Below are positions 1 through 64,000 of a stretch of DNA of 64,000 nt, piece by piece. The DNA lies in the NCBI GenBank assembly GCA_051294905.1, contig CM119378.1:19592001-19656000 (forward strand), written 5' to 3'. Under the pieces are notes generated by a model. It saw only the letters and a program-made list of their open reading frames with translations. It searched no databases and was not told the origin of the DNA. Position 1 is the stretch's first letter, and each line of letters begins with the position of its first letter. This stretch comes from Botryllus schlosseri. Lineage: Eukaryota. The position numbers and the translations under genes were made by a program.

Positions 1-9
1 ACTAATTGC

Positions 10-700
10 ATTTCGTATATGGGTTCGATGGATTTATGACTCAAGAGCGAAAATGGCTAATTAAAATAGTTTCTATAATGTAGAAACGAAACTTCGGTAT
101 CGATTCCGAAACCTAACGCTACGGGAGGAGATATACCGATCCATGTATAGTGCCACCCTTATGCAATTGGAAATGGTTCAAGCTCGCCTTGCTGGCATGT
201 ACTGCCCGGCAAGATTGGGTAACTCGACGACTATGATTACCTGGATCAACTCTCATGTATCATATATGCCATTATAACTTGGTAGCCTTGTTATTCCGAA
301 AGGATAGAATTCGTTGGGAACACTTATTGGCCCATCCTCCGACTTTGCATTAGGCCCATGATTGCACCGGATATTCCGAGTGATTAAAAGTAATGCTTAT
401 CAAACCGACTTTCACATGCCGGTCATCAATTGATGACTGGCATGGGTCATATATGAGTGCGACAAGCATCATGTCGTTGGTGTCGGGACGTTTTCCAGTG
501 AACGCACTACATTCCCCGAGCGTCCTTTCCCATAAAACATTTTTGATGCATGCTTTTCCCATGCGTAATTTGGCATACAGTCTGTCAATATCCCCCTAAG
601 TTCAATAGCGCAGCATTGACCACGACGGCATTTCGTTGAAAATCATTTCCAAGTCTTAAAGCGTTTGTGTCAGTCGAAAAAATGCAGCGTTGCTAAGGTT
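10..700 (-). pseudogene. Decayed trypsin-like (S1) serine protease
   Basis: Hand translation of the minus strand gives S1 motifs in order. LRMG resembles VRLG; DTNDMMLVAL resembles NDIMLIKL (catalytic Asp region); *CKVGGWA resembles C-x-x-GWG; after a frameshift GSTCQQGELEPF resembles TCQGDSGGP (Ser motif degraded); WIGIS and YRNYFN* resemble VxxYxxWI. Includes ORF 350..562. A His-motif relic near 680-700 is weak. Confidence 0.6.
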
Positions 701-1736
701 ATATACAATATATTACGTCACAATCGTGATGCGTCACGGCAATAGTCATAAGCTGCTGTTGAAAATTAGGCACATGCGTATTCGCAGGTCACAAAAAAAC
801 TAAAGTCTTGCTTATCCTTTAGAATTTAAATCATGATGCAAATTCGACGTCTCTGCATTCCGTAAACAGACACAAATATTTGTCGCTATTAGCAATGCCA
901 TTATAACCTGATATGAATCAATTTTGGGTGTAAAACTGCGCGAAAACGAGACAACATATTTTTGATTTCGATTTCATTTTGGATAGAAACATCGAAGCGA
1001 CTTAATATCAAAATAACTGACACTTCGTGCATGCAGCAGTATAAATTCGCGTGATGCCAAGAGATACAACTGCCTTGCGGAGCTGGGAACAGAACTTTCC
1101 GCCATTACTGTAATGAATTATTGCGACTCATCACGACAACTATTTTTAGAGGAAACGAGCTCATTTTTCATCGCTGCGTCAAACAAAACATAAACTTTCG
1201 CCGTAAATGCACCGCGATGACTTCGGCGATCATTTAGAAACATCGCACGAAATGTTCGGTGCATTAGTTTTCGTTATTTTGTCGTGTATATTTGTCACTC
1301 GACGGCCTATTTCAAGTATAACAGCACTCACATTACGCCTGCGGATTGTGAACTAATAAATAAGTTTTCTCTATGTAAGATATAATCATTGTTGACATAT
1401 GTATGTAGGGACGTAACGCAAATCTAAGATATGACATCAGGAATATAACACCAACTTGACAGGCTCATATGTGACATCAAAATCTCCATGGCGTCAGAAA
1501 ACGAAGATATATATTTCTTTAGATATGTAAGGCTATGTTTTAGCTATAGTTAATAGCTCATAGAGACTCCGGTTACTTCTTTCTGCGTTCTGATTGGATT
1601 CATTTCAATGATTCTTTTGTGGCAATAGATCTAGCTGAACGTGTAATCGCAGTAAGTGTTCCTCGTCAGCAAGCACTTGACTGCAGTACCGTAGCTAAAG
1701 AGCAGGCGGCACGCAACATTAAACAGTTGTTGCTAC

Positions 1737-3011
1737 TAGGGTTAGTTCGGATATCAATAATTTTCACTATCCGGATATTTGGAATTTATCTAACCGGTTA
1801 ACCGGATAATAAATGCTAAGTGAGACAATCGATTTCACGAGGTCTGCATGAAAGACGGATCGCAAAATCATTGCACAGTGTTATTCTAGAGTAGACCTAT
1901 ACGTACACGCGAATACCAGCGAATACGAGAAAAACCACGCAAATTTAATGTTCACTGCTTCTGCAACGCCCTACTTATAAAGCACATTGCATCAATTGTG
2001 GCATCCTGTAGCCGGGGCCGGAATTTTCTATCAAAGAGTCCACATGCATTGAATGCTCTTTCAGCTTCCACAGAAGTGGTCTGAATAGTAAGCAGCGCTT
2101 CGTAGAGAGTCAAAAGGTTGGCAGGTCGTTTCCCGGAAACTTCAACGACTTTACATTTGTTTTGACCATTCTTCTGTTTAGGTTTGGAGTACTAGAAGGA
2201 CGAGTAGCTGATACTCGGATTGATGCCGATATGATACCTCGCTCTAATTCCTCCGTGAGAAATTCACGTGATCAGGCACGCAGCCAGCCGAAAATTAGGG
2301 GGGGGGGTCTGAATAAAATGAGGGGGCTTCGATTTTTCGACTAAAGTATCAGCGGAAATCAATTACACTTGCACGCACGCACATGTTGGCGAACATTCGA
2401 TGTCATTCAGTTTCGCGATGTCACTCTCACAATCGCTAATCAGATCAGAATACACTTAACGGCATATCGTCATCAAACCATCGAGAGATAGGAGTCAACG
2501 CATGCTAGGCCCGAGACGCGATGGTTAGGCCAGCGATGATATCTTTCGTAGGCCTATTGCAGACGCGACTGTGTAGGTCAGCGATAATATCGTGAGCACG
2601 AAGCCAATGCAGATGCGATTGTGTAGGCCAGCGATGGAATAGTGTGCACACTGCACAGGGCCTATTGCAGATGCGATTCTTCAATCTAGCGGAACTATAG
2701 GCTTGTTGAAGACGAGATAAATCAAGCCTAAGACGATAGCCGGGCGCGCGGCAATCAATGACCTAATTTAACGATCTTCTCAGCATGAGATCGCGTCGCG
2801 TTACATTGCGCAGACGCATCTCGCTCATTGGCAAAGCGCTTCTCGCTAATCAGCCGCGCGCAACGCTGAATACGACGTATTGAAGCTTATTAAAAAGTGT
2901 AAAACGCATTAGCAACGATACTCTTTAATCCGGTTAACCGGCAGAATTATATCCGGATATCAGATAATAAAAATACTTCCGGTTAACCGTTATCCGGATA
3001 ATCCAACCCTA
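1737..3011 (-). mobile_element. Non-autonomous hAT (Ac-like) element retaining a transposase C-terminal fragment
   Basis: Ends TAGGGTT...AACCCTA with CCGGTTAACCGGATA-type subterminal repeats. Perfect 8-bp TSD GTTGCTAC at 1729-1736 and 3012-3019. Minus strand ~1952-2150 reads EVSGKRPANLLTLYEALLTIQTTSVEAERAFNACGLFDRKFRPRLQDATIDAMCFISRALQKQ*, the hAT dimerisation-domain pattern. Confidence 0.92.
2505..2680. repeat. About 3 degenerate ~50-bp tandem units inside the hAT element
   Basis: Recurring TAGGCCAGCGAT and GGCCTATTGCAGA(C/T)GCGA motifs spaced ~50 bp apart. Confidence 0.7.
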
Positions 3012-3368
3012 GTTGCTACCCTCTAACAACAAGATCTGAGATTACATTCAGACAATGCAATGTATGCCTTTTTGCAGTGCGAATGTCCGTACGTATCAAC
3101 ACAAAACTAGCATTATTATGCCCGAATTATACAAGGTGAATTGAAAGATTTGAAATATACCTCGAAGTTTCGGAATATTCAATTCCATTAACAGGATTGT
3201 ATTAACCACAGATGCAGTTAAAGTTGGCACCGATGTGAAAAAGTACAGTACTGTAAAAATACGTACAAAGTTATCAAAATCTACTCTTGCACAGGTACAA
3301 ATACTTACTTCCAGATATTCCTAGATTAAATTCACGTCTTGCTACACATTTGCGATGCTTGAGTGAAA

Positions 3369-4301
3369 CAGTGTTGGGATGACTCGAGTCATGACTTGAC
3401 TCGAGTCAGACTCGAGTCACCTTTTTCGTATGACTTGACTTGACTCGAGTCACTTTGCTAAAATGACTTGACTTGACTTGACTCGGCCTATCAAAAATGT
3501 GGATTGACTCGTGACTCGGAGCAAAATTCACGACTCAATTTCAAGTCATCAAGTAATCGGCTTTGATTATAATCACTGCATCTTGCATATGTTCGAATTG
3601 TTCGCCATACGCTGGTGTAACCCGTGAGAGCGACCAATCATTTAATGATCGTGCGTTTTACTTAGCCTCCATTGTTCTCTCACTAATGAATTGACCGCAA
3701 ACTAATTGATCGAAGCTTACAGCTTAGGTTGTCGTAAACTCGTATAGTAAAGTAAATTATGTTCTCTGTTTTTACCTTAACCAAACCTATTGTTTTATTG
3801 AAACTGAATTCGAATATAGTTTATATCGTCCTCAACCATTGGCGCTGACTCGAATTGTATCATATAGATTTGTAAATGCGTAATGTATTGCATCTTATCA
3901 GTTCGTATCTATTCTCTATCTTGGCTGGTAACTATAAACTGAGGTTTAGCAGTTCTACTTATATGTGATCGATACAGCGCCTTCTTGCTTGTATATTTCA
4001 CTCTATATTCGTTCATCGGTTCAAAATCAATGACCACTCAATCTGTATTACAGACAGCTAGCAAAATGCCATGAAGTAGCGTACCTCATACTTTGAAAAG
4101 ACAACTTGACTTGAATTGTGACTTGACTCGTGACTTGACTTGACTTGACTCGACTTGACTCGAGTCACCTCCAAAAATCGAGTGACTTGACTTGACTCGA
4201 GTCACCTTTGAAAATCGATTGACTTGACTTGACTCGAGTCAAAATGTGCAATGACTCGAAATGACTCGTGACTCGAAGGTAGTGACTTGATCACAACACT
4301 G
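3369..4301. mobile_element. TIR MITE with GACTTGACTCGAGTC subterminal arrays
   Basis: Ends CAGTGTTG...CAACACTG. Dense GACTTGACTCGAGTCA arrays at ~3380-3550 and ~4100-4290. Flanks TGAGTGAAA (3360-3368) and TCAGTGAAA (4302-4310) look like a TSD with one mismatch. Confidence 0.88.
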
Positions 4302-6116
4302 TCAGTGAAATAGTTCAGCAATTTATGACCAAGGAAAGTGTTTTGATCATTTTCCGATTGTACCCCGTTAAATATCAACTAATCATAATAGACCACTGAA
4401 CGAACACGGACGCGGATTTAGAAATTTAATACAGTTGTGTTGTATTGGTAGAATTAGGGCCTAGAATAGCGTATTAAATATCGTAGGCCCTGGAAGTAGC
4501 TTACCTCATTATTCTAATATTCAGTAAGTTTGTATGCTAGATTGCTTTCAATTCGGGAATATTGTTGTCGGCTGCTTTAACCACATCGGGACGCATGGAA
4601 CAATCTTGATGCAGGTATACATTGCGCGTAGTATCAGTAATAGAATTTACATATTGTCGATATGACAGTCAGTTGATACATTTTACGAACCGAAACCTCA
4701 ACTCAGTGTTTGCGGAGTATGACACATATATCCAAGTAACAAAATATGTTGTTAACCAATATTAGCTAAATGTAAATCTTATTGGAGAAGGAGTGTTCGA
4801 TTTTAAAATGAATGACTTCTGTGAATAAGTTACAAGATTGATCATACAGCTTATATATACTAATATTTCATTAGTTTTAACGGAATACTGTGAAATATTC
4901 AATTTTCTGCAAAATTCGTCAATGTCGAGCAGGGACATTGGACGCGGAACGTACGAATGATCTATAATCGCACATTACTCATTTTGAAAACATCAAGTCT
5001 TCCAGCAAGTTTGAGTTAATACCCGTCAATTTGATACAAAAGTATCCATTTCATATCCCCGGTCATTTATTGTTCGGCATGAAATCGATTTCGTATAGAT
5101 GACAACTATATTAGTCACCTGATATCATGGACTACGAATAGCTTGCTTAGACAACAGTAAAGCGCCTGTCTAGACTCGAGGCACAGTGTCAGACCAAATA
5201 TCGAAAAATATTGCAATAATGCAATCGCCGTATGTGCATTGCAAAGATGGATGGATGTGGTCCATCATGTCTTTATTGACCTCAACAGCTACGATAAAAA
5301 CTATTGGATTTAGGATAGCAATGTGTTAATTTTGTGAGGCAATGTCAAAGCCTGACTATAGGAACTATCTTAAGAACAAAGGTCAATTGGTCGTGGAATG
5401 TTTTTAATGGATTACAAATGACTAATAGGGTACTCATGTGATTGCCATTAAAACTGTCGCAAATAAAGGAATTTCCCTCGCCGTCACCAGCACAGGCACA
5501 TGCACAGGCGCAACTCATTTACTTCGGTCGACACAAACAGCACTATAGCTGAAGATATGCATGGTTGGTTGCTTGGTTAGGTATTGAAGTTCAAAATATC
5601 AACAAAACTCAGCAAAACAACTACCAAGCATCGCTAATGCTGCTGGTCGGTAGCAGCCGATTGTGTTGCTGTCTGATTGAAATTGGTGCTACAAATTAAC
5701 GTTGATGCTGTTCACAAGTGGCTGCTCGTGTACGAGTGGGTCATTAATGACGACTTTTGAAAATGTCCGTCCGCTTTTGTTGCAGGTAACAGTTCTGCGA
5801 CAATGCAACACACGTATACGCATCATTGGTGGTAGAATTTGTAGCAATAGATGCATGCATAATTGCATTTTCTCAATGGTGGTTCATGCACTGTATCCCG
5901 ACATGGTCTTAGGGTAAAATAAAACACCGCACTCACAGGTTACTGTAAATGCAAGGGTGCAAATAGGCGTTTTTACCATATTTCCACCATCATATGGTGC
6001 AAATTATGTAATCTTCTTTTTCTGTTGCAAATTTAGCTTTCACATCACAACGAGTCAAAAACACGAATCCTTTTGGATATATATCTCTGGAGTATGGTGG
6101 ATTTTGTTCTTGGAAT

Positions 6117-6144
6117 GGGGGGGTGGGGGGGGGGGGGGGTGGGG
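6117..6144 (+). repeat. Poly-G tract
   Basis: GGGGGGGTGGGGGGGGGGGGGGGTGGGG read directly. Confidence 0.95.
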
Positions 6145-8985
6145 TACGCAAAACCAGAAGCCACTATACACTCATTGGATATATCTGCGTTTGTAATGAT
6201 ACATTGGGATCATTCGCTCCGATTGATGGAACGGGTGTGAAAAGAAACGTTGTATTGGCACGCGATGACTTTATTTGCAGCTTACGGCAGAGTTGATTAC
6301 ATGAATATTCGCTTAGAGTGCAGGATGATAGAACAAAGGGGTATACCTACGTTTTCACACTGCCGTCTTGTGTCGGGATAAGTCGGCATATGTTATCATA
6401 AATGTAATATTTGGATACAAGCCCAGCAAATCGCTTAGTGAGGATAGATGTTATCATGCTAGGGTGACATTCAGCAGCAACGATCGGCCTGATCTATGAG
6501 GAACTGGCGTTTGATTTGCGTTGACTTGATCTTAGTCATTGATGGGTTTCTCCTCAACACGCTTGCACGTGATATCTGTAAACGCTACGCGCAGGTATTG
6601 TCATTTGGCATCGTCTCAAATAGCCAACGTCAAACTTATCGCCACGAAGACATCTATAAAGAGCTTGTCTATATGGTAAGTATCACACAATATTGACGTG
6701 TAGAAATGGCAGGCGGTCGATATTTGTTCTGGATTATTCTTCAAAAAAACATGGAGGAATTCCCGCAATGCTAATTTTACAGCTGGAAAGTTTTAATAGT
6801 AAGACATCAACCGGGTTTCGAGTCTGAAATATTCTGCAACCTTGTCATTAACATAATTGGCAATTACTCGGACGACCAGATTACAACGCGAAAATTCGAA
6901 GAAACGGGTCCTCGGTACCACACAGTTTTGTCTCTATACATGCATGCTAACATCACATACGACACAAGTGTATGTTCAAAGTATAATTCTGCATTAATCT
7001 CCATCCAGTTGGTGGTATCAGGTACGGCGAACTACGTTGACGAATTACACATTCCACACACCTTGAGTTTGGTTTTGCCTAAGAAATCGCACACTGTCAA
7101 GTAGAAGTAGAAGTAGTCTAAAACCACTGTCCATTTATGCCTACCAATGAAGACCTTGTCCGACCCAGGTTTATTGCCAGTTTAAGGTAAAAATGGCGCA
7201 TACACTCCATTCAAATATTATTCTCGACAGTTATACGGTTCATAGATATCCCTTAATTAACCACCGTTAAGGTGTGCGAGTATGCCAGAATTGATGGTAC
7301 ACAAAAACAGTCCGTAGTTCGACATTACAACCGGACTTCAGTCGGCGCATCATGTTAATTTTTGCTGTATGCCATTATTGACCATGGTGCATTTCTTTGT
7401 ACACCATCAACGACAGTGGTGCAAACGACCAGCCGCTATTAAGCACACCCAAGATTTTGTTTAATAAACAACAACGAGACCATACAAACACGATAATTTT
7501 CTTTACATCCAAATGCGCAATAGTCAATAATGAATCAATTAAAAATAGTGTATTGAAAATTAATAGAGGTTTAGGTCAGATGCGAAATTCTAGTGCCCTG
7601 GCCGGCCGAGCCTGAAAATGGTTCACACTTCACGCCCTGAATATATTATTTCCTTCTCGAAGGATGTGTTAATATCTTGTCAACGTGCACCACGCAATTG
7701 TTACACTGCGCTGAGGAAAACGATCCCAGTTTCTGGCGGCAGATAACTATCTGATCAACCGCCAGAAAAAATGCCTGACATTATCAGATCGCATAAGGCA
7801 GATTAAGCGGAGAGATTAAACGTCAATCTTATTTCTCGCGCATAAACACTCTGCAGTCGCGTCGCTACCGGAAATGCAGTCTCGATGAGCTCGCAGACAG
7901 AATCCGAAGATGAAGCCAAGATGTCTTTGCCCCAGGGCACCTACTAAAACATTCGAGCTTTTAAGACTAAATATCAGCATACGCCAATCCGGTGTTTTGC
8001 ACTAATAATGAAACATCTTGGAAATGAATCGCGCACTGTCTCTATGCAGCCATTGTATCGCGGGATAAGCCGCGAGCCCATCTTCCAGCTCGTGGTTTAT
8101 GGCGGCGGTATTATGATTGCTTTGCCGTTAATGCTACAATTCTTGTGAATTTTGTATGTCAATACAATTGAAGGTGCTATCACTTTGAAAGGTGGCGCTG
8201 AAGTAAACACCTCATATTATATGGTTGTGTCTTCACACCAAAAAGACGAAAACATAACCTAACTAAGAATTACATCAGTTAAAATGTTAAAATACAGCTA
8301 AAAATATCTACAGAGCTATTTAATTAATCAATGCCGCCATTAGTTACGGAATACGTATAGAAAGTGGCATGTCTGTAAGGCCGTGTGTTGTGTGGCATAT
8401 TACACACTCAGAAATGCGATTTCACACATATCACAACATATCCGAGAACTAGATTTGGCGATAAACCAAGAAACAACATCACAATCTCAGATACATCGCA
8501 TTAATTTCGACAGTGTAAGCAAATACCCATGTCTGTATCAGCTCGCATCATATGCCAACGATGTTGATTATTAAAATATATAATGTCTGCGAATCCGTAT
8601 GTTTATTGGTATGTATAAACAGCGTACGCGACTTGTCCGTCGGGTCAACAAGGCGAGGATATGATAATTGAAGATGTGGATTAAAATTTGCATAAATATC
8701 CACAGTCATTTACAGAAATAATGTTGCTGACACAAGATACATATACACAGCAATTATTTCGACACCACAATGAACATTATTGTAGTGGCGTTTATGTTTT
8801 TAGTTGGCCCGGACAAGCTGGTTTACGGCGATGTATAAGCAACGAAGGGTGCTTATTTTCGTATACATAGTTGAAATGTTTGGACGATGGAGAGGCGAAG
8901 GTTACCTTATCGAGAAGCCGTTTAAGATATCAGTTTTAAAAGCATGTCGACCAATCGACCAAACGCCGAAGCCCGCCCACTAAGC

Positions 8986-9110
8986 CAGGGGTGGCCAACC
9001 TTTTTATTATTCACGGGCGCATTTCGATTACTTATGTATAGCCTATACGGCCGCATTCCAGGACATATCCGTAATGAACTAACTGGACGTCAAACACTCA
9101 CGTTAAACTG
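8986..9110 (+). mobile_element. Solo left end of a hAT-type MITE
   Basis: CAGGGGTGGCCAACC followed by CGGGCGCA/CGGCCGCA subterminal motifs like those of the 15672 and 62304 elements. No matching right end found. Confidence 0.6.
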
Positions 9111-9171
9111 TCCATGTCCATTTCCGGTGAACTCAAGACTAATCAACGTTTTCACATCGGTTTACCATAGA

Positions 9172-9435
9172 GAGAGAGAGAGAGAATGGGGGTATTCGGT
9201 TTCGTCCGTACCATCGAGGTGCTTTTGACGACGGAGATGCGATACGACCGTATGGTCATCCAGTCAGCACCCCCGCTTTTTTTCTCCTCCATGCTACCCG
9301 TGGATGCCGAGCGCCTAGCAGGATAGCGGCGGATACCGGTTTTCGAGTCTTTGGTCTGACCCGGCCGGGGATCGAACCCACGACCTACCGATCAAGTAGC
9401 CGGACGCATAACCATTACACTATCTTGCTCGGTAC
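9172..9435 (-). mobile_element. tRNA-derived SINE, full-length copy with (CT)n tail
   Basis: Reverse complement has an A box (TAGTGTAATGG), a B box (GGTTCGATCCCC), then GGTCAGACCAAAGACTCGAAAACCGGTATCC..., and ends in CTCTCTCT. Clearly homologous to the copy at 61940-63745. Confidence 0.92.
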
Positions 9436-12400
9436 TTACACTTGTATCTTGCTACCATACACGCTGAAACCGCAAGTGTTCATGTTATAAGTAGTTACGG
9501 GGCTCGTTATGGTCGCGCCGCGCGCGAAAACTTTTTCAGATTCACGAATGAATTTCGTTATTAATATTAGTAGTTTCATATGTTACTATCAATGATTTAT
9601 CCTTCCTCAGAACATGTGATCAGTTATAAATGATGAATTGATGATGCATCTTCGAGAGGGAAAATTGTTATTGGCCACTTTGTTGCTGTTATTTCTTGAC
9701 CCCTCCATCAAGATTGTCGATATAGTGGTAAAAATTAGAAACGGCGGAACGTACCAGAAAAAATTTCATACTTCCATACGGTACTTTTGACACCTTCAAT
9801 TTGCGCTTCCACTTGAAGCAGCTGCAACATGTCTTGTACCTCACTACCTCTATACTTGTAGTTTATGTGGGAATTTTAGAATACCTGCGCTGACTACCTG
9901 GACCATCTCTGTGCAATTATATAGGTTAGTTACCTATCGTGCAATATTACCACATGCGCACACCGTGTGCATGATTGATGAAGGAGGATTGTCAGCAGAA
10001 TCATTGACGAATACGCTCTGCGAATTCGTACGTTAAACTATATTTCGTGGATAAGTGGAATATTGAAGTCTCGGATGAAAAACATCAAGCGCAAAACAAA
10101 TTAAAAATATGGGAATTGGTAGACATCTTCTTCTGCGGACAGGATATCAGACATGAGTGCGCTGATATCACAAATCACTTGTTGATAATGCGGTGTGGTT
10201 GTTTACTAGCGGGATAATTATCCCAGCGCCCGTCCGGTTGACTTAAACGAGAGTCGCCCGCACTATTAAATTCGCTATCGGTGAATTCTCATTTCATTGA
10301 CGGCGTGGCCGCACTTGACGTCATAACAGACGCGGATTTTGATTGGTTCGTAAATGTCGTTAGCGATGAAGCGGGTGGTCGCGGGAGACAGGAAGGCGCG
10401 CAATGCGAGATCAAAACACCACCTAATTTCAAATTTACGCCCGCATTGGGCTAGATACCAACATCGGAAATAGTGTGGCGGGCACACGGGCTGCACAAAA
10501 TGGAGTTGATGACTTCAAACGATTCAAGTATTACGCTATCAGATGCTGGTAGATATTCGTTTAATGAACATACGACAACAGTGTCTGGTCGCGATATCTG
10601 ATGGGAATATCACGACGCGAAGTAATGATATTACACGGGCGCAATCTTCAGCGTTGGTTGGCAACCATTTATTTAAAGAGGTATCCCTATCTCCACCGTA
10701 GCGCGTCAAAATCAGGCTTTAAATCTCCCAAAACGAGCCACGCCATCAATCAATGCGACATTGACGGGCTATATTACAATTGTCTATCTTAAGAATACCG
10801 ATAAAGCGAGTATGTTATAGATTGGCGTACATAATAAATACGCTGAAACATGTAAGACGCGGAAGGTTCGTACTCGCTGCTCGTGGAACGCAGCAGATAT
10901 GTATCAGATTGAACAAGTGAAGTATTTCTATGTCAATTTGTCATCTGGGGTAATTGCCGACAGATCATCAGGTAATGTTTCGCGGGATACTTATCGAAGT
11001 GGCTAAAAGCAAGTTAGTCCGTAGCTCTCTTTTGCAAAAAGTTCTTCAACGTAAAAATAAAAGGATCTTGGTCCTTACGAAGATAAGTTGGTAAGGTGTG
11101 GAGCCGTTTTAATGACGCCACACAATACCGAATATTACATCACGACGATTCGCCATAGGTTCGCTTGTGTATCGCTTGTGTGGATACTGTGACACACGCT
11201 GTTGGCGGAGCCAGGAGAAATTTAGGGTGGTGCAAAACATTTAAACAATGATGTTATGTCACAGATTTGATGTAACGTATTAAAATAATACGATGCGCCT
11301 TACTTAAAAGTTATTGGGCCAAAGCGCCATTTTACTCCTGGCTACGTCTTGACGATTCTCATTTGGTTCGGGCTAACACATTACTGGTTACTAGGGCAGA
11401 AGACTGGTATGCAGTATACATCCATATACACATGCGATGTTTTGACTGCAATGCCACGCGTGTGAGGCGTAACAGGAGTATATACATATTCCTGGTTGTT
11501 CCTGGGCGGTCGTATGCCACGAATATGTCAAAAAGAAGTCATTATCACAAATCAAATTAGGATTGATTTCAATATTAGTTTGAGAGACTTGCCGGACTTG
11601 CAACATCATCTATGCAGATCAAATTACAGACAATGCAACATGAGGTCGGAATATGTTATAACTAGAAAGCAGGACTGTGCCAGAACATGGCCTGTTTTTA
11701 GTAGGCCATGGCCAGAAGTATAACACCACCAAAACGGATCATAACATATCGCGATTTCGACAAAACTTGTTCACAATGAGGATCTTTAACAAAAACCTAA
11801 CCGAAATGGGCGTGGTAATCCACACCAACTACTGCAATGTATGAATAGAGATGTTATTCAGGCGTGTCCACCGAACCCACATTAAACTTATTGGTGGGCT
11901 GCTACCTGCATTTTTGCACTCGATTCCAGTCATGATTCGTTGACCCGGAATTTATCAACTTACCAAATCTCGATACTCATGCATGTATGAGCGCTGATCA
12001 CGGTAACCAATAATATAGATACAAGAATAATGCATAGAATTATAGAAGCAGTACGTACATATTCCGTCAGCTCTCCGTGCAACGCTCCAATCCAAATGAA
12101 TTAAAGATCAAGCTTGTTAAACTTGTTAAATCCAATACTATGGACTAGCTAAATTGCCAATACTCTGAAACATTTAAAATGGTATTCATAAAGTTAAAAG
12201 AAAAAAACGTAGAATTCAATCTTGACCATCCACATGTAGCATCTATGGAGAATGTAGTTAACTTGTGGAGACGAATATTATGCTATTCAGGATGATCAAT
12301 ACTGCTGGATCGATAAAGGATCATTATTCTCCAGATCTTTCACCCTCCACCAAAAAGTGTATGGCGCGCGACTCCATACCGTTCAACTCATTAGAGTGGA

Positions 12401-12489
12401 AACGCCAGACCAGGCGAGGCGCCGGTTAATAGGCCTAGGCTGGTGTAACGCAATTCACGGCTCGCAGAGATGAGAGGCTCATTTATTAT

Positions 12490-13413
12490 GGTACCTTCAA
12501 CTTGATCCCTGCTAAAAGTTTGGCTTAAAATATCTCCACCACAAAGAGGTGGCTTACGGTTCAGTTGCGCTAAGGAGAAATATTTCCGTAGCCCACTTAA
12601 ACTCGCAGTCCTTCGCTAAACTAACTACGGCGGTAAGTAATCAGATCTTCACGCGTCACGCACTGGATGAAGGCTAAACACTGAGATACCTGCTATGGCA
12701 CATAGCAGCTACATATGCATGTTTGCAATTAGCTATCTCATCTGTATTCTCGAAACTTTGGCGCATAACCAAATAAAACTCTACATCGTGCGAACGTACA
12801 CAACAATCTGATACGTATTTCTTTTTATCAAAATGTTAGCGAATCGGATATGTGGATTACCCATTGAAATCCCTTTACATCGTTCGCACAGACAAGATGG
12901 TAAACCATGCAAACATACTGATTGTTTGCAAAAAATGTGATAGAAACCACATGTCCAATATATTTTATTTACCAGACTCACACGAGACACAAAGAATATC
13001 CGAAAAAGATACACATCGAACAGATGATACCATGTGAACCTTACTGTATGACAGTTGAAACATTACAAAATGTTTAACATAGGAAAGTATAGTCTCGATT
13101 TGTAAAGGAAGTAAGCACGAATGAATCCCATTTTGATTTTTGATTTTCCATGAGGAAGGAAATAACCTTTGAAACACATTTCCACTTCAGAAATTGTTTC
13201 GTTAACAATGCAGGAACAATACTGTGTAGTTTCCATTGTGTTGCAATGCCCCATAGGGAATTGTAATGCGTGTCGTCCTAAATAGATGATGGGATGGTGT
13301 GCCCCATAGTTAAAAATAAAATGCAGTGTCACTCCTTGAATATTATCGCAGATGCATGTAGCGCCAAATATCACATTATAGGTATTCATCAATGGTGTGA
13401 CGGTCATGGACAC
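12490..13413 (-). pseudogene. Possible decayed family-B (adhesion/Methuselah-like) 7TM receptor
   Basis: Hydrophobic stretches across stops and frameshifts: SCLLPLQIETILSY...KVHM (TM1-2-like), FLSHFLQTISMFAWFTILSV (TM3-like), KWATEIFLL...SLWWRYFKPNF*QG (TM6-7-like; NxLQG). A second, conflicting TM4-7-like series lies at ~12150-12430, so the assignment is uncertain. Confidence 0.3.
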
Positions 13414-15671
13414 ATAATGGTTAAGTCGATCTCGAAAACTATAAACTAGTCACACACAGACTTGGACAACTAGAAAATTTTCAGCTATTCAAAATTAGAT
13501 TAGCATCACATTACTAGCCTTTCGCTCACATTTAGTGAAATTAGACAACTAGAATTATCTAGTTATCCAAGTCTGGTAACACACAACAATTATTGTGACG
13601 ATCACGGAATATGTGTGATGTTTCGCCACCCATTATTACATGATCACAGTGAAAAGTCGTGGATTATAATACAAGCACACTAACGTTGGAAGAGGCAGCA
13701 TCTAACTGCAACGAAAAATTTGAAAATGAATTACGTCAGTGTATCCAAATACAATGCCAAACATAGATCGTATGGCTGCTGATGACCTGAAGCGAAAATC
13801 TACTACACTGTGCTAGTGTGCTATGAACCTAAAGTTAATGCGATCATTAAATTATGAAAATTGCGGCTGAAAATCATTACGGCGTGGCTTTGCAGCTGGG
13901 GACTTCCATAGTGTATGACACTCATTGTATACTTGCGAAGCCAATTCGCAAAATGGTTTGATTACAGACGAACATAATTTCATATTCAAAGAAATTTTTC
14001 CGAACTACCACGCGAATAATTATATTTTGGTTACGTAACGCTGGGACCGAAATCCATACATCCATTCATGGGTGTTATTTATCCAATTGTCCAAAGTAAG
14101 TCTTTACGCTGTTGTGAAAAGATGGCTATTTTCTCTCAGGCCTAAGATTTGATATATAAAACAGCCATGTGTGACCGGCGTGATATTGCAAAGTTAAAAA
14201 TGGATGAGCGGTAGCGGTAAACAACATTTTTTCACCCTGCGTTGCTGGCCAATATGCACCACTAATCCATCCAGGTATGCGTGGAATAGTTCTCTGAATT
14301 AAGCGATGTTTTACCTTTGAGCTTGGGCATGTATCGTATTCAGTGAACGAACAATGCGCGCAAATGATACAATTTGAGTGCGATCCTGTTTAATTTGGTT
14401 GTGTACCAAAACATCGCTAAAGAAATGACGAACACGTAAGGTATTTACGTACGTCAGTAGCGTTGTAGTTGGATAACAACGCAAGGATAAGAATACAGCT
14501 TGGGATTATCCCTATTCTGATTACGGATGGTCCACCCTTTGTACAAACGAGAAAAAGTACAAATGCCCTCGTCGTAAGAAATACTAAACTATTCTTCAGG
14601 TCAATAAGCTTGAAATTCAAGATAGCGAGATAGCTCTTAGTCTATGGCCGGCATGTGACCCTTATGTTAGACAGTCTCATAAAAATTAAGCATACCACAA
14701 GTACACTTCTTAATTTTGCTGAGCCACCACGTGATGTCGGTAAAATCAAGTCACCCACATTGAGAAGCAATCATCTGGGTCATATTGTGTTGTTCGTAGA
14801 ACATATATTTGCAGCACACAGCTGGAAATGTATGTACTGTATGTCAGTGACGCCAATTAGGTAGCGAGCCTTATACAATGAGGTTACGTCTTTATTTACC
14901 TGCATGGCTCCCCAATGGACACAATATTTACATCAAGTTATACGTATATTGCATAGCAATTCCAGGAAGGCCAACAATCTTTCAAAGGCGCATGACTAAC
15001 TGCGATCTCGATAAAATTTCCGAGTTTTCCCGAATCGGACTGGATCCACGAGCTCCAACTGTGTCAAGAGTTCAAGTGTCGTGATCTACCTATAAATCAC
15101 CGATAGACTTTATCACAAACAACTGTTGTTCTCAAACGAATTCGCAATCTGTTTTCAGGTTTCGATGTCCCCAAACCGTCAGGGTTAATCCGATTATGAC
15201 GCGCTCACCCGATAGGTTCCGTGAATGTGATCCATGGCAGGGAGATGAAAGTATTTGTCACAACGAGAAGCCACATCGAAATATGCATGGTTTACAACAG
15301 TACGCTACCCGCAAAAGCATGTATACATGAAAACACCCCAAGATCAGTTCAAATCAATTGTAAGTGAGATTTCGTGACTGTCAGGGTAAAAATAATGGCC
15401 CGTACAGTCGCCTAATAATTTGTAGATAACGCGGGGTGTCTGAAGGGAAATGAGTCGATTTTATATTGACATAACAGAACGACTGTCTGTCAATTATGCC
15501 GTCTTGACCCAGTGCTTTGGGTAAAATCAAAATAAGGCCTGGTGTTTCGCAATGACAAAGCCTCAAAAACCCCTAATCCAAAGGGCACAATGTGCCGTGT
15601 TAAAAATTAATTGCCAATCAACCGACTACCAGCAGTGTAAATAATTATAGTTGCTAGTTAATCCTCTAGTT

Positions 15672-17279
15672 CAGGGGTTCTCAACTTTCCTTGTATCACG
15701 GGCCGCATTTGGACAGAAAAAGACGCTGCGGGCCGCAGAAAATTTTTACCTTGTATTTGTGGTCTAATATTAAATGTAGTCTTCTGTAGCCTATTTGCCA
15801 GTCGTATACGGGCATTTAGCACATTTTTATGCTTTCCAACACATTAATGGACGACGTTCGTAAGTTTGCAGTTGCTTTTTTGTGAGAATATGCATCTGTC
15901 AGCGGTGCAAGTAATTCCATTCATGGAGCGTGCATTGCATTCGTTGCCAAGTCGGTATATGAGAGAGAGAAATATTTATTGATATGTCCAACCGTAAAGA
16001 AAATTTGACCAACCGTAAAGAAAATAACATTGTTTCAGGAAATCATAACTAGTTACAACTTGAGAGCGTAGGACAGGGTGCGATAGATATGACTCTTGTT
16101 CGGGTCAACTGGTCTGATCACACCTTCAAACCCTGTTTCATTGCGTGAGTGAGCAAGTATAATTACGGTAACTTTTTCGTTACAGAGGCCATTATCACTT
16201 TGAGCTCTCAGTGATATGAGAAGAAGTCAGGCGTTCGGGGTCATTCATGAGCAAACCAATCAACCCTTCTTTCCTACCATGGTTGTAGCCCTGCCCCAAT
16301 AGTTACAGAAGTCAGCTTTGTCAAGTCGATGATTTACGCTGGTCCCCTCTCCACGTTTGCCATGCCAGCATTTACTCTGCAAATATGTCCACTCCGAAGA
16401 AATGCACCCAGATAATTAGCTATGCAATGTCTGTGGAGTCTGTGGATTCGTCCAATACTAGGCGGCTAAAGTGAGTCTATACGCGGCAACATGTTTCAGA
16501 ACATGCGATAAAAGATCGAATGATATTGCTGTTACTCTTCTGGTCACTGTTTAATCAGATAACTGTAGCTTCGAATTTTGTAAGGTGATGTTGTCCTTGC
16601 TGCTAAGCTTCGGAAACAGTGAATATTTGCACATTATGTTAAAGTTTTATTCCAATAACAACTTCTCTAGGATATTTTTGGGTTTAGCGTTATACCATGC
16701 AATTCTGGAGGATGCATCTGTACCGTCGTCTCGTCGGCAATTGTGACAACTCCTCTAAATATGGATTTCCGGCTTGACACCTAGCTGGTAACGTTTTCTC
16801 AGATCAGCCGATGTGTATGACTATACAGAAGAAACTGTCGTGGCATCATTTTAAGCTTCTACGCTTCGCTACGACAGCTGTTCTTCGACACATATGACAC
16901 AGCGGTTTTCAATCAATATCTGAGAGAACAAATTCATTTTTCCACGCAGAGTTACAAATTCAGTTTTCGCTGTTTAATTTCCCGTTCCTTGTTCTTGTTT
17001 CTGCTCAAACCATTCACGGCGAGGGAAGCACTCTTTAAAAATGTACGACACAGAGCGATTCTCTTGAACAAGAGTCCAGCCGAATACCCATTCAAAACAA
17101 TAGGCCTAACAATCAACTCGAGCATATATCAAGAAACTAGAACACAACAATGAGTAATCAATTACAATTACAAATACAATTACATGTAACAATACAGTGT
17201 CAGTAGTAATTGCGTTCATAATGAAAGATGTCGCGGGCCGCAAAATAACCGTCTGCGGGCCGCGGGTTGAGAACCCCTG
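15672..17279 (-). mobile_element. Internally deleted hAT (Buster/SPIN/GTF2IRD2-like) transposon
   Basis: Perfect TIR CAGGGGTTCTCAAC...GTTGAGAACCCCTG and perfect 8-bp TSD CTCTAGTT (15664-15671, 17280-17287). Minus-strand relics: WKNEF...KPLCHMC (N-terminal Zn finger), LQLSD*TVTRRV, LVLDESTDSTDIA*LIIW (catalytic D), and a TxGA-x-TMVGKKG-like segment. Confidence 0.95.
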
Positions 17280-17589
17280 CTCTAGTTTACCGGGTCACAA
17301 CCTGACATATCGATCTCGTCTTCCGACACATGCCACCATAAATTTTGTCACTTGTCCTTTTGTATTATCTTCTTCTACTTTTCATTCAGTGTGTAATGCC
17401 TCCGTTGTTACATCGCTACTCCTAGTCGTTTCGACACCTTCCTATCTTTCAGCGTATCGCAGTCTTGTGGTGCATTGTGAAATGATGAACATTGTGGCAA
17501 ATTGAATAGAATTGAAATGTTCGAGTGGTGGAGTTTTATATATATATAAGGTTTATTTATGCTACTCTCATAACGAATGTAGGCCGAGC

Positions 17590-18050
17590 TATACGTCACC
17601 AGCTCAGGAATTATAATACGATCGTCGGCCTGGTGTAGAAGGACAATATATGTCGAACCACCATACTAAACAACAACAACATACCAGCGGACGCGATACG
17701 CTACAACGAACAGTCCTTGAGCACATCTACAGATTTTGAAACAAGAGATATGAAGAACCCGAAGTTGACCGTGCTCACCGAACCAAATCGATAAACCACG
17801 ACGTGACGCAAAAGATCGCATTGCCTGCATTTTTGCGCTACGAATGTGAAGAAGAACAACAAGCTACAATTCCGTTAATAGAATACATCTATTTGTAGTG
17901 GGATTTTCTTCCAACCGCGACCACCATCCGTACAGACAGGTACAGTCGGAGAAAGGAATCCGTCATATTTTTACACTGTGTGTAAGCGAAAGCCGCGACA
18001 TCTGCGTCGCGCGAGAAAAGAGGAGGATGTATAGACTGTATGAAAAAATG
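17590..18050 (+). mobile_element. Decayed L1/Tx1-like LINE ORF1 fragment
   Basis: Plus strand: RNYNTIVGL..VEG (cf. RRNNxRIxGxPE), then EPEVDRAHRTK...PAFLRYECEE (cf. ExxRAHR...IIxRFLRY) and EKGIRHIF. Confidence 0.55.
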
Positions 18051-19220
18051 CACGATACATCTCGCGACAACTGTCTGCAACGAACGTGAAACGAGTTCTA
18101 TTTTAGTGATACGTTTATGTTGCTCGCCTGACGCCGCTAAGGAGAATTTTCGAGGTGACCTACTTAGTCGTAATGGAACGGCAAGCAACATAGTCAGTTT
18201 TCCATGTTCGAGGCATAAAACAATCAATTTGAGTTGTACTGCGCGTATGCCCTGTTGCCCTCTGATACAACAGAAAACTCATTTGGGTCACTGTTCGACT
18301 AGTGCAGACTTTGAATACTGGGTGTTAGTCTAATATTGCATGGACACATGCAAAATATTATTGTGCGGATATGCACCGCTAATATATATACTGGGTGTAC
18401 CCGCAGTCTCTCATGTGCTAACAGCGTGATAACCAAACCGATAATGCGCCCTAGTATAATTGCATTGTTCACCTTCCAATTGCATCCGTTGATGACACAC
18501 AATATACAATGTGATACACAAAACACAATGCTATCTATAATGAACTGATAGTATTATAGCATGTCCAAACGACTATGTACTTGTACACGGTACAGTTTCT
18601 ATCTCGGCCCAATGTCCGATGTAAAATTGTTCAATTTTAATCTTCCGTGGTCACTAGTCGGTGTTTACCTCAGATTAACGATTAAAAGAACCCTGTCGAA
18701 TTAATCCAACCCGCGTTCAACATCAAGTATTGTAAACATGAAGGCCTAGACGGGCATTAGGCATGGATCATGCTAATAACAAAATGCATCTGGCGCCTAA
18801 TTAGCTTCTTGTTACTGTGGATTGACGGCAGAATTGTTTAGCTTAGGCTGCGCAGAATCGCCTTCATGCGACAAGTTCGGCGTTTCCGAAACAACAGTTT
18901 GAAGTGTCGAAAATTACAATTTTATTGCACATTTGTCATCGAATTTCCCTAACATCCCGAATTCCTTTCACATCAATTAACCTATTGCTTTAACCAGATT
19001 TATCGACAGCATTCGCGAAATTCGTGATACCGGACAACCATAAGCTGATTTGAAGTAAGTTGGAATGAATTATAATAATCTGTGGTGTAAAAGGCCAACA
19101 ATGGCGATAAGCATCACCTTAATGCACAATAATGATAACATGAATGCGAACTAAACGATCGATGATATCTCAACGATTCCATTTAGTCAAAAGGTAGTCG
19201 GCATAGCATCTCGTTCCAAC

Positions 19221-20383
19221 GGTTGCCGGAGAACCCGTCCCTTGGAGAACCCGTCCCTACCAACTCGGCCCTCGAAGAACCCGGCCCTCGGTGAATTCCT
19301 CGGGAAATTTAGAAATTAAGTGTATTCACAAGTATTAATATGAATTAATAAAGTAATAATGTTATTATCAACTGATTTGTCGGTCTTGTAAGGAGCTCAG
19401 GAGCTCAGGGCATACGTAGGTCACGCAGTTACGGCGTGGGATATTAGGGTTGCCAGAGGTGGGATATTAGGGTTGGTGGAGGTGGGATATTAGGGTTGCC
19501 GGAGGTGGGTTTTAGGGTTGGTGGAGGTGGGATATTATGGTTGCCGGAGGTGGGATATTAGGGTTGGTGGAGGTGGGATATTAGGGTTGACGGAGGTGAG
19601 ATATTAGGGTTGGGGGAAGGGGATATGAGGGTTGGGGGAGGTGGGATATTAGGGTTGCCGGAGGTGGGATATTAGGGTTGCCAGAGGTGGGATATTAGGG
19701 TTGGTGGAGGTGGGATATTAGGGTTGCCGGAGGTGGGATATTAGGGTTGCCGGAGGTGGGATATTAGGGTTGGGGGTTAGGGTTGGTGGAGGTGGGATAT
19801 TAGGGTTGCCGGGGGTGGGATATTAGGGTTCCCGGGGGTGGGATATTAGGGTTGCTGGAGGTGGGATATTAGGGTTGGGGGAGCGGGATATTAGGGTTGG
19901 GGGAGGTGGGATATTAGGGTTGCCGGAGGTGGGATATTAGGGTTGCCGGAGGTGGGATATTAGGGTTGCCGGAGGTGGGATATTAGGGTTGGGGGAGCGG
20001 GATATTAGGGTTGGGGGAAGTGGGATATTAGGGTTGCCGGGGTGGGATATTAGGGTTGCCGGGGTGGGATATTAGGGTTGCCGAAGGTGGGATATTAGGG
20101 TTGCCGGAGGTGGGATATTAGGGTTAGGATATTAGGATTGCCGGTGAATACAAAATTTCCCGAGGGCCGGGTACACATTTAATGCATTTTTAATTCAAAA
20201 TTGTTCGAGGGCCGCATTCACCGAGGTCCAGAGTAGTCGAAAAACACCGTTAATACCACAACAAGTAGACCACGCGTGCTTGATATGCAAAATTTCCCGA
20301 GGGCCGGGTTCTCCAAGGGCCGGGTTCTCCGAGGGCCGAGTTGGTAGGGACGGGTTCTCCAAGGGACGGGTTCTCTGGTAATC
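19221..20383. mobile_element. Foldback-like TIR element (Merlin- or MULE-like ends) carrying a telomere-like minisatellite
   Basis: Arms of ~70-90 bp built from GGAGAACCCGTCCCTT / CCAACTCGGCCCTCG / GAACCCGGCCCTCG units are inverted at the two ends. Flanking direct repeat is GTTCCAAC (19213-19220, 20384-20391); identity extends to 10 bp (TCGTTCCAAC). Confidence 0.9.
19437..20143 (+). repeat. G-rich 23-bp minisatellite GGAGGTGGGATATTAGGGTT(GCC/GGT/GGG), ~30 units
   Basis: Read directly. Nearly every unit contains TTAGGG, and the G/C strand asymmetry is strong. Confidence 0.98.
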
Positions 20384-20759
20384 GTTCCAACAAGCCTGGT
20401 CTCAACTTATAGAAAAAAACGCCTGGTGAACCATACAGTGTCAACAGTAGCCATTTGTTAACAATCAAGTTCAACAAATCACTGCTGTTTGACTTGAGGT
20501 CATACATATGGATGTACCAAGACACGCATATCGCAAGTTCCAGCTGTGATTTATTTTATTGTAAAGCTTACAGTGTAAACGAAGATCGCAATCGCATTAC
20601 CATCGCAATGTGACTGTCAAACTTGACATATCAAACTGGATTTGATGTACAGGAACAATTAGCTTGCGCGAGAAGCTCAAAATGAATTTGGTCGATGCGC
20701 CTGGCGAGACTGATTAAAATACAGTCATCCTGGATTCCTGGGTGCATAACCAGAATAAA

Positions 20760-21249
20760 GGGGATATAGGGTTCAACAACAATGTTACATCGCGGATGAG
20801 CTGCGATGCAATGAACGGAAATAACATGGCAGTGTCCAACACCGTTTATTTTTGGGGCGAGACAGGATCGTCTGCTGTATACCCTGGTTCCGCCAGTGAT
20901 GACGATTACATAACGTCACAATGCTCGCAATTCCAACGAATCGAGGAATCCATGCGTTTAGTATTGTAAGTTGTAACACGGCGCAAAATAACCATTTCTC
21001 CGTTTGCATCATCAAAACACAGCAATGACTTCATCAATCAGACAACTATCCGTTGTACTAGAGCCGGGGTGATTCCCAGTCTACTCCAGACCGTTCCGCC
21101 ACGCAAAGCTCACAATAACACACATTACGTAATCTCCCGAATACCCCGCACTGTTTTTTTTCGGATGGATACTGCGCAGTTGCGAAGGCAAAGTAAAGAA
21201 CGCACCAGCAAAATAGCGCGAATCTAAAAATACACCGGTTACTGACCAA
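20760..21249 (-). pseudogene. Possible decayed secreted/receptor N-terminus (signal peptide plus somatomedin-B-like Cys motif)
   Basis: ORF 21058..21249 reads hydrophobic FRFALFCWCVLYFAFATA then KQCGVFGRLRNVCYCELC (cf. SMB RCG-x(n)-CxCDxxC). Downstream are DPVS and a (C)ARCN-like HPRCN relic across stops. Confidence 0.3.
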
Positions 21250-21625
21250 GTGAAATGACCGGCACGTATACAGTTATATAGTATCTGTATTCTATCATGT
21301 GTCTGTCATGTAAAAAAGAATGACTTTTACGGCTGACGAGAGACAGTCAGTTCAGAGACGTGACATGGTAAAAACTGCGTCATTATGAGAGTGACCCGTA
21401 TTTGAAAGGTGATGCTTGCCTACGAAATTGTAGATATTATTTAAATATTATTGTCTGGAAGAAGGTCCACAGCGATCACTATTAAGTTTACCAAAATCTG
21501 ACAAGCGCTGACCGGTGCTTGTTACTTAAAATGTGTCTTTATTTTGTGTATTCGCAAATTAAAATTCACCCTACATAATGGACATTGGGGCTTTTCCCTT
21601 GTGCGTAAAGACGCCGTAGCTCATG

Positions 21626-22243
21626 CAGTGGTTCTCAGCCTTTTTAACTTGCGGACCGGTAATATTTAAACACGAATTTTGCGGACAAGTGAACTTCCAC
21701 AAAATCAAAATCAACCCTGAATGTAGTTACGACCGAAGTATATGACTCAAAACGAATAATCGGAACCTTAATTTAGGAAGAAATTCACAGTTGACATTTC
21801 TGCAAGGCGAAGTCCTATTAAAACAACCGACTAGATTTTGAATGCTGTGTTTCTTTTGAAAGAAATGCGACTTCACTTTTGCTACATTCTATTTTAATGT
21901 CAAGTGTCGCTTAATTATAATGCAATGTCAAATTTTGCATAAAGATAGTCTTTTTTGCTTTCACATACTGTATTACTAGTGTTAAACCGTAGTTGTAGTC
22001 CACTTTAAAGAATTTGGTACAACACTTACTGTACTGTGACGTGGGATAAATAGAAAGTAGACCATGAACTTTATATCTATTCAGAAAGCGTTGAAAATGT
22101 CTACATCAGTTTAAAATTTGGGTTTCCATTTCTGCAATAAATGGACAAGCCTCCAATCTCTTACATTTCAAGATCGAGAATAAAATATAAATATATTTGG
22201 CGGAACGGTAGGAAAGTTAACGCGGTCCAGAAAGACTGCCCTG
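21626..22243. mobile_element. Old hAT/Charlie-type MITE
   Basis: Left end CAGTGGTTCTCAGCC with GCGGACCGG subterminal motifs. Right end is degenerate (GCGGTCC...GCCCTG). No TSD match. Confidence 0.5.
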
Positions 22244-22429
22244 CCTCAAACCCAATCTAGAGTTTGTGACGTCATTATCATTGAGGCGAACGGTTTATTA
22301 CCACTTGTCAAGTACGATAAGGTGAGTTTGCCATTATGACAGTTTCTTCTTACCCATCACGCCAGTGTATCTAAATTCAACACGTCAACACAATAAGAAT
22401 CGCTAACATCGATTCAATACTTGGCGTGA

Positions 22430-22920
22430 GAAGTGAAAACGGTACCGATTTTGGGCTGATACGATCAGACTTTAGCGCTTATCGTGACTACCCGGTGTGC
22501 GTACGCTTCCAGCCTACGCATGTCCGCGATACAGTGCTTCTTATCGTAAACGATCAGTGCCGCGTGGCGCATATATTTGCCGCATATGCCTGCTGTGGTG
22601 TTATTGAAGGACTACGTATGCAAATTGCAAACTTTCTCCAATGTGAAATTCGATTGGGTTCTTATCAGGAAAGCGGGGAAATTGAACAAAATGAAGCTGC
22701 TAGCGTGCCATCATCCACTACTAAATCTATCAGAGGTTGAGTCGCTATGCGTTAACAGTCTCAGAGCTCGTATTTTCTACAGACCCTACCGTGTGATTTC
22801 AGTGAAATCAAAGATCAAAGTGCCACCGTGATAGCGTAGAAGTACCGGTATTTGTATCATGTCATTGTTGGTGTTGCATGTATATAGTTATGCTCGCTAC
22901 GGATACACAATGCCAGCATG
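22430..22920 (+). mobile_element. Possible decayed piggyBac-like transposase C-terminal fragment
   Basis: Across frameshifts: GTDF..DQT.SAYR (cf. GVDxxDQxxxxYR), AAWRIY, GLRMQIANFL (cf. FRxxIAxxL), and an LVLH-like cysteine-rich-tail relic. No TTAA ends identified. Confidence 0.35.
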
Positions 22921-25900
22921 TAGCGGCTATGCCAGAAGATGACAAAAGGCGGCCTTTCCGCGACCATTTTCAATTTGGACATTGTGGAGTCACCTAGTAT
23001 CATACGCAATTCCAACTCGATGATGACGCTCCTAGTCCTGCTAATTTTAATTTCAGTCTCAGCCGTCGATCGAGTAATGGGTATGCTGGTATCTCAACTG
23101 TAATGTTCGGCATAATTCGATGATCCTTTATCCTCTAAAATTAGATCAAATGCCTTCATATCGAACTATATTATCACCGACATACCATGTGGTAAACCCC
23201 ACCATGACTCACAACGAGTATCGTAAGACTCGCTATCGTTTTAACTTCAATTACCAGCGGCATTTACTCGCGGTCATGAGCTATTTATATCGACGTGAAA
23301 GGGCGAGAAATTGGTCTAGCACAATATTCTCCACAGTGTTGACAATATTTTGTATACGGAAGTCGCCAGGTATACGGTTCGGATACGAGCCCGGGCCGAA
23401 GGAGATGTAAAACTGCTTCACGAATACCCACTTGTATGCTGCTGCAATCACTGTATATTTTGAATCCATCGCCCGCCGCACGACAATAACATTGCTATTG
23501 CAACATTGTGTTCTATGTATCAGTCGATTGCTATTCGCCATGTATGATATATACATCATGATGCGTGGCTGTAAAGGGCAAAGCGAAATGTCTAGCTTTG
23601 TTGTAAGAAGATGTCAATCTGGAATTCTTGGAATCGAAGTAATTATATGCTTTGACGGCAAACGACATATAGTCGATATTCCAATATTTTTGCCGAGCTA
23701 CATATCGCTGGTTGTTTGAAATTATAATAGCAACTTATTTGAGTCCATTGTGGGGTGTTAGAAATTAAATTGGCATTCCGATGAGTATACCGAATTTCTT
23801 CCATCTCGTAGGTAGAGCGTATAAATGGGGCCTCATTGACATAAAGCACTCAGGTCACACCGGCATACCGATAGGTTCACAACGTTCACGCAATGCATTT
23901 ATAGCCCCGCCTCCGCAAAAGCGTTCACAACTCGTGTTGAGTGTAATCCGGTTAATAGTGGCCATAATATGTCTCATCTAGAAAGTTCTCACTAGCCCTT
24001 TGCCAAGCTGCGAAATAAAATTACTTTGAATTCAGGAGATGCGATGCCGGATTATAATATTTCAGGGATTGGAAGTTATTATATAGGCGTGGCTGAACCG
24101 TTAGCAAAATGCCAATACTTGTTTCAGCATTTGACAAAATCCCGGAATGTTTGAGCGCAAACGGAATTATAGCCTGCAACAACCGATCCTTAATATGGTT
24201 GCAATTGCACTTCTAGCACGACATACCGTTTGACTAATATTCAAATTATCCAAGTAATTATCCAAATATTAACTTTACAGCTTGGTACTCAAGTGTACAA
24301 TGATATTTATCTCATTCCCGTCTGAATTACATATAGAACAGAGAAATTATTGCATATTTCATGGTTATCCGACTATATCTCCCCATTCGAATGTTTCAAG
24401 CAATGTGAAATACCAAATAGCCTACTTTCTTTACAATATTAGTAGACCTAATATTATTAACCAGAAATCACTAAATATCTTGGAATATAACAAACGAAGT
24501 CACAACAATGTAAATGGCAACGCGATGTTTCAACTTTTTACATCCTCAATTACAGACTCGCCATCGTAATCGGGAGCATGCACTTCCCCCAATGTATGTG
24601 TTTAAACAATAGCTGAAAAATCACAAAGACTGCTTATGGATCCTGTTCACGACTGGAGACGAGTATAGTGTGTCTACATAGCGTGAGTGCAGACTTCGAG
24701 CATTTCTCATGCATCTACAAATTCTACATCGCACAATATGGTTATGAAACACAGTCAGCTAAGCGGGGACGGCAGTGTTCCGCTTTATTGGCAATGGCAT
24801 GTTCTCAATGATCCATTAGAAACGACAGGGACTGAGTCCCAATTTCTGAACACTCATTATCATTACCTGTACCAAGACCGCAAGAGGTAATGGTGATGAT
24901 AAATCGCTACATTACCGATGTAAAACGGCTCCGAAAATAGAAAGAGTTTGAAATTTGTCGCAAAGCCTGACATTTACTATCAGAGAAAACGGTAACCGGT
25001 GGTGGTATAGGTGCAGTCAAGGGATAAAATATACTCTGACCTGTATACGATCACTCCACGATTACGCCGTGTCAATGGAAAAGTTACGTCACCATATAGC
25101 TTCCACATTTCCCTGCATATGGTCCTTTAGGTGTCGTGGTATCAAATGTCAACTATGTATAATTCTTGAGGTGCAAACTAACGTTCGCTCCTGATGAAAG
25201 CCAGTCGAAAAGCTTTGAGTGGAATAAAGTTGAAAATACGAACGTATTGTTTGCCGGTCGTTTCGAAATCACACTATATGTTTATAATATCGCATTGTAC
25301 ACTGTGTGTCATGAGCAAATTAAAATATAAATGCCTACTATTACTGCGAACATCCCTCATATGCAATTCGGGGATTCGGAGTTATGATCAACCTTAGGCC
25401 GCTATCGCGCTTAATGAACCGCGGAGGCCACACCTTAGTAAAAACAGATTCTGCGAATTCGAGCATGTATAAATCTTAACAACAGCGCAATTATCTTGCA
25501 GTGAAATTTTAACACAAATACACACCTCCGTTAACGGACCAGTGCGGTCAGCACGGGACTATACTTTGTCGGTTCAATTAAGGAATCATAATTACCGACG
25601 GCCAACACTAATTTGAGAGTTGAGAATGCCCAATGACAATGAGCGACGGATCTCAAAACTGTCATCAATCATAATTGCAAACATTGATTCAACTTATCGC
25701 AGCAGAAAATTACGCGCCAATTCGCCGTTAAGTCCCGGATATCGGGCTGAAATAACACTCTTACGCGACGAACATAACAGAATGGTACGATATTACAGTT
25801 TTTGTGTGACCGACAAATTAAAATACACCGTTCAAACGCGACAATTAACCGGACTCCGCTATTACGGTCACGATGGTTTTGTTCAAGTATTTATTATCTG

Positions 25901-26151
25901 TTCTTCTGTAAAAAAATTACAAAGGTTCCTATTATAGAAAATACAAAATTATGCTGTAGTTCTAATAATGACCACAGTGGAGGGGAACATTAATCAAACC
26001 AGTCCGAAATTACTTCTAATGTTGCAAATATCGGTATGTGCGTATGTTAGAGGAGCTGGTGTATTCATTGTCTCGATCGAAGAGTACATCCATACTGTGT
26101 AACTATTTCAAGCTTATCAGTAATCTATTGGCACTGTCGCTGTTAAAGGTA

Positions 26152-27102
26152 GGGGAGATGTGGTACCGATGGATCACTGGGACCGAAAATACTTTGAAAA
26201 TTCTCTATGATAATTCCATGATTACACTCCGTGAACTTGTCTACAATTGCATGCTGGCAAAATCTTTCCTCCCATGCAAAAAAATTCGACGTGCGCGAGC
26301 AATGGGGTCTCTCAAAGATGATTTCTGTTTTAGGGGGTGTAAACTAAATTTAGATCGACATATGAATTTTTCTTTGTAACGAACAAACCAGCAATCATTT
26401 TTATTGTGAAGTGTAGGGCTTGTATCAGGCTATATAATGGCACCTATTATTTTTTTCAGTACTTTCCTTGAGTGGACTTTTTTCGATTCATGTATAAAAT
26501 TCGTAGGGTGGGGACCGATGATACTATAGCCAAATCAAGCAAAATAATCAAGCATACTAATCATGAAACAAATGAAACATGCCTACGTATAGAAAATCTT
26601 TATGTAATAATTGCATATGATGTTTTATCGCTATAACGAGGTATTTGGAAGTCACACTGTCGATTTTCGGGCAATATGTATGTACCCTCAAATTTATAAG
26701 TCCGACCCTAAATCGAAACGTGATTTTATGACAACATTTGAGTTAATATTTATTCTATTTTTTGACAGTTGCGACCAAACATTCTTCTTTGGCTTTCTGT
26801 AGCTTGGATTATAATACTGAGCAAGAAAAGTAGTCACATTTGAGTTTTCAGGGTATATGTGTCATAGGTCCCCGGGTCGTGTGTCATTGGACCCACCGGG
26901 TGGGGACCGATGACACGTTCGAGCAACAAATTTTGAACGTCCATAAATATTTTTTGAAGAGACGGATATTCATGTATATGTGCGCGATAGGTAGAGCTTG
27001 TATCAAAGTGCTGAGCCAGCAAACGATCTGCTGTTTTCGGCTGAACATTTCAGGGCCTGCGATCATTTTCCGATTTTTGATCCATCGGTACCACATCTCC
27101 CC
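26152..27102. mobile_element. TA-flanked MITE (Tc1/mariner-pogo type by TSD)
   Basis: Perfect 25-bp TIR GGGGAGATGTGGTACCGATGGATCA / TGATCCATCGGTACCACATCTCCCC, flanked by TA at 26150-26151 and 27103-27104. Internal GGGTGGGGACCGATG motifs. Confidence 0.88.
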
Positions 27103-27699
27103 TATAGCTTCCCTCCATTTGGTATCATATAAGCCAGTGGTTCTCAAACTTTTTTGAAACGTCCCCTTTATGTGATAGTAAAAATTTAAGTAATTTATGA
27201 TCGACTCTGTGATCGGTGAATTACGACTAAACGCGAAACACCCGTACAACCGGTTTGCAGATCCATGCGGCCAATCCATGGCATCAGATGAGGCGAGAAT
27301 CTTGCACAGTATGGGAAGCGTAGTTCCGTGTACCAACATGATTGAAAACAAACACTGACTTTGGGAAGATAAACACCATTTCTACTGTTTACAGATTCAT
27401 TTCTACGAATATCATCGCCTATATTTTTCAACTTGGACAAATGACGAGATTGCGCGAAATACATTTGACCTCGATGTGGAGCTGTCACTTATGCATCGCC
27501 GCATAAATTTACACTACTCACTAATCTCAGTTGTCGCGCCCTTAAGCACATACGCAGATGCTCATTGACGACATCACAAGATGTTTTATATGAAAGTATT
27601 TTGCAGCCGCGGCACTTATCAACGGTAACGTACACACAATTCATCGACACATTCTCCTGTTGATGCTACACTGCTAAGTTACAGCGGTGAATATAGTTT

Positions 27700-28198
27700 G
27701 GCTACGAAACATTGATTACACGGAATCTTTTTTGTTATTTGTCGCACAACGTTGTGAGCAAGGCTGTGGTCGCAAAAAAATCGGGCAGGCAAAACCATAC
27801 GATTATTTACCAGGACGTCACAACTGCACGGATGCGGCACGGGAATATGGAGACCTTGTCGAAGATTGTGGTGGCATTTCACAACCGAAGATAAAATAAT
27901 CGGGACGCTGCAGACAGGGATATATGCAAATAGGTCGTGACAGTTGTAATGGTATCGGTATTGGCTCTAATTGTAAAGCACTAAAGTGTACTAACCTCAT
28001 GACGTCATCATGATTCTGACGTCGCATCACAATAGCGATTTTCAGTATCTGAATGTGGTTAGCCCTTGACACTTTTTGCACTCGCGAATGAGTAATTCGT
28101 ACCACCTCACGTTCAATTATACCGTGAAGCCGTATCATACTGTGCCAGGAGGATACAATGTAGCCTGCTATATGCAAGACATCGCTACCGTTTCGCAT
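27700..28198 (-). pseudogene. Possible second decayed trypsin-like protease
   Basis: ORF 27818..28198 contains REVVRITH (cf. VxxIxxH), ANHIQILKI (cf. NDIALLKL) and SRPICI. Other frames give RQG and AVVTSW* (cf. GIVTSWG). Confidence 0.3.
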
Positions 28199-29049
28199 TC
28201 ACATAAACACTGTAGGATTGGATAAATCCAAAACATGAACGTGTCGGCACCGAATTAAGTAGCGGTGCCTTTGCGGGGACGGATCTTGATTGACAACATA
28301 TCGATGTCATGAAAGAGACTGTGCCAGCCGCTGCCAAGAAAGCGAGAGCTCATAACAAACAGACGATTTTCGAATCAGGAATACAGAATACAAAATTTCA
28401 ATCACATCACTTAAAACTTGACGAGAATATACAGGAAGATGAGTGAGTACCAGTCGTGGTGGACGCAGAAAATGTAATTCATATAGGGCACTCGACTAGG
28501 CAGTTAATTTTCAATGAAAGCTCTGCATCAAGTATGCCATATAAATATTGAATTTATATTCACCGTATATGGTTGATTGATATGTTACTGCCGTTTATTT
28601 TATTCAATATCGGTACAACAAAAACCTATTCAATTAATAGTGATAGTTTTGATTGAAAGTATTTCTGAATTGATATTATCTAATATACGGTATTTGGGAG
28701 GTGTGCTTTACTGCTTTACTGTTGCGAGCATACACCCTCAAATGGAAACAGACGCTTTCTGATATGGCACGAATTCACACATTTGCTACTGATTCGTGTA
28801 TACGAAGGTCATACAATTCCTAATCTATTTTCCACTGATGTCTTTTTCCCACACGCCCACACGTCTTTTTAACAGAACGATCGTAACTTCAAAGACGAGT
28901 TGCGTTTACACTGTAACGTGGCTTTAGGAGCAACAGTAGCTATACACTCTTACGATATTGTGTGGTCTTTATAGTAGATCAAAGGCTGTTTAAGGCTTGG
29001 TTATATAGGCGTCTGTCATATCAAGAGGTATAAGGAATGCATTGAACTT

Positions 29050-29494
29050 CTACAAGCACATAAAAAATGATATCTAAGACACGTCAAAACTACTACAAGT
29101 CGAAGTGTAAATTGAAAACCTGAAAATACTAGTATGTACTTTCGAAAGGTACAACTTTAGCTGTGAGTCGGAGGTGGCTACATTCGAAAATCCAAGATAA
29201 ATCTTAGCAAGTAACGCGAAGCAACTAATGTCACCAGAAATAGATGAGATCTGCGAAATTGTATTCAGTTACCGCGATACAGGGGATCTTTTTAACGGTT
29301 ATTGTAGGAATTTAACTCAGAGAGCTGACTTAAACTCAACCCGAGCTAGACTTTCTTCATTTTAAAATCTACAGTGTAAAAAACCGCTAAAAGTGTTAAG
29401 CAGTACGGCCAGTTGTCTAAAACATGACCAGTCGAGTAAGTACTATGTAGTAAAAGTTAGTAGAATCTAGAAGCAATTCGTTACTGACCACTTC
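29050..29494 (-). mobile_element. Degenerate copy of the CAGAGGTGGTC (AGTAGAAGTA-rich) MITE family
   Basis: Ends in TTACTGACCACTTC, matching the reverse complement of the family terminus. Internal TCGGAGGTGGCTAC matches the reverse complement of 50318-50777. Confidence 0.65.
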
Positions 29495-30143
29495 AAGTAG
29501 ACTCACAACATTATATCACGGATACACGGCCCTACTTCGGCATACGTTATATAATGCATGTAACTGAGCCCTTACACAAACCAGCAATAACCTCCAAGTC
29601 ATGTCGACTGAGGGTGTATTCATGATACATTTTGGTATAATGATTCACATACGACATTTCCCAATTGGTTTAGGGGAGTATTTTAAAAAACAATACCGAT
29701 GATTTATGCCACGAATGATATTGCAATTAGAAAGACGCAACGGTAAAGGTATAGCTAGAGCGACGCAACTAACACAATATCTTTCGCCTGTGTCTGCCGG
29801 TACGTAAGTCACCCGCCGGAAATGTCACGGTTTTGGACTTGGATGCCAATATATCAGCATCGCATGCAATACCAAATTTGAAACAACTGATTCCCTAATA
29901 AAAACACCCCCACTTTTCTACCACGACAATATCCATACACACACACATTTACACATGCGCCCCCCCCCGACACGGATACACTACATGCTGAACATTGTGA
30001 TGCCATCGATGTAGGCACCATACACCGTGAATGCATTGGTGATAAGTTGGTGTACACACAAAATTTCCACGCTACCAGGGTGCAAGACAGGCCATCACAG
30101 CTTTTTGGTGGTAAAGTTTGATATCGCACCCATTGTAATGAAT

Positions 30144-32306
30144 CAGTGGTTCTCAACCTTTTTGTTTTCGCGGACCCCTTTCGGATAGTCACGGACCCCG
30201 CGGACCCCCACCAAGTTTCTCACTTCAAATCGTGCAATCGTCATCTCTGATTTGTGCAATAGGCCTAAACCAGCAGGAATGGGCGACTTCTATGATGCTG
30301 CAAACTACCTACTAAAAGACGGACCTACGGGGCTCGTTCACTTTCGGACCAAAAACACATTTTCTCCGTAGGCTGTAGTCAGTTTGGTCCGAAAGTGAAC
30401 GAGCCCCGTCCTGGTCCGGTTTCGTCAAATTCCGATTTGATTATTAGGCTTCAAGTACTTCGGATATGCGACTATCTTACCCGTCAATCTATTCGATACA
30501 CACTGACATAGGTCTGTTTTGTAACTGAAAGTAATTGAACTACTGTGGTGCAATTACTTGAAAGTTGGGATGTAGATGAAGCCATACGAGCAAGTCTAGT
30601 ATAGCTAGCATCGGATTATCTATCGAACATTCGTATTATTTGAATATGTGAGTGGCGGTAATAAACTTCAATATTGCTTTCAGATCTACATTGATCGCAG
30701 TGGAATTTATAACTCTAACACTTTTCGCGTGCACCTTATCAAGAGTTAACGGCGCAGGAATGATTGCTAAATGTAGATCTGCTTCCCATCAGTCTCTGTC
30801 TCTAAAATTGACCAATCCTTATTTATGCCGGCAGGAGTAGTTTCTCTACAATTTTAAAATTGTCCATTAATATATAGGCTACCGCTAAATGTCCGTGTCT
30901 ATTATAATTTGATTTTCTGTCGTGTCTTTATTATGATTACCGGTACAGCTGATTTGCCTAGCGTTCCGTTTTATTATTGCATTGTTACGCCACACATTGC
31001 CAATTTAGCTTTCGTTTGGATCTCTTTCCATAATCTAATCATGCTTCATATTGTGCCGAATATGCACACGAAAAGTCTTCGAGTTACTAAATTCTACTGC
31101 AATGAATCTATCCTGAAAGCAAATTAGTATTTTGTCGACTATCTGTGCTTCTAATGCAAATCGTGTTAATAATGACGGATTTTGCCCAACGTTAGGACAT
31201 TTTCTAAAGCGACCTTATGATTCAAATTTCATAAAGATCGATTGATTCATTCGTTTCAAAATCATGGGTGTATGACTGATTTTCCAATACGAGGGTAGGG
31301 GTGGGGTGCAGTGTAGTCTATCCCCTTACGCATGGCTGGACAATGCAAAATCATCAGAATATATATACCTGTCCTATTTTTTCACAAATACTGTCTTCAA
31401 TTTGAAAAGTTCAATTTCTCGGCTTTTCAGTTTGCGCAAATATGGTTCAGCTGCGGAGAGAAATTATTGTAGCAAAAGACCTTCAATCTCGATCAAACTT
31501 GCCTCCAAACCAGACGTAGGCGTGTTCTACGTGGTAGAATCATAGAAATCGGAGTAAGACTGTTAATTTGCTAGCTAATGTTTTTTTTTTATGAAATCTG
31601 ATGGTCCTATGGACATTTCATGACGCATTATTTGGAGTGTACACGAACTCCTTGAAGAAACAGGCTTTCCAGCGTACCAGCCAAGGATACCAGACAAGAA
31701 TTGCTTCATTTTTGTCCAATGAATTATTCTGAGAAACCAAAATTGACCTATCATAGAAAGAATAGTACATTGAAGTCACACACGAAATTGTGAGAAGCTT
31801 GATTGTCACTAGTAGGTTGACTTGTGACGTTCGTTATCACGCAAAAGAACTCTCAAAATTTGACAAACGCATTTTTAATGAATATATACCGTCAAGCCTG
31901 GTCTTGTCTATCCAGCATTCAATCTTGAAGTTATCATGGAAAAAAAGGAGATGTATATCACAGGAGAGAAACGATTTTTGTAAACATTTCGAAGTCGCCG
32001 TGATTGACCTTACTCATCCAACTTTTTTTCCACAATTCCCAACAAAACATTTCTAAACAGCAAAATGCTTGTATCAGTAGGCTCTTGGCAATTACAATGA
32101 GTCTGCACAGAGTAGGATATCTCATCTCGGATGGCCATTTTGTTAATGTGAGCTCTGTAGTTTTACTAGTAATGAAGCGAAAGTGCCTCGTGATTTTCTG
32201 AATTTAAAACAAAATTAGTTTATCAATTATTTTGAAGCTTCGCGGACCCCCTGAAAATGCTTCGCGGACCCCCAGGGGTCCGCGGACCCCCGGTTGAGAA
32301 CCGCTG
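30144..32306 (+). mobile_element. Non-autonomous hAT (Charlie/Buster-type) element with GCGGACCCC subterminal repeats
   Basis: TIR CAGTGGTTCTCAACC...GGTTGAGAACCGCTG and perfect 8-bp TSD TAATGAAT (30136-30143, 32307-32314). Same family as 62122-63656 (inverted). Weak transposase C-terminal relic (L*EA*LSL; CLSSIQ) at ~31790-31930. Confidence 0.95.
30327..30409. repeat. 83-bp hairpin (27-bp perfect arms), probable collapsed MITE
   Basis: ACGGGGCTCGTTCACTTTCGGACCAAA and its exact reverse complement, separated by a 29-nt loop. Confidence 0.9.
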
Positions 32307-33256
32307 TAATGAATGAAACTAGCCAAACAATTTTTGTAGTTGTTTTAGTCGGTTTTGTTTAAGCGCGTACCAGCGTATGGCGGTTTCTAGGGGTGGTATA
32401 CGAAAGCAGAAATCGTTTCTATACGTCCCTGGGACAAATATCCATAAAAATCAGTGTTTTTGACTCGTTCCTACGTATTGAAATAGCCGCGGAAGAAAAA
32501 TGTTGCGTCAGAAAGTGCCGTTTACCTAATTTTCATCACACTACGGTTAAAATCGGCGAAACACAGTAATTTCGAGTGTGTATAGTTCGTCCAATTCATT
32601 CATTCCAGCTATTGATCAATTCTACTTTACTGAAAATTTTTCGGAAACTATAATTGTATGTCGCCCAAACCAAAGTACGAGGTTTGCTCGGACGTAGCCA
32701 AATACCGGAGCCATCTAGCGATAAGTTGATCACGCGCCTATTCATTAAACATTAGTTTCCGTCAATCATGAGTCAGTTACAGAAACTCCTTCATTTTATC
32801 GACATGTCACCAGCGCATTTCACCGCCATTCTCCCGAACATACAAATCCTCTGTTCGACTGAAACGGCACCTGGTCACGACTTTGAATATACGCCTTCGA
32901 ATGGGAAAGCCGCGCATTACAGTTTCGTGTTGACAATCGCCGGCATTCGTGTCCGAAACCTGAAGAAACTTTGATGAACTTAATGTAATCAAATGATCGG
33001 AAAATAGCGCGGGTTGCGGCCGGGAACATGGCCAGGAATACGTGTACCATTCGTTACTGCGGATTTGCGATGTGTCTTCGATTGCAAATTCAAACTATAT
33101 CCGAGGAGCTACACCTTTTTGATAGTTACAAATGGCCAATGCTCTATACATGGGTCACTAACAGGCGGGCGGCCATCTTGTTTCAGATTTCGGAATATTG
33201 CGTGATTATGTATTTCTACATGCTGGAAATAATTTCAATTTTCAAAGGCTGAACAG

Positions 33257-33874
33257 TAGGGCTGTTCAAAAATAACTTTTTTTCCCGGATTCCAGCCATT
33301 CAATGATTAAATTGTCAGGTTACCCTAAAAAACGCTGCACACCAAATTTGGTTCGATTCTAACAAGTATAGGACTCCGCAGATCCAATTAAACTTTTTAA
33401 TTTATTATGGAAAATTGAAAAAAAAATTTCCAAATTTTTCTGCCAACCCCATGAAATTGTTGAGCTGTCCTCAAAGACGTTGCAAAACAAATTTGAGTCA
33501 ATTCCGACCAGTAGAAGCGGAGTTATGTGATTTTTTCGTTGATAAATCGCGGATTATCCAACGATCACGGATAATCCGAGGATTATCATCGGAAAACTCA
33601 CATAACTCCGCTACTACTGGTCGGAATTGACTCAAATTTGTTTTGCAACGTCTTTGAAGACAGCTCAACAATTTCATGGGGTTGGCAGAAAAATCTGGAA
33701 TTTTTTTTTTTTCAATTTTCCATAATAAATTAAAAATTTTAATTGGATCTGCGGAGTCCTATACTTGTTAGAATCGAACCAAATTTGGTTTGCAGCGTTT
33801 TTTATGGTAACCTGACAATTTAATCAGTGAATGGCTGGAATCCGGGAAAAAAAAGTTATTTTTGAACAGCCCTA
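33257..33874. mobile_element. Almost fully palindromic 618-bp foldback MITE (hAT-type ends)
   Basis: Ends TAGGGCTGTTCAAAAATAAC...GTTATTTTTGAACAGCCCTA with perfect 8-bp TSD CTGAACAG (33249-33256, 33875-33882). The arms pair to within ~9 nt of the centre (loop ~33560-33568). Confidence 0.97.
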
Positions 33875-36800
33875 CTGAACAGGTACAGAATATTCTTCGT
33901 CAATATTTAAATCTTGCGCCTATCAATTTTGAAAGTGGCCCGCTACATATTTTAGGTTGGAGACACCTGCTATACACAGTACTATGTCGTTTCTATAATG
34001 TAGTGGTTCCCAACCTGTGGCGGTCTGTGCCTCAATTTGACCACGAGATCACGTCTTGTAGCATCCGAATGATGTCGGGAGAAAACATAGGCCAACAAAA
34101 GTATCTATGGAAAATGTCCACTAAGGCATGAAAAATACCTCAAAACCTTGCTTTAACAGCCGCAGTGGACAAACCCTATAAACCGTAAATGCATGGTTGG
34201 AACATATTTAGGTGTATTGACCAAGTTGTACTTTCGCACCCATTAGAACGTATGAAAGCGAGTCAAAATCACCTATCCTTATGGATATATATATATCCCA
34301 GAGTGTAGAGGGCTATGTTTACGTGTATAACCTTTTGCGATTCATTAGGGTGGCGCGCGTTAACATAGCCCATTGGTATATTCGACCCATTTACAGCAGG
34401 TGGAATGGGCGTGAAAATAGTGTGATTAAGTACAATAAAGTTCGGATGCTCTGATTGGCTCCATACGCTATGGTGAAAATCTAGTCAATACACCTATGTT
34501 CAACCCATGTATTTACAGTGATGATATGCATACAATGAGGAGGAAGATGACACTACATGGACTTGTAACTCCTCATATTGCCTCGTGGCCCCACTGGGGG
34601 TAGGGAGCACTGTATTGCGTTAAAATTAGGCTCGGTGTTTCACCACGACACGGGATTAATATACAGTGGAAGGCTGCGGTTTTATATAGGTGGAAACTGA
34701 GATGTGTTCAATCCAAACCCGGTTTCGACACGAAAAATAAGACTGCCTAGACTTCTAAAATAGTAGCAAGACATAAGGGCGAACATGCAGTTTCCAGGTG
34801 TTTAGACTAGAACCATACTGTTTAAATATCATTTTATTTCAAATATCTGAGCATCATGCCGTCGAAAATTGAACATTTTACACGGTTCAAGGACGAAAAT
34901 GGGGGTGAACGCTAAGTGCACAAGGATGACATCAGTTTCACAAAGCGTAAATGTGTTTTTCCGTTTCGAACGCAGCATAAACATTGCTCACGAAATGGTG
35001 GGTTTTGGCTACCACCTATCACAATCACGAATGTAGCGCCAACAAAATCTTTTATGCGATATGTATAGATACAGTGCAGATGTTCATTCTCTAGTAAAAT
35101 GCTGACGGTAAGCAGCATAGGTAAGATTTAGGGATGTATACACTTCTCAGAATCTCATCGACTCAACAGCATACCGCGTCATAGACTTGACGCCGTCACG
35201 TAGCTTAATATCTGCAATTGCATGCGGCAGTATATATATTACTTTGCTGTACACGCATGGTCGATATTTGGAAATGTAAAAGTCATATTTTACCTGATAA
35301 CAGGTTGGTTTAAAATTTCAAATCACCATTGAAATTGGTATCGTCTTCTGTTGAAACGCAATATAATACATACAACTATTGAATTTGAGGATATAATTTA
35401 TGCTGAATATGTTAGTTACAGCAGATCGGAGATTATATAGGTTTTGGATAAACAAGTGCACGCAAGATCTACAACCGGATTTGGCGCAGGTATAGCTCTC
35501 AAACACCACCTACAAGACATCGCATATACATCGTCTGTAATAAAACTTATTACAGACGCGTGTTTTGTAAACTGCCGCATCCATATAGGAAGATGAAATC
35601 TGCCGTAGTGAAGTTTTATGAAAACAGGATGGCACTTTGGCTTCTATAAACAGTGAGACACGTACGCACACTCGCACAGTCTCGACTAAAATTTGAGAAG
35701 TTATGCTGACGTAAATTTTACGATTTATATCAATTTGTACTTGATATCAAGCATAATTCATGATCCAAACTGACGATTACGGTATTTCAATTTTTAATTA
35801 ATGCAGTCCGGATGGGTCGGGTGAAAATTTGGTCTAAAGTATTGTCGTCAAATTTAATTAATAACTGACGATAAGACAAAACAATATAATTGTACTTAAT
35901 TGTCACAATACATCAATGACGTAACAATCGAAACACAGTACCGTGTAATTTACATATTGATTCCAAATTTGTCAGTCCTTATCGCAAAACTTTCAATATA
36001 CCGTCTCCGCGGGCAAACTGGTGCAATGCGCAGATATTGCAACCATTAGAAAACGGGCCTTTCCGATATTAACGTAAATAAGTGCTATTATTAGGCTCGG
36101 CGCGTCATCATTGGGACTTTTCATGCTCATTGCTCACACAAACGCGTATTAACTTTAGTATGCTACCAGTGAGCAGGCTGTAACTTGTTTCTAAGTAACT
36201 TGACGTGAATGAAGGTGATAATTACCCAAGTGATCATTATTAATTTTCTTTGCAAATTACAGAATCGTTAGTAAAATTCGCAATAAACAGTTGTAATGAA
36301 AAGGGAACGGTTGTCCATTACACAGAAAAGCAGTGCTACCGTATAGAAAAATGGAATGTTTCGAAACTCGAAAGTGACATTTAACTCAGAGTGCTCTGTT
36401 AGGATCCGGAGTTTAACTGATTACACCTTTGTTCATATTTTTCAGAATATTTAATAATGAACCCTGGTTTGTTGCACTTGCTGAAATTTCTGAAGCATTG
36501 ATCCGTATCCGGAGTATAGATCCGGGTCTGATAGTGTGGAATGAGGTGGCATGTCAGGTGAATGATAAGGAGCCAGATTCTAGTAGTACCAACCGTTGTA
36601 GGGTACTGTTCCTACCACTATGATGCCACACGAAATCTTTTCAAACGAAGGATAAGGAATCAAAGCGAGCGAAGTAACCTTTACTACGTGACAACGTGCG
36701 CGTCGTTTACCAATACTAGTCCGGCACAGTCGAGTCGCTGAGGCTACTCGGGCATACGCAATTGACATAAATGCGGATAAACAACACTAAATAGCCAAGT

Positions 36801-37889
36801 TCATGATCCCGATTTAAACATACCACAATCAAAATCAACAAAATGATTAATGACACGCACAACCACCCGATGTCACGTATAGCTGTCGGCTGTCGGCGCT
36901 AGCACATGAGATGTTAGATGAGCATGAACACTGAACAGTGAACACACGTCTAGCTATGCAAAATGAATATACTATATATACTATATACAGGCTACTTGTC
37001 CGCTCTCGAGATTACTGGACTACGTTGTGACATTTCTATATCGACTACGGACACATGATACTTCATTTTAATCGCTTTTCCTTTTATATATCTTCTGTTT
37101 CTTTATTATTCGGCGTATATGCTTCTTATGTAAATGTTCTAGAGGCCAAGGGGATATTTGACTGAAAGACTACTCCTTCCTGTCTTAGCATTTAATCACA
37201 ATATTGTGGCTTTTTATACGATGAAATACTATTAAAAAACTGAACCAAATGAACTTTAACAAGAGAACGTGGCAGTAACACACTAGATGTCCACAAAGAG
37301 CAATTAATGATGACGCAAATCGTACGCCGTGCCTGTCAGGGCATGCGGGATTTTACCAGCAGGCATTGTATGCAAAACGACAATGCAGTTGTGATCTTGC
37401 TAATTACGAGCAACACCCAGTCTTGATGATCTCCGGATCTCGCGTTTTCTCTTTACACGGATCGTAACATCAAATGCCATCGCGAACGATGCAATTACTA
37501 TCAAAACAAAGAGCTGGCATGTAACTACTTTTGAGGTCGCATTCGTGGCTTAAGGAGTGTTCCGATGCCAAGAGTATGGCCGCGTCATTGAAGAGAGTTT
37601 TGATAGATCCGAGTAGACCTTAATACTTCAACCCTAAAAGTCACCCCGATACGTAATTCCTACCAGGCGCTATCTATCATCATTTCTCTAGAACAGAGGT
37701 TCTCAACCGCCGGTCCGCGGACCGGTGCCGGTCCGCGACGACATTCCTGCCGGTCCGCCAGGTATATTACAATTTTATACCTTAATTTCAGGATGCAATG
37801 TTGAAGACGATAAGTACTGAACAGACACGAGCTCATCGCTAAACAAAGCAGTCTGCGCGATCATTCGTATTCAATTCATTCATTTTGTG

Positions 37890-39047
37890 CAGGGCCGTAA
37901 CTTAGGCACTCCAAACCGCCCAGTTGGAGAGGGGCCGAGCTTGAAAAAGGCCCGAAATTATTTTGCAAATGAACATAAATCATGGAGTATTTTTTTAAAA
38001 ACTTTTTTCAACATTTTTCAACTTCTTTTCCGCTCTTTGCGCGATTTAGTGTCACTGAATGTCTTGCATATTAGGTTCCCTTCTCCGAGAAATACGCATG
38101 ATTTATAGAAATAGGCAGTTCGGCGTCAGCCATTACCGCGCCACGACGTACCAACACATTATGAAGTTTACGCTAACATGGGACTCCGAAAGGCTGGGTT
38201 GTAATGACTCGAGTCGCGATATTCGAATGACTCGACTTGATTCGAGTTATTTTTTTCAAAATACGGAAACGACTCGACTCGATTTGACTCGAGTCAATCT
38301 GTGTATGGACTCGACTTGAACACGAGTCATTGCGCATGATTCGAACCAAGTCATATGACTCGAGACCCAAACGGCCAGGACCGACATTTCATTGTAATTT
38401 CGAAAAATATTAAAGCAACCACAATATTGAGATTTCGTCTATTAGTACTCGTACTTGAAAATGCGCCCAATAACTGCTGAAAGTGAGGAAAATTAGGATA
38501 TTATTAATGCAAACCATTCGATATCATCAAACATAGTTCTAAAAATTGGGTTTAACAAGACTTTAACTGGAAACTGAACAGTCAACAAAGAGACTTGGAC
38601 TCGGACTCGAGTCATAATACCATGACTCAGACTTGACCCTCTGCTCGCTGACTTGGACTCGGATTTGACTCGGTGGTGAATTCAAAATGACAATAGATTT
38701 GACTCGAATCAAAACTATAAAAGTGAGATTGACTTGTAACTCGAAGCCTTGTGACTTGTTTACAACCCTCCGAAAGGTGTGCCAAAATTTCGGCATCGAG
38801 AAAACCTCTTAAATCATGAATGATCCAAAATTTTCGCTATAGGTGCGATTAAGCTACATAAACTCTTTGCTTACATTGAGTAGAATGAATGTGCTCACTA
38901 TTACAGGTGTAAACCTATCCACCCAACTGTAGGGTCTGGGGGCGAAGCCCCCGGAAGTTTTGCTGATCGCCTTGTGGAGGCCCAAGACCAACGTTTTTGG
39001 GGGTGGGCTGACGAAGTGCTTTTTCGGCCCGGATTTGCGCATGGCCG
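37890..39047. mobile_element. Probable nested PIF/Harbinger-like MITE
   Basis: Begins CAGGGCCGTAACTT and carries the internal GGGTCTGGGGGCGAAGCCCCCGG motif. Right end and TSD are not clear. Confidence 0.45.
38194..38769 (+). mobile_element. GACTCGAGTC-array MITE (hAT-type), nested
   Basis: Ends CTGGGTTGTAA...TTACAACCCT with direct repeat CCGAAAGG (38186-38193, 38770-38777). Homologous in inverted orientation to 52787-53365. Confidence 0.92.
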
Positions 39048-40419
39048 GTATAGCTGCTGTGAGGTGTTTTCTTGCGGTACGCATAGCATTTGTAGCTGCC
39101 AGAGTAGCCTGCATCTGGTGGTAGTGGGCAATGAGCAAGGTAGCACGACAATGTGCTTGATTCTACTCCGAAACGCTTCTTCTCTTGATATTGTCAAAAG
39201 GAAGAATATTATTCGAGTTGGCGTGGTCGGTTAAACCCACGTCCTTCGGCGCGAAAGACTGTAAACGATTCTCGGCGGTATCACGTTTATCTGGACAAGG
39301 CAATTCTACCTCGACTCGGCAGACTCACTACCATAAAATGTCACTCTCTAGCACCATATAATGACAAAAAACGGTTGCATACTCTACATGTTGGATTCAT
39401 TTCAATTTTGAAAGTTCACCGGTCCGCCAGACATTTTTTGAAATTTTACCGGTCCGCGGGGTGAAAAAGGTTGAGAACCACTGCTCTAGAACACACACAG
39501 AGAGATTACGACCATATCCGAGGAAGCAGCTCAATTTTAATATCGGTTCATGCCATGTTCAACGACTTCGAGGCGAGACTAATGGATGCTTTGCGGTCGA
39601 CATGATTTCGCGGGCATAATGCAGTTATACGGCTTAACCCGCAGAATGATTTCGTATACATCTCTTGGCATGCGCTGTTCGTCAAAGGGGGATTTTCGGT
39701 AATTCATTGCATGTTATAGTGGCTATTCGCGGGCCAACATGACCGAATTGAAATGAGACGCAACAATGCTGACTTGTTGCCATTATTAATTACTCTCAAT
39801 CCACACTATACATAGGAAATTGACGAGATATTCCTGTAAGAGTCACAAGTAGCTCTTGACGGACAAACATATGTCAAGAAAGCCGAAGCAAAGATCATTC
39901 CCGATATTGATAGCCGCATCCCGCTCTTTCATTCGACTACGCGGACCACCGGGTCTCGCTGAAAACGAGACCCGGTCGCACTAACACCGCTGTTTGAGGG
40001 CGTGAAGGTTGAATCAATGGCCAAATTGACCACCGTGTATGATACGGAGCGTTATTGAAGAAAACACAGTCTTACGGAAAATAGTGTGCAGTGTACATTT
40101 ACACCCAAAAGATGGCACAGAATTGTACCGAGGTTATCAATCCTACATGTCTACGTGCATACCTTCCTACGACCCCACGTGCAAGCGTCATTTGGATTAA
40201 AATGTTGTGCCTGATTTATACCGCAGTGTAAGTCTGGGGACTGGGGTAGATTATCGTTTCGTGTACAACGAGTGTATATTCACACCCGTATATCAAGGAG
40301 GTACACAGGTGTGAAAACACACTCTTTTTGCTAGGCGTGAAGCCTACTAATAATTTCTATTCTTTAATTTACGGGGAAACTTCTGAAATCAAATTCCCCA
40401 GTTCGCCAGGGGCCAACAC

Positions 40420-40670
40420 CAGAGTTAGTACTTCTACCTCTTCGTAGTGCTCAAGTGGTATTTGCCTGCTTGCACTACTGAGTGCTGACCCATGTAGTTA
40501 TGATTTTTGACTATAGTATACTTTTACTTCTACTTAACAGTTTTCAGTCTGTAGACAAACTAGGCATATAACACTTTTTAACTGACTTGAGAATCCTAAC
40601 TTGTATACTTGAGTACACATTTACAACGATGAATCTACTTCTACTCGAGTATCAACTTCGACCACATCTG
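40420..40670 (+). mobile_element. Short MITE related to the CAGAGGTGGTC family
   Basis: Ends CAGAGTTAG...GACCACATCTG with TSD GCCAACAC/GCCAGCAC (7/8). Interior is rich in TACTTCTACT motifs. Confidence 0.75.
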
Positions 40671-41774
40671 GCCAGCACAGCTGCGCTACCCAGACAGAGC
40701 AAACAAGTATTGAAGGCTACATTTGCGCATCAAACACGAGCCCAGTATCGGAGAAAAGTCAACCACCATGAGACGGTCAATCTCGCGGCAGGCTCACGTA
40801 CAATGTCAAAAGTATATATTTGCTGTAGCTAATGAAAGGTGACTCGCCGATGGCATAAATCTCGCAAACCCGCCGAAGCCGCGGACGGCAATCGTTTGCA
40901 GATTCGTGCAGTGCAAATGAAGATTTCATACCGCGTGCAACGCTAAGGATCAATCAACTTTTAAAATACACCAATTTCCAAACGATATACCGGTAGGCGA
41001 AAAACACAGCATATGTTTCCGCACCCAAGGCACATTTTATCAACACCCTAAATAGGATTTTATATATGTTTTACATAAAACCATAATTATATAAGATATA
41101 CAGGGTGACAGGGAAATCAGATTTGATACGAGGATGAGGTAATCTACAATAAAAATAAAAACAATACCAAAGGGGTTTGGAGGTTATATGACAATTTCAC
41201 AGACACACCCGATGAATATCGGATGAACACCTCAAGTAGATAAAGTTTCCTCCCGGAGTTGATTGACCAAACCATTTTCACCGAATTATATAGGATTTGG
41301 GTGATAAAAGCATACTTCTATAACCTATTAGCTCCCCCAGGCCTGGTGCACAAGTCCAGCACCATAAAACCCCTTATACATACATACATGAACTATATCT
41401 GTGAATGTGATGAATAAACTCGAATGCCGAAGGCAAATATCCTATTCTGGCAATCCGTCTGCAAGGTGAAAGGGCAGAGACAGGGCCTTCGACGAAAGAC
41501 GAAGTGATCCATCAGCGATATCTAGGCATACACTCTGGCGTATCTACCTTTATCCATCACGCATCTAGCAAAGGGCAGTTTGTTGGAACCGCGTCATTTA
41601 AACCATGTTACAGGAACTTTGATTCTGATACAGTTTGAGGCACGGATTCCACCTTCAATCACGTAATGCATTGATATTTTATCAGAAGCGATACGCGAAT
41701 CAGATTATAAGACTGCACCCGTAAAACGTTACCAGGAAGAGAACTGCAATGGAAAGTTCTAGGGTGGCCACCAT

Positions 41775-42266
41775 TCTACTGCTCAGTATTACCAGAAGCA
41801 TTCAAAGTATTCATCGCCTGTACTCAAGTAAAAGTAGCAGCGTCAATGTCTATTTAATTAAAAGTAGAAGTAGCAATTTCCGAGGGTAAGAGTAAGTTAG
41901 TTTCACATGGTAGATGTGATTGACGAGTCGTATACTTTTAGAAGTTAATGCATCGTCGCGACTAACGCAAAATGACCGTTGACACTACGAATCGGGGCGA
42001 TTTTCGGAAATATATTTAGTTATTGTGATACATGGGGTATTTCGCTCAGTTATTAGCACAAATTCACTCATAAATGTGATAGTAATATATCCCAAACTGT
42101 TATCCATTTTACAGAATCCAAAGTCTGCACAGTAAGTAGCCTAACCTAGAAACAGCTAAATAGAATTAGAAGCAGTCAAAAAAACATAACCAATTACGTA
42201 TTCCAAGTAGGCCAAACCTACTTGGGTCTTTGAAAAAGTATAGTACTTCGTAACTGACCACCTCTG
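41775..42266 (-). mobile_element. Degenerate inverted copy of the CAGAGGTGGTC family MITE
   Basis: Ends in GTAACTGACCACCTCTG, with AGTAAAAGTAG/AGTAGAAGTAG motifs near 41830-41880. Confidence 0.65.
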
Positions 42267-42699
42267 GCTACTACCAATATTTGCGAGAATTACGCAAAAC
42301 TGCGCCTCCGAAGTGCACTTTAGCGACCTTGCACTGAATGCCAAACCCATATCTACTGTTTTCGTTGCCTTAATGAAGTGCACACTCAGTCCGGTCTAAG
42401 TCCAGCACACTCAATCCAGTTCACTGATTTATGGTTCCGTAGGCTATACGTAAAGTAAACGACACCGCCCACAAATGAATAAAGTATAATTAGGCACAAT
42501 GTTACATAACTACTCGTGAATCTATGATGCACGATAATCCGGTGTAATATAGCAACCAATGGACGCGATAACGCATTGAAAGCAGAGACACCGGGGCGTG
42601 GCTACAGATTCCACAACGAGATGACTTTACATAGCCACCGATTCCGTTTTATTATGTGCTGTACAGGTTAGCTGTGCAATTATAGATGTCATTTCATGT

Positions 42700-43191
42700 G
42701 ATAATTGAAACGGATAAATTTCAACTCCGTATTTCCAAATTCAAAATTTTAAGTGACAACAGCCTGCATTTCCCTTGATTGCGGTAAGCCTATGTCGCGC
42801 AATTGCTGGCAGCGTTTTATCAACATAACTAACACGCAAACATACTTTTTCGATGCATTCCAATGCCATGCGATTACTATTCCAGATACAGATATTGACG
42901 CCGGAAGAAAAACGTAACGAAGCAGCCGCGTTGATTGGAACTGATCTCGATACCAGGAGGTGATTAGCAACCATTGGAATATGCTAACGAAACCACAAGC
43001 CATAGACCTTGGACATACTTGAACGCGAAAGTAGTTGATTTTATGACCGAAAGTGGGATGCGCTGGTAGTAATGTACTGTACACATTGTATAGTCCCGCA
43101 AAATGCAATTGCCTGCAAATGATAACATCTGAAGAATTTGCATGATCAATGATGAGTTCGGAGGACCGGAATTAACATTTCGCACACGCAT
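42700..43191 (-). pseudogene. Decayed class-A GPCR relic (TM1-TM4)
   Basis: LQMLSFAGNCIL (TM1 GN), LVVSLAYSNG (cf. SLAxxD), GCFVTFF (C3.25 region), IWNSNRMALECIEKVC (cf. AxERYxxVC) and AT*AY (W4.50 lost), in order across frameshifts. Confidence 0.42.
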
Positions 43192-46100
43192 CTGGTATTT
43201 CGCTCATCTTGAAACATAGATACGCGCGGAGTCGATAAGGGTCAATATCCACTCTTTACCGATCTAATGTTCTCAGCGATTTGCATGTTTCGGATATATA
43301 CATTGCGTACCCATATGGTTTCGAGGGATATAGTTGGGCTAAGGTAATAGTATTTCGTGATAGACGGAAGATATGAATACAGTGCGATTTGCAAACAACT
43401 AACACCACCTGCTGGTGGAAGCGCTCTAAAGCGCTCTATCACTTTATGACCTCTTTACGATATTTCATATCATGAGTACATTACTTACTATAGTTAGAAC
43501 ATGGTAAGTATTTCATCAACGCAAGCTAATCGAAACAGAGATGACAGTTTTTAATTCTATTTAGTTACGTTCATGTGAGCTATATTGAACGCGACACGAG
43601 ACAAAGGTGGTGTATAGTATATTATATAGTGTTTTATTATATTTTATATATTATATAAAGGTATTATAACTATTAAACTTTTAACACTGTGTTTTATGGA
43701 TATATTTCAGCGTCAATTATTCAAAAATAACCACATGCTGGAATGATAGCTGTAATTTATCAACATGCGTCCCATTGAATAAGGAGCCACCAATGGGATA
43801 TCGACCCCCTGGTTTACGCTAGATATCTGGTTCGGTAGCTCATACATTGCAATCCATTGTAATCCATTGCCTACAAAAATATAATAATTTAAAATCTACT
43901 CTGCCCAACCCTGCTCTGCACCAACAATACATATTAATCATTTTCATGCAAATTTACGAGCCATTGTACGCTGTGTACAACTGCACACTGTGTACAGTAC
44001 ATGCATGTCTAGACTTTCCTTTCTTCCCGCTGCTATTGTGAAAAAATCCTTCATGACTTTATAGTCCAAAGTTTCAGTCCTACCAGGGACTGAGGGCAGA
44101 TGTTCTAGTGTGAAATCAAAACCGACAACCAGTCCGCTGCCGGATCGACTGATAAAACACTCAACACGAAATAGCGTGAACGCAGACCGCACCGCAGAAC
44201 CGTGCCACATTTGCGTGCGATACTCTCACAAAGTAACCTGAACTAGTGTTACACAATACGGTACACTTGATTACAAGTATACGGAATTGGGCCGCGTATT
44301 TAAACCGCTAAACGCCATCCTGGCAGAGCGTAAGGAAATTAGAATCGTTGGAACATAACAGTGCGAAAGAACTGTTTTCATATGGCGTCAAACTTTGCTG
44401 TTAGTTGGCGTTTGCAATCGAGCTCGCGTCCGCTAATGGACTCAAAGCAGGTGTTTGGGAGCGCGAAAAAGCGTGGCAGCGCATAGCAGACGTTGACAGA
44501 TTGCCCTAACAGAAAATCACGCACAAAGGGGAAGGAAATGATACGAATCTATGCCCATTGCCCAATGATCTGACAGCCGTACAACGATCGACCAAGGATC
44601 AAAACAGGTAATCGCTTTCTCGACTATTTTCGCACCGTATTATGGTCAATGCGACAAAATGATGAGCTTATCATGTTTATACTGGTATAGAAGCAGTTGA
44701 AATTGTAGCCAAATTCACTTTCGCTGTCAATTTCACCTGTGGTGTTTTTCCGCGTGTAAATAGTCGCTCATGACATCATAATATACGAGTATGCACTGAG
44801 TCAATCGAGTCAAAACGGAGCACGGTCACTAAATCTAGCTCGTTCAGTGACAGGCGATGATGCAATGACAGGGAAATATCACGAGCTGTCGAAAGTTTTA
44901 GGCGTCGCGAGAGAGATGTCACACCTTCTCCATGCCGGCATCTTCAAGATAATAAAACGTGCCGTTCAAGCCGGGGATCGTGACGGCAAAGCGAGCCGTC
45001 GGAAATTAGACACAGAGCTACAACAATGAAATCATTTCCGACTAAAAACATTCGCCTATCGAGGGACAGAGACTCATTGGATGATCACTACACGAAAACT
45101 GCTTCAATTTTTGTAGGTTTCTTCTGAACGGAATATATATCTTGATAGAAAAAAATGATTACTCCAGGCACGGATTTGCTGCATTAGCGCTCGGATGCTT
45201 ATGCAGGTGTCCAATTTACAATATCAAGAATTACGCTTCCTATTGCCTTATCGTGACTGACACTGTGAGCTATTCGCGTAAGAGACGCGAGGCACACTTC
45301 CACGAGCCGTGCGTATCGACTTAACCCTCGCTTTCGCGTAAAAGCTACATGGCAAACATTTAGATACCAGTGCTCACGTGGTTACTGTTTTAATTCCAAA
45401 AGTACTAGTGGCTCGATACAGCAGAAATTGCACTGTTCGAGAGCAAAACTACATCAGGTGTAGAGTTCAGAGTATATGTTTTGACTTGAAATTGACTTCG
45501 TTGCGCCAAACCAGAAGCAACCATTCTTAAATAAACGAGACGCATTACCATCAGTACATAATGTCAAAGGGCGATAGCCGTTTCAGCATATCGACTGCAT
45601 CAGTGAAACAGGGGTAATTTTAAATACTCATGTTTTTCTGTGGTCTGGATGATATCCGCTATTAAAAATATGCAATCCCACTGAGTTCCAAATACTACTT
45701 TGTAAAATATAGTTCCAAGCATGTTGTCGCTAAGTCCAATCTTATACGAAATTCGAAGTAACTAACTTGGGCATTTGTGTCAAATGTAGGTATATAATTC
45801 GTAACTGATCCCACCTTCCATAACCACTAATGAGAAGAAGAGGCTATGCCTTCCGAACGCAGCGTGCAGGACACCTGAAGTTCTTAATTTCGACAGAGCG
45901 TTGTGCAACAATCGACAAGCTTGAGTCATAACAAGGCGATTTATATTGCTTTCACTATCAGGAACAGTGGTCTCCGGATAGGACGAAGAAGAGCTGGGTA
46001 CACACGGGTCATATATTCATAGGACACCGGTGTGCTTGAACTCGAACCTGGGTTCACGAGATCAGTGAGATGTTGCCGGAGGATCTTGCAGATGTCACGT

Positions 46101-47673
46101 TCAAACAAACTCGTCCGCTTCCTGACCACGGTGGTTTGAAAGCGTGTCTTTAACCACTGTTTGAACTGTATTTTGCATGAAGCACATGCGTTAGGTTTGC
46201 CGTTGTGTAAAGGATGCCAAAGGTGCGAGCTGTCAAGCTGGTAATTCATAACCTATTGTTGACGGGGACATATAAGTTTAAACGACGCGAGGCGAGGATA
46301 TCAGGGACTGTTTGATAGGAAATCGAAACTAAAAAGCGACACCACCTCGCGTGTAAACCTATGCCAGCGTTTGCATTTTGACGGTAAACAATACGCACCG
46401 TGGCAAACAGGAGTAGGGACTCGGAAAGCAGCCGAAGAAAACATCCGAGTTACAGTTATGAATATGTTGCTATGGAAGCATCGCAAACGGTGACAAATGA
46501 TTGCATCAGGCGCAATTGGCATTATAACGCGGGCGTGGAAAATTCGATCTAGTTCTGGAGGGTTTGTGCATGTGCAATGTGCATTGTGCAACTCTGAACA
46601 ACTTTCTTTTTAACTTTGTGACGTCACATTGGAGTTCAGCTGTTCCTTTCATAACGCAACGAACACAATGCATATATTACCATGGCATGCAGATGTATTG
46701 GTAATTAATATTTTTACATTCGGCAACGTCCAAGGGCGACTCTCACCTTCATGTTTCGGGACTTCTACGGGTTCTTGTATCAACTTACTAATATTCTGGT
46801 AAAGGTATTACTGCGCGCACACGTTGCTACCGCGGTATAAGTCTGAGCTAGATCCTGGATAACTGTTCCATGCGTGTATCTTGCATATTGCTTGGGTCGG
46901 CAAATCCCGGCACGCGAGATAATTTTTCATGGCACGCGAAATGATTTGGCGCAAACTATTATAACCATGTTTTTGCAAAAAATGAAACAGAAGTTTTCAA
47001 AATGTACAAAGCTCGTAGGCGATCCAAAATTATTTCGTAAATCAACATATAGAATAGAGACTTTTCGGGCAGATTTTACTTATCTTGAAATTATTTTCCG
47101 CGCTTTGCGCGATTTATCGGACCTGGTGTCTTGATTATAATGTTGAAACCCCAATAAATAAATAACTATGTTTATACAAAATGTTTATAAAAGCTATACA
47201 TAATGTACAGAAATTATTCAACCGTATTAGCAGTTATGAAAGAGCGTCAACCGAATATCGTATGAAACCATTTGAATGCTTTAGTCCAGAAGTGTTCACC
47301 GTGCAGCCTACTGAAGCGCAGCTTATGAACCGGAATGGCGGCGCTGGGCATTTTCTCGCTATAGAAGACACGACCTAGACAGAAAGTTTCGGACAACATG
47401 CGACCATGCGATTCCTGTACGGTGTATGCGTTGCCAAATGATTGGCGACTGGCCAAAACGCTCGACATTGATATGTCCACTATCCAGGCGCCGAATGGTC
47501 AAGTGCCCGCAGCTTGAGCCGCATGTATCAAACGAGACCTGCCGAGGAAACTAATGAGCCCCGTGTCGAAATGCGAATTTGGAATCATGCTCGTCTCTCA
47601 GAAGGAGATATTTTTTTAGTTTCGACTGTTGACAAGCGATTCCAATATATATGGAGCAACGACAATCTTTACC

Positions 47674-48390
47674 TAGGGTAACCATATTTTGGGAATCTGA
47701 AAAGAGGAAACTTCAAAAATTTCCAGACTTACAATACCGAAGTAAAATCCGGAAAAATTGGTCATTTGTTGTGACTTTATAATTGGTTTACTAAAATATT
47801 TTTAAAAAGTCAACTTTCCGGCGCAACTCCCGAAAGTCCCGCCGGACCGTCACTTGAGTATTGAATTCCTATATCTCAGTTGAGTTAGAACTAGGGCAAG
47901 TTTTTGTTGTAGTCAAATCCCTGGCAAGTTGCATTCATTTTTCACGAAAGTTGCAGTAAAAAGTTGCATTTATTTTTTCACAAAGTTGCACTAAAAGGTG
48001 GCATTTATGGACCAGTTCCTGGAAATTATTAGGTATGAGGTACTCGAATCGATCCATTTCCAAGGCACTGTAGCAAATCTCAGTGCTGGCGACTTCAACA
48101 AAATCAATAGCACGAAAAAATTGACCCGGCGGTCTAGCCTGAATGTACGTTGGATCGGAAAGGACCTCAAATTTAAACGGCAGTGAAATAATGAAGCCAT
48201 CTATATACATATAGTGCCAAATATTTCCAGTAGTTGCATGAAAAATCGAAAAAGTTTCAAAAAGTTGCATGAAAAATGGAGAAAAGTTGCTAAAAGTTGC
48301 AAAAACTTGCCCTAATTATAACATACATCTGACCATAATTTTCAAGAAAGAGGACATTTGGGCGTCCTTCGAGGACACAGAAGATCTATC
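47674..48390 (+). mobile_element. TAGGGTAACCA-type hAT MITE, interrupted
   Basis: Left end TAGGGTAACCATATTTTGGGAATC matches 51417. Right part GGACATTTGGGCG matches ~51820, but the terminus is degenerate. Confidence 0.6.
47892..48314. mobile_element. MITE with AAAGTTGCA repeats
   Basis: TIR TAGGGCAAGTTTTTG...CAAAAACTTGCCCTA, with flanks GTTAGAAC/ATTATAAC (6/8, likely old TSD). Confidence 0.85.
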
Positions 48391-48786
48391 ATTGCGCGAC
48401 TGAAAATAAATTATGTAAATAATATGTACATGCAGACGATAAAATTTATTCCCTTCGCGACCAATAATTCAAGAATCACTGGCGTAACGGGTGCCGTTGC
48501 CAGATGCTGAGAAATGGTTGGTGGTGTTCCTTGCTTGAAACATTAAATATTAATAAATTGAATGTTTTACACGCAAGCTGGTAAAAATTTGACATTGTAT
48601 GACATTTCGGCACGCTGTACACAAGAGGTTGCCGGCCCCTGGTATATTCCCATCTGTATATAAAGGGTGGTACACGGGTGAAAATAAACACTCTTTTCGT
48701 TGAGTGTACACTCGTTTTCTTATCCGAACAATTATTAAACCATATTGAATATTTCCGATAAAGGTGTAGATTTGTAGGCTATATTG

Positions 48787-49266
48787 TTACACGCAATATG
48801 AATCCAATACATAATTGAAGATGGCCAAGATGCAGTCGATGTAGAGACGGTAATTATACACCGTAATTATACATTCCGGTACAGCATTAACGCATATTAT
48901 ACCGCCATAATACTTTCCGTTAACAATAAAGTCTGATCGTGACATTACCACGTTATGCCAACTACAAAGCATCAGATCAGAGCATGAAAAATTAAACACG
49001 CCCTTGCAAGAGGGCGGAGAAACAGCACGACATGTCGCGCAGCAGTATAGCGGATGCGAAAGTAACATGGTCGTCGTAAGATGAAGATATAAAAATATCT
49101 GTTCTTTGTTTATGGTAAATATACCGTAAATAAGTCTTACGCATACTGGAGTAAAGAGGTCAGTCGGTATGAGACGCATCACAAAGTATAGACACTTCAC
49201 GGCACGGCTGCTGATAAAGATGTGATATAACGTAACCGCATTATTCATGCTGGATAATATTTGCAT
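48787..49266 (-). pseudogene. Class-A GPCR relic (TM1-TM5) in the longest ORF of the window
   Basis: 159-aa ORF: SMNNAVTLYHIF (TM1 N), LYFVMRLIPTDLFT (cf. YFxxxLAxxDL), LYCCATCRAVSPP (DRY region degraded), a W in TM4, and NAVPECIITVYNYRLY (TM5 P...Y). No TM6-7 seen in frame. Confidence 0.45.
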
Positions 49267-50317
49267 GAATTACGCCGTGATACATTACACAATGCACTAC
49301 AAGGTTCCTCCTACCATCCATTTTTTCTAGCTTGAAAGTGTGCTTTGTTCGAGAACTAAGGTGAATCGCATTTGGGCATCACATTTTCAGAACAAACCGT
49401 AAAATAAGTCGTGGAGTCATAATTCTCTTGGTATCGTCTATTAGGCCTACTGTATGTCCAACAACAGTAGTTTACATTAAACAAAACTAAAACAAATGTC
49501 CCGCTATTCAAAAGATGTTCTATCATGTGAGTATTATTGGGATTTCTTAAGCGTTTTTCAACTCATTTAATGGGACTATGGGATCTCGGACACGAGAGCT
49601 GATAAAACATGTTGGGCACTTGTCCGGATAGCGTTGATTTTATGGAATAACTGTCAGAGGCAGATGGAATCATGCATCTCCAGTAAATCTCGCAAAATAC
49701 ACGGTTGTCATGAGTTAATGTTTCATGTCTGTAAATTTATGCTCTTACCTTACCAGCTACTATTCCTGTTGTGTCTCCGGAGATATCTTAAAGGGATGCT
49801 GGATCTTTTGGAGTTCTCTTAACAGGAAACAGGCGATGTCTTCTTTGTTTTTCTGGAATAAAAAGTGAATTGATATATATGATTGTGCATTATCGGTAAT
49901 TGTTGGAAATGAGACAATGTAGCGCTTTTCACAATATCGGTCTGTCGTGCCAAGGCCCAAATTTACTATCAGGAATCCGGCTAAAAATGTGTCAAGTTAC
50001 TGCATTTTTGGCTAGGACGAACGCAGCGTGAGATATTAGAAGTTATGGCCACACACGAGAAAGTTGTATGTTGTGAATTCTGCGTTTAAGTTCAAACACA
50101 AATCAATCAAAAACGCTCGAACGACTATCGTACTTTGGGCATGCAAGGAACGAGTGATCTACCGTCTCGGGTACGTGACATAGATCGCACAATGCACCAT
50201 CGAGGCAGCCAAACAGGGACATTACATTTCAATCTCATAGTCTTTGGATTTTCCTATTGTCCAGCTTCTTCATGCGTGATTCTTAGCAATGGAAGTACAT
50301 AAGAAATATCTTCTACT

Positions 50318-50777
50318 CAGAGGTGGTCAGTAAAGAATTACTTTTGCGCAGAGCCTGTAGATTGCGGTTACTTCCACTATATACGTACTGAAGTTGCTAT
50401 GTTTTAGACTGCTTCCAGTTTTTCTTAGACAGTTTTGTAGGCAAAAAAATTTACCTTTCACGCTTTTCATGACATTGCCATAAGAGCCGCTGAAATAGAC
50501 CTCGTATCATAGTAACTGAATGCAGTCTCAAAGATTCTACCTATTTGTTGTGTCATTTTTCATTAGTCGCGAAGATATGAACCGTGCAATTATGAACGTA
50601 GTTGCCTCCGATTAACTACGAAAACTCAAAGCGACCCTGCCACCAAATCTACTTTATGATGCTGCACGCTTGACTACTTTTCAGATCTTTTATTTTCTAT
50701 TTCTACTTCCATGTAAAATAGTTTTGACATGTCTCACAAATTACTACTTCTTCTTGTAATTGAGTAGATCACCCCTT
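50318..50777 (+). mobile_element. CAGAGGTGGTC family MITE (hAT-type)
   Basis: Ends CAGAGGTGGTCAGTAA...TAGATCACCCCTT with TSD CTTCTACT/CATCTACT (7/8). Confidence 0.78.
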
Positions 50778-51299
50778 CATCTACTCCGGCTATACCTACG
50801 CGGTACATATATGCCTGATCACGGATTCTCAAAGCAATATTAGGCAAATGAATTGAATATATAGTTGAAGACAGGACGTTGCTGAAGAGTACAGTTATTC
50901 ATATTAGCATACGAAGCATTGGATACGTTCAAGACTTGTTGCGAGGGTTCGTTAAGCGTGTTAGGTGTTTCAGGTTATCCTTCTAATCCCGGAAGCAGTT
51001 TGCTATACATCCTGTCTTATGGAATTTGTTGTTGCGCATGTGCAGCCAGCGTCGCGTTACTTGAAAACATCGCGCTCACATCTGTTTACACAAAACTTCC
51101 GGAGGCCGCAATAGGATGGAAGTCAAGCTTCCACGTGTTGAGAATCGCGGGTATACCATCGAATACGCGTACACCCGCGCAGCAAACACTTTCAAAATTC
51201 GGGAGGGGCATATTTTAGCAATGTCGCCACCAGAGGTAGTCACGTAGAATTAGAAACATACAGGTAAATAGAAAAATACGTATTCTAGGCCTATTTTTG

Positions 51300-51868
51300 G
51301 AAACTGAAAACTGTCAACTAGAAGTAGAAGTAATCTAACATCATGACCACTTGAGTAAGTAATGGGAATAGGCTAAATATACTTGAAATAATTCGAAAGG
51401 TACAAGTACACGTTACTAGCGTTGCCATATTTTGGAATCGGAAAAGGGGGACACTTTTTTCAGACCATAAAAGTTAGTCTACCGAAATCGAAAACAACTG
51501 ATATTGGAATATTTACTGGAAATCTTGATGTGTCGACTAAAAAATAGAATTACTATCGAATTACTCACTTTGTAACGACACTTCTCTTGTGTTGACTAAG
51601 AAATAAAAGGTGATTTTTTTCTATTGTACTCCCAAAATACCCGCTTATTCACCTTATATTATCACTTATCAACGTTGACTAAGATGTAAAGGTCTATTTT
51701 CAGATTTTACTCCCGCGTAACCAGTCGTCGATCTTTTACGTCAACATTTGACGTCTTTCTTGTTCGTCTTGGGCATTTTAGGCTAAAAAGGTGGACATTT
51801 GGGCGAAGGAAGGAAATTTCTACAAAAAGGACGTATGGTAACCCTATATTCGTTACTGACCACGTCTT
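51300..51868 (-). mobile_element. Degenerate AGTAGAAGTA-rich MITE split by a later insertion
   Basis: 51300-51416 matches the reverse complement of 40430-40560. The family terminus GTTACTGACCAC resumes at ~51852. Confidence 0.6.
51417..51846 (+). mobile_element. TAGGGTTGCCA-type hAT MITE
   Basis: Ends TAGCGTTGCCATA...TATGGTAACCCTA with GGGACAC/GGACAT subterminal motifs. CGTTAC is duplicated on both sides (imperfect TSD). Confidence 0.78.
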
Positions 51869-52786
51869 GGCATACCGCGTGTATTGTGATGATGCAGTTG
51901 AGTATGTGAGGTCATAATGTAAAATTCGGAAATTCGGGCAGGGATCAGAGCAAGTTCGTCTTCTTGTTGTTATTATAGTTATTATTATTATTAATAATTG
52001 TTGAAAATGAAACAATGCGACGCTTCTCACCTTATCGGACTGGTGCGCCACGGCAAAAAATTGATATCACAAAACATTTGACCATAAACGGATTGAATTA
52101 CCAAATTGCTGGTTATGACGAAATCAACGAGAGGTGATTGAGGTTGTGGTGTTGGAGAGTACAGGCGAATTATCTGTTCACATCACAATGACGACCACAG
52201 GATTATTTTTGTTATAAAGAATCGCAACAAGAGCCGAATCGACATCGGATTTTTGAACCAATGCCGATAAAACCGACGACTTACACCTTTACACCGATAT
52301 GTATTTAGCGGATATTTAAAAGTTATTGCATCAAGCTTAAGGGTGCATTTAGAAACTTCATGGCATTTAGTTGAATAGATTTGCATCCATTTTTATGCTT
52401 GGACACGAAACAAACCGCTACACTGGACGCCGGTACGGCTATAAGGAATATAGTATATCCCACACTAGAAGCAGTAGCTTCACTGAATCCCTACTGCTAT
52501 GTTGCACGAAAATGGTTTTATGGTGTCTACTGGCCGATACCGATATTTCTTTCAAATTGTGATATCTACTCGATATTACAGACGAACACATAAATCTCTA
52601 ACGTAACATAGTCAAACCGTAACGTATATTGTTCCATGAAAATATTCACTGTCAGTGCCCAGTCCAGAGTCCACGTATCGATTTCGTCCGCTAGGAGTAA
52701 GATTATGCGTTCGTCAAAGCTGATTTTCAACAGTGGTGACAAATTTAGAAGTTATTAAAATTACAGTTGAATGGATGTGTGAAATC

Positions 52787-53365
52787 CAGGCTTGTAATCA
52801 AGCCACAAGGCTCCGAGTCACAAGTCAATCTCACTTTTATAGTTTTGATTCGAGTCAAGTCGAGTCATTTTCGATTCACCACCGAGTCAAGTCCGAGTCC
52901 ATGTCAGCTAACAGAGGGTCTTGTCCGAATCATGGTAATATGACTCGAGTCCGAGTCCAAGTCATTGTGTTGACTGCTCAGTTTCCAGTTCAAGTCTTGT
53001 TATACACACTTTTTATAACTCTGTTTGGTGATATCGAATAGTTTTCATTTGCAATATACCAATTTTCCTCACTTTTAGCAGTTTCTGATTGCATTTTCAA
53101 GTACTAGTACCAATAGACGAAATCCCAATAGTGTGGTTACTTTACTATTCATCGAAACTACAATGAAATATCGGTATTGGCCGTCGGAGTCTCGAGCCAT
53201 ATGACTGGTTCGAGTCATGCGCAATGACTCGAGTCCAAGTCGAGTCAACATACAGATGGACTCGAGTCGAGTCGAGTCATTTCCGTATTTTGAGAAAATG
53301 ATTCGAGTCAAGTCGAGTCACCAGAAACTCGTGACTCGGGTCGGACTCGAGTCATTACAACCCTG
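52787..53365 (-). mobile_element. GACTCGAGTC-array MITE (hAT-type)
   Basis: Ends CAGGCTTGTAA...TTACAACCCTG with flanks GTGAAATC/ATGATATC (6/8). Homologous to 38194-38769. Confidence 0.92.
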
Positions 53366-54070
53366 ATGATATCGTTAGACTAAAAATTGCAGCGCTGACC
53401 ACGTGTCAAATATCTAATCTGTATATGTGTGGGTGGGGTGTCGATGCTATTTTTCTATGTTTAGAGTTGCTTTACATTGAAAGCGAATACAATATATAAT
53501 GAATGCGTATACCAGATGACTGAACGGAATTCCAAGCCATGAATTCGTGAATGCTTTATTTGTGTGCATCTACATCATAATTTGTTTTGCAAACCCCTGT
53601 TACGAGTCAATCGAGTCCGTCACAAGAATACCCCTACTGTCGCAGAATACCTTCATAAATGTGAATACATTTCAGTTCCTGCATAGGCCACGCCGAACTG
53701 CCTGCGCCTATGCGGCAGCCTTTAGGCTGTGCAAAGCAGCATTTGTGCAAAATTAATCTTAAAGGAAGAGGAAATGGGCGGGTAACTTCCTGCGAGTAAA
53801 TCGATCAGGTTCCGTTACGTCAGAGGCTTGTGCATATGAAGTTATCGCATAGCAGAATTGATCGGTCGATTTTCAACGACCTACACCTCTTTTTAAGTAT
53901 AATGGCGTTCTCCTCCATAAGCTACGTGGTAAACTATGATTTGATAGTAGTAAACTATAATGCCAGAACGCATATGTGACCATTTTAGCAGCAAATCCAG
54001 TTCAAATTTCATTCAGGCTCATCATGAATATATATATGTAGTATTCTAGGCCAGCGGTCGACGTCCAGTA

Positions 54071-54352
54071 TCAGATATTCGTCGGATGTACCGGCTTCAT
54101 AAAGGTTATGCGTAAAAGATAATTTGATTGTGTGAAAAATACGTGGAAGGCATGTTTGGTAGGAATTTCATCTCCGCTCGCAATGTCAATTAGCCAATAT
54201 GTGATGCAACTACATTTACAGACGCTGTACTTTTCTTTTACTATCAAGATCTCAATTATGGATGTTGCAATTGTCATGATGACATCACATATGCTATCAC
54301 GCTGAAATGACACACGGAGATTTGGCGAACAAAGCGAAAAAAGTCGGGGCAT
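54071..54352 (-). pseudogene. Weak class-A GPCR relic (TM2-TM3)
   Basis: ORF reads SICDVIMTIATSIIEILIV, VCKC, then LLRITFMKP (cf. DRxxxxxxP). Motif support is thin. Confidence 0.27.
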
Positions 54353-55869
54353 AGGAAAAGCTGTGTGTGCACTGTGCAGTGACGTCGAGATTGAAGTGTG
54401 ATATCAACATTAGAACTATAATCCCACAAACGTTTGATGATCCAATATATACACTGATACCCACTACTCAGGTTCCGTTTAAAATTAAACAACTCGGCAT
54501 AATTTCAATCACTAAGATTCAGTTTGAAATTCAAGAGTCGGCAATAAAATATAACCAATGAACTATCGCAGCCCATTAATGTAATCGTGATGAAACCATT
54601 ATCTGAGTAATAGATATTCTCTATTTAGGTGTGGAAGAGTAGAGCTACAACCACCCAGTCACAAGCGCAGCCATAGTACGTTGACGGCATAATATTGGCC
54701 CTCGACAAAGATGGCTATAACTGCTTTGAGTATAGTTAGACCGTGGCGCCGGTTTACCTTCCCTTGCACATGACGCCTTACTGCGGGACACCAATCCGCT
54801 CAGGTTACGTGGTTTATCACCAAAGGGCCGTGGTATCTCCATATTGAGATACACAGTGCCGCAGATTACCACGGATTGTATTTCGGGATAATACATCGAT
54901 GATGTTCCTTACCGGAGTTTACGGCATATCGGAAATAGTTGTTTGGCGCAACGAGTTCCTTATGTTCCGACCATATGCTATCGAATCTGTATATCGTTCA
55001 CATAGAGCTGCTAGACTTCCTAGGAGAAACGGGATACATGCCATCCGACTGGCGAAAATATCATAGCCACTGGGACGCTCATTGATCAAAACAGTAGGCT
55101 TAGACGTAGCCGGCAACGGCGCGGCACAGCGTAAGTCGTGAGCAACTGTACAATACGACCGTACATGTGCCAGCAATGTCCCGTGACGTCATCAAAATGG
55201 TCCAGAAGTTGGCTAAGTTTGCTACGTGGGAAGATACTGTTGACATGCTATTATATGTGAATTTCATTCGGTGAATTGAAGCGTATTCTATTTGACATTT
55301 AAGCCTGTGCGTACCTTATCAAGATACATGGAGAGTTAAGTAGTTTTTTGTAAACCGGCAATTAACAGCTCTAATTTGTCATCACTTTCGTCCACATACT
55401 GTCTTCCTACCGCGGTTGGTCAAAAATTAATTAATTGTAAGCGGAGCTGTCTTCAATTTTTTTTGAAAGGACATGACTAGGATCAGGTTATTTTTATGTT
55501 ACGCTCATTGAGCCGTTAGTAATGGTAGTTACATACTATGCTTAGTGATGTATTTTCTAACGTGTAAAATATTAATGAAATGTTATAATCTCCAATAAAA
55601 CAGAAACCATGATTGAAGTATACGCTAGACCATGTGTCGACAATTTGTTTTGGTCTGTGAATCGGTTCCAAAAATAATGTTGTTTCGTGGACCCGTTTTC
55701 AAATATACAAATATTCAGCATCTCAGCTACCAATATAGTGGAAACACCATAATTATAAAAAAAATTGACCAAGTCCGGCAGGTTATTAATGAAAGGGCGG
55801 AAACTGGTAAAGATAACAAAAGTTGGTATTCTCAATTCACTAACTGCTTCAAATCTGGCCTATGTTAAA

Positions 55870-55964
55870 TGCCATAGTTATTTCCCACCTGCGCAAATGC
55901 TCATTTGCATGTGTGCATGTGATGTGCAAATGCGCATTTGCGCAGGTGGGACATAATTATGGCA
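55870..55964. repeat. 95-bp hairpin with ~40-bp arms
   Basis: TGCCATAGTTATTTCCCACCTGCGCAAATGCTCATTTGCA pairs with TGCAAATGCGCATTTGCGCAGGTGGGACATAATTATGGCA with 3 mismatches. Confidence 0.9.
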
Positions 55965-58239
55965 GAGCGACTAGTTACATCTGGCTAATATAGGTTGTTA
56001 AGGAAAAACGAAATAAAGCATGGCACAGATATTGCATGTCAATGCAATTGCACAATTATTGAGGATAATTGTCTATGTATAATGACCGCTTTGGATATTC
56101 GTAAGCACATCGAGATGTTGGTTGTTCAAAACCGACGCAAAAACGAAAGTTCGCTATCCACCGGCAACCACGCGTTATCAGCTGGATTCAGTATCGTATG
56201 ATTCATTCCCCGTGCTGCCACTACGGATATCCCGCACCAGAAAAGCAATTCCTGCTACATGTATCTATGACTGACGCGTAAACTGATAACACCAAAGCAG
56301 GGGTAAACTGGATAACAACAAGCTTCCGCGTATAGAGTCCGCGTCCCGTCCGCACGCTCGCGGTCATAGTTGGCGTTTCAGAAATCACAATTTCGTGCCG
56401 TAAATACGTTCCAGAAGAACGAGGCTATTCTAAACTGATCGCTCAGTCGTAGTATATTTGGAACGTTTCTAAGGCACGAAAAGTATCAACGATTCACGAA
56501 CTTTCGGAACATTTAGGGGAAAACCTCGGTATACCACCAATGTTACTATTGAACTCCTGTGGGAGTGCGTAATCACAATCGTAGTCGATAGGGTATTCGC
56601 ATTACCATACAACCAAGAGCGATCATGAGACAACCCCTGGAAAGGTTGGAATGACAAACATCAAAAACGCAAAATTAATCATAGGCGTTAGTAGCGCATC
56701 TCGGCGGAAAATTCTCGCGCCGTGGTATAGCGAGGATCGTTCACGAAACAAATATTCCGCCGATGCGGTATATCATGTTATAACAGTCAATCACACATCT
56801 CGCTACTATGTTTACAAAATGGCGGCCAATGTGTCACTTATGCAATGTGTGATCTAGCGACTGTTTCAGCATTAATGCAAGGTTATGGATTGCACAAAAG
56901 ATAAATCAGTGTAATGGATGGTCCTCTTCATGCCAACCTTGCATTTATCCATTTATATCTGGCGTTAGACAGTTAAATACATGCAATACCCACAATATGT
57001 AGCACAAGTAAAATTTATAGCATAACAATAGTAAAGTTTGATACACCACCTATTGGGATAACTTCATTAAAACTGACGGAATCACGCGACACAAAGTAAT
57101 GAGCTTTCCTGATCATGCGATTCGTCTCAATTTACCCAAACGATGTACTATAACTCAGCTATAAAGAACATGATGACTTACCTCGCCAAAGCGAAATTCT
57201 TCCGATACTAATGTTGTGCCAATTCGATAGGGCTGCTGCGACTTCCGCGAGAAGTCTAGCTTATTTGCAGCTTCGGCCTGAGAGCTTTGATTGATTATTG
57301 GCTGCCTGTTGTATTTTCTGTATTGAATGCTTGGAAACGGTTCAAACCAGCAGCAGACTTTGCTACTGAGTAAAGGTAATATATGTCGATGCCTCACCGA
57401 CAGACTACGATTACCTAGAAATACGCTAGAAAGAAAGGTCAAGCTGTCAAAGTGAGTGTTACAATCAAGCGTAGTCTCTTACTTATCGTATACAAAACTG
57501 CGGCATACACTGATATGCAATACACGACAGAAATGTGACACTCTAACCACGGCATGTATAACTTCACCGTATAAGTCCAGGTTTGTGGAGACAACATATT
57601 TTAGCGACATGATGTCCCGACCTCGACGAATGCTGCAGATGATGTTGATTACTCAAACGACCAACTTTAGAGAGCATGTGAACGAAACTGAAAAAATATA
57701 TCGTATGCATGTGAGAGACATTAACAACCACCAAATATATTCATGTGATTTTCGATGCACAGTAAATATTCGTATTCCTTGCATATACTCTGCCACGCTT
57801 AGGAGATAGTGAACTTCTCGGGATCTGCATCTTTCAAAGATCCGGTGCATCCAACTACAAGAATGCTTTAGCTCATCTCACGGCGAACAAGATTCGTCAG
57901 AAGTACACACGTTACATTGTCGACAGGATCACAGTCGCTCTACCTCAAAATTTATCTCTCAACGCATTCGTGTTATAACTTGGAGTCGGCTGAAATTGGA
58001 AACATAAAGTTGAATATTCGCAGCCAGCTTGCGAATAACCTATAGTAAAACCAGTCATCTGAGCACCGCTTCAAACTACCGATACCGGTAAGCGCTTTTC
58101 CGGGATGTAAAATGCTATCCTACATAACGACGGTATTATCGCTGGCAGCATATGTGCCAGGAAGTTACATGGAAGTTTGAACAAGTTTTACGACGATCGT
58201 GTCGATAACGACACCTATCTATAGGCTGCAGTCATGATA

Positions 58240-58885
58240 TATGTATCATACCAAACGCAACTTGTTCAGCAGTATTGTCCTGCTGTTGTTCTATACCTAA
58301 ATTATGGGAATTGTATGTAATCCAATCATTTCAAGATTATGATTCATTACATAAAGAACGCAAACAAAAATAATCCAACATTTCAGTCGCATTCCAATTC
58401 AGAACGAGAGTATCAAAACCCAACTCAATATTTCACAAGTGCTCAGCTTTTGAACGGGAGCCATATAAGCTCATGATGTCACCTTGACGTTCTATTTTCT
58501 AAACAGCTGATCAAATAATGAAACCCTGCATTAGTCACATCACAATCAAGTAGGACGAGCTCTCAAAATCGTGCCATTCGTATTCTAATTAACAGATCGT
58601 ATAAATCCGCAATATGAATGAGTGGCTTCACGACTATACCTGGCGCTGATTTTTTTTATAAAGGTCACGACGTACCGTCATCGAAGCAATATGATACACG
58701 CGGAACTCGGGTGACAGGAGCCACAGTTGATCTAACGATGAGGAAGCAATCATGTGGCTCGATGCAAATGTTAGCCCGAAACTATTGATCAGCGAAACAT
58801 ATTTCATCACAGTAACATCAACTGTGACGAAAAGTCCTGATGTTGGTTCTAATAACGCACACGAAGTAATGATTCTCATTATCAT
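58240..58885 (-). pseudogene. Decayed class-A GPCR relic (TM2-TM7)
   Basis: LLEPTSGLFV (cf. DLxxGLFV), FASSHMIASSSLDQLWLLSPEFRVYHIASMTVRR (cf. ASxxxxxxISLDRxxxxxxPxxY...MTxRR), KCWIIFVCVL (cf. CWxP) and TIPII*V*NNSR (cf. NPIIY...N..R). Confidence 0.45.
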
Positions 58886-59559
58886 GTTAGGAGTTTATTG
58901 AGAGAGGATTGCCAAGTATACGCTGAACGACTGCGGTGAAGCTGCTGCGTCGGGATCCGGGACACCATATACTCTTGATGAATGCCGCCACGTATATACC
59001 CTCATAAAAGGAAATACCTGACTATGAGAGCAACGCATCTCTACCCCGGGGTTGGGGCAATACCGCTTCACCGGATTAAGCGAAGCAGCATCACACAGAA
59101 ATCGATTAAAAATTCATTCATAGAAATTTCCGTGTTCAGTGCCTCCGATAAATAATAACAATATGACACAGCGAACCCGTAATCAGTTTTTATGAATGAC
59201 GAATTCTTTAGATCGCCTAATCCACATCTACTTTCACCCGCTTGCACCGCCGTCGTTAGCGCATGTTCCAGCGGAAGTTGGGCTGCTGATCGGCAATTTT
59301 AAACACATCAAATGTCAGCAAGTTCCCAGAAAAGAACCAATTGCCAATGCGACCGACAAAGATTAAGTAGACGGAGACGATCGCTGCAGGGATCGGCAAT
59401 CTGCCACCTGGTTCATCATGCGGTATTTAGTTACCGTTAGTTCGATTCGGGGAATTATTATAACTTCCGTTAAAGTCGGCATACTATCAGTAGGGTGGGT
59501 ATAGCGTTATCGTACAGAATCACTCAAAATTGACGGCCAAGTTTTAGCGTAGATTGACA

Positions 59560-60155
59560 CAGTCTCTATCATGCTATGAGATGACTGCATGGTGATTGCC
59601 GAATATGATATGATAATGTAGGCTGCGCTCCATATATCCCCGAAATCCTTGTAGTGGATATTGCTATACCACAACTAAATAATACTAAATGTCACCATGT
59701 AGCCATCTGATCCGCGTAAGCGGTGTCTTAAAAAGCCTATAGAAGTGGGTCGTACTACAAGTCGGCAGATGCGGAATCAAAATGAAGACAATCGGCCTTG
59801 TGTAAATGATATTGAAACCTATTGCTTCTCAAAACGGATGGGAATTGATGGAACAGTTCATGGGAGATGTATAATGCATATAGACATCTTTGATTGGTGG
59901 TTCGGTAGGTTCCGTTTCCTTTTAGTATTGAATTGCGTTAAATCCCTACGGGTGGAGTTGCGGATGACGTGTTCAGAGTAACCGTTCTCAGGTAAGATTA
60001 TACGAAAGTGGTCAAGCTCCGAAACCATTTTGTCACCCGACCAGATCATCAAAATTTTAAGCAAAGTGGGGCCATTATCATGACTTTTTACTTTGAGTTT
60101 CGGGCAAAATTAGTTCCAACGTAGGTAATGAACGGTGGATTTTGGTTCCTGAAAA
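59560..60155 (-). mobile_element. Decayed Penelope-like retroelement (RT C-terminus toward GIY-YIG)
   Basis: HYLRWN*FCPKLKVKS, MIWSGDKMVSELDHFRIILPENGYSEHVI (cf. ICS...ELxxIxxILxxNGYPxxVI), IHLP*...IRFEKQ (cf. LPWxG..SxxFEKQ) and an SAIT relic. Confidence 0.72.
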
Positions 60156-60519
60156 TAATAGTTGCAAATCTGTTGGTATCTTGATTTCCGATCGAAAATC
60201 TAAATCGGTAATGAAATATTGTATTCTTTTTTAATATCGAATCATGGAAGAGTGAATTCACTTTAACTTGACAATTCGTACTTATTCTTTAATACAACAA
60301 AGAGCATAGTCGACGTATCGGCAATGCATCAATGGCCTGGCTGAGTCGCGCTGGGAGAAAAGCATATTATGTAGGGTTGTGATTAAAAAAAACACTTTAA
60401 TACATACAGGTTTAAAACAATAAGGCCCTTGTTTAAAACATGTTTTTTATTGTTTGTTTTTTTGTTGTTGGTATTTTTCCTAGCCATGACGTCGCGCATA
60501 TTCAATTGTGACGGCAGAG

Positions 60520-61090
60520 TGGATTGATACTCACAATTGATAATATAGTGTAAATATAGCTCCTCTGACGAAATAGGCTTCCAACTCCTGTCATATACGG
60601 ATCAAAAATCTCTTTAACCAGGACTACATCGTCTTGCAGCATTTTTACGGACGGCGGTCATCATCATCAAAACATTCATTCCGTACTAATGATCTTTTTC
60701 TACGTACTTTAGCTGTTGAACAGTCTATCGAGGGCTCCAACCATCCCATATCGTATACGTCGGCTATACCGGGTGATAATCGTCGTCCGTATGCTCATAC
60801 AACATGTTTTGGGAAAGTATTTACACAATTATGGCAATTATCTCACAAAATTTTGGTCAGAATTGGTCTGAGGCGACCCATGCAGTCGCAAGTTCGCAAC
60901 GCGACACAGTACGTTAATGCCAAATTCAATGGAACAAGTCTAAAAAGCTCTGAAATTGTTACGCCAGAACGATGGTATGGCATTAACGTATATGCAACCG
61001 TAGAGCGCGTTGGCACAAACATCGGTAGTCTTATGTAACCGAACGTTCGTGAAGAAATCTGAACTATCAAATGAAGTTAGGAATACCTCT
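60520..61090 (-). mobile_element. Decayed Gypsy-like LTR retrotransposon integrase fragment
   Basis: Across frameshifts: HTIVLA*QFQSFL (cf. PxTIVxDNGxQFxS), WH*RT, SPQTNS (cf. PQTNG), YGRRLSP (cf. FGR...P), FDDDDRR..LQDDVVLVK (cf. YD...R..LxxGDxVLVK). No LTRs found. Confidence 0.62.
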
Positions 61091-62121
61091 AAATCTCTTG
61101 CATTCAAGTTACGAATCTCTCTGGCAAACGCGAAGAAATCGCGTACACATTGCGACTCAGAAAACTCACGAACAGGTTCCAAGATCTCAATTCACAAAGG
61201 CTATCGAATGGGAAATTTGATGATCGGCATTTCAGATTAAAATGATACGGGTAGAGGCTGTCGATTCACGCGTTGCATACTATCACGTATACATTCACTG
61301 GATGTATATTGCATGATGATATCACTTCAGAAATCATTTTCTTCAAGTAAACCGTTGTAACCGCTGCGGGCCTGAAGCACATTCCATTAGTATTGGTTTC
61401 AATGGAACCACTTTTTTCATATATACGTACACTCGTACAGTACATAGAGTCCCACTATCTATACGTCAAAAATCGTATTGTTGTGAACAACCTACATAGG
61501 AAAAAACATACATGATGTGGCTACTTCAGACGATAATGCAAAATCAGCACCGCGTTTTCACCCTAAGTGCGAAATATGTACAAAATATGTGGAAAAAGAT
61601 ACTGTATTCAAATATCGCTACCACAAGAAAACCTGCACCTCGGTAGGTCTAAACCTGATACCGATGAACCTAATGCTGGACTCCTCATATATTTTGTCAG
61701 ACGACGAGGTATATAGCGCCAGTGATTAAAGGGGTGCTACGATAGGCTGAGTTCAAGCTTGATTGAGCAGCTGATTCCACATTGGATGCTCATTATCTAT
61801 AATGTTGACGCTTAATGTTGATCATCAATTATTTGCAATTGGCAAGTGGGCTATAAAGCGCGGACAATGAATGGGCTCTTTGTAAGAGTCGAGAATATGT
61901 TACTATTTGCACCGATTTCATACGATATCTTCCTATTCCGTATCGAGCGAGATAGTGTATAATGTTTATGAGTCCGGCTTCTCGATCGGTAGGTCGTGGG
62001 TTCGATCCCCGGCCGGGTCATACCAAAGACTCGAAAATTGGTATCCGCAGCTATCCTGCTAGGCGCTCAGCAATCACGGATAGCATGGAGGAGAAAAAAA
62101 CGGGGGCGCTATAGACTAGAT

Positions 62122-63656
62122 CAGTGGTTCTCAACCGGGGGTCCGTGGACCCTTGGGGGTCCGTGAAGCATTTTCAGGGGGTCCGCGAGACCCCTAAATT
62201 TGCAAAATGATTGGAATCGAATTTGTAACTTTTTTGAAAAAAAATTAGAGAAATCAGGAAGCAGTTTCGCTTCAAACTGCTAATGTTTCAGTAAGCACAT
62301 CACCAGGGGTGTCAAACTCAAATTACGTCGCGGGCCGGATTCAAACATTCCAAATCCTCGCGGGCCGCACGCTTTGCTTTTCACTTGAACACCTTATTAT
62401 CAAGCATATATATAGATAAGGTATATTACAATTGCATGACGGATCATAAATGCTTTATTCTAGCAAGTAGAAACACTTTATTCGCTAGCAACGGAATTGA
62501 TGATGATGATGATTGGCTGGTTGAATACACTTGTGAACCGTTGCTAAAACAGTGGCGTAACGACGATACAAGTTCACTTATTTCTATGCTCCATTTGCTT
62601 AAGTCATAATCTGGCGTTAGCCATGTATATGCGTTGTCAGGAATACAATATATTAACATGAAATATATTATCCATGTAGACGTCAACGGTCCGGCATTGT
62701 CGTATTCGCTGGTGTGAATAACTACTTTTTGGCATATTATTTCACAAAAACTCAATTCAGCGTGCATTCTTTTGTTTTTTCGAAATTGGGTGTCAATGTC
62801 ACTGATTTGTTCCTCCAGTGGTAACAAGTGGAAAACCAAAACACCGTAGTCGGGTTATTATAATGCGGCCTACAAACAGCCCCAACATTTGCTGTGTTGG
62901 GGGAATATTTAACGGAATTATTTTCTTTCAAACAATTCAACATTGGTGACAAATGTTCTGGATAATACAAGGATTTTTCAATCTACTCGGAATGGCTTCG
63001 CGGGCCGATAGCCTACTGACACAAACATATTGCTGTTTAAAGATGATTTGTTGAGGTTTGTTAAAAATAGTTTTTCTAGTCTGTCTCGAAAAAGGGGTTA
63101 AAACGTCTTCACAGAATCCATTTTCTCCTGTGATATACATATCTCATAACCACTATTCCAGAATATGTTGAAGATGAGCTGCTATATAGAAATGACTAGT
63201 CTGGAAGTGATAACTTCAGTGAAAAATCTGTTTCTCAATTTTGGTGCCATATGTGTTGCGATCGTGCTCAAAGGTGTCGTCGGAAGCGTCAAGCGTTAAT
63301 ATTATACATTCGCCGCCAGCTACTTTTGTTGAAATGGATTTTTGGAACTCGTTGATATCAAATCGAACGAGTGAATTTTCAAGACACGACCACATATTTC
63401 AAGAAATAAGAAATACAGCTGCAGAAGTCAGTTCGAAATAATAAAAGTCTATCCATATTTCTACATATAATATGATATTGGTTTGAAGAACGGTCATTTT
63501 GTTGCTGTTTATCACTAGCCTAGAGTTGATATTCGCACAAGACAGATGACGGTTGCACGATAATTGAGTAAATTTTGAACTAAAACTTGAGGGGGTCCGC
63601 GGGGTCCGTCACGGTACAAAAGGGGTCCGCGAAGACAAAAAGGTTGAGAACCACTG
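62122..63656 (-). mobile_element. hAT (Charlie/Buster-type) element, same family as 30144-32306
   Basis: TIR CAGTGGTTCTCAACC...GGTTGAGAACCACTG, GGGGTCCGC subterminal repeats, and perfect TSD GACTAGAT (62114-62121, 63657-63664). Confidence 0.96.
62304..63007. mobile_element. Nested hAT-type element with truncated right end
   Basis: Left end CAGGGGTGTCAAAC with CGCGGGCCG motifs. The right side stops at CGCGGGCCG, where host-element homology (TAGCCTACTGACAC) resumes. Confidence 0.72.
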
Positions 63657-64000
63657 GACTAGATGACCTCACGGCCGTATCGCAACTCCGTCGTCAAAGC
63701 ATGTCAATGGTGCAGGCGAAAAAGAATATCATATCTCTCCCTCTCAATGAATAGATAGTATAATGCAGCAGAACTGCGCAAGCCGTGAGGTGATAACCTG
63801 CGATAATCGAAATAGCGTATACCGGCTCTGCCATATTTCCATGTGAAGTGTTTAGCAATACTAAATTGTAACTAGACCAACGCTACAATATATTCCTTGT
63901 AAACTAAATATATCCCTGACATTTACTGTCCAGTATCGACAAGGAGATTTAGATTGCAGTGGTGGGCTTTGTCATCATTTTAATTTTTTTATCGAATCAA

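What the first reader, a model, noticed from the sequence alone, without database searches (positions are those of the whole stretch)
19221..20383. DNA transposon-like element carrying a telomere-like TTAGGG minisatellite as cargo
Modular inverted arms and an 8-10-bp flanking duplication enclose ~30 units of a 23-bp repeat containing TTAGGG, the canonical telomere hexamer of many animals. The near-intact ends imply a fairly young insertion. If the array is a family-wide feature, this is a mobile vehicle for interstitial telomere-like sequence, which might recruit telomere-binding proteins, seed chromosome healing or fragility, or use those proteins in transposition (all speculative). GG-starting ends with an 8-9-bp TSD fit Merlin; tandem-built arms with a 9-10-bp TSD fit MULE/Foldback. 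I cannot decide between them.
Basis: partly seen in the sequence, partly recalled or inferred. Interest (0 to 1): 0.8.

Follow-up and report, generated by a model that had tools for sequence, protein, structure and literature searches.

The report
Jumping gene carrying telomere-like repeat array
This is a real, recently inserted, non-coding jumping gene, about 1.16 kb long, that carries some 30 copies of a 23-bp repeat holding a telomere-protein binding motif; repeat-carrying elements of this build are a known kind, and the telomere-like motif is the only unusual part.

Summary
Window 19221-20383 is a 1,163-bp non-autonomous DNA transposon.

- **Arms:** the inverted arms match at 68 of their first 72 nt and are built from 16-bp subrepeats.
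- **Target-site duplication (TSD):** a perfect 10-bp direct repeat flanks the element. The arms align in register only if the duplication is 8 bp.
- **Array:** 31 units of a 23-bp G-rich repeat, with 29 TTAGGG.

Public reads show an allele that lacks exactly the element plus one repeat copy, so the insertion is polymorphic and young. Arm and internal sequences are multi-copy in every individual sampled of this one organism.

Array units differ by about 13% while the TSD is perfect, so the array arrived with the element. Each unit ends in the element's own terminal 11-mer, GGTTGCCGGAG. "Arm-derived repeat" therefore fits better than "captured cargo".

The array holds 28 consensus TRF1 half-sites (YTAGGGTTR) and 17 of the window's 21 G-quadruplex motifs. 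Binding is plausible but untested.

Still open:
- the superfamily (Merlin or MULE/foldback), because no autonomous partner was reachable;
- whether all copies carry the array, for which evidence is only indirect.

Earlier unchecked notes of this scan report similar TTAGGG-array elements elsewhere in this genome.

Verdict: a new variant of the known tandem-repeat-containing MITE/foldback kind, of moderate interest.

The parts
19211..19220 (.). Left copy of the target-site duplication. The direct repeat is 10 bp, TCGTTCCAAC. The in-register TSD would be the last 8 bp, GTTCCAAC, at 19213-19220.
   Evidence: The empty-site joint has 10 nt that fit either side.
19221..19297 (+). Left inverted arm. 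The tip GGTTGCCG is followed by 16-bp subrepeats GGAGAACCCGKCCCTY, the spacer ACCAACTCGGCCCTCG and the inner motif CGGTGAATT.
   Evidence: 68 of 72 nt match the reverse complement of 20312-20383.
19298..19435 (+). Left internal segment. It is AT-rich and non-repetitive within the element. It shares short blocks (TCGGGAAATTT, GTATTCAC) with the reverse complement of the right inner arm.
   Evidence: In one search the summed contig depth here is far above the single-copy flanks, and other copies diverge after 19401 (loose ends).
19436..20140 (+). Minisatellite of 31 units of 23 bp, consensus GGATATTAGGGTTGCCGGAGGTG. The variable block alternates between GCCGGA, GGTGGA and GGGGGA. It holds 29 TTAGGG, 28 YTAGGGTTR and 17 G-quadruplex motifs, and is 49.5% G and 5% C on the + strand.
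20141..20311 (+). Right internal segment and inner arm. CAAAATTTCCCGAGGGCCGGGT occurs twice (20152 and 20283, a 131-bp period), with a third degenerate copy near 20199. Extra 16-bp subrepeats begin at 20297.
   Evidence: I2, I5, I7. In one search a 98-nt contig spanning 20127-20223 has about 35 times the single-copy depth.
20312..20383 (-). Right inverted arm, in register with 19221-19292. Its reverse complement starts GATTACCAGAGAACCC.
20382..20391 (.). Right copy of the 10-bp direct repeat TCGTTCCAAC. The 8-bp TSD GTTCCAAC is at 20384-20391. The first two bases overlap the element end if the TSD is 8 bp.

Best explanation
Window 19221-20383 is a non-autonomous cut-and-paste DNA transposon of MITE/foldback build.

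It encodes no protein. It must be moved in trans by a transposase encoded elsewhere, which recognises the roughly 72-nt arms made of 16-bp subrepeats. That partner is most likely a Merlin-type element, and second most likely a MULE/foldback-type one.

It inserted recently at GTTCCAAC, duplicating 8 bp (possibly 9-10 bp). The insertion still segregates against the empty allele. It belongs to a young multi-copy family found in one organism.

The 23-bp minisatellite was part of the element when it inserted. It is best read as tandemly amplified arm material. Each unit is a 12-nt spacer (GTGGGATATTAG) plus the element's own terminal 11-mer (GGTTGCCGGAG), and the telomere-like TTAG|GGTT straddles the two. 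I infer that the array grows and shrinks by slippage or unequal exchange. I also infer that the canonical family form is a symmetric foldback with inverted arrays, of which this copy keeps one.

As a by-product, every insertion plants about 28 consensus TRF half-sites and a strongly G-skewed block prone to G-quadruplexes. Whether host or element uses them is not shown.
For: Shown directly:
- TIRs, subrepeats, TSD and array.
- Empty-site allele. Run X7 has a 3,245-nt contig at single-copy depth (91) that covers 18700-19210 and 20382-20897 contiguously. Run X1 has a minor contig with the same joint.
- Multi-copy status. Summed contig depth over the arms is about 40-350 times the flank depth in three runs. 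The right 279 nt is held at 0.55-0.86 of exact 31-mers in 20 listed runs of 8 studies, all of organism A.
- No ORF of 60 aa or more lies wholly inside the element, and the longest internal ORF (55 aa) has no protein homologue.
- The array pre-dates the insertion. Units share only 87% mean identity while the TSD is perfect and the TIR core matches 46 of 46.
- Array-like contigs are very abundant in X7, which lacks this insertion.
- The contig spanning array end to right internal segment (20127-20223) has depth 346 against about 10 for single-copy sequence in X2.
- Mirror joint 19299/20167 on opposite strands appears in three DNA runs and in RNA reads.
- The terminal 11-mer equals the 3' part of the unit. 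Only 3 of 4,886 random window 25-mers reach a match of 11.

From the literature:
- Merlin has a terminal 5'-GG, an 8-9 bp TSD, TIRs of 24-462 bp and sometimes internal tandem repeats (PMC8101967).
- MULEs have 8-11 bp TSDs and long TIRs (PMC6446971).
- TRF1 dimers need two YTAGGGTTR motifs at any spacing (PMC3241663).
Against: - No second copy could be read base by base, so the family consensus, the true TSD length and how often the array is present all remain inferred.
- Loose ends after 19401 in other copies read ...ACGGCGCAA where this copy has ...ACGGCGTGGGATATT. Some relatives may therefore lack an array at this junction.
- The right tip starts GA, not GG. With a 10-bp TSD the tips would be out of register by 2 nt.
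- Summed contig depths are not copy numbers, as the tool itself cautions.
- The very high depth over the AT-rich left internal segment may partly reflect low-complexity matches at 85% likeness.
- No autonomous partner was seen.
Confidence: 0.7

Rival explanations
1. One-off local expansion. The transposon family normally has no array, and the 23-bp repeat expanded at this locus only, after insertion.
For: Only one copy could be read. Other copies diverge from this one shortly before the array start (loose ends at 19401). The array sits in one half of the element only.
Against: - Units differ by about 13% and form higher-order patterns, while the TSD is perfect and the insertion is still polymorphic. 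That leaves too little time for 31 diverged units to arise in place.
- Near-identical array contigs are abundant in an individual that lacks this insertion (X7).
- The junction contig 20127-20223 has about 35 times the single-copy depth.
Confidence: 0.1
2. Functional telomere mimic. The family spreads arrays of TRF-binding sites that recruit shelterin-like proteins. These proteins either serve the element (end protection of the excised DNA, or targeting) or affect the host (fragile sites, healing seeds, heterochromatin).
For: - The array holds 28 of the window's 31 exact YTAGGGTTR sites.
- TRF1 needs only two such sites at any spacing or orientation (PMC3241663).
- Related contigs in the same organism contain perfect TTAGGGTTAGGG stretches (loose ends).
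- Unchecked notes of this scan list several other foldback-type elements with TTAGGG-like arrays, and a TRF-family gene, in this genome.
Against: - There are no binding, chromatin or distribution data.
- Only 8 of 23 nt per unit are telomeric.
- Half of the octamer (GGTT) belongs to the element's own terminal motif, so the match may be partly accidental.
- RNA reads over the element are very few and all only partial.
Confidence: 0.12
3. The array is a set of repeated transposase-binding or pseudo-end sites, as in the subterminal repeats of Ac, En/Spm and foldback elements. It raises transposase recruitment or offers alternative ends.
For: Every canonical unit contains the exact left terminal 11-mer GGTTGCCGGAG, and the GCCAGAG unit variant resembles the right tip TTACCAGAG. 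The arms themselves are tandem subrepeats.
Against: - The transposase and its footprint are unknown.
- The array is in direct orientation on one side only.
- The 16-bp arm subrepeat, the likelier binding site, is absent from the array.
Confidence: 0.25
4. Not a transposon. It would be a minisatellite flanked by a locally generated inverted duplication.
For: No transposase and no second copy were found in the window.
Against: There is a precise empty-site allele with one copy of the flanking repeat. The arms are multi-copy in all runs, including a run that lacks this insertion.
Confidence: 0.02

Closest known systems
Tandem-repeat-containing MITEs (DTC84 of Donax trunculus, pearl-type elements of oysters; PMC3879986)
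   Same: Both are non-coding, high-copy elements in which a central array of tandem repeats is flanked by arms holding inverted repeats. Array length is variable.
   Different: DTC84 has up to five core repeats, a microsatellite at one array end and a putative AA target duplication (PMC3879986 abstract). This element has about 31 units of 23 bp, an 8-10 bp TSD, long subrepeat-built TIRs and a telomere-like motif.
Foldback-type non-autonomous elements with tandem repeats in their arms (Tetris of Drosophila virilis, PMC4079207; Drosophila FB by general knowledge)
   Same: The structure is modular, with arms built from tandem repeats. The repeats also exist outside the element as satellite-like arrays, and many rearranged forms occur.
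   Different: Tetris repeats are about 220 bp and lie in both TIRs. Here the unit is 23 bp and G-rich, is present on one side in this copy, and contains the element's terminal 11-mer plus TTAGGGTT.
Merlin superfamily non-autonomous derivatives (PMC8101967)
   Same: The terminal 5'-GG (left end), an in-register 8-bp TSD, a TIR length within 24-462 bp and internal tandem repeats, which are reported in some Merlin families. Unchecked notes of this scan report active Merlins with repeat-filled arms in this genome.
   Different: The right tip reads GA. No DDE_Tnp_IS1595 partner with these termini was seen. A 10-bp TSD cannot be excluded.
Interstitial telomeric sequences (ITS) inserted by telomerase at breaks (PMC2246262)
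   Same: Telomere hexamers at an internal chromosomal site.
   Different: An ITS is a head-to-tail (TTAGGG)n array. Here there is one hexamer per 23-bp unit, carried inside a TIR/TSD-bounded mobile element.

Membership tests
Class II TIR (cut-and-paste) transposon, non-autonomous | Terminal inverted repeats | tested here: met
   The ends match at 68 of 72 nt in register, with a 46-nt perfect core.
Class II TIR (cut-and-paste) transposon, non-autonomous | Target-site duplication, and an empty site with a single copy of it | tested here: met
   A 10-bp direct repeat flanks the element. Contigs in X7 and X1 join 19210 to 20382, and 10 nt fit either side.
Class II TIR (cut-and-paste) transposon, non-autonomous | Multiple dispersed copies | tested here: met
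   Arm depth is about 40-350 times flank depth. Arm and internal 31-mers are held by 20 listed runs, and arm-like contigs are abundant in X7, which lacks this insertion. Individual copies were not read.
Class II TIR (cut-and-paste) transposon, non-autonomous | No transposase of its own, and an autonomous partner sharing the termini | tested here: inconclusive
   There is no internal ORF above 55 aa and no protein homologue. A partner could not be searched for, because the genome is not available to the tools.
Merlin | Conserved terminal 5'-GG (PMC8101967) | tested here: inconclusive
   The left end is GG. The right end is GA with an 8-bp TSD, and AT or TT with 9 or 10 bp.
Merlin | 8- or 9-bp TSD (PMC8101967) | tested here: inconclusive
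   The direct repeat is 10 bp, and only an 8-bp TSD puts the TIRs in register. One copy cannot decide.
Merlin | DDE_Tnp_IS1595 transposase in the autonomous partner | not testable with these tools
   No partner is in the window and no genome-wide search is available.
Mutator-like / Foldback | TSD of 8-11 bp and long TIRs (PMC6446971) | tested here: met
   The TSD is 8-10 bp and the arms are about 72-100 nt of tandem subrepeats. These features are not exclusive to this family.
Mutator-like / Foldback | MULE-type transposase partner | not testable with these tools
   Same limits as for Merlin: no partner in the window and no genome-wide search.
hAT | 8-bp TSD with YARNG-type termini (general knowledge of the family, from memory) | tested here: not met
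   The termini are GGTTG and GATTA. For contrast, the element at 33257-33874 in this window does start TAGGGCTG and has an 8-bp TSD.
Interstitial telomeric sequence | Head-to-tail (TTAGGG)n | tested here: not met
   No TTAGGGTTAGGG occurs in the window, and there is one hexamer per 23-bp unit.
pearl/DTC84-type tandem-repeat MITE | Central tandem repeats between arms with short inverted repeats | tested here: met
pearl/DTC84-type tandem-repeat MITE | Putative AA target duplication and a microsatellite at one array end (PMC3879986) | tested here: not met
   The TSD is GTTCCAAC or TCGTTCCAAC, and no microsatellite is present.

The most novel reading that the evidence does not exclude
A group of young foldback/MITE families in this chordate-like genome acts as a mobile carrier of arrays of consensus TRF-binding half-sites and G-quadruplex motifs. 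These arrays are bound by the host's telobox proteins, so transposition seeds telomere-protein platforms at internal chromosomal sites. The platforms could affect fragility, healing or silencing, or the element could use the proteins for its own transposition.
Probability: 0.12. Interest if true: 0.8.

Novelty: new variant of a known kind. Interest (0 to 1): 0.42.

Why it matters
If the array is family-wide and bound by telomere proteins, transposition would be a ready mechanism for scattering telomere-protein binding blocks and G-quadruplex-prone DNA through a genome. That bears on where interstitial telomere-like sequences and fragile sites come from.

Even without this, the locus is a clean, segregating insertion of a repeat-carrying foldback/MITE whose repeat unit embeds the element's own terminal motif. 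That makes it a useful case for studying how transposon arms give rise to minisatellites.

As it stands, most of the element is ordinary transposon biology.

Tried and rejected
- **Reading other copies through proteins.** The longest ORF inside the element (55 aa) has no relative in the protein collection, so no encoding contigs could be fetched.
- **Scanning metagenome contigs.** Exact scans for the arm subrepeat pair and for a two-unit array pattern each gave 0 matches. The prokaryote genome and viral collections were not scanned because they cannot hold this animal's repeats.
- **Searching papers for the sequences.** Strings of the unit and the arm gave only chance hits.
- **Naming the organism from the window.**
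  - No Pfam-supported ORF was found, there was no Rfam match, and the longest ORF had no look-alike in the protein atlas.
  - Run names are coded.
  - My guess of amphioxus rests on 19 assembled pieces, 41% GC and PMC10013865. It stays unverified; earlier notes hint only at a relative of sea squirts and amphioxus.
- **Looking for relatives in the window.** Blastn with word size 7 found nothing outside the element.
- **Considering the hairpin element at 33257-33874 as a relative.** I rejected this, because its ends are different and hAT-like.
- **Finding a published telomere-like array inside a TIR transposon.** None surfaced. This is weak evidence of absence, because Repbase and Dfam are not searchable here.
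- **Folding the element as single-stranded DNA.** The fold only restates the arm pairing.

Full report
**1. What is there**

Window 19221-20383 (1,163 bp) is bounded by inverted arms. The repeat finder reports arms 19210-19295 and 20309-20394 as 90% complementary over 86 nt. [quoted passage not shown] This includes a perfect 46-nt core.

The arms are built from a 16-bp subrepeat, GGAGAACCCGKCCCTY. All 7 matches in the 64-kb window lie inside the element, against 0.02 expected by chance.

A 10-bp direct repeat, TCGTTCCAAC, lies at 19211-19220 and 20382-20391.

The arms enclose four segments:
- an AT-rich segment, 19298-19435;
- the minisatellite, 19436-20140;
- a right internal segment, 20141-20311, that repeats the inner-arm motif CAAAATTTCCCGAGGGCCGGGT at 20152 and 20283.

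The array has 31 units. Most are 23 bp, with consensus GGATATTAGGGTTGCCGGAGGTG. There are 29 TTAGGG, and a variable block (GCCGGA, GGTGGA or GGGGGA) gives a partial 46-bp periodicity.

**2. It is a true, recent insertion**

I laid public runs of the same coded organism on 18700-20900. Run X7 contains a 3,245-nt contig at that run's single-copy depth of 91. It covers 18700-19210 and 20382-20897 contiguously. The joint skips 1,171 nt, and 10 nt fit either side of it. This allele therefore has one copy of TCGTTCCAAC and no element.

Run X1 is the best holder and possibly the assembled sample. It has the same joint in a minor contig (depth 6.7, against flanks of about 16-25), and its flank contigs stop exactly at the element's borders. 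That pattern fits a heterozygous insertion.

A precise empty site, a perfect TSD and a perfect TIR core together show a young, segregating transposon insertion. They exclude a locally generated palindrome.

**3. TSD length and superfamily**

The empty site cannot tell 8 bp from 10 bp. Only an 8-bp TSD (GTTCCAAC) puts the two tips in register: GGTTGCCGGAGAACCC against GATTACCAGAGAACCC, with three G/A differences. With 10 bp, the right tip would be 2 nt short.

- Merlin elements have a terminal 5'-GG, an 8-9 bp TSD, TIRs of 24-462 bp and sometimes internal tandem repeats (PMC8101967).
- MULEs have 8-11 bp TSDs and long TIRs (PMC6446971).

The element fits both imperfectly. hAT-type termini are not met. 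For contrast, a hAT-like hairpin element with TAGGGCTG ends and an 8-bp TSD sits at 33257-33874.

Unchecked notes of this scan report active Merlin families with repeat-filled arms in this genome. These are a lead and were not tested here.

I put Merlin at about 45-50%, MULE/foldback at about 30% and another superfamily at about 20%. No autonomous partner lies in the window, which has no ORF with a Pfam family.

**4. Family status**

The window holds no second copy. In the laid runs, summed contig depth jumps at the element borders:
- from about 20 to 4,800-87,000 in X1;
- from about 91 to 32,000-87,000 in X7;
- from about 10 to 430-700 in X2, over the arms and non-array internal parts.

The tool warns that such sums are not copy numbers. 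Even so, X7 lacks this insertion, so all of its signal comes from other copies.

A second index search used only the array end, right internal segment and right arm (20105-20383). It found 0.55-0.86 of the exact 31-mers in 20 listed runs of 8 studies, all of organism A, including small RNA-type data sets.

The family is therefore multi-copy, young and near-identical between copies. At this stringency it was seen in one species only. Raw RNA reads of one bulk run gave only 69 partial matches, so there is no sign of strong transcription of this copy.

**5. Did the array travel with the element?**

Indirect evidence says yes:
- Units share only 87% mean pairwise identity and show higher-order patterns, while the TSD is perfect and the insertion is still polymorphic. 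Thirty-one diverged units cannot have arisen in place in that time.
- Array-like contigs are extremely abundant in X7, which lacks the insertion.
- A 98-nt contig of X2 spans the last array unit into the right internal segment (20127-20223). Its depth is 346, against about 10 for single-copy DNA.
- Contigs in three DNA runs, and some RNA reads, join 19299 to 20167 on opposite strands. In other copies, then, the left arm continues into the mirror image of the right inner arm, the part that leads into the array. This points to symmetric, head-to-head forms.

Against this, loose ends after 19401 in other copies read ...ACGGCGCAA where this copy enters the array. Some relatives may therefore differ at this junction. 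I could not read any other copy end to end.

**6. What the array is**

The left terminal 11 nt of the element, GGTTGCCGGAG, is exactly the 3' part of the canonical unit. Among 4,886 random 25-mers of the window, only 3 reach a match of 11 nt to the unit. The unit variant GCCAGAG resembles the right tip TTACCAGAG.

A unit is thus a 12-nt spacer (GTGGGATATTAG) plus the terminal motif. The telomere-like octamer TTAG|GGTT straddles the two.

This argues that the array is amplified arm or end material, as in foldback elements and Tetris (PMC4079207), and not captured telomeric DNA. It also allows the idea that the units serve as repeated transposase-binding or pseudo-end sites.

**7. The telomere aspect**

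The array is not an interstitial telomeric sequence, because no TTAGGGTTAGGG exists in the window. It does hold 28 of the window's 31 exact YTAGGGTTR sites and 17 of its 21 G-quadruplex motifs. It is 49.5% G and 5% C on the + strand.

Human TRF1 dimers need only two YTAGGGTTR motifs, with no constraint on spacing or orientation (PMC3241663). Binding by a TRF homologue is therefore plausible at the motif level. Nothing here tests it.

Related contigs of the organism contain perfect TTAGGGTTAGGG stretches (loose ends). Unchecked notes of this scan list at least seven other elements of 0.8-2.5 kb with TTAGGG-like arrays in or between inverted arms, and a TRF-family gene, elsewhere in this genome. 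The scan has therefore met this theme before on other DNA. I could not verify those notes.

**8. Organism**

The organism's name is coded and the window has no recognisable gene. Nineteen assembled pieces, 41% GC, high polymorphism (the X7 haplotype differs by about 6% in the flanks) and abundant young MITEs would fit an amphioxus. PMC10013865 reports 19 chromosomes in B. floridae, TTAGGG telomeres and about 6.7% MITEs. This remains a guess. Earlier notes only hint at a relative of sea squirts and amphioxus.

**9. Comparison and verdict**

Non-autonomous DNA transposons with internal or arm tandem repeats are well known: DTC84 and pearl (PMC3879986), Tetris (PMC4079207), and Merlin families with internal tandem repeats (PMC8101967).

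Two things are particular here: the unit embeds the element's own end motif, and it forms a consensus TRF half-site. I found no paper describing a TIR transposon with such an array. Repbase and Dfam could not be consulted, and a catalogued entry is quite possible.

I rate it a new variant of a known kind. Interest is moderate, and would rise sharply only if TRF binding and family-wide arrays are shown.

Noticed in passing
window 33257-33874: A 618-bp element that is almost one long hairpin. Its termini are TAGGGCTG...CAGCCCTA, with an 8-bp TSD CTGAACAG at 33249-33256 and 33875-33882. The ends are hAT-like and unrelated to the element studied.
   Followed up: partly
window 1-64000: The whole 64-kb window has no ORF with a Pfam family and no Rfam match. 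CpG observed/expected is 1.12, which suggests an unmethylated, gene-poor or intronic stretch.
   Followed up: partly
window 18700-19210 and 20382-20897: In run X7 the haplotype lacking the insertion differs from the window by about 6% in substitutions, plus several indels of 5-13 bp. This is very high within-species polymorphism.
   Followed up: no
window 20105-20383: Very small RNA-type data sets (12-24 million letters) hold 55-77% of the exact 31-mers of the right arm and internal segment. Family copies may therefore be transcribed or yield small RNAs. A bulk RNA-seq run gave only partial reads.
   Followed up: partly
window 19292-19365: The AT-rich left internal segment has the highest summed contig depth of the non-array parts in run X1, about 18 times that of the arm tips. 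It may belong to a still more abundant family, or it may attract low-complexity matches.
   Followed up: no
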